Of a stretch of 64,000 nucleotides of DNA, positions 1-64,000 are shown one piece after another. Below the pieces are notes generated by a model that saw only the letters and a program-made list of their open reading frames with translations, made no database searches and was not told where the DNA came from. This DNA comes from Okamejei kenojei (lineage: Eukaryota): positions 39,618,001 through 39,682,000 of the forward strand of contig CM069152.1 of the NCBI GenBank assembly GCA_035221665.1, in the 5' to 3' direction. Position 1 is the stretch's first letter. Each line of letters begins with the position of its first letter. The position numbers and the translations under genes were made by a program.

Positions 1-1276
1 GACCATGTGCAGGCAAATGGGATTAGTCAGACTGGCTTCATTGGCAGCACAGACATGGTATGCCAAAGGACCTGTTCCTGTACAGTACCTTTCTATGTTC
101 ATATCAGCTCAAGAGACCACACATCCTATTCCTCCAACTGCTTTCCGATGTTATTAAGTCATGTATTTATTTATAGGAACAAAACACTCCCCAACTTTTA
201 ACATAAGCAATAAACAGGAACATTTGTCTAATACTCTTCAAGAAAAGTGTGCATCTGCTCTCACAACTCCAATACCATTTAAAGGAGTACTTGGTCCCCC
301 ATCTAAGTAATTTTATTACAGCTGAACACCACCCAGTGAACCCCAGGTGTTCATAACTTCATTACAACAGGGCTACAATCATACGCCCAGGATGCTGAAA
401 CTGGCATTACTCTTGTTCCTTTGTGCCAATACCTCAGCTCCTTATTAAAGGAATCAATAAAGGTCACATTAATACAGCTGATGGGAGCCTCCCGCCTTCC
501 AAATTTTGATTTGGGCTTGATAATTTGGCATTTGCTATATCCAGCTACACGATGCAAGTTTTTCCAAGTTTCTCAAATAATCTTCCAGCATTCAGCTCAC
601 CCAGGCATCTCTGTATTATATAAAATATTGGCCCCAAACTCTTTTGGAGCTGATATCCATACCAGGATCCTGCCATTATCCTACAGTTCAGGAAATAAAT
701 TTCAACTTACAACTTGGGTGTGACTACAAAGTACCTAAATGAATACTGGACTGTTTCTACAAAGGGCTGTCGTCTCTCAATGTCATTCATGCTGATGCCC
801 AAGTGCCAAGATGAAAATCCATTACTCTATCACACCAGAAATGTCCGTCTAAAGTCCCACTTTGATTTTTGCAGTATAATAGCAAATTTCCGAGATAATC
901 CCAACAGAAAAATGACACTAAAGGCGAGACAATTAATTGCCCCTGACAGAATATTGATGTGACATTCATCATGACCACTGCTGATAAACTCTCCAAGGGC
1001 AGTACCATACACAATGACAGTACAAATTCCTTTACTCACTGAAGTAAATGCACTGAAAACAGTAATGTGATAACATCACATTACAAACAAATGTTTCCGC
1101 TTCCATTTTACAAACTGAAAATTGAGGCTCAATCAGGTAGGCATGGGGACTCTTCATGGATCTGTCAGTGCAGTTAAAAATATGACATATCGATGTTTTT
1201 CTAAGCCACCCTGTGCATGCAGTCTACCACCTACAACCCATCACCACAAAAACAGCTGGCATTACACAAAGCTTAC

Positions 1277-1371
1277 TTGTTCCTGCCAGTCATTGTTCCG
1301 TCTGATTGCACATTCCCCCCTACTTGGTGCAGTTTGGACCGTTCTATATGTTCCACATAAGTTTGGATCAT
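1277..1371 (-). CDS. mapk8ip3: JIP3 coding exon 4 (95 bp); gene continues beyond the left window edge
   Basis: Acceptor ttttgtgttgcag|ATG; translates [31 protein letters not shown] plus 2 nt; donor AA|gtaagc. [13 protein letters not shown] is the JIP3 form (JIP4 has MIHNYMEHLERTK). Confidence 0.9.
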
Positions 1372-1422
1372 CTGCAACACAAAATAATTATTTAGTCGCA
1401 CAAAATAAGGAAGCCTCATTCT

Positions 1423-1896
1423 AACAGACAATAGACAATAGGTGCAGGAGTAGGCCATTCGGCCCTTCGAGCCATTCAATGTGATCATGGCTGATCATCC
1501 CCAATCAGTACCCCCCGTTCCTGCCTTCTCCCCATATCCCCTGACTGCTATCTTTAAGAAACCTATCAAGCTCTCTCTTGAAAGTGTCCAGAGGACCGGC
1601 CTCCACCGCCCTCTGAGGCAGAGAATTCCACAGACTCACAACTCTCTGTGAGAAAAAGTGTTTCCTCGTTCGAAATGGCTTACCCCTTATTTTTAAACTG
1701 TGGCCCCTGGTTCTGGACTCCCCCAACATAGAGACCATGTTTCCTGCCTCTAGCGTGTCCAAACCCTTAACAATCTTATATGTTTCAATAAGATCCCCTC
1801 TCATCCTTCTAAACTCCAGAGTGTACAAGCCCAGCCTCTCCATTCTCTCAGCATATGACAGTCCCGCCATCCCGGGAATTAACCTTGTAAACCTAC
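1423..1896 (-). mobile_element. CR1/HER1-type LINE 3' fragment
   Basis: [41 protein letters not shown]...WNSLP; (CTATTGT)n tail. Confidence 0.9.
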
Positions 1897-2703
1897 AAAT
1901 CATGTCAGCACTCCATTCACAGAATGAACTAACTTGTCCAGGACATTATGTGGTGCTACACCTAAGAAATTGGGCGACTTCCTGAAAACAAAACATTCTC
2001 TTGTCTATTTATTGGTATATTCTGTAAACTACTTAATAAAAATATTAGAGGATACCATTTCTTGATATTCCACTACCCATTATATTAAATAGCATTGCAT
2101 CAAGTTCCATTCATCTTTATATTTTAGATCTTGTCCAACAAGATCTCACCCCTCTGCAATATCAGTTCATTGGAGTATGTGATTTGGGCTCTTGTAAATA
2201 TGGTTGGACATGCAGTTTCGAAAATAAAATCAAAGTAATAACATGTTAAAATATAGAATAACTGGAATTAATATTGTGCTCATGTCACTCAATTAATTGT
2301 TGACATTGAAAGGAGTTTAGAACATTTAGAAAGGAAAATTAAAAGTCTGTATCCAGAAATTCAATGCTACATTTTTTATGATAATGTATAATGTATAATG
2401 TTTGCTTCGATGTTCAAGGTCAATTGGCAGCAGGAAGCAACCCGCAAAATTGCTAATCTATGCCAGATATATACTGAACATGCTATAAACATTCAACAGG
2501 TCAGGCAGCACCCGTAGAGAGAGAAACGGGGTTAATATTTCAGAGAGATGACCTGTTAATCAGGAAGAAGGAAAGTTAGACACCAAACTTGTTTTAAGTT
2601 CTCATATTTTCTCATGAATCAGGTCATTTGGTGCATTGCGTCTATGCCAAGTCTCAGAGAGTTCTGCTCACACTCATGCCACCACTGTGCCTATTTTCTG
2701 AGG

Positions 2704-3217
2704 AATCTGAGGAAAGACATTTTTGCCGTAGAGGGAGTACAGAGAAGGTTCACCAGACTGATTCCTGGGGCAGGTCTTGCATATGATAAAAGACTGGATA
2801 GACTCGGCTTGAATTTAGAAGATTGAGGGGGGATCTTATAGAGACTTACAAAATTCTTAACGGGTTGGACAGGCTAGATGCAGGAAGATTGCTCCCGATG
2901 TTGGGGAAGTCCAGAACAGGGGGTCACAGTTTAAGGATAAGAGGGAAGTCTTTTAGGACCGAGATAAGAAAATCATTTTTCACACAGAGAGTGGTGAATC
3001 TGTGGAATTCTCTGCCACAGAATTGAGTTGAGGCCAGTTCATATTTAAGAGGGAGTTAGATGTGGCCCTTGTGGCTAAAGGGATCAGGGGGTATGGAGAG
3101 AAGGCAGATACAGGATACTGAGTTGGATGATCAACCATGATCATATTGAATGGCGGTGCAGGCTCAAAAGGCCGAATGGCCTACTCCTGCACCTATTTTC
3201 TATGTTTCTATGTTTCT
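2704..3217 (+). mobile_element. CR1/HER1-type LINE 3' fragment
   Basis: [33 protein letters not shown]; (TTTCTATG)n tail. Confidence 0.9.
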
Positions 3218-6200
3218 CCTTCACATACTCATCAACCCCACCCAATTCCAGTCATCCAGTGACACTGGGTGTAACTCGCATCATATTTTTGAGTGGAATC
3301 GGAAAACCCTGGAAAATCCGTGTGGTCACAGAGAGAGAGTGCAAGCTCTGCCAGCGGCACTACCCGTTCACCAATTAGCCGACCTCCTCCAAAATATTGC
3401 CACATCATTTTTCTCCATCCATTTGATGGACATACAGGTCACGTAAGCAGCACAACACCATCACATGGGCGTGGCAGTCTAGAATGTGCTTTCACCTCTC
3501 TGGTGCAGTATGAAAAGAAAATGGACAGTTAACCTTTCGTGTCAAGGCCCCACATCTGGACTGAGGGTGGAGGTGAGATAACCAGTATAAAAAGGTGGGG
3601 CAAAAGCTGGAAAGCAGTTGGTGGATCGAGGCGAGAAGGGATGGATTGGTGGGTAGGCTCAGGTGGTGGTGGAGATAGCAATAGAGACTGGAACATGATC
3701 GGTTGAGATAACCAGGGGGTGCAGATGGGAGCGTGGGGCCAAGTAAAGGAGGTAGGGTGTGAAGATGGGAACAATGGGGTGGAAGGGACCCGATGGGAAG
3801 AGTGCGTGGGTGATGGGCCGATGGAGTGGATGGGAAGGAACTGGGCGAGAGGGGCTAGGGTGTTTGAAGGGTATGTGAGTCTCGGTAGATAAGGAGGGAG
3901 GCAGAGGCAGAGGGGAAGCACATTACCTGAACTAGAGTACTCAATAATCATGCCATCAGGCTGTTGGCTACCCAGGGGAATACGAGGTGCTATCTCCAAG
4001 TTTGCATTTGGTTTCACCTTAAATGGTCTCACCCTAGCGGTGTTGAGAGATCAAGGCAGACCTCCTCACCTGGATCCAGTGTACCACCACTTACTCCACC
4101 TCTTTATACAGGTTTTTCCTCTCTACTCTTTGTCCAGTTGGAGGGTCTTGACCAGAAACATTGACCATCCATTTCCCTCCACAGATACTGCCTGTCCCAC
4201 TGAGATTCCAGCAGTTTATTTTTTGTTCCAGACCTCAACAGCTGTAGTCCCCGGCGTCTTTGTTTTAATTCCTTTCAATTGTAACATTTATTTCTAAAGA
4301 TAGACACAAAATGCTGGAGCAACTCAGTGGATCTGGTAACATCTTTGGAGAAAATGGATAGGCGATGTTTCAGGTCAAGACCCTTCTAAACCCAGTTCAA
4401 ATGAATATCATCATTCTCCCAGTACTGGGAATATAAATCTGGAAAGTAAACTCCACATGAATAGAAACAGAGTAAAGCTACATCTACAAATATTTCCAAG
4501 GCACGTTAGAGGTCGAATTTGGATCCCAAGTCCAAGGAACAGCCTACTGCATTTTCTGGTCCTTTTGATGGAATGTGGTCTCGGAGAAGGGATAGGTATG
4601 ATGAAAAGTAATTGTCCATGATAAGGTTGAGGCCAGGAGAACATGATGATCAAGAGAGGGCCATGTTAAATTACCCTTGTTCTCTCCACCCATTATCTTT
4701 CTTTGCATTCTAAAATATGTTTTCTTGATTCTGAAGAAATGTCATCACCTTGAAACATGAACTGCTTCTCTCCCCCCAGATGACTTGTGCTGCGTTTAAT
4801 AGCGTTCCAATTTCTATTTCCGATTGTCGGCACCTGAAGCTCTTTTAGTGTTTCGGTTTCTCACCATTGCTTCCTGCTTTGCTGAGCAAAGGCTTGGGCG
4901 AGTGATCCAGCACCAAACTATGTAGTATTTTTTAACAAACAACAAACAAGCAAGGGACCAAGGATGAAAGGAATCATAACAGAGGTCCAGAGAAGGAATA
5001 TGGCCTATTCAGCTCCACGAGTCTGATCTGCTGTTCAGAAAGACCCCTTCTCTAAGTCCATGGCCAAACTGATTTTTGGTTTCATCTCCACTTTCTTTCA
5101 TGATCCCCATAAATCTTTATTCTGCCATTGCACAAAAATCCACCTCAATTTTGTAAATATTTAATGGCTCACAGTTGCCTGGAGTAGAATATTCCACAGC
5201 TCTAAGAGGAAAGAAAATCCCTTCTCATTTCAACCCTATCTCAAGGCTATGCCTCTCGTTTCCAGAGCCCCTACCAAGTGTGTTACATTTCAGAACTCCA
5301 TAAAGATTAGTGGAGTTGAGAGCACCAACCCTGTTGAGTCCTTTTGGGATTTAATTGCTTCACATGTTTCAAAATGTAAAATAATATGGACCTTATCTTT
5401 CTGAATCAAGATAATAAATGAACAGGGACGAAATCAGGAAAAACTGACAATTCCAAGGTTAGACTGGCCCAAGAATCTTGTAAATTTGCACATTTCTTTA
5501 CCTCCATTAAGGTAAAGAAATGGCCTGAAAGTAAGAAATATTTGCAATTAAAGACACATGTATTGACTACAGAAACCTACAAAAAAATACTTCCTATTTC
5601 TGGTGAAGTTATGATCACAACAGGATGCAGGGAGGAGATAAATATGTAAATCTGCCTCATCAACCCCAACAAGGGATTGAAGAGTGTTCGCTGCCACTCT
5701 TGCTCCTTCCACATGTTCAAAGCTGCCTCACTGCTGATCCAACTTTAGAACACGTTACTCCAACAAAATACCAGAAATATTGGGAATGGTTTCAAAGTAT
5801 CTTGGGACAACATTACTTTTCAAGAGTATAAAGCAAGATCTCTACAATCTGAAGCAAAAATTAATTACATTTTTACTTATCATATGAATAGCTGCAGTGC
5901 CAAATTAATATTTAATATTCAGGGATGTAGATCATCTTGATTAGCATAATTAGATACAATATTGGTACATCAAGAGGGGTAAATTTTCAATTTTAGCCAT
6001 TAACGTAATCTGGTCGAGAAGACTAGCGACCTGATATTGAATATACCAGATTTACATTTGTAGAAAGGAATGGAAAATCAAAAAAAATATTGATGGTTTC
6101 TATGAAGGACAATTGGTGCCATCCCTATAAAATTATTCTTAACATTGAACATGCAACTTTATTCCCATGTGTTTCAACTGAGGGTTAGTGGAGTTGCACC

Positions 6201-6321
6201 TTGCTACAAAACAAAGTCCACCTCTCAGGACACCCCACGATGACACTTTGTTGCTACCTCAGGCTTATGCACTGTCAAATGTCAGCTGCTTTCATGCGAG
6301 TATTGAATGCCGGTCTCTTAC

Positions 6322-6392
6322 CTCAGTGTGTCTCAGATGTAAAGCATTGTATTCCTTTTTCATCTCTGCCTCCCGCTCTTCCAGTCTGGTAA
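6322..6392 (-). CDS. mapk8ip3: JIP3 coding exon 3 (71 bp)
   Basis: Acceptor gttgcag|TT completes CTT (Leu); translates (L)TRLEEREAEMKKEYNALHLRHTE; donor GAG|gtaaga, phase 0. Confidence 0.92.
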
Positions 6393-6904
6393 CTGCAACG
6401 ACAGCACAAAGCTGAATGAGACTCTTATTAATTGGATTCGATATAAAGAACCCCATCTAACAAAATCACACTGCATCTAGAAATCGGACGGATTTTAAGA
6501 ATTAAATTCACGATGGGTGGGAAACAAATGAACAGAAACTGAACTTATTCCTCGTGACACAGAAGGCAGCCATTCACCTCTTCAGTTCCGTGACATCTCC
6601 CAGCAAAGTAACCCCATCAGGCCCAATCCTTATCATTTTCCTGTATCCCTGGAACTTACTACCTCTCACATGTCCATCTACTCCCATTGATTATTTACCT
6701 ACATTAAAGAAATTCACACTAACCAATTAACCTACCAGCACTTCTTTCAAATGCGGGCAGAAACTGGGGCGCCGGATGGAAAAACGAGCGATCACAAGGG
6801 CCAACACTACCTGACAGGCCCAGGGATCACACTGACACTCTCTTGCTGTACCTGTGGGGAAACAGCACTATCTTGCAATGGCAACAATGTAAAGATCGCA
6901 TGGA

Positions 6905-9385
6905 TGAATTACAAAATTGCTCATCCCTGTCCGGCGTAAAAATAAAACAGGGATGGCGGCTCAACCGTGGCTAACGCGGGAAATTAGGGATAGTGTTAAA
7001 TCCAAAGAAGAGCCATATAAATTGGCCAGAGGAAGCAGCAAACCGGAGGACTGGGAGAAATTTAGAATTCAACAGAGGAGGACAAAGGGGTTAATTAAGA
7101 GGGGGAACATAGAGCATGAGAGAAATCTTGCGGGGAATATAAAAACTGACTGTATAAGCTTCTCTAGATATGTGAAGAGGAAATGATTAGTGAAGACAAA
7201 TGTAGGTCCCTTATAAAGTCAGAAACAAGTGAATTTGTAATGGGAAACATGGAAATGGCAGTCCAGTTAAACAAGTACTATGGTTCTGTCCTCACGAAGG
7301 AAGACACAAAAAACCAATCTCCCACAAATACTAGGGGACTGAGGATCTGGAGGGAGGGAGGAACTGAAGGAAATTCACGTCAGAAAATGGTATTGGGTAA
7401 ATTATTGGGACTGAAGGAAGACAAATCGCCATAGCCTGATGGTCTGCATCCCAGAGTACTCAAGGAGGTGGCTCTAGAATTCATGGATGCATTGGTGATC
7501 ATTTTCCAATGTTCCTTAGACTCTGGGTCAGTTCCTGTGGACTGGAGGGTAGCTAATGTAACCCTGCTTTTTAAGAAACGAGGGAGAGAGAAAACAGTGA
7601 ATTATAGACTAGTTAGCCTGACATCGGTAGTGGGGAAGATGTTGGAGTCGATTATGAAAGATGTAATAGCAGCACATTTGGAAAATAGTGACAGGATCGG
7701 TCAAAGTCAGCATGGATTTATGAAGGGGAAATCATGCTTGACTAATCTTCTAGAATTTTTTGAGGATGTAACAAGTAGAATGGATAAGGGAGAGCCAGTG
7801 GATGTGGTGTATCTGGACTTTCAAAAAACCTTTGCAAAGAGTAGGAATTAACGGGACCTTTTCAGAATGGCAGGCAGTGACTATTCCTGCTATTGAGGGA
7901 GTGCAGCGTAGGTTTACAAGGTTAATTCCCGGGATGGTGGGACTGTCATTTGCTGAGAGAATGGAGCAGCTGGGCTTGTACACTCTGGAGTTTAGAAGGA
8001 TGAGAGAGTATCTTATTGAAACATATAAGATTACTAAGAGTTTGGACATGGAAAACAGGCAGGAAACATGTTCCCGATGTTGGGGGAGTCCAGAACCAGG
8101 GAACACAGTTTAAGAATAAGGGGTAAAACATTTAGAACGGAGACGAGGAAACACTTTTTCTCACAGAGAGTGGGGAGTCTGTGGAATTCCCCGTCTCAGA
8201 GGGCAGTGGAGGCCGGCTCTCTTGTTACTTTCAAGTGCAAACTAGATAGGGCTCTTAAACATAACAGAGTCAGGGGATATGGGGGGAAGGCAGGGTACTG
8301 ATTGGGGATGATTAGCCATGATCACATTGAATGGCAGTGCTGGCTCGAAGGGCCGAATGGCCTACTCCTGCACCTATTGTCTATTGACTAATGGGTGTCC
8401 GCAAGGTTCAGTGCTGGGACCCCAGTTATTTATTATATATATTAACGATTTAGACAAAGGAAATGTAACATCTCCAAGTTCACAGATGAAACAAAGCTGA
8501 GTGGCAGTGTGAGTTGCGAGGAGGATGCTATGAGGCTTAGATAGATCGGGTGTGTGGGCAGATACATGGCAGATGCGTATAATGTGGATAAATGTGAGTT
8601 TGTCCACTTTGGTAGCAAGAACAAGGCAGATTATTATCTGAATGGTGTCAGATTAGGAAAAGGGGAGGTGCAACGAGACCTAGGTGTCCTTGTACATCAG
8701 TCACTGAAAGTAAGCATGCAGGTACAGCAGGCAGTGAAGAAAGCTAATGGCATGTTGGCCTTCATTGCAAGAGGATTTGAGTATAGGAGCAAGGAGGTCC
8801 TACTGCAATTGTACTGTGCCTGGTGAGACCACACCAGGAGTATTGCGTGTAGTTTTGGTCTCCTAATTTGAGGAAGGACATTCTTGCTGTTGAGGGAATT
8901 CCCAGGGTGGCGGGACTGACATATGATGAAAGAATGGATCGACAGGGCTTATATTCACAGGAATTTAGAAGCATGAGAGAGGATCTTATAGAAACATATA
9001 AAGTTCTTAAGGGATTGGACAGGCTCGATGCAGGATAAATGTTCCCCATGTTGGGGGAGTCCAGAAGCAGGGATCACAGTTTAAGAATAACGCAAGGCCA
9101 TTTCGGACTGAGATGAGGAAAACATTTTTTCACCCAGGGAGTTGTGAATCTGTGGAATTCTCTGCTACCGAAGGCAGTGGAGGCCAATTCACTGGATGTA
9201 TTCAAGTGAGGGTTTGCTACAGCTCTAAGGTCTAACGGAATCAAGGGATCTGGGGAGAAAGCAGGAACCGGGTACTGGTTCTGCATGATCAGCCATGATC
9301 ATATTGAATGGCGGTGCAGGCTCGAAGAGCCGAATGGCCCACTCCTGCACCTATTTTCTATGTTTCTTTATTTTCTATGTTTCTA
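6905..9385 (+). mobile_element. CR1 LINE ORF2 remnant with a second CR1 3' fragment nested at ~7884-8384
   Basis: RT motifs NYRLVSLTSVVGK, QHGFMKGKSCLTNL, VYLDFQK, PQGSVLGP; frameshifted; TGACTA duplicated around the nested copy. Confidence 0.9.
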
Positions 9386-11212
9386 TCTTTTATACCACCA
9401 TGCCACCACAAATGTGTACTTTTCTAAATTTAATTTTCTTTCAAAACAATGAACAATGAAAGTGAGACACAAAAAAAAAATGATGTTTTGCCATCAACAA
9501 GCAGACAGCAAGTAGCAGTAACTAGTGCAGTGCACATTGCATGTTTTCCCAAAGCCAAGACGGAGCTTCAATGATCTGCCCTGCAAATAATCCCAAGATA
9601 GTTGGTGCACAATTTTAGCCATTGGAGCTACAGAATAAACCGAACGAAACGATGAGCCAGTTTTGAAAAAAATCTGCATAATGTGATGGTTTTATCCTCT
9701 CGCTGCCTTAAGTTCAGGAAAATTGCTCATTGTAAATGAGTTCCACCATCTCCTAACTCCACCACATGAGGACTCTCGCTGCTACAACCATAGACTTAGG
9801 GGAAGCTATGGGATGGTATCATCAACAAGGGTAGGCAGATTGAACTGGGTGACATTAACGTGATGGATAAACAGCATTGACTGAAATCTTAATGGAAAAA
9901 GACTGAGACAGTGGCATTTGCAACAAAATGCATCCGAATGGAAAGTATACAACCAAATACAATTTTAATAAAAGGTGATGGTGGATGTTGGGTGGATTTC
10001 CATTTGTTAGCTGCCAATTAGTATCAAATGGGCAAAAATCTAAAATTAAAAAAATGCTGTCTATCCAGATCAAGACCAAACAGAGCTGGGAATGGGTGCT
10101 TAGCTCAAAACCAATGCAATGACAGAAAAATGAAACTACAGTATGTTTACTGAGCATCTTTGATAAAGCCAAATGGCACAAGTTGCTTCATGAGAGCAGC
10201 ATTAGGGACTGTACTACACAGGATATTAGAAAAGGATGGCAAGTGTTAACAAGTGGAAAGAGAGATGGCGCAGTGGAGAGGAATTAGAATCAGGTTTCTA
10301 AAGCTTAATGTCGCCAGCAGAAACCAGCGGCAGAGCAATTAGATTCCAGTAGGGAGTTGGAAGCAAGTGTCTCGGAGGAGTTTATGGCTGAAACAAGACA
10401 CAAAGGTGGAGACTACAAGGTAATAAATACTTTTAATCATGACATTGCCATTGGAGCAATGGATAGGTCAGTGACCGTAGGAGTAAATGGTGACAGCTCC
10501 TTGGGGCGAGTTCGGATGACCTCAACTATACAGAAGCTACAGCACATGTGCAAAATACAATTGGAAGAGTCAATACTGAACACAAGCCTGACATGGATTG
10601 GACATAGCAGAGGAGCTGAATAGAAACGAGTCAGGTTGTATTATGGAAATTTATGTACGGGCAAATTTAGTATTGGCACAGATATGTGGATGAAACTCAT
10701 CGTATGAAGCTAGTGGCCATAAAATGGAGCTGAGAACAATAACCAAAGCAGCAGCAGGTGAAACAAACTCCTATGACATATTATAAGATAAAGCCAGATT
10801 TGGCAGGGAATGGATAACCAATTGGCTAACAATTTATTTTCTTACTAACAACCTCGCCTCTGTTATCAGAATTCTAATTTACACCAAGTCCTGTTCACCC
10901 ATCATTCCTGTACTGCTGATGTTAATTGCTTCATTTTTAAATCTCTTCCCTATTTTTAAATCTCTTCCGCATCTCATTCTTGCCTGTCCATAATGTATTC
11001 TAACCTTCATAATCCTCCATGATATCCGTACTCCCATTATCCATATCTAATTATGAATTCTTGCACTGACCTCATTTCCTTCATTCAATGGCTGGGTAGC
11101 TTCATCTCTCAGGACCACAAACTCGAGAATTACCTCCCACAACCTTTCTTTCTTCCTCTCTAACCAAAAATTAACATTTGGCCACTTTGCACAAATATCT
11201 TTTCAAAATGTA

Positions 11213-11465
11213 GTTTTGGTTTAGAGATACAGCACGGAAACAGGCCCCTCGGCCTACTGAGCTCACGTCGACAAGTGATCCCCATACACTGGCACTATCC
11301 AATGCACGGGACAGTTAACAATTTTACCAAGCCAATGTATGTCTTTGGAGTGTGGGAGGAAACCGGAGATCCCGGAGAAAACCCAAGCAGGTCACTGGGA
11401 AAGCGAACAAACTCCGTACAGGCAGGACCCGTAGTCTGGATCAAACCAGGGCACTGAAAGGCAGT
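11213..11465 (-). mobile_element. V-SINE (HE1-like), partial
   Basis: Reverse complement of the V-domain and tail. Confidence 0.8.
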
Positions 11466-11744
11466 GCAGAAATGGAGGGTTATGGATCATGTTCGGGTGG
11501 ATGCGATTAGTTTAACTTGCCATCATGTTCAGTGTGGGACAAAGGGCCTGTTCCTGTGCTAGACTGTTCGATGTTCTGTGTTAAATGGTTTGTTGACAAA
11601 CTTTGTATGATTATCGCTCCTGTGTGGCACTTTGGAATAATTAACTAAACTCAGGCTTATAGATTATTACAAGTTGGAGTTGCTACGTTAGGGTTCTCTT
11701 TTCAGCCTTTGAACCATTGAAAAACGCATTTAAACTTACACAAA

Positions 11745-12530
11745 GTGCTAAAGTAACTTAGTGTGTCAAGCAGCATCTCTGAAGAACATGAATTGGTAAT
11801 GTTTCAGGTTAGGGCTGTTCTCCAGACTGATTGAGCTCAGGGAAAGAAAGGTGGGGGGGGGGGGGGTTGAAGAAAGCTAGATGAGAGAAACGGCAGGACA
11901 AAGCGTGGCGAGTGATAGATCGATACAGGCGAGAGGGATTTTTGATATGCAGGTGATTGGACAAAGGCCAGAGATGAACAGACAACAGGTTTGAGATAAG
12001 CATAGGAGAGTTGCGAATTAGGCAGCCACAGAAAGGAATGTAGGTGGAAAGGGAGAGAGAGAGAAGAAATGGGTGTGTGTCCAGGTGGGCACAAGGAAGA
12101 AAGGTGAAAGAAAGGGTGAGGGGTAAAGAATCTCTGGCCTTCATCCAACCATCTGCCTATAACAAAAAACCTTGTTCAAGAAGGAACTGCAGATGCTGGA
12201 GAATCGAAGATAGACAAAAATGCTGGAGAAACTCAGCTGGTGCGGCAGCATCTATGGAGCAAAACGTTGCCTATTTCGTTTGCTCCATAGATGCTGCTGC
12301 ACCCACTGAGTTTCTCCAGCATTTTTGTCTTCCTTATAAAATAAAACTTTCATCTATATCCACCTATCACTCGCCATGCTTTGCCCTGCCCCTCCTCTCT
12401 TCCCCCCACCACAATCAGTCTTAAGGGTCCTATCCCAAAATGTTCTCCAGAGATGCTGCCTGACCCGCTGAGTTACTCCAGCACTTGCCGTCTTTTTCTG
12501 TGAACCTGCTCCTCCAGTTCCTTGCTTCTG
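11745..12530. mobile_element. Mosaic of Penelope termini in both orientations, including a hairpin at 12205-12333
   Basis: Repeated TGCTGGAG.AACTCAGC...GCAGCATCT motif and its reverse complement. Confidence 0.7.
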
Positions 12531-12543
12531 CATTTAAACTTAC

Positions 12544-12664
12544 GCTGGTCGGCATAGTTCTTGGACTTGAGCTCCAGCTGTCTGCTCTGCAGCTCCAAAG
12601 ATTCCACGTGTGTCTGAAGGTCCTTCTTCTCCTGTTCCAGCGCATCTTCAAACTCGATAAATTT
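12544..12664 (-). CDS. mapk8ip3: JIP3 coding exon 2 (121 bp)
   Basis: Acceptor tgtgcatag|AAA; translates [40 protein letters not shown] plus 1 nt; donor C|gtaagt. Phase continues from exon 1. Confidence 0.92.
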
Positions 12665-13065
12665 CTATGCACACACAAAAAAAAGCACGTTGAAAAAATG
12701 TTGAGAATACGAGAAGCTCCATACAAATGATTAAAGCTTTTACTGAGCAAAAGGAATTTTATATTCAGGTTGCTTTGCTTCATCCAAAAACAACACCTTG
12801 ATTTCTTGAAATCACGCATCATATATTTAAAATGTTCCCCACCAGAGAGAAGTATCTACTGAATAACACGTGCTCCCATAGTAACCACACTGCCATTCAT
12901 GAAGAAAAGGCCTGAACCAATTGAAATATTTTCCACATCCACAACTGCAACAGCATTAGCCCAATCTTTTTTTTTTAAAACAAACAGCTATTATGGAATG
13001 CCCACACTGCCTCCATAACATGACAACGGAACTATTAAGAAACTATTAAGAAGAAATGAAGAACA

Positions 13066-13391
13066 GCACAGTGGTACAGCGGTAGAGTTGCTGCCTTACA
13101 GCACCAGAGACCCAGCTTCAATTCTGTTTACAGGTGCTGTCTGTACGGAGTTTGTACGTTCTCCCCGTGACCGCATGGTTTTCCCCGTGTGCTCCGGATT
13201 CCTCCCACACTCCAAAGACGTACAGGGTTGTTAGGTTAATTGGCTCTGGTAAAGACTGTAAATTGTCCCTAGTGTGTGTGTGTGTGTGTATGTTAGTGTT
13301 GGTGTACAGGGATCGCTGGTCAGCGCGGATCAGTGGGCCGAAGGGCCTGTTTCCGCTCTGTTTCTCTAAACTACACTTAAACTTAAACTAT
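13066..13391 (+). mobile_element. tRNA-derived V-SINE (HE1-like)
   Basis: tRNA-like head GTGGTACAGCGGTAGAG..., V-domain GGAGTTTGTACGTTCTCCCCGTG..TTCCTCCCACACTCCAAAGAC, CR1-type tail GGGCCGAAGGGCCTGTTTCC, (CTAAA)n end. Confidence 0.85.
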
Positions 13392-13544
13392 TAAGAAAAA
13401 AATTAAAGCATTTCTTTTAACATTCTGAAATGACAGAAAACAAGTTGGAAAAGGGGCTTTTGATTGTACACTATTTGGCAGAATTTGTTCACAGAACAAG
13501 TGTACTCTTCTTACTTAATGTGATTCAGTTGACAAGCGTATATT

Positions 13545-14688
13545 AATAGAATATTGACTGGCCTTGAGGGGGATACGACATATATTGCCTGAAGTAGATT
13601 CATATTGCCCGAGTCGAAGACGAGGGCAATATGGATCTAGTGAGGGCAATATATGTCGTATCTCCCGAAAGAGGACAGTCAATATTGTTATTATTACCCA
13701 TATCAGACATCTAGAGGAAAATTTGAACATCTCAGCTCGGCGGACTTCCACGTAAAATTTTAACCAAAATGGACGCGGCAGTCTTCCTGTCTGCCGTTTG
13801 AATATTCTAAATTTCCCACGCAGCGTCACGTTGCCGTCACGTTGCCAAGTTCCCGGATGTGAGACCAGGGGAATATAAGACTATATTCCCCGCTGTTTTA
13901 ACAGGTAAAGTCCATAGGCGTTCGCAAGAAAGGGGAATATAAGAAAATATTCCCCTGTTACCCCTGCTGGCAGTAAAAACGAAGGGAATACAATTTTGTA
14001 AAAGCATACCTCAGATGTGTGATATGGTAATAATAATAGAATATTGACTGGCCTTGAGGGGGATACGACATATATTGCCTGAAGTAGATTCATATTGCCC
14101 GAGTCGAAGACGAGGGCAATATGGATCTAGTGAGGGCAATATATGTCGTATCTCCCGAAAGAGGACAGTCAATATTGTTATTATTACCCATTATCAGACA
14201 TCTAGAGGAAAATCTGAACATCTCATATGATATGAATGTATCTATACATTTTGCAATATGCATTGCAACATTGTAAATAAGGGTACTAAAACCATTGCAA
14301 CATTGTAAAATAAAGGTACTAAAACAATGTAACATTTATGTTTCATTTATGTAATTTATGTAATTCATTTATGTGACAATGTGAAGGTCGAACTTTTAAA
14401 TCGCGAACCTCTTCTCGCAACAGGCTGCCATTTTGTTTGTTTTGAGAATAAATTTTAAATTTCGCACGCAGCGTCACGTTGCCGTCACGCAGCGTCACGT
14501 TGCCAAGTTCCCGGATGTGAGACCAGGGGAATATAAGACTATATTCCCCGCTGTTTAAACAGGTAAAGTCCATAGGCGTTCGCTAGAAAGGGGAATATAA
14601 GAAAATATTCCCCAGTTACCCCTGCTGGCAGTAAAAAGGAAGGGAATACAATTTCGTAAAAGCATACCTCAGATGGGTGATATGGGTA
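13545..14688. mobile_element. Head-to-tail dimer of a hairpin-bearing non-autonomous DNA element (Crypton-like)
   Basis: Unit A 13545-14034, unit B 14035-14688. Each begins with a 137-bp imperfect palindrome (AATATTGACTG...CAGTCAATATT). GTATATTA direct repeat at both outer ends. Family assignment is inference. Confidence 0.55.
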
Positions 14689-16344
14689 TATTAGCAAATA
14701 TGATACGGTGCTTTAAAGAATGGAAATATAAATACATACTAAAGTGTTTTATATAATGTATTGTACATATGCCAAATGATTAAAATAGTTAATTATCAGT
14801 CATGTGCTGAACCTACTTTATATTCTTGTAACTTCTTGCGCATATCATTGACATTAATGAGATCAACGTTAGAGATATTATCTATATTTTGGTAAACTAA
14901 ACCCATGTAAATATGGAATATGCAGCTGTGACTTTAAGAGAGAAATCCAGATTTGGTAGTTGCTCTGTTGCACAGGTGGAATCTTATCTCAATATTCACA
15001 ATTGGCTCAGTGTCAGTCAGACTTCTAAAATGACACAAACAAGCCACTGCAAATATTGAAAATTTGATATAAAATCAGAAGCACTTCAAATAAAATGTCA
15101 CTGTCCACAGCAAAACCAACAAAACCCAGTTACATGATTGCTACTTCCTTAATTTACATCCTGCCACTCTTACGGTCTGAAAAATCTTGTAGCTAAAGAT
15201 AAAATTGATTTATGATCCAACCTGACCTCCTGTGCACCCCTGACGTCAGCTGCCTTGACTCGATGTTCTAAATCTTCTCCCTAAATGTTTCCTCCCGTTT
15301 AATGTACTTAAAGACACTGTTTACAATCTATTTCGTCGCTTGTCTGATAAGTTATTCTATAGGTTGGTGATTTTATTTCACAAGGCAAAGACATTAAGCT
15401 GACGTTTGCGATGCTCCTGAAAGAGCTGCACGCACCCATTTGCTGGTTACTTTGACAAAGAGGAATCAGTGCTTGGAAGAGAGAAAAAAAGATCAAAGTC
15501 CACTGGAGTAAATTGTTTAATTTTAGTTTATACAATGTAAAAACTTAATTTGATCATTACACCTTTTTTGAAAGCTTTCTAGTTCTAAAAATTAAGATCA
15601 TTACTTTTAAGTGCGTGGGTATCATTTTTCACTTTTCCCCAAATAATTTTTATTTCCAGCAAGATATCAGTTGAGCAGAGGACTACACGCATGGCCCTGT
15701 ATTATTCTGCCACACTTTATCAAAATCAATTTGAAACCTGCTATTCGAGTATTTCAGCTTCTTGCAACAAATTTCAAACACGGTAATTCCCAGTAACCCG
15801 GCCGTCTATGATGTAATGAAATGCAATCTCAGAAGAGTTAGAACATCAGCAATGAAGAGTAGAAATGTGTAGGAAGGAACTGCAGGTGCTAGTTAAACCG
15901 AAGATAGACACAAATCTGGAGTCTCATTGTTCGTAACTCGTTTTCACCTAGCCCCCAGCCAACAATGTTTCCTGTATCATTGTTACTATTTTGCATTTCT
16001 TTAATTCATTTGTTCTCTGTCTCTCTATATCACCGTCTATATCTCTCGGTTCTCTTTCCCCTGACACTCAGTCTGAAGAAGGGTATCGACCCAAAATGTC
16101 ATCTATCTGACCCGCTGAGTTACTCCAGCTTTTTGTGTCTAGCAATGAAGTACTATTGGAGTTAGGCTGCCCTTTTCTATATTACACTGTGCTGGAGTAA
16201 CCAGCAAGTCAAGCAACATATCTGGCAATGAACCTACCTCAGACCTGAAATGTCACCCAACAATGTCCTGCTGAGTTACTCCAGCACTCTGTGTTCTACA
16301 CAAGATTCCAGCATCTGCAGTTCCTTTCAGTAATGTTTTTATAT

Positions 16345-17240
16345 CCCAGTATAGAGTCATGCAACACAGAAACAGGCCCTTTGACCCAACTTGCCCATGC
16401 CGACCACCTACACTAGATCTACATATTCACGTTTGGCCCATATCTCCCTAAACTTTAACTTAACAACATCCTTCCTACAGCAAGGTGAGCAAAACTGCTC
16501 ATCAATGCCTTGTACAACTGTAACATACATCCCAACTTCTATAATCAATACCCAGACTGATGACGGCCAATATAGAAAAATCCTTCTTGACCACCCCATA
16601 AACCTGTGACGTTACAGTTAAGGAGCTATGCACCTGTACTCCTAGATCCCTCTGCTCAACAACACTTCACAGGCCCCAGCCATTCACTGCAAATGTCCTC
16701 CTTTTGACTCCCCAAAATCCAACACCTCGCACTTATCTGCATTAAATTCCATTAACAATTCCTCGGCCCACTTGCCCAAACTGACCACGATCCTCCTGTA
16801 ATTATTTATAACCATCTTCAGTATCTTGGTGTCATCTGCAAACGTACTCATCATGCCTTCTACATTCTGAGCCATATTGTTGATTTAAACTATAGACAGC
16901 AATGGGCCCAGCGCCAATCCCGGAGGCACACAACAAGTCACAATCCTCCAGTCCAAAAAACAATCTTCCACCATCACCCTCTGCTTCCAACCATGAAGCC
17001 AATTCTGTATCCAGTCAGCCAGCTCTCCATGGTTCCCATGCCATCTAACCTTCCAGAGCAGCCTACCATGCAGGACCTTACATGCTGGTCCATATAGACA
17101 ACATCAACGGCCTAAACCCCACCAACCTTTGTTTAGCTCAGCTTCATAAGACTCAATCTCCATGCACAACGTACAAAGCCATGCTGGCTATCCCGAATCA
17201 GCCAGTCTAAATCTAAATGCACATACATCTTATCCCGCAG
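16345..17240 (-). mobile_element. Older CR1 LINE remnant
   Basis: STFADDTKI..WAEELLMEFNADKCEVLDFG (ORF 16684-16875). Confidence 0.75.
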
Positions 17241-17959
17241 AATACTCTCCACTACTGTTTTTGTGACACTCAATAAAGTGAAGTGGTCTGATAATCAATT
17301 GTATCCATGATCCACTGTATCATTTTTCCCTTCTTCAGTGCATAGTTTTTACTACCAACTTTACTCCTCATTGGCACATGTGACCTACTCAGTGAAATAA
17401 ATCTTTATTATCAAATGCCGAAAAGATCAAATGTTCCGAATAAATAAATCTTTATGGCAGAAGATTAGCACACTCATATAAAGAAGTTAATTGAGAAAGT
17501 TAATGAAGAAGCACACATTTCCATAGATTTCAAACTCCGAGCTCTCTCCTCAAGGCATTGATTCCTGAGAGGCTGCACAAACAGATGACTACTTTGCCAG
17601 GTATTCTCCATGCGTGACTACAGAGCGTAGGTAGAGGCAGCCTACTTTGTAGGCATCACAGCAAAATACTTAAAAAGTCAAAGGACCCCCTACTCGACGA
17701 ACAGTAGCTTCCAACTTGTATTTCAGAATACCAGCCCTATTTGATCTCACAAATTCCTGCAGTTTTGGGAAAAGTCGTTGAAATACTGCTACAATTTTAA
17801 AATAACAGATTTGTTGCAAAAGCTTGTAGGATCACACAGTTCTTTGGAAACAAGGTTTTAAGCATAACAATAATCTTTGCATTGATCCTGGGCAGACTGA
17901 TATGCCACTTCAAAGCAGAGAAATGTTACAGCATCACACTGTATGTACATGGATATCAA

Positions 17960-18288
17960 TAGAAATAGGAGGAACAGCACCTCATATTTCGCTTGGGCAG
18001 CTTGCAACCCAGCGGTATGAATATCGACTTCTCTAACTTCAAGTAACCCTTGCTTTCCCTCTCTCTCCATCCTTCCCCCATCCTAGTTCTCCGACCAGTC
18101 TGACTGACCCTGATTACATTTTATCTTTATACGCTTTGTTGTCATTTAGCTAACAATCATCTATTCTACATTCTCCCTGATCTTCATCCCCTTTGATGTC
18201 TCGTTTTCACAATTTACCCTTCCATATCTCTGTGTCTCCCCCTCCCCTGAGTTTGAAGAAGAGTCTTCACCCGAAGCATCACCCGAAA
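17960..18288 (+). mobile_element. Penelope-like 3' fragment
   Basis: EEQHLIFRLGSLQPSGMNIDFSNFK* followed by a terminus with a decayed TGAAGAAG...CCCGAA motif. Confidence 0.75.
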
Positions 18289-18289
18289 T

Positions 18290-19443
18290 AGACAAATGTA
18301 GGTCCATTACAGTCAGACAGGTGAATTTATAATGGGAAACAAGGAAATGGCAGAACAGTTAAACAAGTACTTTGGTGCTGTCTTCACTAAAGAAGACACA
18401 AACAATCTCCCAGAAATACTAAGGGACCGAGGATCTAGTGGGAGGGAGGAGCTGAAGGGAATTCATATTAGTCAGGAAATTGTGTTAGGTAAAGTGTTGG
18501 GACTGAAGGAAGATAAGTCCCCAGGGCCTGATGGTCTGCATCCCAGAGTACTCAAGGAGTTGGCCCTAGAAATCATGGATGCATTGGTGATCGTTTCCCA
18601 ATGTTCTCTCGACTCTGGAACAGTTCCTGTGGACTGGAGGGTAGACAATGTAACTCCACTTTTTAAGAAAGGAGGGAGATAGAAAACTGGGAATTATAGA
18701 TCAGTTAGCCTTACATCGGTAGTGGGGAAGATGCTGGAGTCGATTATTAAAGATGTTATAGCAGCGCATTTGGAAATCAGTGACAGGATCAGTCAAAGTC
18801 AGCATGGATTTATGAAGGGGAAATCATGCTTGACTAATCTTCTGGAATGTAACAAGTAGAATGGATAAGGGAGAGCCAGTGGATGTGGTGTATCTGGACT
18901 TTCAAAAAGCCTTTGACAAGGTCCCAAACAAGAGATTAGAGTGCAAAATTAGAGCACATGGTATTGGGGGTAGGGTATTGAGATGGATAAAGAACTGGTT
19001 GGCAGACAGGAAGCAAAGAGTAGGAATTAACGAGTCCTTTTCAGAATGGCAGGCAGTGATTAGTGGGGTGCAGCAAGGCTAGTTGCTGGGACTACTGTTA
19101 TTTACTATATATATTAACGATAGACGAGGGAATTAAATGTGACATCTCCAAAGTCTTGCGGCAGTGTGAGCTGCGATGAGGATGCTATGAGGCTGCAGAG
19201 TGATTTGGACAGGTTGGGTGAGTGGGCAGATGCAGTATAATGTGGATAATTGTTAGGTTATCCACTTTGGTGGCAAGAACAGGAAGGCAGATTATTATCT
19301 GAAGAGTCAAGAGTGGTTTATTGTCATATGTCCCAGATCAAACAATGATATTATTGCTTGCTGCAGCACAACAGAATATGTAATTGTAATAAATAATAAC
19401 AAAAACAAAAGCTCAGAATAAAAAGAACAAACAATAACAGTGC

Positions 19444-19484
<41 letters not shown>

Positions 19485-20750
19485 GTCTATTGTAGTTAAT
19501 TTCTTATGAGGATGTAGTGTTTAATGGCCTGCTGGCTGTAGGGAAGAAGCTGTTCCTGAACCTGGTCGTTACAGTTCTCAGGCTCCTGTACCTTCTTCCC
19601 GATGGCAGTGGTGAGCTGATGGCCAGGATGGATGTTGGCTGCCTTTTTGAGGCAGCGACTATGACAGATCCCTTCGATGGTGGGGAGGTCTGAGCCGGTG
19701 ATGGACTGGGCAGTGTTTACAACTTTCTGCAGTCTTTTCCACTCCTGGACGTTCAAGTTGCCGAACCAGGCCACGATGCAACCAGTCGGTATGCTCTCTA
19801 CTGTACACCTGTAGAAATTCAAGAGAATCCTCTTTGACATACTGAATCTTCGTAATCTTCTCAGGAAGTAGAGGCACTGATGTGCTTTCTTTAAAATTGC
19901 ATCAGTGTGCTGGGTCCAGGAAAGATCTTCGGAAATATGCACCCCCAGGAATTTGAAGTTTTTGACTCTATCCACCATCGTCCCATTGATCTAAACAGGA
20001 TTGTGGGTCCCCAACCTTCCTCTTCCAAAGTCCACAAACAGTTCTTTCGTTTTGGAAAAGGGGCTTGTACATCAGTCACTGAAAGTAAGCATGCAGGTAC
20101 AGCAGGCAGTGAAGAAAGCTAAAGACATGTTGGCCTTCATGGCGAGCAGATTGGAGTTGAAGAGCATGGAGGTCCTACTGCAGTTGTACAGGGCCCTGGT
20201 GAGACCGCACCTGGAGTATTGTGTGCAATTTTGGTCTCCTAATTTGAGGAAAGACGGTATTGCTAGTGAGGGAGTGCAGCGTAGGTTCACCAGGTTAATT
20301 CCTGGGATGGCGGGACTGACATATGATGAAAGAATGGGTCGACTGGGCTTGTATTCACTGGAATTTAGTAAGATGAAAGAGGAGCTTATAGAAACATATA
20401 AAATTCTTAAAGAATTAGACAGACTAGATGCAAGAAAAATGTTCCAGATGTTGGGAGAGTCCAGAACCAGGGGACACAATTTAAGAATAAAGGCTAGGCC
20501 ATTTAGGACTGAGATGAGGAAACACCTCTTTACCTAGAGAGTTGTGAATCTGTGGAATTATCTGACACAGAAGGCAGTGGAGGCCAATTCACTAGATATT
20601 TTCAAGAGAGAGTTAAATTTAGCTCTTAGGGCTAAAGAAATCAAGTGGTATGGGGAAAATGCAGGAACGGGCTACTGATTTTAGTTGATAAGCTATGATT
20701 ATATTGAATGACGGTGCTGGCTCCTGCACCTATTTTTCTATGTTTCTATG
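18290..20750 (+). mobile_element. CR1 LINE ORF2 remnant hosting the nested Rex1
   Basis: [50 protein letters not shown]; multiple stops. Confidence 0.9.
19303..20052 (-). mobile_element. Rex1/Babar LINE 3' fragment nested antisense in CR1; (AAT)n at 19445-19483
   Basis: ORF 19496-19978: VKNFKFLGVHISEDLSW..KKAHQCLYFLRRLRRF..FYRCTVES. Confidence 0.85.
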
Positions 20751-21539
20751 TCACCCATTCCTTCAGGAGATGCTGCCTGTCCTGCTGAATTACTCCAGCA
20801 TTGTGTGTCTATCCTCAGTGTAAACCAGCATCTGCCGTTCCTTCTTACACAATAGAATCTGCTCACGGTACAAGTAATTTTTTGAAAACAATAAAACTCC
20901 ATATAGTAAACATAGTTTAAATTTCTAGTTGGACAGGCAGCCACTCGTGAGTTCAATGTGTAATTAATGCACAGATTCAACATTTTCTTCAAAGTATGTT
21001 GAATCTGCACATGATGGTGCTGGTAGGTGAGGAGAGACTGCCCAAGTTAAATGACGGAGGGGCACAGATGCACCAGTTGTGAGATTCGCTGGATCTAGTT
21101 TAGTTTAGTTTATTTTCACCTGTACCGAGATACAGTGAAAAGCTTTGGTTTCATGCTAACCCAGCGGAAAGCCCGCTCCACTATATCCTCCTACCAATTT
21201 GCAAGTTATTAATGTTGTTTTTCCCTTTCTATCTTAAATCAATTAATTGTTCCCTCCTTTTTAAAAAAAAAACACACAATCTTACTCCAATTTACCTTCC
21301 TTTTGGGGTTTTTTTTAATAAATCTCTGGTTAAGCAGGTAGCTATTATATATGTTCATAAATTCATGCTCCAGGAGCAGAATGTGGCCATTTGGCCCATC
21401 AAGTCTACTCTGTCATTCAATCATGGCTGATCTATCTTTCCCCCTCACCCTAATTTTCCTGCCTTCTCCCCATGGCCCCGACACCAGTACTAATCAAGAA
21501 TTTCCGTGCCGTCCTGCCATCCACATCGCCATCCTCGAC

Positions 21540-22305
21540 TCAGTTACAGCAATTTGGAGGACAAAGAACTTACAAGCTGAAGGATATAGGACCGCTCAAG
21601 GATAAAGGAGGGAATGTACCTTTAGAGTCAGAGGATGTCGGTTACATACTAAATAAGTACTTGGCAAGGAGAAGGCCATGGAGGACTGTGACATCAGTGT
21701 GGGGAATACTAATATGCGAGGGCATTTCAAGGTCAAGAAGGGGGTGGTGTTGGGACTCCTGAAGGGAAGTAAGATGGATAAATCCCCAGGCCATCTACGT
21801 TACGTAATTAAGAGAAGCAAGAGAGGAGATTGTAGGGGTCTTGACGAAGATCATTGTATCCACTCTCATCACAGGAAAGGTCCCTGGAGGAATGGAGGGT
21901 AGCCAGTGTTATTCATTTGTTTAAGAAGGGGAGTAGAGATAGTCCATGGAACTCTAAACCATAATGCCTCGTGTCAGTGGTAGAGATGCCATTCGAGAGG
22001 TTTCTTCGGAATAGGATTTGCTCACGTTTGGAAATGAATAAGGTAAGAGGGGCTGAGTTTAAAGTTAATATGCAGGGCAGGTTGTTTTATTCCTATACAG
22101 AGAATGGTGGTTGCATGGTACAAGTTGTCAGGGGTAGTGGAGAAGGCAGATGCAATAGTGGCATCTGTGAGGCTTATGGATAGGCACATGGAGATGCAAG
22201 GAATGGAGGAATATAGATCATGTGCGGGAAACGTGATTAGTTTAACTTGCCATCATGTTCGGCATGAACATGGTAGGCCGAAGGGCCTGTCTTGTCCTGT
22301 CCCAT
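21540..22305 (+). mobile_element. Degraded CR1 fragments
   Basis: IGPLKDKGG..LNKYL, DKSPG and 3' tail remnants. Confidence 0.6.
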
Positions 22306-22896
22306 GTAGCAAATGTCCCACTCTGCAAGATACTTTAGCAATTTCCCACCAAATATATTCAGGGAAGGAACATGAAGACAGGGAACTATAATATGGTTGG
22401 AGTATTTCAATATTCCCAAGATACATAAAGGATTGAAAGTGAAGGACCTGCACTGAAATATTACAATCTATTCATTTAATCCATGTCCTTGCACAATATC
22501 CCACCCTCTTCTGTACAATTCCACTGCAGCTCCACAACCCCCGCAAATCTCTGTATTCCACTCTATCCCCAAATTTATACAAAACAAAGGCATCAGTTAT
22601 ACTTTAACATTAGTGGACCATCAAAATAATTTTTTTTCAAAACAGAAAGGAGGCCCCCCCCCCCCCCCCCCCCCCGCCAAGAAAAAAAAATCACACCAGC
22701 CATAACAGTACTAAATATCAGATCAGGTTCAAGGGCATTATGACTCCTCCAGTTCTTATTTTTGATACCAATCACTTTTGCCCAAACACTTTCCTCCCTC
22801 CCTCAACCATGTTTACTAATAGAGTCATCAATGTGTTTAATTAAGCAAATACGTCACAGTTGTGATACCTCTTGATTTAACCTCTATCTCTTCATG

Positions 22897-23170
22897 GGCG
22901 ACATGGTGTCACAGCGGTAGAGTAGCTACCTCACAGCGCCAGAGACCCGGGTTCCATCCCGACTATGGGTACTGTCTTTCCGGAGTTTGTATGTTCTCCC
23001 GGTGACTTGCGCGGGTTTTCGCCGAGATCTTTCGGTTTCCTCCCACACTCCAAAGACGTACTGGTTTGCAGGTTAATTGGCTTGGTCTAAATGTGTTAGT
23101 ACAGCTGGCCGGTATAGACTCGGCCGGCTGAAGGGCCTGTTTCCGCGCCGTACCTCTAAACTAAACTAAA
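22897..23170 (+). mobile_element. V-SINE (HE1-like)
   Basis: Same head, V-domain and tail as 13066-13391; B-box GGTTCCATCCC. Confidence 0.85.
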
Positions 23171-23762
23171 TCTTCTGTGGAATTGTTCATTCTATATTTC
23201 AACAGATTCCTCACCATCTAAATAATACTCTTTTTCATAAAAAGATATGGGGCCTCCATGTTAAAGGATACAGTAAATGGGGGGTGTGTGTGTCCGGAAG
23301 GTGCACTAATGTACAGAAGATTTTGGGGTGCAAGTCTATAGCTCCCGGAAAGTGGAAACACAGTCAATAGGACAGTGAAGGTGTACGCCACATATATCTA
23401 CTTTGGTTGTGCTGTTGAGTATACAAGTCAGGAAACCATGTGTAAAACTATATAAAACTTTGGTTTGGTCACATTTGGAGCATTGTGTCTAGTTCTGCTT
23501 GCAGGAAAGATGTGGGAGGCTTTGAAGAGAGGCATGGATGATTCACGGGGGTATTGCCTGAATTGGAACGCAATAGCTATGGGGAATTTGGATCAGTTTC
23601 TCGAGTCTAGAGCATCGGAGACTGGGGGCAACCCGATAGAAGCGCAAAAAATTACTCAAGGCATAAATAGGTTAGATGGTTCAGTCCTTTCCCACGCTGG
23701 AATGCCTGTACTAGTGTCGGCCTGCACCTGTGATGGAACTTTCTAGTGTGGGCCTTTACCTG

Positions 23763-24042
23763 TTTAGTTTAGGGATTCACCCCCGAGTCCACACCGACCA
23801 TCAACCCCCGCACACTAACACTATCCTACACACACTAGTGACAATTTACATTTATACCCAGCCAATTAATCTACAAACTTGTACGTCTTTGGAGTGTGGG
23901 GGGAAACTGATATCGGAGAAAACCCACGGAGGTCACCAGAAGAACGTCCAAACTCCGAACGGATAAGACCCGTAGTCGGGATCGAACCCAGGTCCCTGGC
24001 ACTGAGAGGCAGCAACTCTACCGTTGCGCCAACCTGCTGCCC
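23763..24042 (-). mobile_element. V-SINE (HE1-like)
   Basis: Reverse complement of the same consensus; B-box GGTTCGATCCC. Confidence 0.85.
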
Positions 24043-26472
24043 ACATGCACCACAGTGATGAACTGTTATACCTTCACTCAAAGAAAATAAATAATTTGCA
24101 TTCACAAAACACCTTTCAAAACTTCATGGTTGTAATGTAGGCATCTGGAATGGGCTGTCGAGAGTCTCACACCTGACTTAAGTACTTCAACCGATCGTCA
24201 CTGACAAGCCCAACATTCGTTGCCTAACCCTAATTGGCTTTGGAAAGGTAGTGATGAGTTGCCTCATGAATCATTGCACTCATTCTGCTGAACAACATTG
24301 GTTTTGGTTGGCAGTCACCGGAATTTAGACTTCAGAAGATGAACAAGCACATTGAGGTCATTTGGTGTGCAACGTGTAAGAGAAGCTGCAAATGTGAATG
24401 TTCCATAATGCTGTGCGTTTATCACTCTTGTTATAGACGGTGCACATTGCAGCCATGATGCACGAATATAGGGAATGTTTAGGTGCTGGAGAGGGTGCCA
24501 GTCCAGCAGGCTGCTTTATCCTAGGTGGTGTTGAGCATCATATTATTGCAGGAGCTCTACATCCAGGCATAGGTATTACCACACACTTCTGAGCTGTGCC
24601 TTGTAGATGGTGAAAAGGCTTTGGGGTTTCATGAGGAGCATCTAGACACCCATTTTCAGGGAGCACAGAACATCCAGCCTCTGACCTGATCTTTGTTGCC
24701 ATGGTTATTTAGTCCACTGGTCAAAGATATGGCCGTCAATGATTCTCCAGGAGAATGTGGATCTGTGGGCCAGGTCAATGGATATTTTAAGGCAGAGATA
24801 GCTAGTTGATTAGTATGGGTGTCAGGGGCTATGGAGAGAAGGGCAGGAAAATGGAGTTAGGGGAGAGAGGTAGATCAGTCATGATTGAATGACAGAGTAG
24901 ACTTGATGGGCCGAATGGCCTAATTCTGCTCCTGTCACTTTTGACCTAATGACATGATCGTCTTTTGTTTGAGGTATGACTCTGATCATAGAAACATTTT
25001 CCCTTTCTCATTCGTTGAAGTCTCTTTTACCAAGGATCCCTCATAGTCAGACACAGAGGTTGAGGATAGTTACTCTCAACTCACATCTAGAATATAGCCA
25101 TCTCTTTCACATTTGGACCAAGGCTGGTAGTAACAGCACACACAAATCACAGGCTACAGTGGACATTGTACAAATGGATCACAGCAAGTCATGGGATACA
25201 TAGTTCTCAGCATCCATCTGACATCTGGTTGAATTCCAAACATAACACGTTAGCAAGGAGTGAATTCCTTGTGGGAATTTTTTGCACATCCTGCTGTAGT
25301 AGTTAGTTTTGAAACACCAGTGGCTGCGGAAACAATGCCAAGCAACTTGGAGAACGTGAAAGGGTGGATCCTCAACAATACACGAACAATTTCTCCTGCT
25401 TCACACATGGAGAAGTTAAATATATGTAATGCTGAAGAAAGATAATTTCCACTATTAAACATAAATGAAATTAACAATCTTTTTTGGGACATTTTCAAAG
25501 ACACTGCACTGATACAACTCAAAATTTGTTTTGAGGCTCCGCACAGAACAACTATACTGGTTTTGTTAAGGTTAGCAAACCATTCTCTCCAGGAAGAAAT
25601 TAATATTTCATGTTGTATAATGTCACGTATCAGCACTAAACCAATCTCTCTGCACAGCACTGTAATATCAGTCTCTTTAACTCTCAGAAGGCCATGACAT
25701 CATTACACAGAGCAGTACTTCCAACATGGGCGTGAATGCACAGACAATGAAGGTGCGCTCAGCTGCCATTTTCTTTAACATTCAGCAACATCAGGGGAGC
25801 CGTGTCTGCTTTTAATCTTAATCCTTGCTGCATTCACACTGAATAAACTCCCAGGACACCCTCTGCTGGGAATGCTGACTAACTGTCACCCGGAAAAGAC
25901 AAGTGACGCAAGATAAAACGGTTCAGCAGTTACAGTAGTTGCATCGAAATGCAGTTGCTTTTGTTCCGAGGACATACGTGTGTTTCTGTGTGTCAGTCTG
26001 ATGAATTGCAGGGTTCTCCTTTATAATCCATGCAAGATATTTAAGATTTGCCATATTTGCGTTAATTCTATACAATGGCATGTGCATTATTCAAAACACA
26101 GCAGTTTCCTCTTGAGTTTTATTTCTGAAGTGCGAATGTTAGGCGGTAAATAAGTAAACATGCACTACAATGAGCATGAAAATAACCTTAAAGACTTCTT
26201 GCTCAGTAGGATACTAATGTAGGATTGAGCTCATTCCCAGTATTCAGGCAAAATACAGCATCTGACTAAAATCACAGCCAAGATCTGACGAAAAAAAGAG
26301 GTCATTTTAAACCAAGATTAGGTGGAAGGGCAACAAACATATCATTGTGGTGATTTAGGATTAGAAAATGTTCAGTATTCGCTTTCTACTTTCGTCTTTA
26401 CTAATACATTTACATACAATTTAAAAACAACAATGGACATCTATCTATCTTCTATCTATGTCTATATATATG

Positions 26473-26595
26473 GCAACCTTCACGTGGCCCGCCCTGTTTC
26501 GACGAATGCAATCAACCCGGCGTGTACAATCAAATAAGATCAAATAGAACAAGTTGTCCAACAACTTTAGGCTGTGCACGCCACACACAAGAAGA
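26473..26595 (+). mobile_element. 5'-truncated second copy of the ribozyme-headed retroposon
   Basis: GCAACCTTCACGTGGCCCGCCCTGTTTCGACGAATGCAATC...GCTGTGCACGCCACACACAAGAAGA is homologous to the reverse complement of 27772-27897. It lacks the P1 5' strand. Confidence 0.8.
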
Positions 26596-27771
26596 TCTAT
26601 ATCTATCTACACCTTCTATCTATCTATCTATACTATTACTAAAACTCTCATCTCTTCCGGTTTGCGTTGTGTTTTAAAATTGCACGAAAACGGTATCCTA
26701 TATCGCTAGGATTTTTTCGCCACTTCTCCTCTCACCGTTCTCCTCTGCTCCAAGAGCACCAAGTTTTGTTCCAATCAGTGAAATATTATAAAGTTTATTG
26801 GTCTGTTATTCGCTGCGACGGCGACGCCTCTTCCGGCAACTGCTGTCAATCACCGGCGCCGAGTGTGTGCTGTGTTCCGCGGGCGGGTGCTGGCTGCGTT
26901 AGCGGGCAGGCGCTGTGAGCGCGACAGGCGCTGGGGATGGGAGCTGGTGAGTGAGGTCAGAGCCAGAGCCAGGGCCAGGAACCGGTGAGCCCCCACACCA
27001 CCCCTCCCCCACACCACCCCTTCCCCTACACCCCCCCTATAGCCCCCTCCCCCACACCTCCCTCTTCTACACCCCCCTCCCCTACACTCCCTCCCCTACA
27101 CCCCCCTCCCCACATACCCCCACCCTACACCCCCCTCTCCCCTACACCCCCCTCTCCCCTACACCCCCTCCCCCACACTACACCCCCCTCCCCACATAAC
27201 CCCTCCCCCACACATCCCCACCCTACACCCCCTCCTCCACCACACCACCCCTCCCCCACACCCCCCCTATAGTCCCCTCCCCTACACCCCCACCCTACAT
27301 CCCCCCTCCCTCCTACACCCCCGACCCCTACAACCCCTCCCCCACACACACCCCCACCCTACACTCCCCCCACTACACCCCCTCCCACACACACCCCCAC
27401 TCCCTCACACACCTCCCCATCCCTGCACATCCCCCCTCCCCGCACATCCCTCCTCCTCCACACACCCCCTTCCCCCACACACATGCCCCCCTCCCTCACA
27501 CACCTCCTCCCTCCCCCACACACCCCACTGCCCCACGCACACGCCCCACACACACACTCTCGCCCACCCCCCCCCCCCACCAGCTCCCGACAGGCCCCAC
27601 CTGGCCCGCCTGAAGCCGTCCCCCTCCCCTGGCTGCAGGACGCTCCCCGTCTGAAGCCCTCCCTGTCCCCCGGCTACAGAACGCTCCCGATGTTGCGTTG
27701 GGGGAACAGGTGAGTGGTGGAATATTGCGTTGGGGAACGGGTTGCGTTGGGGGACCAGGCCTCCAGTGTGA

Positions 27772-27910
27772 TTTCTTCTTCTTTCATGTGGCGTGCACAG
27801 CCTAAAGTTGTAGGACAACTTGTTCTATTTGATCTTCCGTTTGTGCACGTCGAGTTGATTGCATTAGTCGAAACAGGGCGGACCACGTGAAGGTTGCAAT
27901 CTCCCACCCC
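27772..27910 (-). mobile_element. Short non-autonomous retroposon (ribozyme head, (GAA)n tail), full-length copy inserted in a Helitron
   Basis: TSD ccagtgtga (27763-27771) / cccgtgtga (27911-27919), one mismatch; 3' tail GAAAGAAGAAGAAA. The related Helitron end near 49690 lacks the insertion. Confidence 0.8.
27857..27910 (-). ncRNA. Minimal HDV-like (CPEB3-type) self-cleaving ribozyme candidate, 54 nt
   Basis: Minus strand reads GGGGUGG-GA-GAUUGCA-ACC-UUCACGU-GGU-CCGCCCU-GU-UUCGA-CUAA-UGCAAUC. P1 7 bp with G1.U wobble, P2 7 bp perfect, P3 3 bp, L3 UUCACGU, 1-bp P1.1, vestigial P4, J4/2 CUAA with putative catalytic C at 27867. Confidence 0.82.
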
Positions 27911-28449
27911 CCCGTGTGACTGGGACCCAACGGCTCCCACTTAGTCTAGTAAGTATTAAAATTCACCTACAGCTGCAAGGTCAGTGTACACCATAAATTA
28001 TGTAATGTTTCTAAAACAAGGACTGTACAAAAGTCAAAAACATTATCTAATCCAGGTCAAAAAATGGCAGATACTCAGCCATTTGCCTTCAGCCTCTATT
28101 TGCCTAATATTCTCCCTGGCCAACCTTCCTCGGCACCAGGTCTTCATAAACTCTGACCTTTTCCATCCTTTATATCATGTCGGCTCTCTTCTTTCTGCCA
28201 ATTCCAAACTAGCACATCCTTGGATTTCACTATTCCACCATTCAACCACAGGGCCATAAACTCTGGAATTATTTTACTAAATCACCCTGCCTCTGCATTG
28301 CTCCCTGCATCTAGACCTCCTTCAGTTTCAACCCAGATAGAGTTGCTGATCATCTCTCTTTTAACTCCTCATGGGTCAATATTTATTTGATAACATTCCT
28401 GCTAGCACATATATTTTTATTGCATTACAAATACCATATATATGCAAGA

Positions 28450-28925
28450 TAAATAGAAAATGCTGGAGTAACTCAGTGGGACAGGCAGCATCTCTGGGTG
28501 GAATGGGTGACGTTTCAGGTCGATACCCTTCTTCAGACTGAGAGTCAGGGGAGAGGGAGACACAGATTTACGGAAGGGTGTGTGACAACAAGAGATCAAA
28601 GGGGACAAAGATCAAAGAAAATGTGGAATATATCATTGTCAGCTGGGAAAGGTGACAACGAGGCATACAACAATAAAACGTAATCAGGAGGATAGTCAAA
28701 CTAGTCGGAGAACTGGGATGGGGAGGAATGGCGAGAGAGGGAAAGCAAGGGTTACTTGAAGTTAGAGAAGTCAATATTCTTACTGCTGGGCTGTAAACAG
28801 CTCAAGCGAAATATGAGGTGCTGATCCTCCAATTTGAGTTGGACCTCACTCTGACAGTGGAGGAGGCCCAGAGCAGAAAGATCATTATGGGTTAGGGAAT
28901 GGGAGGGGGAGATAAGGTGTGTAGC
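28450..28925 (-). mobile_element. Penelope-like 3' fragment
   Basis: ORF 28752-28991 (LSALGLLHCQSE...EDQHLIFRLSCLQPSSKNIDFSNFK) plus the same terminus as 53950-54170. Confidence 0.8.
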
Positions 28926-29684
28926 CATATAAATGCAGGCGGTTAGTGTTTGAAATAATGGATCAGTGTTAATCCTATTAAAAAGAACCAAATCCGCAAA
29001 TATAATTAATTAGTCAAGATGCACTGCGTTCAATTTGTGCTTAACTGGACCAGGGCAAATTGAACCCGATACTCTGTGCAAGGCTCAATATTATGAAAGC
29101 ATTTAGCATCCATTACTGTAATTAAAATCAAATTAATATGCTAAATCACTGATACTTTCCTCTGGCAAATACCAATAGTTCACAGGAGCTGAAACAAATG
29201 AAAATTAATAAACAAACTTGGTGACTTACAATACCAATAAATAAATATAGCAAAAAATACATAATAATTGTGGTCTGCATACATTAAAAAATATACAGCG
29301 CAATAGGCTGGAGAGACAGAGTAGTCAGGCAGCATCTGGAGATTGAAATGGAAAGTCCATTTCTCTCCGCAGATGCTGCCTGTCCGGCAGAGTTCCTCCA
29401 CCAGGTTATTTTGTGCTCAAGATTCCCGCATCTGCAGCCTCTTGCGGCTCCATACATCAAACGTAAGCTCTTCTGAGACACAATATATTATTAACACACA
29501 GCAGGCCAGACAGCATCTGCAGAGAGAAATGGACTGCCCATTTCACTCCATAGATGCCGCCTGACCCATTCTGTTCCTCCAGCATATTGCTTTGTATCTT
29601 TTAATGTATGCAGACCACATTTATTTTGTATTTTTGGTATACTTATTTATTGGTTTATTGTATCATTGAAACTTACCGAAGATT

Positions 29685-30030
29685 AAAAGAGTGGATGTTG
29701 TGAGGATGTTTCCACTAGTGGGAGAGACTAGTTCCAAAGGGCATAGCCTCAAATTTAAAGGACATTCCTTTAGGAAGGAGATGAGGAGGAATTTCTTTAG
29801 TCAGGGGGTGGTGAATCTGTGGAATTCTTTGCCACAGAAGGCTGTGGAGGCCAAGTCAATGGATATTTTTAAGGCAGACAGAGATTCCTGATTAGTACGG
29901 GTGTCAGGGGTTATGGAGAGAAGGCAAGAAAATGGGGTTCGGAGGGAGAGATAGATCAGCCATGATTGAATGGGGGAGTAGACTTGATGAGCCAAGTGGC
30001 CTAATTCTGCTCCTAGCACATGGCCTTATG
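29685..30030 (+). mobile_element. CR1 3' fragment
   Basis: MFPLVGE..GHSLK..MRRNFFSQGVVNLWNSLPQKAVEA. Confidence 0.85.
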
Positions 30031-32469
30031 TTAGGTAGAAAACCTGTGTCAAGCATAGCTGTGGATGAAGGAACGATAACATTTCCAAATTAGGTTTGTG
30101 TTTTAGCTAGAGGGAAAACCATATGTGGTAGTGGCTCCACATTTCAACCACAATCCAAAATGCTCTGGCATAGCAATTTCTGGTTCCAGATTCAGTTCCA
30201 ACATAGATACATACAAACTTAACACAAATCACCATTTAACTCGTGATAATATTTTAAACTCAGAAAACGCTTTACTTGCAACATCCAGTATTGTAGATAT
30301 ATATGGCAAGGAGGAAAAATGCATATTTGGAAAATCTGCTGCTAACTATCAATTATAAAAGACTGTGTCCTCACTCAGATTACATTCTGTACACAGCTTC
30401 TCATCATAGGCTTGTTAATGTTGGTTGCTGGGGTAACCGTTTGATCTCTAATGACATGTCAACCAGCCATGATTCTCAGACATTTTGAAAACACTGGCAA
30501 TCCATGACAAATACACTTTAGGAAGAAGAAGGAATTATCCGCATTATCTTCAAAGAATTATAAAATATAATTCTTCAAGAAAAACAACACAAAAGGCAAT
30601 TTCACAGATTTCCAACTTGCCTCTCTCTCTCACTGCTGCAGTATCTCTCTTTGCCACTGGCATAGATTTTACAATCTGGTGCCGATCACCATCAACAAAG
30701 ATTTGGTGATCTTGGTGGGGCAGAATTTCCCTTTCCTGCTTTCCCGTTTATTTTGGGAAAGGTGCCATCAAGCTGCAAAGAGTACGGAAAAGATAAACAC
30801 AAAATACTGGAACAACTCAGCAGGGCAGGCAGCATCTCTGGAGGGAAGGCATGGGTGATGTTTCGGGTCGAGATACTTCTTCAAACTGAAGAAGGGTCTC
30901 GACCCGAAACAACTCCCATTCCTTTTCTCCAGGAGCTGATTATGGGGAGAGGTTGGAAAGGTTGGAATTTTATTAATTGAAGTGCAGGAGACTGAAGGAT
31001 AATCTTATCAATAACTAAAGGGCATAAGTTGAAGATGAAAAGATAAAGTTAAAGATTGAATGGGAACCTGAGGGGCAATATTTTCCATAAAGGGTGGTGA
31101 TTAAATGGAAGTAGTAGTTGAGACCGGTATAATGACAACATTTAGACACATACATGGATAGGAAAGATTTAGGGGGATATGGGTCAGACATGGGCAAAAT
31201 TGGACATTCCTGGCACCTAAAACCACCTTGAAGAATTTTCAGACAAATTAAAAGCTCATTTTTAAACTAACTTTTAAAACACTTTAATGCATTCGTAATA
31301 CATCTTTCTCAAATTCGACTGCTGAACTCATTCATCTCAAATTGGCTACGTAATGGCACTCAAGCTGTGATTTAATCTGTGAATCCTAAAACAGACCAAG
31401 TCTTTTCACTGCCGACTGGTTTGAAACAAGGTTGAGCTACACCCCAACACCTTTCACAATTGTTAACGCAACTATGCTGCACCTCATTGAAAACAGCCCA
31501 CTGGACTGTAGTTAATTTACATACAAATGGAAAACTGTTCAGCCTGCACCACTTCCACTCCAGAACCAAAGTCACCAAATATCAGACATCGATCTACCAT
31601 ATACAGAGAATGCGTGCATATGTGCATATGCAGAAACTGACCACCAAGTCATCATCAACTCATTCACTGATCCATGGATGGGAATGGGCCTTACTCTTAA
31701 CATCTACATCACAAAAGTTCCTCAAGGAACCTCCACCCCCACTATATATCACCGGTCTGTCAATAAAGGGCCATGACAGGACCCTGGAAAGTAAACCACA
31801 TGAAACACAATGTAGGCGGTCATGAGCTATTAAACCAGAGCCATCACTGTCATTGGGACATCTTTAAAAACATCACGGTTTGAAAAACAAGACCTCAAAC
31901 CCATCGCAAAGTTTGCACTTTGTGGAAACATTGATCAGACTAAGCTTACATCCACTAGAGTTTAGAACAGAAAAGGGTGGCTTGATTGAAGCATTTAAAG
32001 ATCCTTAAAATAAAACTTGACAGGGTTGATGTGGAGAAGTCATTTCCACTTGTGGGAGATGAGAGGTCACCATTTAAGAAAGCGTTGAGGTGAAATTCTT
32101 CTCTTACATGATCTTTGGAATTCTTCTTTAAAGAATGATGGAAGTAGGCTCTTTAAGACAGGTAAATATTTGGAGATGGCAATAAAGATTCTTAATAAGC
32201 AAGGTGGGGGAGGGGGGTTTCATTACCACAGGTTTCATGGGAATGTGAAGTTGAGGTTTGCCCTCTCTTATTACGTGGAGGAGAGTCTATAGTGAGCAAG
32301 TGGCCTACTCCTGGTCCCAACTGGTATGACTATCTAGGGCAGGCTCCACCAAGCATGGGAGGGATAACAAAAGTCCACCAAATCCTCCAAATCCCTTGGC
32401 AGGATAGTGAACCAATGTCAATGCCATCCCTTGGCCATCATCAACATCACCGAGGCTCTTATTATATTC

Positions 32470-33625
32470 AGTTGGCTCCAATGGATTCACCATTTCAGCA
32501 GCTGGTGGAAAAGTTGGAGTTATTGGGGGTTGATGCTGGCACATGTAACTGGGTCCTGAACTTTCTATCACAACGGCAGCAGACAGTCAGGGTGGGCAGT
32601 AGGACATCAAAAACCATAGCAGTGAGCACTGGCACGTCCCAAGGCTGTGTCCTAAGCCCCCTGCTGTTTAGTCTGCTTACACACGACTGTACTGCTAGAC
32701 TCAACAACAACTTCATCAACATGTTCGCTGATGACACAACAGTGGTGGGTCTCATCAGTGACAATGATGAGTCGGCGTACAGGATGGAGGTGGAGCTGCT
32801 CACAGGATGGTGCAAATCCCACAACCTCATTCTCAACGTGGGAAAAACGAAGGAGATGGTGGTTGACTTCAGGAGGGCGGGAAAACAACGCCATACACCT
32901 CTGCACATCGATGGAGCTGATGTGGAAAGGGTCAGCAGTGTGAAGTTCCTAGGACTCCACCTGTCAGATGACCTGACGTCCACGACCAACACCACAGCAC
33001 TGGTCAAGAGAGCCCAGCAGCGACTACACCCTCTCCGTAGACTACGGAAAGCAGGTCTCCCCACTGCACACCTACGAACTTTTTATAGGGGGACAATCGA
33101 GAGCACATTAACCTACGGCATCACCTCCTGGTTCGGGAGCTGCAAGGCGTACGAACGGCACCAACTGGACAGGATTGTGAAGACCGCCAGCAGGATTATT
33201 GGTGCTCCACTCCCTTTATTGCTGGACATATACAGGAAGAGATGTATCAGCAGAGCCATCTCCATCATCAAAGACCCCTACCACCCGTCGCATCACATAT
33301 TCTCCATCCTGCCATCTGGGAAGAGGTACAGGAGCATCAGCTGCAAAACCAGCAGGATGCTCCTCAGCTTCTTCCCGCAGGCTATAAGACTGATAAACGG
33401 ACTTTGCCCCCTGCCAAAGTATCGCGCACCAACCACCAACCTGGACACACTGAAGCAGAGCCATTGTCGTGCCACTGCCGATCGGAACTCGTGATATATG
33501 TACTTTTATTCTTTATTTCTATTTATTGTTTACCGCACACTGAATGGACACTGGTTGAAAAACGTTTTTTCGTTTTCCTCTGGGTGTGTAAGTACTCAGA
33601 AAAATGATAATAAAGATATATATAA
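32470..33625 (+). mobile_element. Rex1/Babar LINE, 5'-truncated, uninterrupted RT C-terminal ORF
   Basis: ORF 32292-33494 contains QGCVLSPLLFSL..MFADDTTVVGLISDNDESAYR..LNVGKTKEMVVDFRR..KFLG..KRAQQRL..LRRLRK..FYRGTIES. The first ~60 aa of the ORF are flanking read-through. Confidence 0.88.
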
Positions 33626-33668
33626 TTTCATTTACTTGCCCCCAACAACACATTCCCAAAGAAACATT

Positions 33669-33756
33669 GATAGACACAAAATGCCGGAGTAACTCAGCGG
33701 GACAGGCAGCATCTCTGGATAGAAGGAATGGGTGACGTTTCGGGGCGAGACCCTTC
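33669..33756 (-). mobile_element. 88-bp Penelope terminus insertion
   Basis: 16-bp TSD TTCCCAAAGAAACATT at 33653-33668 and 33757-33772. Confidence 0.8.
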
Positions 33757-35512
33757 TTCCCAAAGAAACATTCTTCTCCAAGCTCCATCATGGCAACAGA
33801 GTTCCAAATGGGAAAAGATTTGATTCCAGGATGCTCTCAAAGCCTCTGTAAAGCAGCATGACATTCCCGTTTCCTCATGAGAATTCCTGTTTTGCGATTA
33901 TTCGAAGTGAAGAAGTGGCCTTCAGGATAGGATTGATCAAGTCCATTCTTTAGAAGCACAATGAAACTCATCATGAATTCCAAAAGCTGAGCATCTCTTC
34001 CCAAACTAGCCATTCACCCGTGCTGTCAAGAACTTCCTGACTCACCTGTTCAAGGGTCTATGGAAATAAATCACCCTCAATATTTAGGGACTGCCTAAAA
34101 AGGAGGAGAGCATGCAAATTAAAGATCGGACATGCATAAAGTTAAGATAGAAACTAAAATATCATCAACCAACCTTAAAAATTAAATATTAATTTTATAT
34201 TTAAAGCCAAGCGGTGGAATTGCACCTTCTATTGTGCAAATTAAACAAGTAGACCCTTAACCTTTGGCATTTTGTGGACTGCAGCACATATCTAACAAAC
34301 TCGAAGGGTGAATTTCTACCTCAATAGAATTTTGAATTCATTATCCAAGAAGAAAGAGGCTGAACGTGCCAGAATCTGGAACAATAAAAACTGCTGGAGG
34401 AACTCAGGAGGTCAAGCAGCATCTGTGATGGCAAAGGAATTATCCAGGGAGATTAGCCAGCACAAAAACTATTTGTAGTTACAATGCAGTTAAAAACTCG
34501 ATTGCACTTCAAACAACGGTTTAACCTTTCCAAAGTGCTATAATAATTTTTTATACAGTCACAGTAGTTTTTTTATGTTTAATGTTTTTATTAGAAGCAT
34601 TGCATATTATCTAATGTACAACAGCACTTCAAATATAAATCAGACTTATCACAAACGTTGTACAGATATTACGGGATAATTTATATATGCTACTGTTTTT
34701 GATTTTTTTTTTGGGAAGGTAAGGGAGTGAAAAAAAAGTAAAAATATAAATCAATAATCAAGACGTTGTGATTGAATAATAATGATTATATAATAATCAC
34801 AGTAGTTTTGCCAGCTCTCGCAAACAACCGTCTTCATCCCCCATTTATTCCCCTCTCTTCCCTATCCCCCCCCCCCCCCAACAATGCAACCAAGCCTATG
34901 GAAAATCAATAACTCATTGACAGTAACTTCAAGACATTGTCCATGTGTGTGCTGCAGACACAGGTGTCAGGTGTTTGTTTTATTTATGCCAAAAGACAAT
35001 TTAGTCCAAGTCAAATCAAATCATCTCTGAAAATGCATGAAATTATACATTCTATTGGAATCTATTCATAAGGAACTGGTAATGGGACATTGAAGGGAGA
35101 AAAAGGACGAGATAGGGCTAATTTAGATTTATGGAAGGGAAATCACATAAACTGGTAAATCTGTGAGAGCATTTTTAAGGCTGTGATCAGCAAACTAGAT
35201 ACAGACAGACCAGATGTATTCAGACTAATAAACGGCCTTCAATAAAATGCCACAGAAGAGATTACTAAAGAAACTTTAAAAACATACTAGACTAAGTGGG
35301 ACCCGTTGGGTCCCATGTCGACATGGGAGGGCTGGTCCGCTGACGCAATATTCCACCTCTCCACCAATTCCAATATTGGTGGCCAGTGGGGGGACTTTCT
35401 GGAGTGCTGGTATGGGTTCTTGGGGTGACAGCTCAGTCCCTCAAGCCTGATGTGCTAGCAGCTCACTCACGGCTGGTGGGCTGGCAGTTGACTCATGGCT
35501 ATTCCTTGAAAT

Positions 35513-35912
35513 TCCATTTCAAGCAGGGTTCAAGGCCACCAAATTCAAATCTATTTTCCTACCATTTCAAGCAGGGTGCAGGGCCACCAAATTCAAGTGC
35601 AGTTTCTTACCACTTCGAGCAGGGTGCAAGGCCACCAAATTCAAGTGCAGTTTCCTACCACTTCAAGCAGGGTGCAAAGCCACCGAATTCAAGTGCCGTT
35701 TCTTACCACTTCAAGCTGGATCCAAGGCCACCAAATTTAAGTGCAGTTTCATACCACTTTCAGCAGGGTGCAAGGCCACCAAATTCAGTGCAGTTTCATA
35801 CCACTTCATGCAGGGTGCAAGGCCACCAGATTCAAATGCAGTTTCATAACATTTCATGCAGGGTGCAAGGCCACCACATTCATATGCAGTTTCATACCAT
35901 TTCAAGCAGGGT
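35513..35912. repeat. 48-bp minisatellite, ~8-9 units
   Basis: Unit ~TTCAAGCAGGGTGCAAGGCCACCAAATTCAAGTGCAGTTTCCTACCAC, with the same register recurring at 35521, 35569, 35617, 35665, 35713 and 35761. Confidence 0.9.
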
Positions 35913-36281
35913 GAAACCACCATAAAACCACACAAAACACCAAACTCACAGTTCAGTAGACATTCAGTGTGTTCAGTTGATTCACAGCTCAGACGGTCAT
36001 GACCTCTCCCTCCCCCATCATGCAGAGACTGAGCCACACCCACATTTCCGGGTTTTATAACCCCTCCCCCTCCCACCGGAAAAGGTGTGGCCTTCATGGC
36101 GTGATTGACAGGAGAGAGATTCTCAACATTTTTTAAACACTAATAACACTTTTATTTTTCATTGATGGGAAGAATCCTCTGCACCTGCTGAGCGGAGGGG
36201 GACTGAGTAAGATGTCCAAAAATCACAGCCGTAAGTGGTAGCGTTTTATCTAAAATCAATATACGGTGCAAACAGGAAGTT

Positions 36282-36510
36282 ACCCAAAGCACCCAAACCA
36301 CCATTTGCAGTGGTGCCTTTTAACTTCTACCCAAAGCACCCAAGCCACCATTTGCAGTAGTGCCTTTTAATTTCAACCCAAAGCACCCGAAGCCACCATT
36401 TGCAGTAGTGCCTTTTAAATTCAACCCAAAGCACCCAAGCCACCATTTGCAGTGGTGCCTTTTCACTTCAACCCAAATCCCCCAACCATTTGCAGGAGTG
36501 CCTTTTGTAC
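36282..36510. repeat. 47-bp minisatellite, ~5 units
   Basis: ACCCAAAGCACCCAAGCCACCATTTGCAGTGGTGCCTTTTAACTTC at 36282, 36329, 36376, 36424 and 36471. Confidence 0.9.
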
Positions 36511-37189
36511 TTCAAAGCAACCATATTTTCATTTTCAAACCACATTAAGGGCACTCGCGGTTGAGTAGACATGTGTTCAGTGTTAATTCAGAGCTCAGAG
36601 AGACGTGACCCTCTGGCTTCCTCCATCTTGCAGAGACTGAGTGAGGCACACCAATTCCGGGTTTATAGTCCCTCCCCCCAGCAGGGGCAGCAGAGAGAAC
36701 GGCACATTTTTAAAAACCATCTGATTTTACATCGATGGGAAAAATCCTCCAGTCCAGGAAGGTGGAGGGGGGCTCTGAGAGAGGTGGCCAAAAATGACGG
36801 CCATAGGTGGCGGCGTTCTCTCGGAAATCACAGCACAGCGAGCCAAAAGTGGTCAAGATCAGACTTTGAGTAATATAGATAATATAGGGGCATATAAACA
36901 TATATTTTATATATATATATATATATATACACATTATAAGTATATTGGTGTGGATAGAGGATTGGTTAACAGACAGAAAACCACAGTAATACAGGTCATT
37001 TTCATGTTGCAAAGCTGTGACAAGTGGAATGTCACAGATCGTTGCTGTCTGGGTGAGATAACGGCAAGAGAAATATCACGAGAAAAAAATACATCATCTA
37101 CTTTGGAAGAAGAATAGATTGAAAGGTCGACTAGTTTTTAAAACAGAGAGAGTTGAAAGGGTGATGTTCACAAATACCCAGGTGTTTCT

Positions 37190-37715
37190 AGTTTGAGGTA
37201 GGACATTCTTGCTATTGAGGGAGTGCAGCGTAGGTTCACCAGGTTAATTCCTGGGATGGCGGGACTGATACATAATAAAAGAATGGATCGACTGGGCTTA
37301 TATTCACTGGAATTTAGAAGGATGAAAGGGGATCTTATGGAAACAAACAAAATTCTTAAGGGATCGGACTGGCGAGATGCAGGAAAAATGTTCCCGATGT
37401 TGGGGGAGTCCAGAACCAGGGGTCACAGTTTAAGAATAAGCGTAGGCGATTTAGGACTGAGATGAGGAAATACTTTTTCACCCAGAGAGTTGTGAATCTA
37501 TGGAATTCTCTGTCACAAAAGACAGTGAAGGCCAATTCAAGAGAGTTGTGTGTATTCACGAGAGAGTTGTATATAGCTCTTAGGGCTACTGGAATCGGGG
37601 GATTTTGGGAGAAAGCAGGATACTGAATCTGGATGATCAGCCATGATATTATTGAATGGCGGTACTGACTCGAGGGGCCGAATGGACTACTGCACATATC
37701 TTCAATGTTTCTATG
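37190..37715 (+). mobile_element. CR1 3' fragment; further older CR1 pieces extend to ~39150
   Basis: ORF 37223-37465: [25 protein letters not shown]. Confidence 0.85.
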
Positions 37716-38161
37716 TGGCCACAGAAATGAAAATTAACATGCAAGTTCAGCAAGCAATTAGGAAGCCAAACTGTATATTGGCCTCTTGTTGCTGGAGGAT
37801 TTGAGTAGAGTAGTGATGCCTGGCTCCATGTATACCGAGCACAGTTTGACCACGTCCAGAATATTGTGCACTGGGGCTTGGATTCCCTTCCAAAGGAAGG
37901 ACACACTTGTAATTGCAGCAAATGTTCACCTAATGTTGCCAGGGCTCAAGGGCCTAACCTAAAGGGAGAAGATGGGCAGGCTAAGACTTTATTCTGTGGA
38001 GCGCAGGAGGATGAAAGGCAATCTTACAAAGGTGCATAAAATCATGAGAGGAATGATAGGGTGAATGCACAGAGTCTTTTACCCAGGTAGCAGAATCAAG
38101 AATCAGATAAGAGAGGGGAAAGATTTAATAGGAACCTTTGGGATAACTTTTACACTGAGAA

Positions 38162-38950
38162 TTTAGTTTAGTTTAGAGATACAACGCGGGAACAGGCCCT
38201 TCGGCTCACTGTGTCCGCACTGACTAGCGATCTGGACACACACTAACGCTATTCTAGACAGTACTAGGGACAATTTACAATTACACCAAGCCAATTAACC
38301 TACAAACGTCTTTGGAGTGTGGGAGGAAACCGGAGATCCCGGAGAAAACCCACGCAGGAAACGTACAGACAAGCACCTGTAGTTAAGATCGAACCCGGGC
38401 CTCTGGCACTGTAAAGGGCCTGTCCCACCGGCATGCGTCTAGCACTACCAAACGTGGTCGCTTGAGGCGTATGGCCTCGCGGGGCCGGTCCCACTTAGAA
38501 TTGCGGAGGCATATGGAGTTGTGCAGGGCTCCAAAAATCTTGCACTGTTCAAAAATCCCGCGCGCCAACGGCCTGTTGGCCCGCAGGCGCATTGAGGGCG
38601 TACACAGCATCTCGACGGGCGTACATCGTACGCAGCGTCTTGACGGTGTACGCCTAGCGAGTGGCATTGCGCGATGACATCACCGCCCGGCGTGCCGTTG
38701 CGTGATAACATCACCGGCCGACGCCATGTGACATCCAAATTCTGTCGGCCCGCTTCCGGCCCAGCTGATTGGTGAGTATGATGTCGGGACCAGCCCCGCA
38801 CAACTCCATACGCCTCCACGGTTCGAATTGGGACCGGCCCCGCGAGGCCGTACGTCTCAAGCGACCACGTTTGGTCGCGCTAGACGCATGCAATCGCATG
38901 CTGGTGGGACAGGCCCTTAAGGCAGCAACTCTACTGCCACCATGCTGAGC
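38162..38950 (-). mobile_element. V-SINE (HE1-like) split by the Harbinger MITE
   Basis: Consensus ..GCACTG-TAA-GGCAGCAACTCTAC is restored when 38415-38920 is removed. Confidence 0.85.
38415..38917. mobile_element. PIF/Harbinger-type MITE (503 bp) inserted in a V-SINE
   Basis: TIR AGGGCCTGTCCCAC / GTGGGACAGGCCCT, TAA TSD (38412-38414 and 38918-38920), ~110-bp imperfect inverted arms, CpG-rich. Confidence 0.88.
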
Positions 38951-40169
38951 TGTGAGAGGGTGGGTGGCGTATGGAATGAGCTACGAGAGGAAATAATTGA
39001 GGCAGGTACGATAACAACATTTAAAAGACACTTGGATGGGTACATGGAAAGGAACTTTTTAGAGGGATATGGACAAAATACAACAAATGTGATTAGCTAA
39101 GATGGGGCAGATGAGTTAGGCAGTATGGCCGTTTTCATGTTGTATAACTATTAATTTATGGGATTGTGCGCATAAGAAAACTGGACCAAAACTCTCAAAT
39201 ATTTATAAGGTGATCTCTTCAAAACATGCAAAATTCTTATGGAACTTGGCAAAGTAAATCATTCCCGTGTCAGAGACGTCTACATGTGGTCACTGTCTCA
39301 TTATAACAGAAGTTGGATGTAGCGGACAAACTTGCCGACCCATCCCCGGCTATCACTATCTCCCCAGCCGTTTAGAGCCCCTGCTTCCAAACCCCCTCCC
39401 GATTTGCAAGGTGCACTTGCCTTACGCATCGACAGGACACAAAGTGCTGGGTTAATTCAGCGGGTCAGGATCTCCGGAGAAAGCGGATATGTGACATCGG
39501 GACCCTTCCTCAGATTGATTCAGTCACCTGAGTTACTCCAGCACTTTGTGCTGTTTCACCTTAAAACTAGGTATCAATGCCGCTGGTCTGCACCCTTCTG
39601 CACTGGTTCATATGGTTGTTGTTGCAGCTCATGTTATAACCACTGGGGACAGCGCTTTCTTCAGTGGGTCCCCACCGACAGAACGCACTCAGTCACTGTG
39701 GGCTTCCTCCCTTCTCACCTGCTGTCGCTTCCAGGGTGGAGTATGTCGGCGACTCTGGGGCAGAAGGGGGGGGGGGGTAAGGGGGAAGAGGGAGGAAGCA
39801 GGGGGAAGGCAACATAAAGAAAGCGCTGTGCGGTAGGTGAAGGGCTCTTTCAGAGTTGGGAGTGGGGTCAGAAACTGGGACTCTAAGCAGCCTGGGAGAT
39901 GGTGGGAGCTGGGAATGGGTCGGCAGATCATTCAATTCACATTCAGTTTACAATTTGTATTGGTTTTATTTCAGTTTCTGTCACTCCATGGTGCTTTAGA
40001 GACACAGGAGAGGTGACATCAGTGAGCTATGTGTGTATTGTTGGTTCATTATCCAGAAAAATGGATAATCCAGAAATGTCTGGATCTTGGTCTTTGAAAC
40101 TCCATCTGTAACTGGACTTCCTGACCAGCAGGACTCGATCAGTTAGAATTGGTCATCATTATCTCTACA

Positions 40170-41170
40170 GACTCTCAACACTGGTTGTCCTCAGGGTTGT
40201 GTGTTCAGATCCCTGCTCTATGCCCTGTAACCCACGGCAAAGTGGCCAAGTACACGGTCAACTTGTCATTTAGGTTGCCAGTGAATACCACTGTTGTCAG
40301 CCGGATCCACAACAACGATGAGACGGAGGAAGGGAACGAGATTGTGAACCTTGTGTCATTGACCTTGACATCAGCCAGATCAAAGAGTTCATTGTTGACC
40401 CAAGGAAGTGGAGGGGAATGGGGATGAACACAACCCCGTCCTCACCAACACAACCAGTGCAGAGACGATCAACAGTATCAGGTTCCTAGACATCCATAAA
40501 AATTAACCCGTCTACATTCACACCGAAGATGAGTGTATCAGACTATTTAAGGGCCTGTCCCACTTGGCGATTTTTTCGCGACTGCCGGCATCAGTGACTG
40601 ACGTATCAGGTCACCGACAAATTTACGGCGGTGACATATGACGCGCGGCGTTTTTTCAAGTGTCACAACATTTTTTTTGTTTCCGCTGGATTTTGAAATG
40701 TTCAAAATCTTTTGGCAACACTGATATGAAGCCAACAGTTGCCAAAAAAATCGGCAAGTGGGACAGGCCCTTTACTTTCATATAGGTCTGAGAAGATTCA
40801 GCATGTCCATGAGGGTACTCTTGTACTTCTACAGGTGCACTATATAAATCATTCTGATGGGATGCATCTCAGCCTGTTATGGCTACTGCTCTGCTCTTGA
40901 CCACCTGAATCTGCCGAGTGGTGCACACAGCCCAGTCCATCGCTGGCTCTGTACCTCCTTCTATCCAGTCCACCTTCAGTGCATTTCATCAGGCAAGCTT
41001 TGTGAAGGATGCTTGCCACCCAGGCCACTCAATGTTATCTCTTCTACTTACTGAGAAAAGATAAGGAACTTAAAAGCTTGGACATGCAGACACAACAGCT
41101 TCTTTCCCACTGCAAGTAAGAATTTCATTGTTCTATCTGGGACATATGACAATAAAACAATCTTGACTCT
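40170..41170 (+). mobile_element. Degraded Rex1/Babar LINE interrupted by a MITE
   Basis: Remnants such as TG.PQGCV.R.LL, TTVV.RI.NNDET and LRRFSMS..FYRCT. Confidence 0.6.
40550..40771. mobile_element. PIF/Harbinger-type MITE (222 bp)
   Basis: TIR AGGGCCTGTCCCACTTG / CAAGTGGGACAGGCCCT; TTA TSD (40547-40549 and 40772-40774). Confidence 0.88.
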
Positions 41171-42269
41171 TAGATTGCTCATTCAATCACCTTTTTCAAA
41201 GGTTCATTTAGTGTCACATACACCAATTGGTGTAGTGAAATTCAAGTTGCCATTCCAGCACATTAATAAAAATACAACACATTAAAGAAGAATTTAACAT
41301 AAAACATAAAAACATCCCCCCACAATGGTTCCCACTGTGAGAGAAAGCACAAAGTCCAGTCCCCATTCCCACTTCCCAGAGGTGCTGCCATGTCCACTTG
41401 ACTCCACCTCATTCAGTTATTCCTTCATTGTACTTTGGGTGTTTTGGACTATTTGAGATTGCACGACACTCTTTTCGCCATTCTGCTATTTTGTTATTAT
41501 ATTTATTGTTGCATTAATCATTGCATCCTGTTGTGCTTCCTGTTTTCTCTATGAGCTTCATGCAAACCTGGCGTAATGCACGCTGGTGTACTTGACAATA
41601 AACTCATCCAAACCTGAATAATGAGAGGTCAACGAGATGTAACATTACATACAACGTCTTCAATACAGTTTTCAAAATAGGATACCAACTCTACCTTTGG
41701 TCAAAATCTTTGGAATAATTTCATCAATCTACCTTGCAATTAATTAGATATTTTCCCTGAAGGCGATGTGCACCAACATTTGGCCGGTTGATACATTGCA
41801 CAATGTGCTTCAGGTGGTACAGTGGGGCCACATCTCAACTACATGCTACCAACAAAGAACCTCACTGCCAGATGGCTTATGTCAATTCCTTGTCCAATTA
41901 AATTTGATGCGCAGACCACAAATGATCTGATTTAATCAGGCTACTACTAATTACACAGCTCTGCTCAAGAGGATCTAACTCTCTCACAGGTAAAGATCAC
42001 AGTGAATGGGTCACAGAACCACCAACGTTTGTGACTGGTTATACCAACAATGCAAGGATAGGGGCCTTCGGATTAAAGCTGAATTCTGCATCATAACACA
42101 AATCATTTCTTGATGATTTCTATATATATATCCTTCAATTTAGCAACCATCCTGACTTACAATTGATTTCCAGGTTGCAGTCTGCCACCATTCGCAATTA
42201 GATCCATCAGTCAAGCATTATTAAATATTTATGCCAAAGCATTTAAGTTACAGAGTTCCTACCGCGGCA

Positions 42270-42575
42270 TTGCCAATGCACTGTGGAAGGACTGTGGCCT
42301 TCAGTATTGCACCGGGTATCATTTTTCACAAAAGATACAAAACTGAGGCCCCCTTCAATTGGATGTATTTCAAAAGGAGAGAACAAATAAGTTGTCCTTG
42401 GCATTCTGCACAATGTTTATCCTCGATCAACATTTGCTATTTATGGGGGCTGCCTGTGCAAAAATTGACTGCTGCATTTCTTCTATTACAACAGGATTGC
42501 TGCATTGACTGAAAAATGCTTTGGGATGACATGAGGCCTTGAAGGCCATTATACAAATGAAAATCTATTTATTTT
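42270..42575 (+). mobile_element. Ancient DeuSINE (SacSINE1/AmnSINE1-like) remnant
   Basis: Deu-domain-like GCTGCCTGTGCAAAAATTGACTGCTGCATTTC..ATTACAACAG and L2-type tail ATGCTTTGGGATGACATGAGGCCTTGAAGGCCATTATACAAATG, matched to a recalled consensus. Confidence 0.55.
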
Positions 42576-42974
42576 CCTAGAAAACTTTCATTAAGTCTCA
42601 CATATTTGGAAAAAAAAAACATGCACCGGCTTCTCGACGATTCCAATAGGCAATTTAGGCTTTTAATAACAGCAGACGAGAAAATCATCCAAGAAGCTAC
42701 ATTTCCCGTATGCAATTCGATTTTAAAGTAAGTGAAACAAAAATAAGATAATGAAACATATAGTAAGCAATTTAAAACTGAATTACTGGCTTCATTTCAC
42801 ATATCAGACCTACGCTCACAAGTCCTTGGAAGTACAGCAAAGATATCTATCACGCAATGCTAATTGATGCCACTGCTGGAAGGCTGAAGCATGTACACTC
42901 AGTGAGAGAGCGGACTAGAGGCCTAAAACTCTGTAATGGGAGGATTAACAGCTGCAGGAGAGCTAAAGGTCCCA

Positions 42975-43571
42975 TTGAGAAGAGGAGTTGAGTAAAGGAG
43001 CAAAGAGGTCCTTCTGCAGTTGTACGGGGCCCGTGAGACCACACCTGGAGCATTGTGTGCAGTTTTGGTCTCCTAATTTGAGGAAGGACATTCTTGCTAT
43101 TAAGGGAGTGCAGCGTAGGTTCACAAGGTTAATTCCCGGGATGGCAGGACTGTCATAAGCTGAGAGAATGGAGCGGCTGGGCTTGTATACGCTGGAATTT
43201 AGAAGGATGAGAGGGGATCTTTTTGAAACATAAGATTATTAAGGGTTTGGACAAGCTAAAGGCAGGAATGTTGGGGGAGTCCAGAACCAGTGCCACCGTT
43301 TAATAAGGGGTAAGCCATTTAGAACGGAGATGAGGAAACTCTTTTCACACAGAGAGCTGTGAGTCTGTGGAATTCTCTGCCTCAGAGGGCAGTTGAGGCC
43401 GGTTCTCTGGATACAAGTGAGAGCTAGATAGGGCTCTTAAAGATAGCAGTCAGGGGATATGGGGAGAAGGCAGGAACGGGGTACTGATTGTGGATGATCA
43501 GCCATGATCACATTGAATGGCGGTGCTGGCCCGAAGGGCCAAATGGCCTACTCCTGCACCTATTGTCTATT
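42975..43571 (+). mobile_element. CR1 3' fragment
   Basis: Near-identical to other CR1 3' ends in the window; CTATTGTCTATT tail. Confidence 0.85.
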
Positions 43572-45098
43572 CGACGTACACAAATTATAAAAACAGAAAA
43601 AAAAAAACAATCAAAACAGGGTCTATTGTGAACTGCCATGAAGAGCTCCTGGTAGGGCCGACCTTGCAGCCAACGTGGTCCTCCTAACATAACTCCTGAA
43701 ATTGAGCAGGGGCATTTCTAGATCCACACTGACCCCAGAATTCTTGCTGTTTACAAGCACATTTTGTGAGTAAGAAACAGGCCCATGCACTGCCCCGTGA
43801 GATATTACTTTAAACCAGTGAAGATTTAGTACAGGTTTCCATGAGTTTCACAATTTCTAGCTCAGCAAGTTTCATTGTACAGATTATATTCACTTGATAA
43901 AATGTGCCAAATACCTAACCTGCAGGGAAATGGTAAACTACTAGAGATTTTGAGCATACTGAGCTCAATGAAAGGCCACTTTCCACATCAAAAGTACAAA
44001 GCAGTCCATGCGACTCTCTACCTACGATATTTTAACTGAAAGCTCCAGGAAGAAACCCCATGGACTCTGGTGGAACATTGGCCATCTTTATTGGCATTAA
44101 CCATGGAGTATAAATTCAGACGAGATGACTGATCAGCATTTTACTGACCTTATCAGTTTCCCAAAGGTCAGTTGTTCGGTTAAAATTGGCTTCCCTTATT
44201 CTTCATCACATGCGGAATCAATACAATGATCAAATAACATTTCCCTTGACGTAATGCCAACTTAATGCCAACTTAACAACTGGGTATTTGTTCTAATATG
44301 AAACAGTGGGGCAGAACTTCACTTGGGTCAAAAGTGCCGCGATGAGGAATCACACAATCACAATCACAATAATACTTGATTAGCCAAGTATGTTTTGCAA
44401 CACACGAGGAATTTCATTTGCCAAGTCCGTCGTACATGTAAAAAGCAACGGAACACACAAAATACATTTAACATAAACATCCACCACAGTGACTCCTCCA
44501 CATTCCTCGCTGTGATGGCATATCAACTATCAGGGCCACCCATTCCCCACTCATTTATAATGGAAGTGAATGATGGGGCAAATTCAGCTCTTCTACCCAC
44601 TCCCTTCACGCAACTAAAGACAAATTTCTCCTCAAAGTGTGAGGTGATGCCCTTTAAAAGGACATTCAAGTTAGCTATTATTAAAATCCAGTCTGAAGAA
44701 GGGTCTCGACACAAAACATCACCCATTCCTTCTCTCCAGAGATGCTGCCTGCCCTGCTGAGTTACTCCAGCATTTTGTGGCTATCTTCGGTTTAAACCAG
44801 CATCTGCAGTTCCTTCCTACACATTTAGACTGAGGGGAGTGATAGATTGAGTTATCCTGTGACTTTGTTCCAGAGCAACAAAGTCCAGACCCTTTGCCTC
44901 CTTACAAACTGGAGCCAAAACAACAACAAAAAAAGAAACCATTACTCCAGCTTTTTGTGTCTATCTTCAATTTAAACCAGCATCTGCAGTTCCTTCCGAC
45001 ACAGCTACTATTAATTGCCAAAAATCTGCAAAAAACTATTTTTGATCGCAAAAAAATGCTGATATGTGTTACGAGGCTCATAACTCGCACCTTGTAAT

Positions 45099-46090
45099 CA
45101 GGGGTCGGCAACCTTGTTCTGCATAGGGGCCAGGATGCATGTCTTATTTTTTTGTAAAATATTTTTTTATTAGAAGTAATTACATATTAAGAAGAAATAA
45201 TATAACATCAAAAAAAAAGGAAAATATTATTCGTCACATACAATCTTATATTTTTTAAATTTACAGTCAATCATATTTGTACTTCTATATTTATTTATTT
45301 TATAACAGTAGGAAATAAAGATAGGTAATAAAAAGAAAAAGAAATAAGAAAGAGATAAATAAAATGAGTGGAGTATTAAGCAAGATATTCTTCATTGGAG
45401 ATATATTCATGATCTATTGTATATAATTCTTCATCTATTCCTTCATTCAGGCTTCAGTCAGGGCCTCGAACCGGACCACCTTAACCCTTTAAATATTCAA
45501 TAAATGGAGACCATATTCCTCTGAATTGATCTAACCTGCCCATTAGGACAAGTCTTAATCGTTCCAGATGAACTGTCTCCGACATTTCTGTAATCCACAT
45601 TTTGATTGTAGGGGATATGTGACCTTTCCAAAATCTTAATATTAATTTTTTACCAATTATTAAACTATAACCAATACAAATTATATGCATGTCTATGGGC
45701 AGATGGTGGGCCACATCTATCACGTGTACACATGGATCCCGTCCACATCCCGCCCTGGATGGCAGGCAACCAATCACGTGTTCACGGAGGTAGACAAAAG
45801 TGCTGGAGAAACTCAGCGGGTGAGGCAGCCTCACGCAACCCTTGCATGTCTCACCCGCTGAGTTTCTCCAGCATTTTTATCTACCTTCAATTTTTCCAGC
45901 ATCTGCAGTTCTTTCTTAAACGTGTTCACAGAAGGTGCATGGCCGTGCTGGCAGCTTTGCACAGGATGCGGTACAGCCAGAGCTCGGCCGCTGCTCGGGG
46001 GTCTGGCCACTGCTCGGGGCACTCGGCGGGCCGGATGATTACAGGGATTACGGGCCGAACGGCCCGGGGACCGAGGGTTGCCGATCTCTG
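45099..46090. mobile_element. hAT-type MITE split by L1/Tx1 and Penelope insertions
   Basis: Left end CAGGGGTCGGCAACCTT, right end AGGGTTGCCGATCTCTG. No 8-bp TSD is recognisable. Confidence 0.55.
45145..45684 (-). mobile_element. L1/Tx1 LINE 3' fragment
   Basis: ORF2 C-terminus ..KKLILRFWK..PTIKMWITEM..LERLRL..F..IWSPFIEYLKG*, A-rich tail, 10-bp TSD ATGCATGTCT (45135-45144 and 45685-45694). Confidence 0.8.
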
Positions 46091-48777
46091 GTGCAGATGA
46101 TGGAAAGGCTTCGGGAAGTCAGAAGAGGAATCATACTGCACCAGCAACCCAACATCTCATTTGCTTTTGCAGTTGCAGTTGCAGTATTCCTGTTGTTGGT
46201 CCAATTAGGTTTACAGCCAATACTGACAACAGGATATTGATTAGTGGATCAGGCATTGGTAATTCCAGTAAATTTCAAGGAGCAGTGCATAAACTTTCCC
46301 AATGGAGATGGTCACTGCATTTCAGTAATGGGCAAATGTTACTTCCCACTCGTTGGATGTTGGTCCCATGTTTGAATGTTGCTTAGATCGTACAGCTTGC
46401 ATACTGGCTGCTCCAGTTGTAAAGTAGTTGCAAATTAATTTGAATATTGTGAAATCAATCCGCATACAAATTCTGACATTATGCACGACCAGTAAACATT
46501 CACTGTTACATTCACTGCATTGCTTGATATCCCTAACTCTTGCTCTTGTTTCCAGACTTGCATCAGAAGACTCTCCTGGCATCCTGTAGATCAGGATTCC
46601 TCTCTTCATTGTTCTCTTATTCCTGCAAGACCCTGGGTCCCAAGGCCTTGGTACATGATCAGCAAGTCCTGAATGTTCTAGTGTGCTATATGTGAAATGA
46701 TCTTAGCACCCACCACCATCATATAGAGTTTAGACTAGTTTTAAGTGGACGATGCAATAACTCTCCACAGAGATTGCCTGACAGCTGAGGATTTCCTGCA
46801 CCTTTTGTTTACATTTCAGATTTCCAGGATCTCCATTTCTTTTGCTGCTCTGGGTAAAGCAGGCTAATTTTCGTGTTTGTTACTGGACATTCATGAAATT
46901 GGACTTACTCTTGATAATGTCCAGAGTGGGGATGGCTGGTACCATGCAGCAATCACGGGAGAAGTGTGAAGAAAGGTCTCGACCCAAAACGTCACCCAAT
47001 CCTTCACTCCAGCGATGCTGCCTGTCCCGCTGAGTTACTCCAGCATTTTGTGTCTCTCTTCAGGAATCGTGGAAACAGACCCACAGCACAAAAGCTCCCA
47101 TCCTGCCCGCAGTGCAATCATAAGATACTCTTGAAATGCCATAGTTGCACCTGGTACCTAGCCTTCTCCTGCTACATCACTGGCTTCTCCAGAACAGCGA
47201 CATGGAATCTGTCTTCCCTCCACCATCCCAGCTAACAAGAACAAAATACAGTACGGAATAAATAAAACAACCAACCTTGAGACAGGTTTATGACAGCATG
47301 ACCCTAGCAATAAATAAATATACATTCTGACCTTCTTGGTTTTCTGTACGAAACAAAAGTTAATTCCAAAGATAGACACAAAATGCTGGAGTAACTCCGC
47401 GGGACAGGTAGCATCTCTGGAGTGACGGAACGGGGGCCGGGAAACATCACCCATTCCTTCTCTCCGAAAATGCTGTCTGACCCGCCCAGTTACTCCAGCA
47501 TTTTGTGTCTATCTTCAGTTTAATCCAGCATCTTCAGTTCCTTCCTACGCAACATTTCATTCCAACAACTCCATTATTGTTTCCAAGAGCAACATTTCAT
47601 ACAATCATTACAATCTTGCTTCGCTTATAATTCCCAAAGACTGATGCTCGAATTTTTGTTCAGTAAGCAAGGGGTTGGATTAATCCTTCAAGCTTTGCAA
47701 TAATGGTTTTTCACACTGCAAATAGACCAATCAACCAATGATGAGGGGACCCAGACAACAGATGGAGCATTCTTGTTGTGAGGAGACTATTTGTCAAACA
47801 TTATTTTCAGAATAATAATATTACACGATATGCAATTCCTTAAAAAAAAAATTCCCTGTATCCATTTAACTCAAGTGAAAGATTTCAAATATTTCCAAAA
47901 TCCTCACCTTATCCCTTTTAAATTTATCAATGGTTCCCGATTCAAACAATACAAATGATGTAGAAAGTGATTGCATAAATATATAATTTAGATTTCAGAA
48001 CAAAAATATTTATAATATTCTTGCAAGCCATTGGTAAGTAAAGTCACTGCAATTTGATAGGCAGGCATGCACATCAGGAAAGTCTGGGTTCAAGCAATCC
48101 CAGCTCCATGTGGGTTGGTGGATGGATACAATTACCAAAAGGAAACTATTTAAGAATAACAATGATGGAAAGATTTTAATCTGACCTGTTATTCAATAGT
48201 AACTAAGCATTCCCAAGGCAATCTGGGGTTTCTCAGATACAGCACACAAGAATTGGCAGACCCAGATCATATCTCAGTATCTCAACTATAGGATTATGTT
48301 ACATCCTTTTAAAAACATAGTTTCTGTCACGTGACTATCATTTGTTCACATGAAACTAATTGATAAACCTGTAACATATTAAAAAATAGGAATACATATA
48401 ATCTGCAAGCTAGTTTAAGCAACTAAACCATTTATTCAGCTCAATAAATTGCAGACTAAAATTAGTTACAGCAATATTTACGAACAAAAATCATTGGATT
48501 GAATTCATTTTAACAGCAATACCATTTATTTACATTTTACAGCACAAGGGAAACCAACAAAAGCTAGAAACGATTCAATTTGTATACCTACGCCACTACA
48601 GTACGAATGGGAATCAAGATACAGGAAAGTCAAGCTCCAGAACAGATTGCAACAAGCCTGTAAGTAAAGTTTATGCATTAAGTAAGTAATGCATGTCTGA
48701 GTGATCAGGTTGGAGAAACTCAATGCACCAATATCATCCGTAACAGTCGCAACATTTTTCAATTTATTTTACTCTTC

Positions 48778-49073
48778 CCACAGTTTAATAATAAGGGGTA
48801 AGCCATTTAGAACGGAGACAAGGAAACTTTTTCACACAGAGCGTTGTGAGTCTGTGGAATTCTCTGTCTCAGAGGTGCGGTGGAGGCCGGTTCTCTGGAT
48901 ACTTTCAAGAGAGAGCTAGATAGGGCTCTTAAAGATAGTGGAGTCAGGGGATATGGGAAGAAGGCAGGAACGGGGTACTGATTGGGAATGATCAGCCATG
49001 ATCACATTGAATGGCGGTGCTGGCTCGAAGGGCCGAATGGCCTACTCCTGCACCTATTGTCTATTGTCTATTG
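48778..49073 (+). mobile_element. CR1 3' terminal fragment
   Basis: Same 3' UTR and (CTATTGT)n tail as 1423-1700. Confidence 0.85.
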
Positions 49074-49667
49074 AGCAGTAAAGGAAAATGAATCAGGGAT
49101 ATCAGAGTTGTAACACCAATTGCAAGTGGGAAGATACAAGATGTTAAAGCTGCACCTTACCTGCCAGGATACTTAAATGAAAGGCAAGTGGTACTAGACA
49201 TAAGGGATTGAGGTGCAAATATTGACTACATTGAAGCCTGTAGAGCTCCAATACAAAATGGATGAACTAATGCAAATGCCAGATACTGAATAAATGACAA
49301 TGCAATTGAAACCTTGATACATGCCCTGATGTTGATCACAAAACCAGCATTGAGGCTTAGTATGACTTGGCCTAGCTGCATGAACTATTATGAAGCATTA
49401 ACATTTAGCTTATAATGTAAAATAGCAAAGGAAAGAAATGATGTAAATAATGCATGTCTAATTGATCAGGTTGGAGAAACTCCATGCACCAATATCATCC
49501 ATAACATTCACAACATTTTTCAATTTATTTTACTCTTTCCATCTTTTGCCTTCATCAGGAACCATTTGTAGCATATCTACAAAATTATATTTTATTTAGA
49601 TATTAAAACTTTTATATTATATATTAAAGATATTATAATTTTATAATATCTATAAAATTATTAATAA

Positions 49668-50530
49668 CTAGACTAAGTGGAACCTGTTGGGTCCCTGTCA
49701 CACAGGAGGCTTGGTCCCCCAACACAATCACCCATAGCCCCCAACTGCACAGGCGCAGATCATTTCCCCTCATCCCTAGCACTCTCTCCCCCTCCTCTTC
49801 ACCCTCCCTCTTCTCTCCCTTCTACACCTCCCCTCCCCAATCCCTCCCCTCTCTCTCCCTCTCCTTTCCCCTATCTTCAGTCACTCCCTCCCTCCATAAC
49901 TCCTCTCCCCTCCCTACTCCCCTCCTCTCCCCATCTCCCCTCGCTCTCCCCCCCTCTCCTCGCTCTCCCCTCCCCCCCAGGATCTCGAGGTTGCCGCTCC
50001 TCTCCCATCTTGCGTGCCCTGGAGGAGTATCAGCCGTCGGCGCATATCCTCGGCTCGGCCCGGAAGCACCAGGAACTACGGCTGCGTGATGGGGGGGGGG
50101 GAAGAACTCAGAGAAAAAACGGGGGAAGAGCCATGGGGGAGGGGGGGGTATCGCAGGGTAGGGGACAGGAGCCAGTGAGGGGGAACCAAAGGGGAAGGGG
50201 CTGGAGCTGCGGGGCGTGTGATGGTAGTGCGTTTGGGACTCTCCTCCGCCGGGATCAGATTCTCCGCTTTCCGTTTGGCGGACCGTCCCACTGAGTGGCA
50301 GGAGAAGAGAACAATGCGCGCAGGTGCTGACTAGCAGGAGAGGAGATCGATCTGCGCACGCACAGTTTTTAATATTTTTAAACCTCGCTAACTTTTACAA
50401 TAGACCACCGATCGGAACAAAACTCGCAGCACATGAGAACGATGAGTGAGCTAGCGAAAAATCGTAGTGCTATCGCGTACCGTTTTTGCGCAATTAGAAA
50501 TACCGCGCAAACCAGAAGAGCAGAAGATCA
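49668..50530 (-). mobile_element. Non-autonomous Helitron, 5' end unclear
   Basis: 3' end ...GGGACCCAACAGGTTCCACTTAGTCTAG|T on the minus strand; 50380-50520 is homologous to 26650-26800. Confidence 0.7.
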
Positions 50531-51589
50531 AACAAGTACACAACGACTCATCAGCATCCCAAAGGATGTGAATTGGGGATGCATAATTAATCTTTGACAA
50601 TGTTCATGAGACAAGATTAGAGTAAAATTATTCAAGGTCTGGTAGAATTATTCACAATAATAAGCCAGTGACATGCTGGAGCAACATGTTTTAGGAATAA
50701 TTCATTAACTGCAATTTTTTAATCTTAGGATTCTTTGTACCCATCAAGTTGATATATGTCAATGCAAGGGAAGGAGCAACATTTTTTCATATCCAAAGTA
50801 AATACCAATCCAAAGATGTATTAGAGAGAGAGTTAGATATAGCTCTTAGGGCTACCAGAATGGGGAGAAAGCAAGAACGGGTGATCAGCCTTGATCATAT
50901 TGAATGGTAGTGCCGGATCGAAGGGCCGAATGGCCTACTCCTGCACCTTGTTTCTATGTTAAATAAATAATTGTCAGATAAGAAATAACATTTAAGAAAA
51001 TATAGAATGTATATTGCAGCATATCAAATGTATAATATCCCCTTAACACTTTTAGGATTAAACATTTATATTTTAAACGCAGACAAGTTGAAATTCTGGC
51101 AAGCAGCCTGATCTCTGAGAGCAGGACTGTCATCAAAATGATGCTGCAAATCTACAATCTTATATCTATTTTAGATTCATAGTTGACTTTCTGAATCCTG
51201 CCAGTTGATGGGAAGCAAAAACATTTGGTATGGAACAAATCGACTAAGAAAAGCAGGAGAGCTTGCGTGCAGTCGACCAAACCTATCCCAGCAATTAGTA
51301 AACAACATGCTGAGAAAGCTTACATTTTACTCAAGGACCTTTGCTCTCAGCTTTTTATAAATATCTCCTAATATCTTCTTATAAACTCCCAATATTGCAG
51401 TATATTATCCAAATGCAAGCCAAGACTACAATTGCAATCAAGTTACTTAGCTGCCATAGCTCAATGGTGCAAACCTCCCCAGATACCTTCCCCTGCAACT
51501 GCAGAAGATGCAACACCTATCGCTCCAATTCCTCCCTCGACCCAAGTCCTTTCAGGTGTCTATCTTCAATTTGTGTGTCTATCTTCAAT

Positions 51590-52510
51590 TCATACATCAA
51601 TGATTTAGACAAAGGGATTCAAAGTAACATTAGCAAATTTGCAGATGATACAAAGCTGGGTGGCAGTGTGAACTGTGAGGAGGATGCTATGAGAATGCAG
51701 GTTGACTTGGACAGGTTGGGTGAGTGGGCAGGTGCATGGCAGATGCAGTTTGATGTGGATAAATGTGAGGTTATCCACATTGGTAGCAAAAACAGGAAGG
51801 CAGATTAATATCTAAATGACGTCAAGTTGGGAAAAGGGGAAGTACAACGGGATGTGGGGGTCCTTGTTCATCAGTCAATGAAAGTAAGCAATGGTACACA
51901 AAAATGCTGGAGAAACTCAGCAGGTGCAGCAGCATCTATGGAGCGAAGGAGACAGGCAACGTTTTGGGCCGAAATCCTTCCTCAGACAGTAAGCATGCAG
52001 GTGTGGCAGGCAGTGAAGAAAGCAAATGGCATGTTGGCCTTTATAACAAGAGGAGTATCGGAGCAAAGAAGTCCTTCTGCAGTTGTATAGGGCCCTAGTG
52101 AGACCACACCTGGAGTATTGTGTGCAGTTTTGGTCCCCTAATTTGAAGAAGGACATTCTTGCTATTGAGGGAGTGCAGCATAGGTTTACAAGGTTAATTC
52201 CAGGGATGGCAGGACTGTCATATGCAGCTTGTATAATCTGGAATTTAGAAGGATGAGAGGGATTCTTATTGAAACATACAGGGTGGGGGGTCCAGAACCA
52301 GCAACATATGGGTAAGCCATTAAAGGAACGAGGAGATACTTTTTCTCACGGAGAGAGAGATAGGGCTCTTAAAGTAGCGGAGTCAGGGGATATGGAAGAA
52401 GACAGGAATGGGTACCGATTGAGGATTGAGGATATCAGCCATGATGCTGAATTGAGGGGTGCTGCTGGCTCGAAGGGCCGAGTGGCCAACTCCTGCCCTA
52501 TTGCTATGTC
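51590..52510 (+). mobile_element. CR1 fragment with a nested Penelope terminus (~51892-51987)
   Basis: YINDLD..SKFADDTKLGG..DKCEVIH; AGTAAGCA duplicated around the insertion. Confidence 0.8.
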
Positions 52511-53141
52511 AAGTCAATTGGTTTTGGAGTCTCAATTCCAATTTTTTTGCACAAAACCTGAAAGTCATGTCATCGAGAGCTGGCTGGATGGCTGAGAATG
52601 GATGAAGGCTTCACACCTTTGCATTATTTCAAAACGTGGGCGTAAATCAACATATGCCACTTTCCAATCATATAAAAAGATTTAAAAGGCATTAGAAACC
52701 AGGCTCTTGCAAATTGTTTCTTATATTTCAAAACAACTCGTACTTATTCAGAGGGTTTGGGACATAAGTAGTCGTCAGATTCCAAGTGCTGCTCTTATCC
52801 ACAAGGACAGCAACACAGCAGGCTGAACGTCGTTTCCCAACTTGCCACTGGATAGTGCATTGAGATGGAAATTGGATTAGGAATGCTGAGCCTCAGGAAA
52901 CAAGAATGAGAAAATTAACCCATCATTGCAGCAAGAGCAGCTGCGTTGGTGCAAGCCCCAAGACCTGAATTTGCCCGTTTTGTAAAATTCCATGTCTGAC
53001 CATGTAACACATTTACCCAGTCAGTAATTGAAAATATTAGTGCTTTCTGTTTTGTGTTCATTTCCTTCCTGTTTTCGAGTCGTCTGGGGGAAACTGATCA
53101 CATCATTCTCCACTCTGGAATCCAGAATCAGACTGAATATA

Positions 53142-54171
53142 GACAAAAGTGCTGGAGATACTCAGCGGGTGCGGCAGCATCTATGGAGCGAAGGAATAGG
53201 CAACGTTTCGGGCCAAAACCCTTCTTCAGACTGATGTAGGGTGGGGGAAGGGGGGGCAGGAAGAAGAAAGGAAGAGGAGGAGCCAGTGGGCTGAGGGAGA
53301 GCTGAGTAGGGCAGGAGACAACAAGGGCAAGGTTCAAGCCGCTGGGGTGCAGACTTCACAAGTGGAATACGAGGTGCTGCTCCTCCAATTTCCGGTGGTG
53401 CTCACTCTGGCCATGGAGGAGGCCCAGGACAGAAAGGTCAGATTCGGAATGGTTGAGGGAGTTGAAGTGCTGAGCCGCTCCCTCTGTAACACCCTGGTAA
53501 ATTCTTCCCTTCCCACCCGCACCACCCCCTCCCCGGGTACTTTCCCTTGCAACCGCAGGAGATGCTACACTTGTCGCTTTACCTCCCCCCTCGACTCCAT
53601 TCAAGGACCCAAGCAGTCTTCCAGGTGCGACAGAGGTTCACCTGCACCTCCTCCAACCTCATCTATTGCATCCGCTGCTCTAGATGTCAGCTGATCTACA
53701 TCGGTGAGACCAAGCGTAGGCTTGGCGATCGCTTCGCCCAACACCTCCGCTCGGTCCGCATTAACGAACCTGATCTCCCTGTGGCTCAGCACTTCAACTC
53801 CCCCTCCCATTCCGAATCCGACCTTTCTGTCCTGGGCCTCCTCCGTGCCCAGAGTGAGCACCACCGGAAATTGGAGGAGCAGCACCTCATATTGTTGGGC
53901 AGTCTGCACCCTAGTGGCATAAACATTGACTTCTCCAATTTCCGGTAGCCCTTGCTGTCTCCTCCCCTTCTCAGCTCTCCCTCAGCCCTCTGGCTCCTCA
54001 TCTTCCTTTCTCCTTCCTGCCCCTCCCCCCCCCCCCCACATCAGTCTGAAGAAGGGTTTTGGCCCGAAACGTTGCCCATTTCCTTCGCTCCATAGATGCT
54101 GCCGCACCCGCTGTTTCTCCAGCACTTTTGTCTAACTTCGATTTTCCAGCATCTGCAGTTCCTTCTTAAAC
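53142..54171 (+). mobile_element. Penelope-like element: inverted terminus, GIY-YIG endonuclease remnant, direct terminus
   Basis: 53547-53948 encodes ...SNLIYCIRCSRCQLIYIGETKRRLGDRFAQH...VAQHFNSPSH...GINIDF, with a frameshift near 53620 after PGTFPCNRRRCYTC. 15-bp TSD ATCAGACTGAATATA (53127-53141 and 54172-54186). Confidence 0.9.
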
Positions 54172-55546
54172 ATCAGACTGAATATATTCAATAACATAAT
54201 TATTGAACTTTTTCTATTTTGCTGATATTTTCGGACTCCAAAAGGCCGAAAGGCATAAATTACTAACAGTACAAGTGTCAGCATTCCTCCAAGCTGTCTT
54301 TTTAGAAACATAAAAAATAGGTGCAGGAGTAGGCCATTCGGCCCTTCGAGCTGGCACTGCCATTCAATATGATCATAGCTGATTATCCAAAATCAGTACC
54401 CCGTTCCTGCTTTTTCCCCATATCCCTTGATTCCATCAGCTCTATATTTGGGCTTATATTAAAAATATTAATAATTAAAACTATTAATATTTGGCCCTAT
54501 ATTAAAACCCCTGTATTTTAATTAAATACATCCATGATGCCTTTGTCCTCCTCCCTTTACCTCTGTACCCTCAACCCCCACCCTCAGCAATTGTTTCCAC
54601 TTAACTGAAGCCTTCCTTACATTTCCCAACAGGGTGAGTCTATTCAACGTGGATCCCTCAGCGAAGGCCCATATCCGTCTAGACACTAAAAGGCTTAGAT
54701 TGCACGCATCAGGGCTCCACGTCTCCCCCTATTTTGGTAAACCCGCCCTCAAAAGACTAATACCACATCAAGCATCGCTGATTATGTGCCAACATCGATG
54801 CAGGAACCTGCAAAGAGAAAGTGATTGAAGTATTCCTGCTGCTGCAGGCTGCCCGGTGCGTTTGGTTACAATCCTACCACTGCATTGAGCTCAAATCGCA
54901 GAGAAATCTCCAATTAGATACATCAACAAATGTAAGCAGTTGCCCACACATGTAATATATAAAACAGCATACTCACATACAGCAATTTTACAGGTTATTT
55001 TAACTAACAAAATCCTACAGGGCAACATTGGTTTAACAGATTCCTAATCCAATCTAAAATGGCAACATTTATTTTGATTTAACGAGTAATCGTAAAAAGG
55101 AGGTTTCACGATGACACAAACGCAGGCAATTGATTTCTGAACACATTCTTATATAATGGCTGTAACAAAATCCAAACACTCATTCTACTGATACCAATCA
55201 ATGATCAAAACACTTAATTCAGACAGGGCCGAGATGGTGCAGTGAAACCCGTTACACCAGCAAGGTTTAGGCAGAGAGATGGGGGGGGGGGGAAAGATTT
55301 AATTATAGTGTTAAAATGTAAACAATGCTGTGAGCAGTCTAGAAAAATTAAATTAACACACAGTTGATAGTATCGATGATGGGGAGATGAAAGATGCATG
55401 ATTAATATGTGACATGCAGGTGCTGGTTTACGTTGAAGATAAACACCAAATGCTGGAGTAACTCAGCGGGTCAGACAGCATCTCTGGAGAGAAGGACTTT
55501 CGAGTCGAGACCCTTCAACAGATGAATACATTGATCAGGACCTCAC

Positions 55547-55846
55547 CTCCTCGGCTTGTTTCCTGAGCGACTTCTCCCTCTCGTACTGGGTCAGCAGCTG
55601 CTCGTTGTCCTCCCGGATCAGCTCCAGCTCCACTTCGTGCTCCTGGTTTTCGGTGAAGACCGAGTCGAGGTTCTCCAGCACGTTGACGACCAGCGGCATC
55701 AGCTCCTTCACCACCTCCTCGTCGTACTTGTGGATGAGGCGCTCGAACTCGCGGTAGATGCTGTTGGCCAGGCCCGACACCCGCTCCGACATGACCGACA
55801 CCGAGCAGTCATCCTGGTAAACCACCCCGTCATCCAGCTCCATCAT
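55547..55846 (-). CDS. mapk8ip3: JIP3 (JNK-interacting protein 3) coding exon 1, RH1 domain
   Basis: Translates [100 protein letters not shown] (100 aa). Start context gccgggaagATGATG; donor GAG|gtgagg, phase 0. YQDD-CS, ERLIH, VVNVL and ENQEHEVEL match recalled human MAPK8IP3 better than SPAG9. Confidence 0.9.
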
Positions 55847-56255
55847 CTTCCCGGCGGCGGCGAGGGGGATACAGGCAGCGGGGTAAATATGCGCTCCCGG
55901 CCGGGGAGAGGGAGGGAGGGAGGGAGGGGAGGAGAAAGAGAGAAAGGGAGGGAGGGATGAGGGGAGAAAGAGAGAGAGAGAGAGAGAGAAAAGGAGCAGT
56001 CGGAGGTCCTCCTCTGCAGCCTCAGTGCATCTTAATGCAGCGCCCAGTCCGTGTCCGCCGGCCCAGTCCCACTGAGCTTGTGTCTCCGCGGCGGTGCCGA
56101 GCACCAGCCGCCCGCCCGCCCGGGTTGCAGACAATAGCGCTCTCTGCGAGAGAGCGTGTGTGTGTGTGTGTGTGCGCCCCGCTCCCACGGTCACATCCAC
56201 AGGTCCAGCCCCAGCCCCAGCCTCCGCGCTGTCAGCTGGCTGTGCTGTGCCCATC

Positions 56256-56263
56256 TGACGTCA
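56256..56263. promoter_or_regulatory. Perfect CRE (TGACGTCA) about 410 bp upstream of the ATG
   Basis: Exact palindrome at the upstream edge of the CpG-rich block. Function is inferred from position only. Confidence 0.55.
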
Positions 56264-56289
56264 GGACATGGGATGTCTGCATTGTGGGA

Positions 56290-56950
56290 ACCTCCCCTCT
56301 CTCCCTCCCTCCTCCCTCCCCTCACCCTCCTCCCCCCCCCCCTCCTATTCTCCCTCCCTCCTCCATCTCCTCCCCTCTTCTCCCACTCACTCCTCCCTCC
56401 TTTCCTCCTCCACCTCACTCTCCCCCCCTCCCTATTCCTCCCTCCTCCTCTCCATCTCCCTCTCCTCCTCCCCACGCACTCCTTCCCCCCACCCCTATTT
56501 CCTCCCTCCTCCTCTCTCTCTCCTCCATCATCTCCCTCCTCCCTCCCTTCCCCTCCCACTCACTCTCCCCCTCCCCTCTTCTCTCTCTCCCTACTCCATC
56601 TCCTCCCCCCTTCTCACTCCCACACCCCCCCTCCCGCCTCCTCTCTCTCTCTCCCTCCATCCTCTCCCTCCCTCCTCCTCTCTCCCCATCTCTCCCTCCT
56701 CTCTTTCTCTCTCCCTCCACCATCTCCCTCCATCCTTCTCCCCCTCTCACACACTCCTCCCCCCTCCCCTCCTCCTCTTTCCCCTCTCTCCCCCTTTTTG
56801 CCCTCCTCCTTCTCTTGCTTCTCCCTCCCTCCATCCTTCTCACCCACTCTCCCCCCTCGCTCCTCCTCTCTTCCCCTCCTCCCCCTCCCCCCCACCTCTC
56901 TCCCCACTCTCCCTTCTCCTCTCTCTCTCTCTCCCTCCCTCCTTGCTCCC
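56290..56950. repeat. ~660-bp polypyrimidine/polypurine low-complexity tract
   Basis: Almost entirely C/T on the + strand; source of the spurious Pro/Ser/Leu and Gly/Arg/Glu ORFs. Confidence 0.9.
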
Positions 56951-57204
56951 CGCTGCCGGCCCATTATTATCGCAGGTGGCAGCAGTTCTAACCCTCCCTT
57001 CCTCCCTGGTGGAATAAAAAAAGCACCGGAGAAGATGCATGAAATGATTGATCGATAAACATCATACAGGAACTGAGTTTACACCCTTCCATGAGCACTG
57101 AAGAGGATGGGCATTTTTTTGTTTGTTTCGCTGAAGTGACCATTAAAATTCTGGATGGATTTGATATGGAAACAGAAAAATATGAACCTTTAGTAAGAAA
57201 TGAT

Positions 57205-57829
57205 ATTTACTTACAAAATTACTGCCTATTATGCCTCCTGGCATATAGGGCAGCAACGGATGGCCTCCACTCCTGTCTGTTCTGGGCTAGCTTCTGGACA
57301 CTACCCCAGGTCAGGTCCATTGTTTTCATTTCCTCCTCTACAGTTCGACGCCAGATGGTTTTGAGTCTCCCTCTTTCCCTTTTCCCTTCCAGGTGTCCAG
57401 TGCAGGGCTATTCTTGGGATGCTGTCTGGTTCTCTTCTCAGTATATGGCCAATCCAGTTCCAGCGCCTTCTCATGATGCCTAGTCTTATGTTTGCCATTT
57501 AGAACTTCCACCTTCCTACCAGTGGCTTCCTTTTGGCTTTCACCGTTGACATTCATCTGTCGATAGCCCTGGAAGTCCATCACGCCCAGTAGTGTTGATT
57601 CCTTCAGTTGCTGTATCCGTAACATATTTGTTTTACGAGACAGGGTTGTTAGCCCTGTGCTCAACCTCCAACCTGGAGGACCAGTGGATCGCTCTTCGTC
57701 TCGCCTCTACCCTTCGACCTGTCCAGCATGGGAGACCCCAACAGGAGACGAATCTCCCGCTGGCGTAGCTCTAGGGGTCACTGAGACACACAAGCTCCCC
57801 GACCGCGGCAAGGTTGCAATCCAACGGGG
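57205..57829 (-). mobile_element. Internally deleted (bipartite) RTE-clade element: 5' UTR fused to 3' end
   Basis: 3' part encodes RRRWNWIGHILRREPDSIPRIALHWTP; (GTAA)-type tail; 5' UTR resembles recalled RTE/BovB leaders; 13-bp TSD AGTAAGAAATGAT (57192-57204 and 57830-57842). Confidence 0.85.
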
Positions 57830-60654
57830 AGTAAGAAATGATGAATAATTATCATTACGGTAGGGAATTAGGAGATTGTTGAGCTCATTCACGGAATATG
57901 CAGTTTCTAGCAAGGCTACCGTTTATTACCCACCCTTGAATGCCTAGAAAGGCAGTCTCCATGTTCTCCAGAGATGCTGCCTGACCTGCCGCGTTGCTCC
58001 AGCACTTTGTGTCCTTTCAGTTTCTAGTTAATGGTGTCTGACCTGCAACAACAGGGTTATCATGTTACAGGTGTGCAAGACATTGGTGAGGCCACAGTTG
58101 GAGTATCGTGCTCAGTGTTAGTCATCCTGCAATAGGCGTGATGCCATTATGCAGGAAAGAGTTCAGAGAAGATTTACGAGGACGTTGCCATGACTTGAGG
58201 GCCTGAGTTGTAGGGAGAGGTTGGGCAGATTAGACTTTATTCCTTGGAGTGCAGGCGGATGTGGGGAATAGATGGGGTGAATGCACAGGCCCAGGGTAGG
58301 GCAATCAAGAACTAGAGGGCATAGGTTTAAGGGGATAGATTTAATAGGAACTGGAGGGGCGATTGTTTCACACAGTGTGTGGTGGGCATATGGAATGAGC
58401 TGCTCGAAGAGGTAGTTGAGGAAGATGCCATTTAAAAGACATTTGCAAAGGTACACGGATAGGAAAGGTTCAGAGGGATATGAGCCAAACATGACTAGCT
58501 TAGATGGGCATCTTGGTCGAGTTGGGCTGAAGGGCCTCTTTCTGCGTTGCATGGCTCTGCCTCTGCATCTCCTTCTTGTTCATGTTTGAACCAAGGTCAC
58601 GGCGAGGTCCAGAACTGGATAATCCTGCTGAAATCCATTGTGCACATTTATTCACAATTCCTTGTATCACTGTTGAGAATTGAGTGTGAGCTGCCATGAT
58701 GATTGCAGCTCACGGTGGCTGAAATGAATCCACTAAATGCGACTCAGGGAAAATAGTGTAAAATGAGCATTGGTCCACGTGGGGAAGTTGAGGGCCCTCA
58801 GTTTAATGTCTCCTTGGAAGGTTTGACATCTCAGGTAATTAGTCAAGCATTTTGTTCCCTAATTTCCAGAGTGGGTCCTGAATCAAAAAGGAGGAGAGAC
58901 TGGCCATTGGTTGCATTGATCCGTTTCTGCGCTCTAAGGTCCATGTAAAATGCGTACAACATTACCACATCACAGCAGTAGAATGCAATGTCTCAAGTTA
59001 CATCACCAACAAAACAAACATTTTAAAAGCTCTCCATAAAGAAAGTCAATAACAAGATTTGAAAACCGATTCATGGCAGCTAAATGCTAGGTTTCTGGAG
59101 GTATTTTTTAAAAGGGCCCATCAACGTATAAATATATACATTTATATAAAGTTCAAGTAAAAGTCAATAGTTTGCAGAAATTTAAATGTTCGTAGCCTAT
59201 TGCTAATGCTCAGTTGCTCCATAAGGTCGGGGCTAAATTTATAACTCAAATTCCCAATTCCATAAAGTTCAAAAATCTATAAGACTTGAACAGATGCATA
59301 ACTCTCCGAGCTGTAGAATAGCAAATGTCACAGATACACAGATATGCTCATAATATTTCATATATCACAGATATTTTTCACCCCTGATCTAAATTAGTTG
59401 ACTCCTCACCCTCGATTGTAAACATGTATTGTCTTTCTGCTGACTGGATAGCACACAACAAAAGCTTTTCACCGTACCTCGGCACACGTGACAATAAACT
59501 AAACTGAAGATTATGGACAATAGACAAAAGGTGCAGGAGTAGGTCATTCGGTCCTTCGAGCCAGCACCGCCATTCAATGTGATCATGGCTAATCATCCCT
59601 AATCAGTACTCCATTCTTGCCTTCTTCCCATATCCCCTGACTCTGCTATCTTTAAGAACCCTATCTAGCTCTCTCTTGATAATGATGGTCTTTCATCAGA
59701 TCTAGCCAATTTTCATAAAAAACTGATATGTTTGATTGTCTGAAATTGTTGAATTGATGTCAAGTCCTTGCCCGACCCAAATCGTTGCATATCCATGTCC
59801 TCCAGAGATGCTGCCTAATCCATTGAGTTATTCCAGCGCTTTGTGCTCTATAGACAATAGACAATAGGTGCAGGAGTAGGCCACTCAGCCCTTTTGATTC
59901 GGCCCTTTTGATTATGATATCCAGTTTTCCATTCAGCATCTAGGCAAACAGCCTCTCACCAGGAACCCAATCGAGCTCACTAATAATTTGAAATGTTTCA
60001 ATGAGATGCCTAAAAAAACAGGGAACATACGCCTCCTCTCACAGAACTGAACTCTGATCCGTGGAATCTATCCGGTGAAGCTTTATTGCACCTACTCTCG
60101 GGCAAGTGTATCTTTCCTTAAGTAAGGAAACTGAAACTGTGGACTACACCAGGTGTAATCTCTCTGCCACAAAGCTTACTTATCCTCCCTCATACTCCAA
60201 ATGTATATAAATAACATAGCACACTATTTACCTTCCAAGATATTTACTGCAATTATATTAACTTTCTGTGATTCATGCACAGGAGACCTTGGATGTGGAT
60301 GGCAACATTTATTAATCATTAATATTCTGATTCTCAACACTTCGTCAAGTGCACAACTTTCCAATGCACCAAATGGAGTTTCATCCCACATCTCCCTGCT
60401 CAAGCATTTAACCAATGTATATGCTTTACACAGCTTCTTTGCATCTTCCTTAAAATGTACTCTGTTGTCATTTAGTGATTATTCTCATGCGTTTTTGGCC
60501 CACTCTCTCTGCTTGAGAAGAGGAAGCAAAATACAATTGTTAAGGTAGTGCACAAAAGCCATATTTTGTCTTTGTTTTTATATTCTTTATGCAATGAAAC
60601 TCTGTATCCTGTTTTGATTGGGTTTTTTCTGTTTTTATGATTTGTGTGAACCCA

Positions 60655-61702
60655 ATAGACAATAGACAATAGGTGCAGGATTAGGCCATTCGGCCCTTCG
60701 GGACAAGCGCCGCTATTCACAGTGATTATGGCTGATCATCCACATTCAGTACCCCACATACTGCCTTCTCCGCATATCCCTTGACTCCGCTATCTTTAAG
60801 AGCTCTATCCAACTCTCTCTTGAAAGCCTCCAGAGAATTGGCCTCCACTGCCTTCTGAGGCAGAGAACTCCACAGATTCACAACTCTGTGTGTGAAAAAG
60901 TTTCCCTCATCTCCACTCTAAATGGCTTACCCCTTATTCTTAAACTATGGCACCTGGTTCTGGAACCTCCCAACATCAGGAACATGTTTCCTGCCTCTAG
61001 TGTGTCCAAACTCTTAATAACCTAATATGTTTCAATAAGATCCCCTCTCATCCTTCTAAATTCCAGAGTGTACAAGGCCAGCCACTCCATTCTATCAACA
61101 TATGATAATCCCGCCATCCCGGGAATTAACCTCTTGAACCTACGCTGCACTCCCTCAATAGCAAGAATGTCCTTCCTCAAACTTAGAGACCAAAACTGCA
61201 CACAATACTCCAGGTGTGGTCTCACTAGGGCATTGTACAACTGCAGTAGGACCTGTTTGCTCCTATACTCAACTCCTCTTGTTATGAAGGCTAAATTGCC
61301 ATTTGTTTTCTTCACTGACTGCTGTACCTGCATGCTTACTTTCAGTGACTGATGAACAAGATTTACACCGCAATTGGAGGAACAGCACCTCATATTCCGC
61401 TTGGGGAGTCTGCATCCTCTGGGCTTGAACATTGAATTTTCTCAATTCTGTTAACCCTTGCTGTCTCCTCCCCTTCCCACCTCTCCCTCAGCCCTCGGGC
61501 TCCTCCTCCTCCTTTTTCCTTTCTTCTCCCCGCCCCCCCCCCCCCCCCCCCCCTACCTCCCATCAGTCTGAAGAAGAGTTCCGGCCCGAAACGTTGCCTA
61601 TCTCCTTCGCTCCATAGATGCTGCTGCACCCGCTGACTTTCTCCAGCTTTTTCTGTACCCCCCATATCTCACTGTACTTCCTCTTCTCCCAACTTGACAC
61701 CA
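60655..61702 (-). mobile_element. CR1 3' fragment, duplicated at 62636-63216
   Basis: ORF 61022-61432: [27 protein letters not shown]. Confidence 0.85.
61362..61664 (+). mobile_element. Penelope-like 3' fragment inserted in CR1
   Basis: LEEQHLIFRLGSLHPLGLNIEFSQF followed by the terminus; CR1 sequence resumes at ~61665. Confidence 0.8.
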
Positions 61703-64000
61703 TCTAAATTACTATAAGTCTGATCTTGACCACTTCCTGTTGTTCTGTATATTGATTTTATAAAAAACGCTGCCACTTACGGCTGTGATTTTTGGCCATC
61801 TTACTCAGAGTCCCCCTCCGCTGCGCAGGACAAGAGGATTTTTCCCATCGATGAAAAATAAAAGAGTTATTAGTGTTTAAAAATGTTGAGATTCTCTCTC
61901 CTGAAGGTCATGCCCCTTCCGGAGGGACTATAAAACCTGGAAGTATGGAGGTGCCTCAGTTCTCTGCAAGATGGGGGAGCGAGAGGTCACAATTCTCAGT
62001 TTGAGCTGTGAATAACACTGAACACATGTCTACTAAACTGTGAATGGTTTTACGGACCTGTCAGTGCCTTTAATGTGGTTTGAAAATGTAGTTTGAAAAT
62101 GCAAAAGTGTGTTTTGGTTTGAAAGTGCTAAAGCTGTGTTGCCTTTGGTTTTGAAAGTGCTAAAGCAAGCTGTGTTGCCTTTGGTTTTGAAAGTGCTAAA
62201 GCGAGCTGTGTTGCCTTTGGCTGTGCTTTGGTTTTGCTTGCCTTGCTTTGGTTTTGAAAGTGCTCAAGCGAGCTGCCTAGCCTTTGGTTTTGAAAGTGCT
62301 AAAGCGAGCTGCCTTGCCTTTGGTTTTGAAAGTGCTAAAGCGAGCTGTGTTGCCTTTGGTTTTGAAAGTGCTAAAGCGAGCTGTGTTGCCTTTGGTTTTG
62401 AAAGTGCTAAAGCGAGCTGCCTTGCCTTTGGTTCTCAAAGTGCCAAAGCAAGCTGCCTTGCCTTTGGTTTTGAAAGTGCTAAAGTAAGCTGCCTTGCCTA
62501 ATTAGAGCTGCCTTGGCTAATTAGAGCTGCCTTGCCTTCTATATAATTAAAAGTCTGATCTTGACCACTTCCTGTTTGTTCTTGATGTTGTTGATTTTAG
62601 AAAAAACGCTACCACGTACAGCTGTGATGTTTTCTCAACTCTCTCTTGAAAGCCTCCAGAGAATTAGCCTCCACTGCCTTCTGAGGCAGAGAATTCCACA
62701 GATTCACAACTCTCTGTGTGAAAACGTTTTCCTCATCTCCACTCTAAATGGCTTACCCCTTATTCTTAAACTGTGGCTCCTGGTTCTGGAACCTCCACAA
62801 CATCGGGAACATGTGTCCTGCCTCTAGTGTGTCCAAACTCTTAATAACCTTATATGTTTCAATAAGATCCCCTCTCATCCTAAATTCCAGAGTATACAAG
62901 CCCAGCTGCTCTATTCTATCAACATATGACAGTCCCGCCATCCTGGGAATTAACCTCTTGAACCTACGCTACACTCCCTCAATAGCAAGAATGTCCTTCC
63001 TCAAATTTGGAGACCAAAACTGCACACAATACTCACTAGGGCCTTGTACAACTGCGGAAGGACCTGTTTGCTCCTATACTCAACTCCTCTTGTTATGAAG
63101 GCCAACGTGCCATTTGCTTTCTTCACTGACTGCTGTACCTGCATGCTTACTTTCATTGACTGATGAACAAGGACCCCCAGATCTCGCTGTACTTCCCCTT
63201 TTCCAACTTAACACCATCTATATTACTGTAAGTCTGATCTTGACCACTTCCTGTTGTTCTGTATATTGATTTTAGAAAAAACGCTGCCACTTACGGCTGT
63301 GATTTTTGGCCATCTTACTCAGAGTCCCCTCCGCTGCGCAGGACAATAGGATTTTGCCCATCGATGAAAAATAATTCTCAGTCTGAGCTGTGAATAACAC
63401 TGAACACATGTCCACTAAACTGTGAGTAGTTTTACTGACATGTCAGTGCCCTTAATGTAGTTTGAAAATGTAGTTTGAAAATGCAAAAGTGTGTTTTGGT
63501 TTGAAAGTGCTAAAGCTGTGTTGCCTGTGGTTTTGAAAATGCTAAAGCAAGCTGCCTTGCCTTTGGTTTTGAAAGTGCTAAAGCAAACTGTCTTGCCTAA
63601 TTAGAGCTGTCTTGCCTAATTAGAGCTGCCGTGTCTAATTAGAGCTGCCTTGCCTTCTATATAATTAAAAGTCTAATCTTGACCACTTCCTGGTTGCTCT
63701 TTATATTGATTTTAGAAAAAATGGTACCACGTACGGCTGTGATGTTTGGCCATCTTACTCACAGTTCCCCTCCGCTCATCAGGTGCCGGAGATTTTTCCC
63801 ATCGATTGAAATTAAAGAGTTTTAGTGTTTAAAAAATGTTGAGATTCTCTCTCCTGTCAATCACGCCATGAAGGCCACACCCCATCTGGTGGGAGGGACT
63901 ATAAAACCCAGAAGTGTGGGTTCTGCATGATGGGGGAGGGAGAGGTCACGACTTGCTGTCTTTAGTGGCCTTGCACCCTGCTTGAAATGGTACGAAACTG
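61703..64000 (+). mobile_element. Cluster of Helitron 5' modules with 36-bp and ~20-bp minisatellites, interleaved with a CR1 fragment (62636-63216)
   Basis: TCTA(T/A)AT..AAGTCT(G/A)ATCTTGACCACTTCCTG starts at 61703, ~62538, 63217 and ~63656. The 36-bp unit GCCTTTGGTTTTGAAAGTGCTAAAGCGAGCTGCCTT repeats across ~62110-62500. Confidence 0.7.

Follow-up and report, generated by a model that had tools for sequence, protein, structure and literature searches.

Predicted P4-less HDV-like ribozymes at the head of a short, likely Vingi-type retroposon family in Okamejei kenojei, and a probable link to the CPEB3 ribozyme

Non-autonomous LINE derivatives headed by a ribozyme are already known, and both the R2 SIDEs of Drosophila and NARTc self-cleave at +1 (PMC3414825, PMC3383444). 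The list of LINE clades with 5' ribozymes in the accessible part of Kojima 2018 holds six clades, Vingi not being among them, and the same source names Vingi as one of four clades that yield bipartite non-autonomous derivatives (PMC5786205). Vingi elements are described as compact, with a single ORF for an APE endonuclease plus a reverse transcriptase (RT) and, in the available text, no RNase H (PMC13708176). The human genome retains a Vingi fossil, X12_LINE (PMC5753468), which indicates that the clade was active in mammalian ancestry. For the CPEB3 ribozyme, a retroposon origin has so far been suggested, in the available portion of the literature, only in general terms (PMC7761336).

Here we analysed a 64,000-nt stretch of the Okamejei kenojei genome (GCA_035221665.1, contig CM069152.1, positions 39,618,001 to 39,682,000; hereafter the window), which carries a minimal HDV-like motif inside an intron. 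The interest of this motif lies in the repeat family to which it belongs and in the link of that family with CPEB3.

The HDV-like fold and the repeat that it heads

Read directly from the letters of the window, the minus strand from 27910 to 27857 agrees with an HDV-like ribozyme, and 18/18 pairs of the nested double pseudoknot P1, P1.1, P2 and P3 are formed (Table 1). The features reported in the preliminary description, namely intact P1, P2 and P3, the G1.U wobble, the J4/2 C and a P4 reduced to UUCGA, were all confirmed on this strand. That description had also proposed a descriptor search and an Rfam search. The HDV descriptor, run on both strands of the 64 kb, returned the site at 27910 as its single match, against a background of 3 matches in 40 Markov-2 random 64-kb sequences. 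The Rfam models answered less clearly: weak minus-strand matches were present at the ribozyme, to HDV-F-prausnitzii (16 bits, cut-off 44) and to the CPEB3 model RF00622 (13.7 bits, cut-off 35), both sub-threshold, and no match reached the gathering score anywhere in the window. The Rfam HDV-type models include P4, as seen in their alignments, and the window ribozyme is P4-less. Judged from its sequence, the 54-nt motif is a genuine HDV-like fold for which cleavage is predicted.

Table 1. Coordinates of the ribozyme, the retroposon and its surroundings in the window
Feature	Position	Strand	Remarks
Minimal (P4-less) HDV-like ribozyme fold	27857..27910	-	predicted cleavage 5' of G at 27910
P1, 7 bp	27910-27904/27881-27875	-	G1.U wobble
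P2, 7 bp	27901-27895/27863-27857	-	
P3, 3 bp	27894-27892/27884-27882	-	
L3	27891-27885	-	UUCACGU
P1.1	27889/27874	-	single C-G beside U.U
P4 remnant, 5 nt	27872-27868	-	between P1.1 and J4/2
Predicted catalytic C	27867	-	first base of J4/2; invariant in 5/5 family heads; position defined as in PMC10879173
Full-length ~137-nt non-autonomous retroposon	27772..27910	-	ribozyme head, short body, (GAA)n tail; younger subfamily
3' body	27789..27852	-	predicted long stem plus inner hairpin; 63-68 of the element paired with 113-118
3' terminal motif and (GAA)n tail	27772..27790	-	resembles ends of Vingi-type families A, B, C
Target-site duplication, upstream copy	27911..27919	-	abuts G1; leader predicted to disrupt P1
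Target-site duplication, downstream copy	27763..27771	-	8/9 identical
Second copy of the mini-element	26470..26595	+	older subfamily, 88% identical, antisense to gene, without P1 5' strand
Host repeat holding the insertion	26627..27949	+	hairpin, then CTAG at 27946-27949; Helitron-like ends
Host gene exon 1 CDS	55547..55846	-	JIP3/MAPK8IP3-like, RH1 domain
Host gene exon 2	12544..12664	-	

The motif makes up the 5'-terminal 54 nt of an interspersed repeat of ~137 nt (hereafter the mini-element). Over the 2.76-Gb assembly we counted 4,553 exact 35-nt heads, 330 exact copies of the window 54-mer and 8,147 exact tail 23-mers, about equally on both strands and each with a reversed control of 0. 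Sixty copies, consecutive from the first tail match on contig C1, were picked by their tails so as not to select on the head. The element began at G1 in 50/60 of them and within 3 nt of it in 57/60, and all 18 pairs plus the core were intact in 24/60, a fraction which, scaled to 8,147 tails from a sample spanning 13 Mb, corresponds to ~3,300 intact copies genome-wide. In a second, head-picked set of 85 copies (5 with duplicated flanks were dropped), a target-site duplication was called in 69/85, a call rate obtained without a shuffled control; 38 of these duplications ended at G1 and 58 no more than 1 nt from it. Loose ends with unrelated flanks also piled up at 27910 in 4/4 public runs (465, 499, 474 and 45 contigs, these runs being contigs and not raw RNA reads). 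Runs with small word shares (X18-X20) did not enter this comparison. In one run, presumed to be RNA, contigs covered the element but not the unique flank; as contigs carry no information on strand or ends, this was not counted as evidence of expression. The mini-element thus has the retroposon hallmarks of target-site duplication and simple-repeat tail; no tRNA match and no Pol III B box were found in it. The stem of its 3' body, with a pair probability of 1.0 for 63-118 and 66-115 in the folding prediction, is likely the RNA that a LINE protein would recognise.

Two subfamilies were distinguished, with copies ~3.7% and 5.8% from their own majorities (35 and 24 of 59 copies), and within the head these majorities are distinguished by two unpaired positions alone, 8 (J1/2) and 45 (J4/2). 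No covariation was seen within mini-element copies, where paired and catalytic sites decay. The search for covariation across genomic copies put forward in the preliminary description was thus negative, and it is the wrong test, because the copies of one young family simply decay; covariation is found between families. Two head positions at which the fold needs a U, 29 and 36, were changed in 8 and 7 of the 59 copies, most of which still start at G1; such hot spots may reflect sub-lineages, slippage next to runs of C or the persistence of weakened copies. An excess of change at A/T sites of the fold (4.2% vs 2.3%, p = 0.02, post hoc) was discarded as a signal, as it mostly vanishes without these two positions. 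Separately, a T precedes G1 in 27/49 copies, compared with 28% T in the flanks, and is frequent in families A, B and D (described below) too; a target preference is one possible explanation.

Vingi-type LINEs and CPEB3-like heads

LINEs were sought by an endonuclease-family (PF14529) search followed by a protein search for relatives. The top loci (30/30) belonged to one two-ORF, RNase H-bearing LINE family without a match to the mini-element, which was rejected as its parent. A young two-ORF LINE with RNase H (L091, G000:C2:28223000-28231500) has a 1,276-aa open frame and copies up to 99.7% identical; it ends in (GAA)n and gave no match to the mini-element either. Among 20 further PF14529 matches one was Vingi-type, and its relatives make up families A-D. 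These are compact LINEs with endonuclease and RT, families B and C being ~3.1-3.2 kb long, and their duplications abut the first G. The partner LINEs match PF14529, PF00078 and, weakly, zf-RVT, in a single ORF read from frameshifted pieces; RNase H had no match in 7 C-terminal pieces of family C, against E 4e-13 in a control LINE. By this architecture families A-D fit the description of Vingi, and the provisional clade name used for them here derives from it and, in part, from an endonuclease start motif typical of the clade. Two further arrangements were observed: L146 and L155 hold family D copies in arrays, tandem or rearranged, that have their upstream flank in common, and L137, near 2454-2470, holds a family A copy in which the start of the ribozyme head occurs twice.

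The HDV descriptor matched 13/70 scanned loci, at the 5' ends of families A-D. When one head per family was aligned with that of the window copy, all cells were paired (90/90), 12/18 pairs were compensatory and 0/20,000 shuffles equalled this, the heads having been picked by a descriptor that demands P1, P2 and P3 pairing; P1.1, which it does not demand, also swapped from C-G to U-A in family B. G1, U20, G25 and the J4/2 C were invariant in 5/5 heads, and the first pair was G1.U in 4/5 and G-C in one. The five heads share 21-46 of 49 core columns, with C and D close (46/49); the window head shares 24-31 of 49 with families A-D and is nearest to the group A/C/D (31/49). In addition, the last ~15 nt of the mini-element resemble the tail ends of families A-D. 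A direct parent LINE with the window head was not found among 30 of 152 variant heads, 11/11 variant tails and the 60 tail-picked copies, which yielded short copies only, and because of this the Vingi link rests on shared head architecture and tail motif. The mini-element is likely a cut-down Vingi-type retrotransposon, and family C, of which two copies are 98.7% identical, the youngest seen, is a candidate for its mobiliser.

The preliminary description had assigned the motif a CPEB3-type architecture, and this held in part. Against the Rfam CPEB3 consensus, segment lengths are equal except for P4 and L3 is the same, but only ~26/49 core columns are identical (by eye) and the score is 13.7 bits against a cut-off of 35. 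As family A shares ~28 columns, a likeness of ~26-28/49 is general to these heads. The window copy is not a member of the CPEB3 family, as seen from that score, from its JIP3-like host and from its 330 identical copies, compared with a single CPEB3 intron 2 copy.

A much closer likeness was met elsewhere in the genome. Applied to 59 scored candidates, RF00622 gave 42 matches, with 30 loci over the cut-off of 35 and a best score of 66.8 bits, and no match in 14 control genomes. CPEB3-passing heads of 38-67 bits, in at least three sequence groups, stand on Vingi-type elements at L263, L266, L268, L288, L264, L265 and L269. In L263, L266, L268 and L288 the head continues into an endonuclease start like that of families A and C, with tblastn support for L268 and L288; the CPEB3-like head of L264 is joined to the C-terminal part of an ORF, with a tail and a duplication. 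L264 matches the Rfam CPEB3 consensus at 44 of its first 46 nt and L265 at 56/67, P4 stem included (both by eye), and the P2 differences of L263 from CPEB3 are compensatory. This CPEB3-like group shares 23-26 of 49 columns with the window head.

Six short loci (L284-L287, L289 and L291, from about 1510) make up a second mini-retroposon family of ~170-200 nt. It combines a CPEB3-like core with a 5-nt P4 one base off that of the window element, and its copies have a T at the expected G1. A 5-nt P4 in both mini-families suggests either that P4 was lost convergently or that the families exchanged sequence.

P2 and P4 can vary freely in sequence, and identity in these stems argues for descent of the CPEB3 ribozyme and not for convergence, and the direction from Vingi to CPEB3 is favoured because the Vingi heads are diverse. 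On these sequence comparisons we regard it as rather probable that Vingi elements carry 5' HDV-like ribozymes, that the mammalian CPEB3 ribozyme is a domesticated Vingi head, and that the P4-less mini-derivatives supply some 3,000 intact predicted self-cleaving RNAs per genome, a pool of putative intronic cutters. The earlier suggestion that CPEB3-type ribozymes arise from retroposon heads is strengthened by the Vingi-type elements with CPEB3-passing heads. The accompanying proposal of a convergent, gene-specific parallel to CPEB3 is not supported, since the motif recurs on both strands in 330 identical copies and thousands of near-identical ones, and shared ancestry in Vingi heads accounts for the likeness to CPEB3 better than convergence does. 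We found no report linking the CPEB3 ribozyme to Vingi in the literature, seen mostly as titles and abstracts; other papers, Repbase, Dfam or patents may hold an earlier description of Vingi ribozymes or of this family.

Proposed spread of the mini-element and its copy in the mapk8ip3 intron

What we see directly is the anatomy: a repeat with target-site duplications that starts at G1, the same fold heading full-length single-ORF LINEs, and a common 3' motif. By analogy with described elements, the ribozyme head very probably frees the element RNA from host transcripts, Vingi protein copies this RNA and new copies start at G1. A copy lying in a transcribed region would be read through by Pol II, the ribozyme would cut 5' of G1 and release the element RNA, and the Vingi endonuclease/reverse transcriptase would bind the 3' stem and the (GAA)n tail and copy the RNA into a new site. 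New copies would begin at G1 because the released RNA starts at the cleavage site, and loss of P4 could be tolerated, since cleavage does not require it. We infer cleavage and mobilisation because R2 SIDEs and NARTc, in the accessible descriptions, behave in this way (PMC3414825, PMC3383444, PMC4035085). With a one-pair P1.1 and no P4 the ribozyme may be slow, and the changes at positions 29 and 36 speak against a strict need for a perfect fold.

An unlikely alternative is that a promoter inside the element, comparable to Pr77 of L1Tc, sets the +1 start, with the head an inherited, dispensable fold and the P4-less ribozyme of little or no activity. Pr77 combines promoter and ribozyme and has a +1 start (PMC3383444), and the missing P4, the single-pair P1.1 and the recurrent changes at positions 29 and 36 speak for this reading. 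Against it, the majorities of both subfamilies retain all 18 pairs and an intact catalytic core, and their heads differ at unpaired positions only; the second mini-family has the same 5-nt P4 with an intact J4/2 C; and P4-less HDV-like ribozymes are a described class (PMC10879173). Release by the ribozyme remains the preferred reading.

In the window, the exon 1 CDS matched only JIP3/MAPK8IP3 in the PDB (E 2.8e-46; the paralogue JIP4/SPAG9 is also possible). The host intron spans 55546-12665 (42,882 nt). It holds the ribozyme in sense orientation, with G1 27,636 nt from the start of the intron and 15,245 nt short of exon 2, in agreement with the ~27.6 kb into a 42.9 kb intron given earlier. 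A 9-bp duplication, mismatched at one position, flanks the element, and its upstream copy lengthens the G-run by three G. The element sits ~40 nt from the end of a repeat with Helitron-like ends. Its insertion junction is unique in the assembly, and contigs of the public runs that start from unique flank end in the host repeat at 27923-27931. The window copy differs from the majority of the younger subfamily at 3 positions in 128 nt, two of them variable among copies, and a damaged antisense copy lies 1.3 kb from it in the same intron.

Several observations concern the neighbourhood. Pieces related to the 26627-27949 repeat occur at 35275-35371 and 49658-49727, and this repeat has one mini-element copy near its 3' end and another just before its 5' end. 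On the plus strand, inside the gene or upstream of it, the window also contains a LINE RT fragment (32199-33491), a GIY-YIG-like fragment (53490-53945) and a tandem repeat (62097-62498).

Ten nucleotides of native leader lowered the predicted P1 probability of the window copy from 0.95 to 0.02 in a nested-only folding model, a value matched by only 5/47 other intact copies with 10-nt leaders (median 0.90, same model). With 50-nt leaders the other intact copies dropped too (median 0.11, again in a nested-only model) and the contrast with the window copy was gone. On these predictions, the native leader likely slows cleavage of the window copy. The mapk8ip3 copy is likely a recent chance insertion and probably close to neutral; nothing marks this site out among the copies, and the locus is ordinary.

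It has been proposed for CPEB3 that an intronic ribozyme cuts the pre-mRNA in competition with splicing, and a co-opted mapk8ip3 regulator of this kind, the role raised in the preliminary description, seems to us very improbable. The copy does have its sense orientation, an intact fold, a unique junction and 15.2 kb to the next exon, compared with 9.9 kb in mouse Cpeb3 (PMC10919898), but this is a young insertion lodged within another repeat, its 10-nt native leader cuts the predicted P1 probability to 0.02, and with ~40% of copies intact (24/60) many intact sense-intronic copies would be expected by chance. The regulatory claim, faced with a young nested insertion whose leader is predicted to break P1, is thus unsupported. 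Finally, a chance match of the fold inside a repeat has a negligible probability: every Rfam score is under its cut-off, but the descriptor background is 3 matches per 40 windows, and this reading is refuted by the element start at G1, the first base of the fold, and by the covariation of its pairs between families.

Significance and comparison with known systems

The mapk8ip3 site itself is of little weight. Vingi heads scoring up to 66.8 bits provide a named donor and assayable outgroup sequences for the CPEB3 ribozyme, and the mini-element family would place minimal HDV-like ribozymes in eukaryotes and assign them a role. Moreover, thousands of natural variants with varied leaders and orientations make it possible to ask directly if self-cleavage inside introns does harm, is neutral or has been co-opted. 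As Vingi-1 is under development for gene insertion (PMC13708176), the Vingi 5' UTR is relevant to that work. What is of interest here is not a ribozyme-headed derivative as such, but this family and its CPEB3 link.

Compared with the CPEB3 ribozyme (RF00622), the window copy has the same segment lengths apart from P4, the same L3, a C-G plus U.U at P1.1 and a sense position in an intron; in contrast, its stem sequences differ, it lacks P4 and it is multicopy and young, whereas the CPEB3 ribozyme is single and conserved for ~159 My (PMC8233481; bioRxiv 10.1101/2022.09.22.508989). With the minimal HDV-like and theta ribozymes (Kienbeck et al. 2024, PMC10879173) the window head shares a P4 cut to a short loop. 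Nearly 99% of the minimal HDV-like matches in that study are from phage, and the eukaryotes covered in its available text are human, mouse and protists, whereas the window motif heads a vertebrate retroposon.

Like the mini-element as proposed here, the R2 SIDEs of Drosophila are non-autonomous, join a 5' HDV-like ribozyme to a LINE 3' end, start at the cleavage site and have no Pol III head, as far as the accessible text describes them (PMC3414825). They differ in being rDNA-specific and longer (R2Dwi_SIDE, 529 bp), whereas the mini-element is dispersed, ~137 nt long, P4-less, Vingi-type and vertebrate, with cleavage predicted. NARTc, RIME and SIDER of trypanosomatids, which belong to the L1Tc/ingi clade, sister to Vingi, are likewise short, dispersed and flanked by target-site duplications (PMC4035085, PMC3383444); their ribozyme cleaves at +1, and its 77-nt head keeps P4 and also acts as a promoter, unlike the P4-less head of the mini-element (PMC4035085, PMC3383444). 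Bipartite non-autonomous Vingi derivatives, such as those of Vingi-1_EE (Kojima 2018, PMC5786205), join the 5' and 3' ends of a LINE, a make-up that the mini-element would share; its direct parent was not found among the variant heads, variant tails and tail-picked copies, and its head fold and last ~15 nt resemble those of families A-D.
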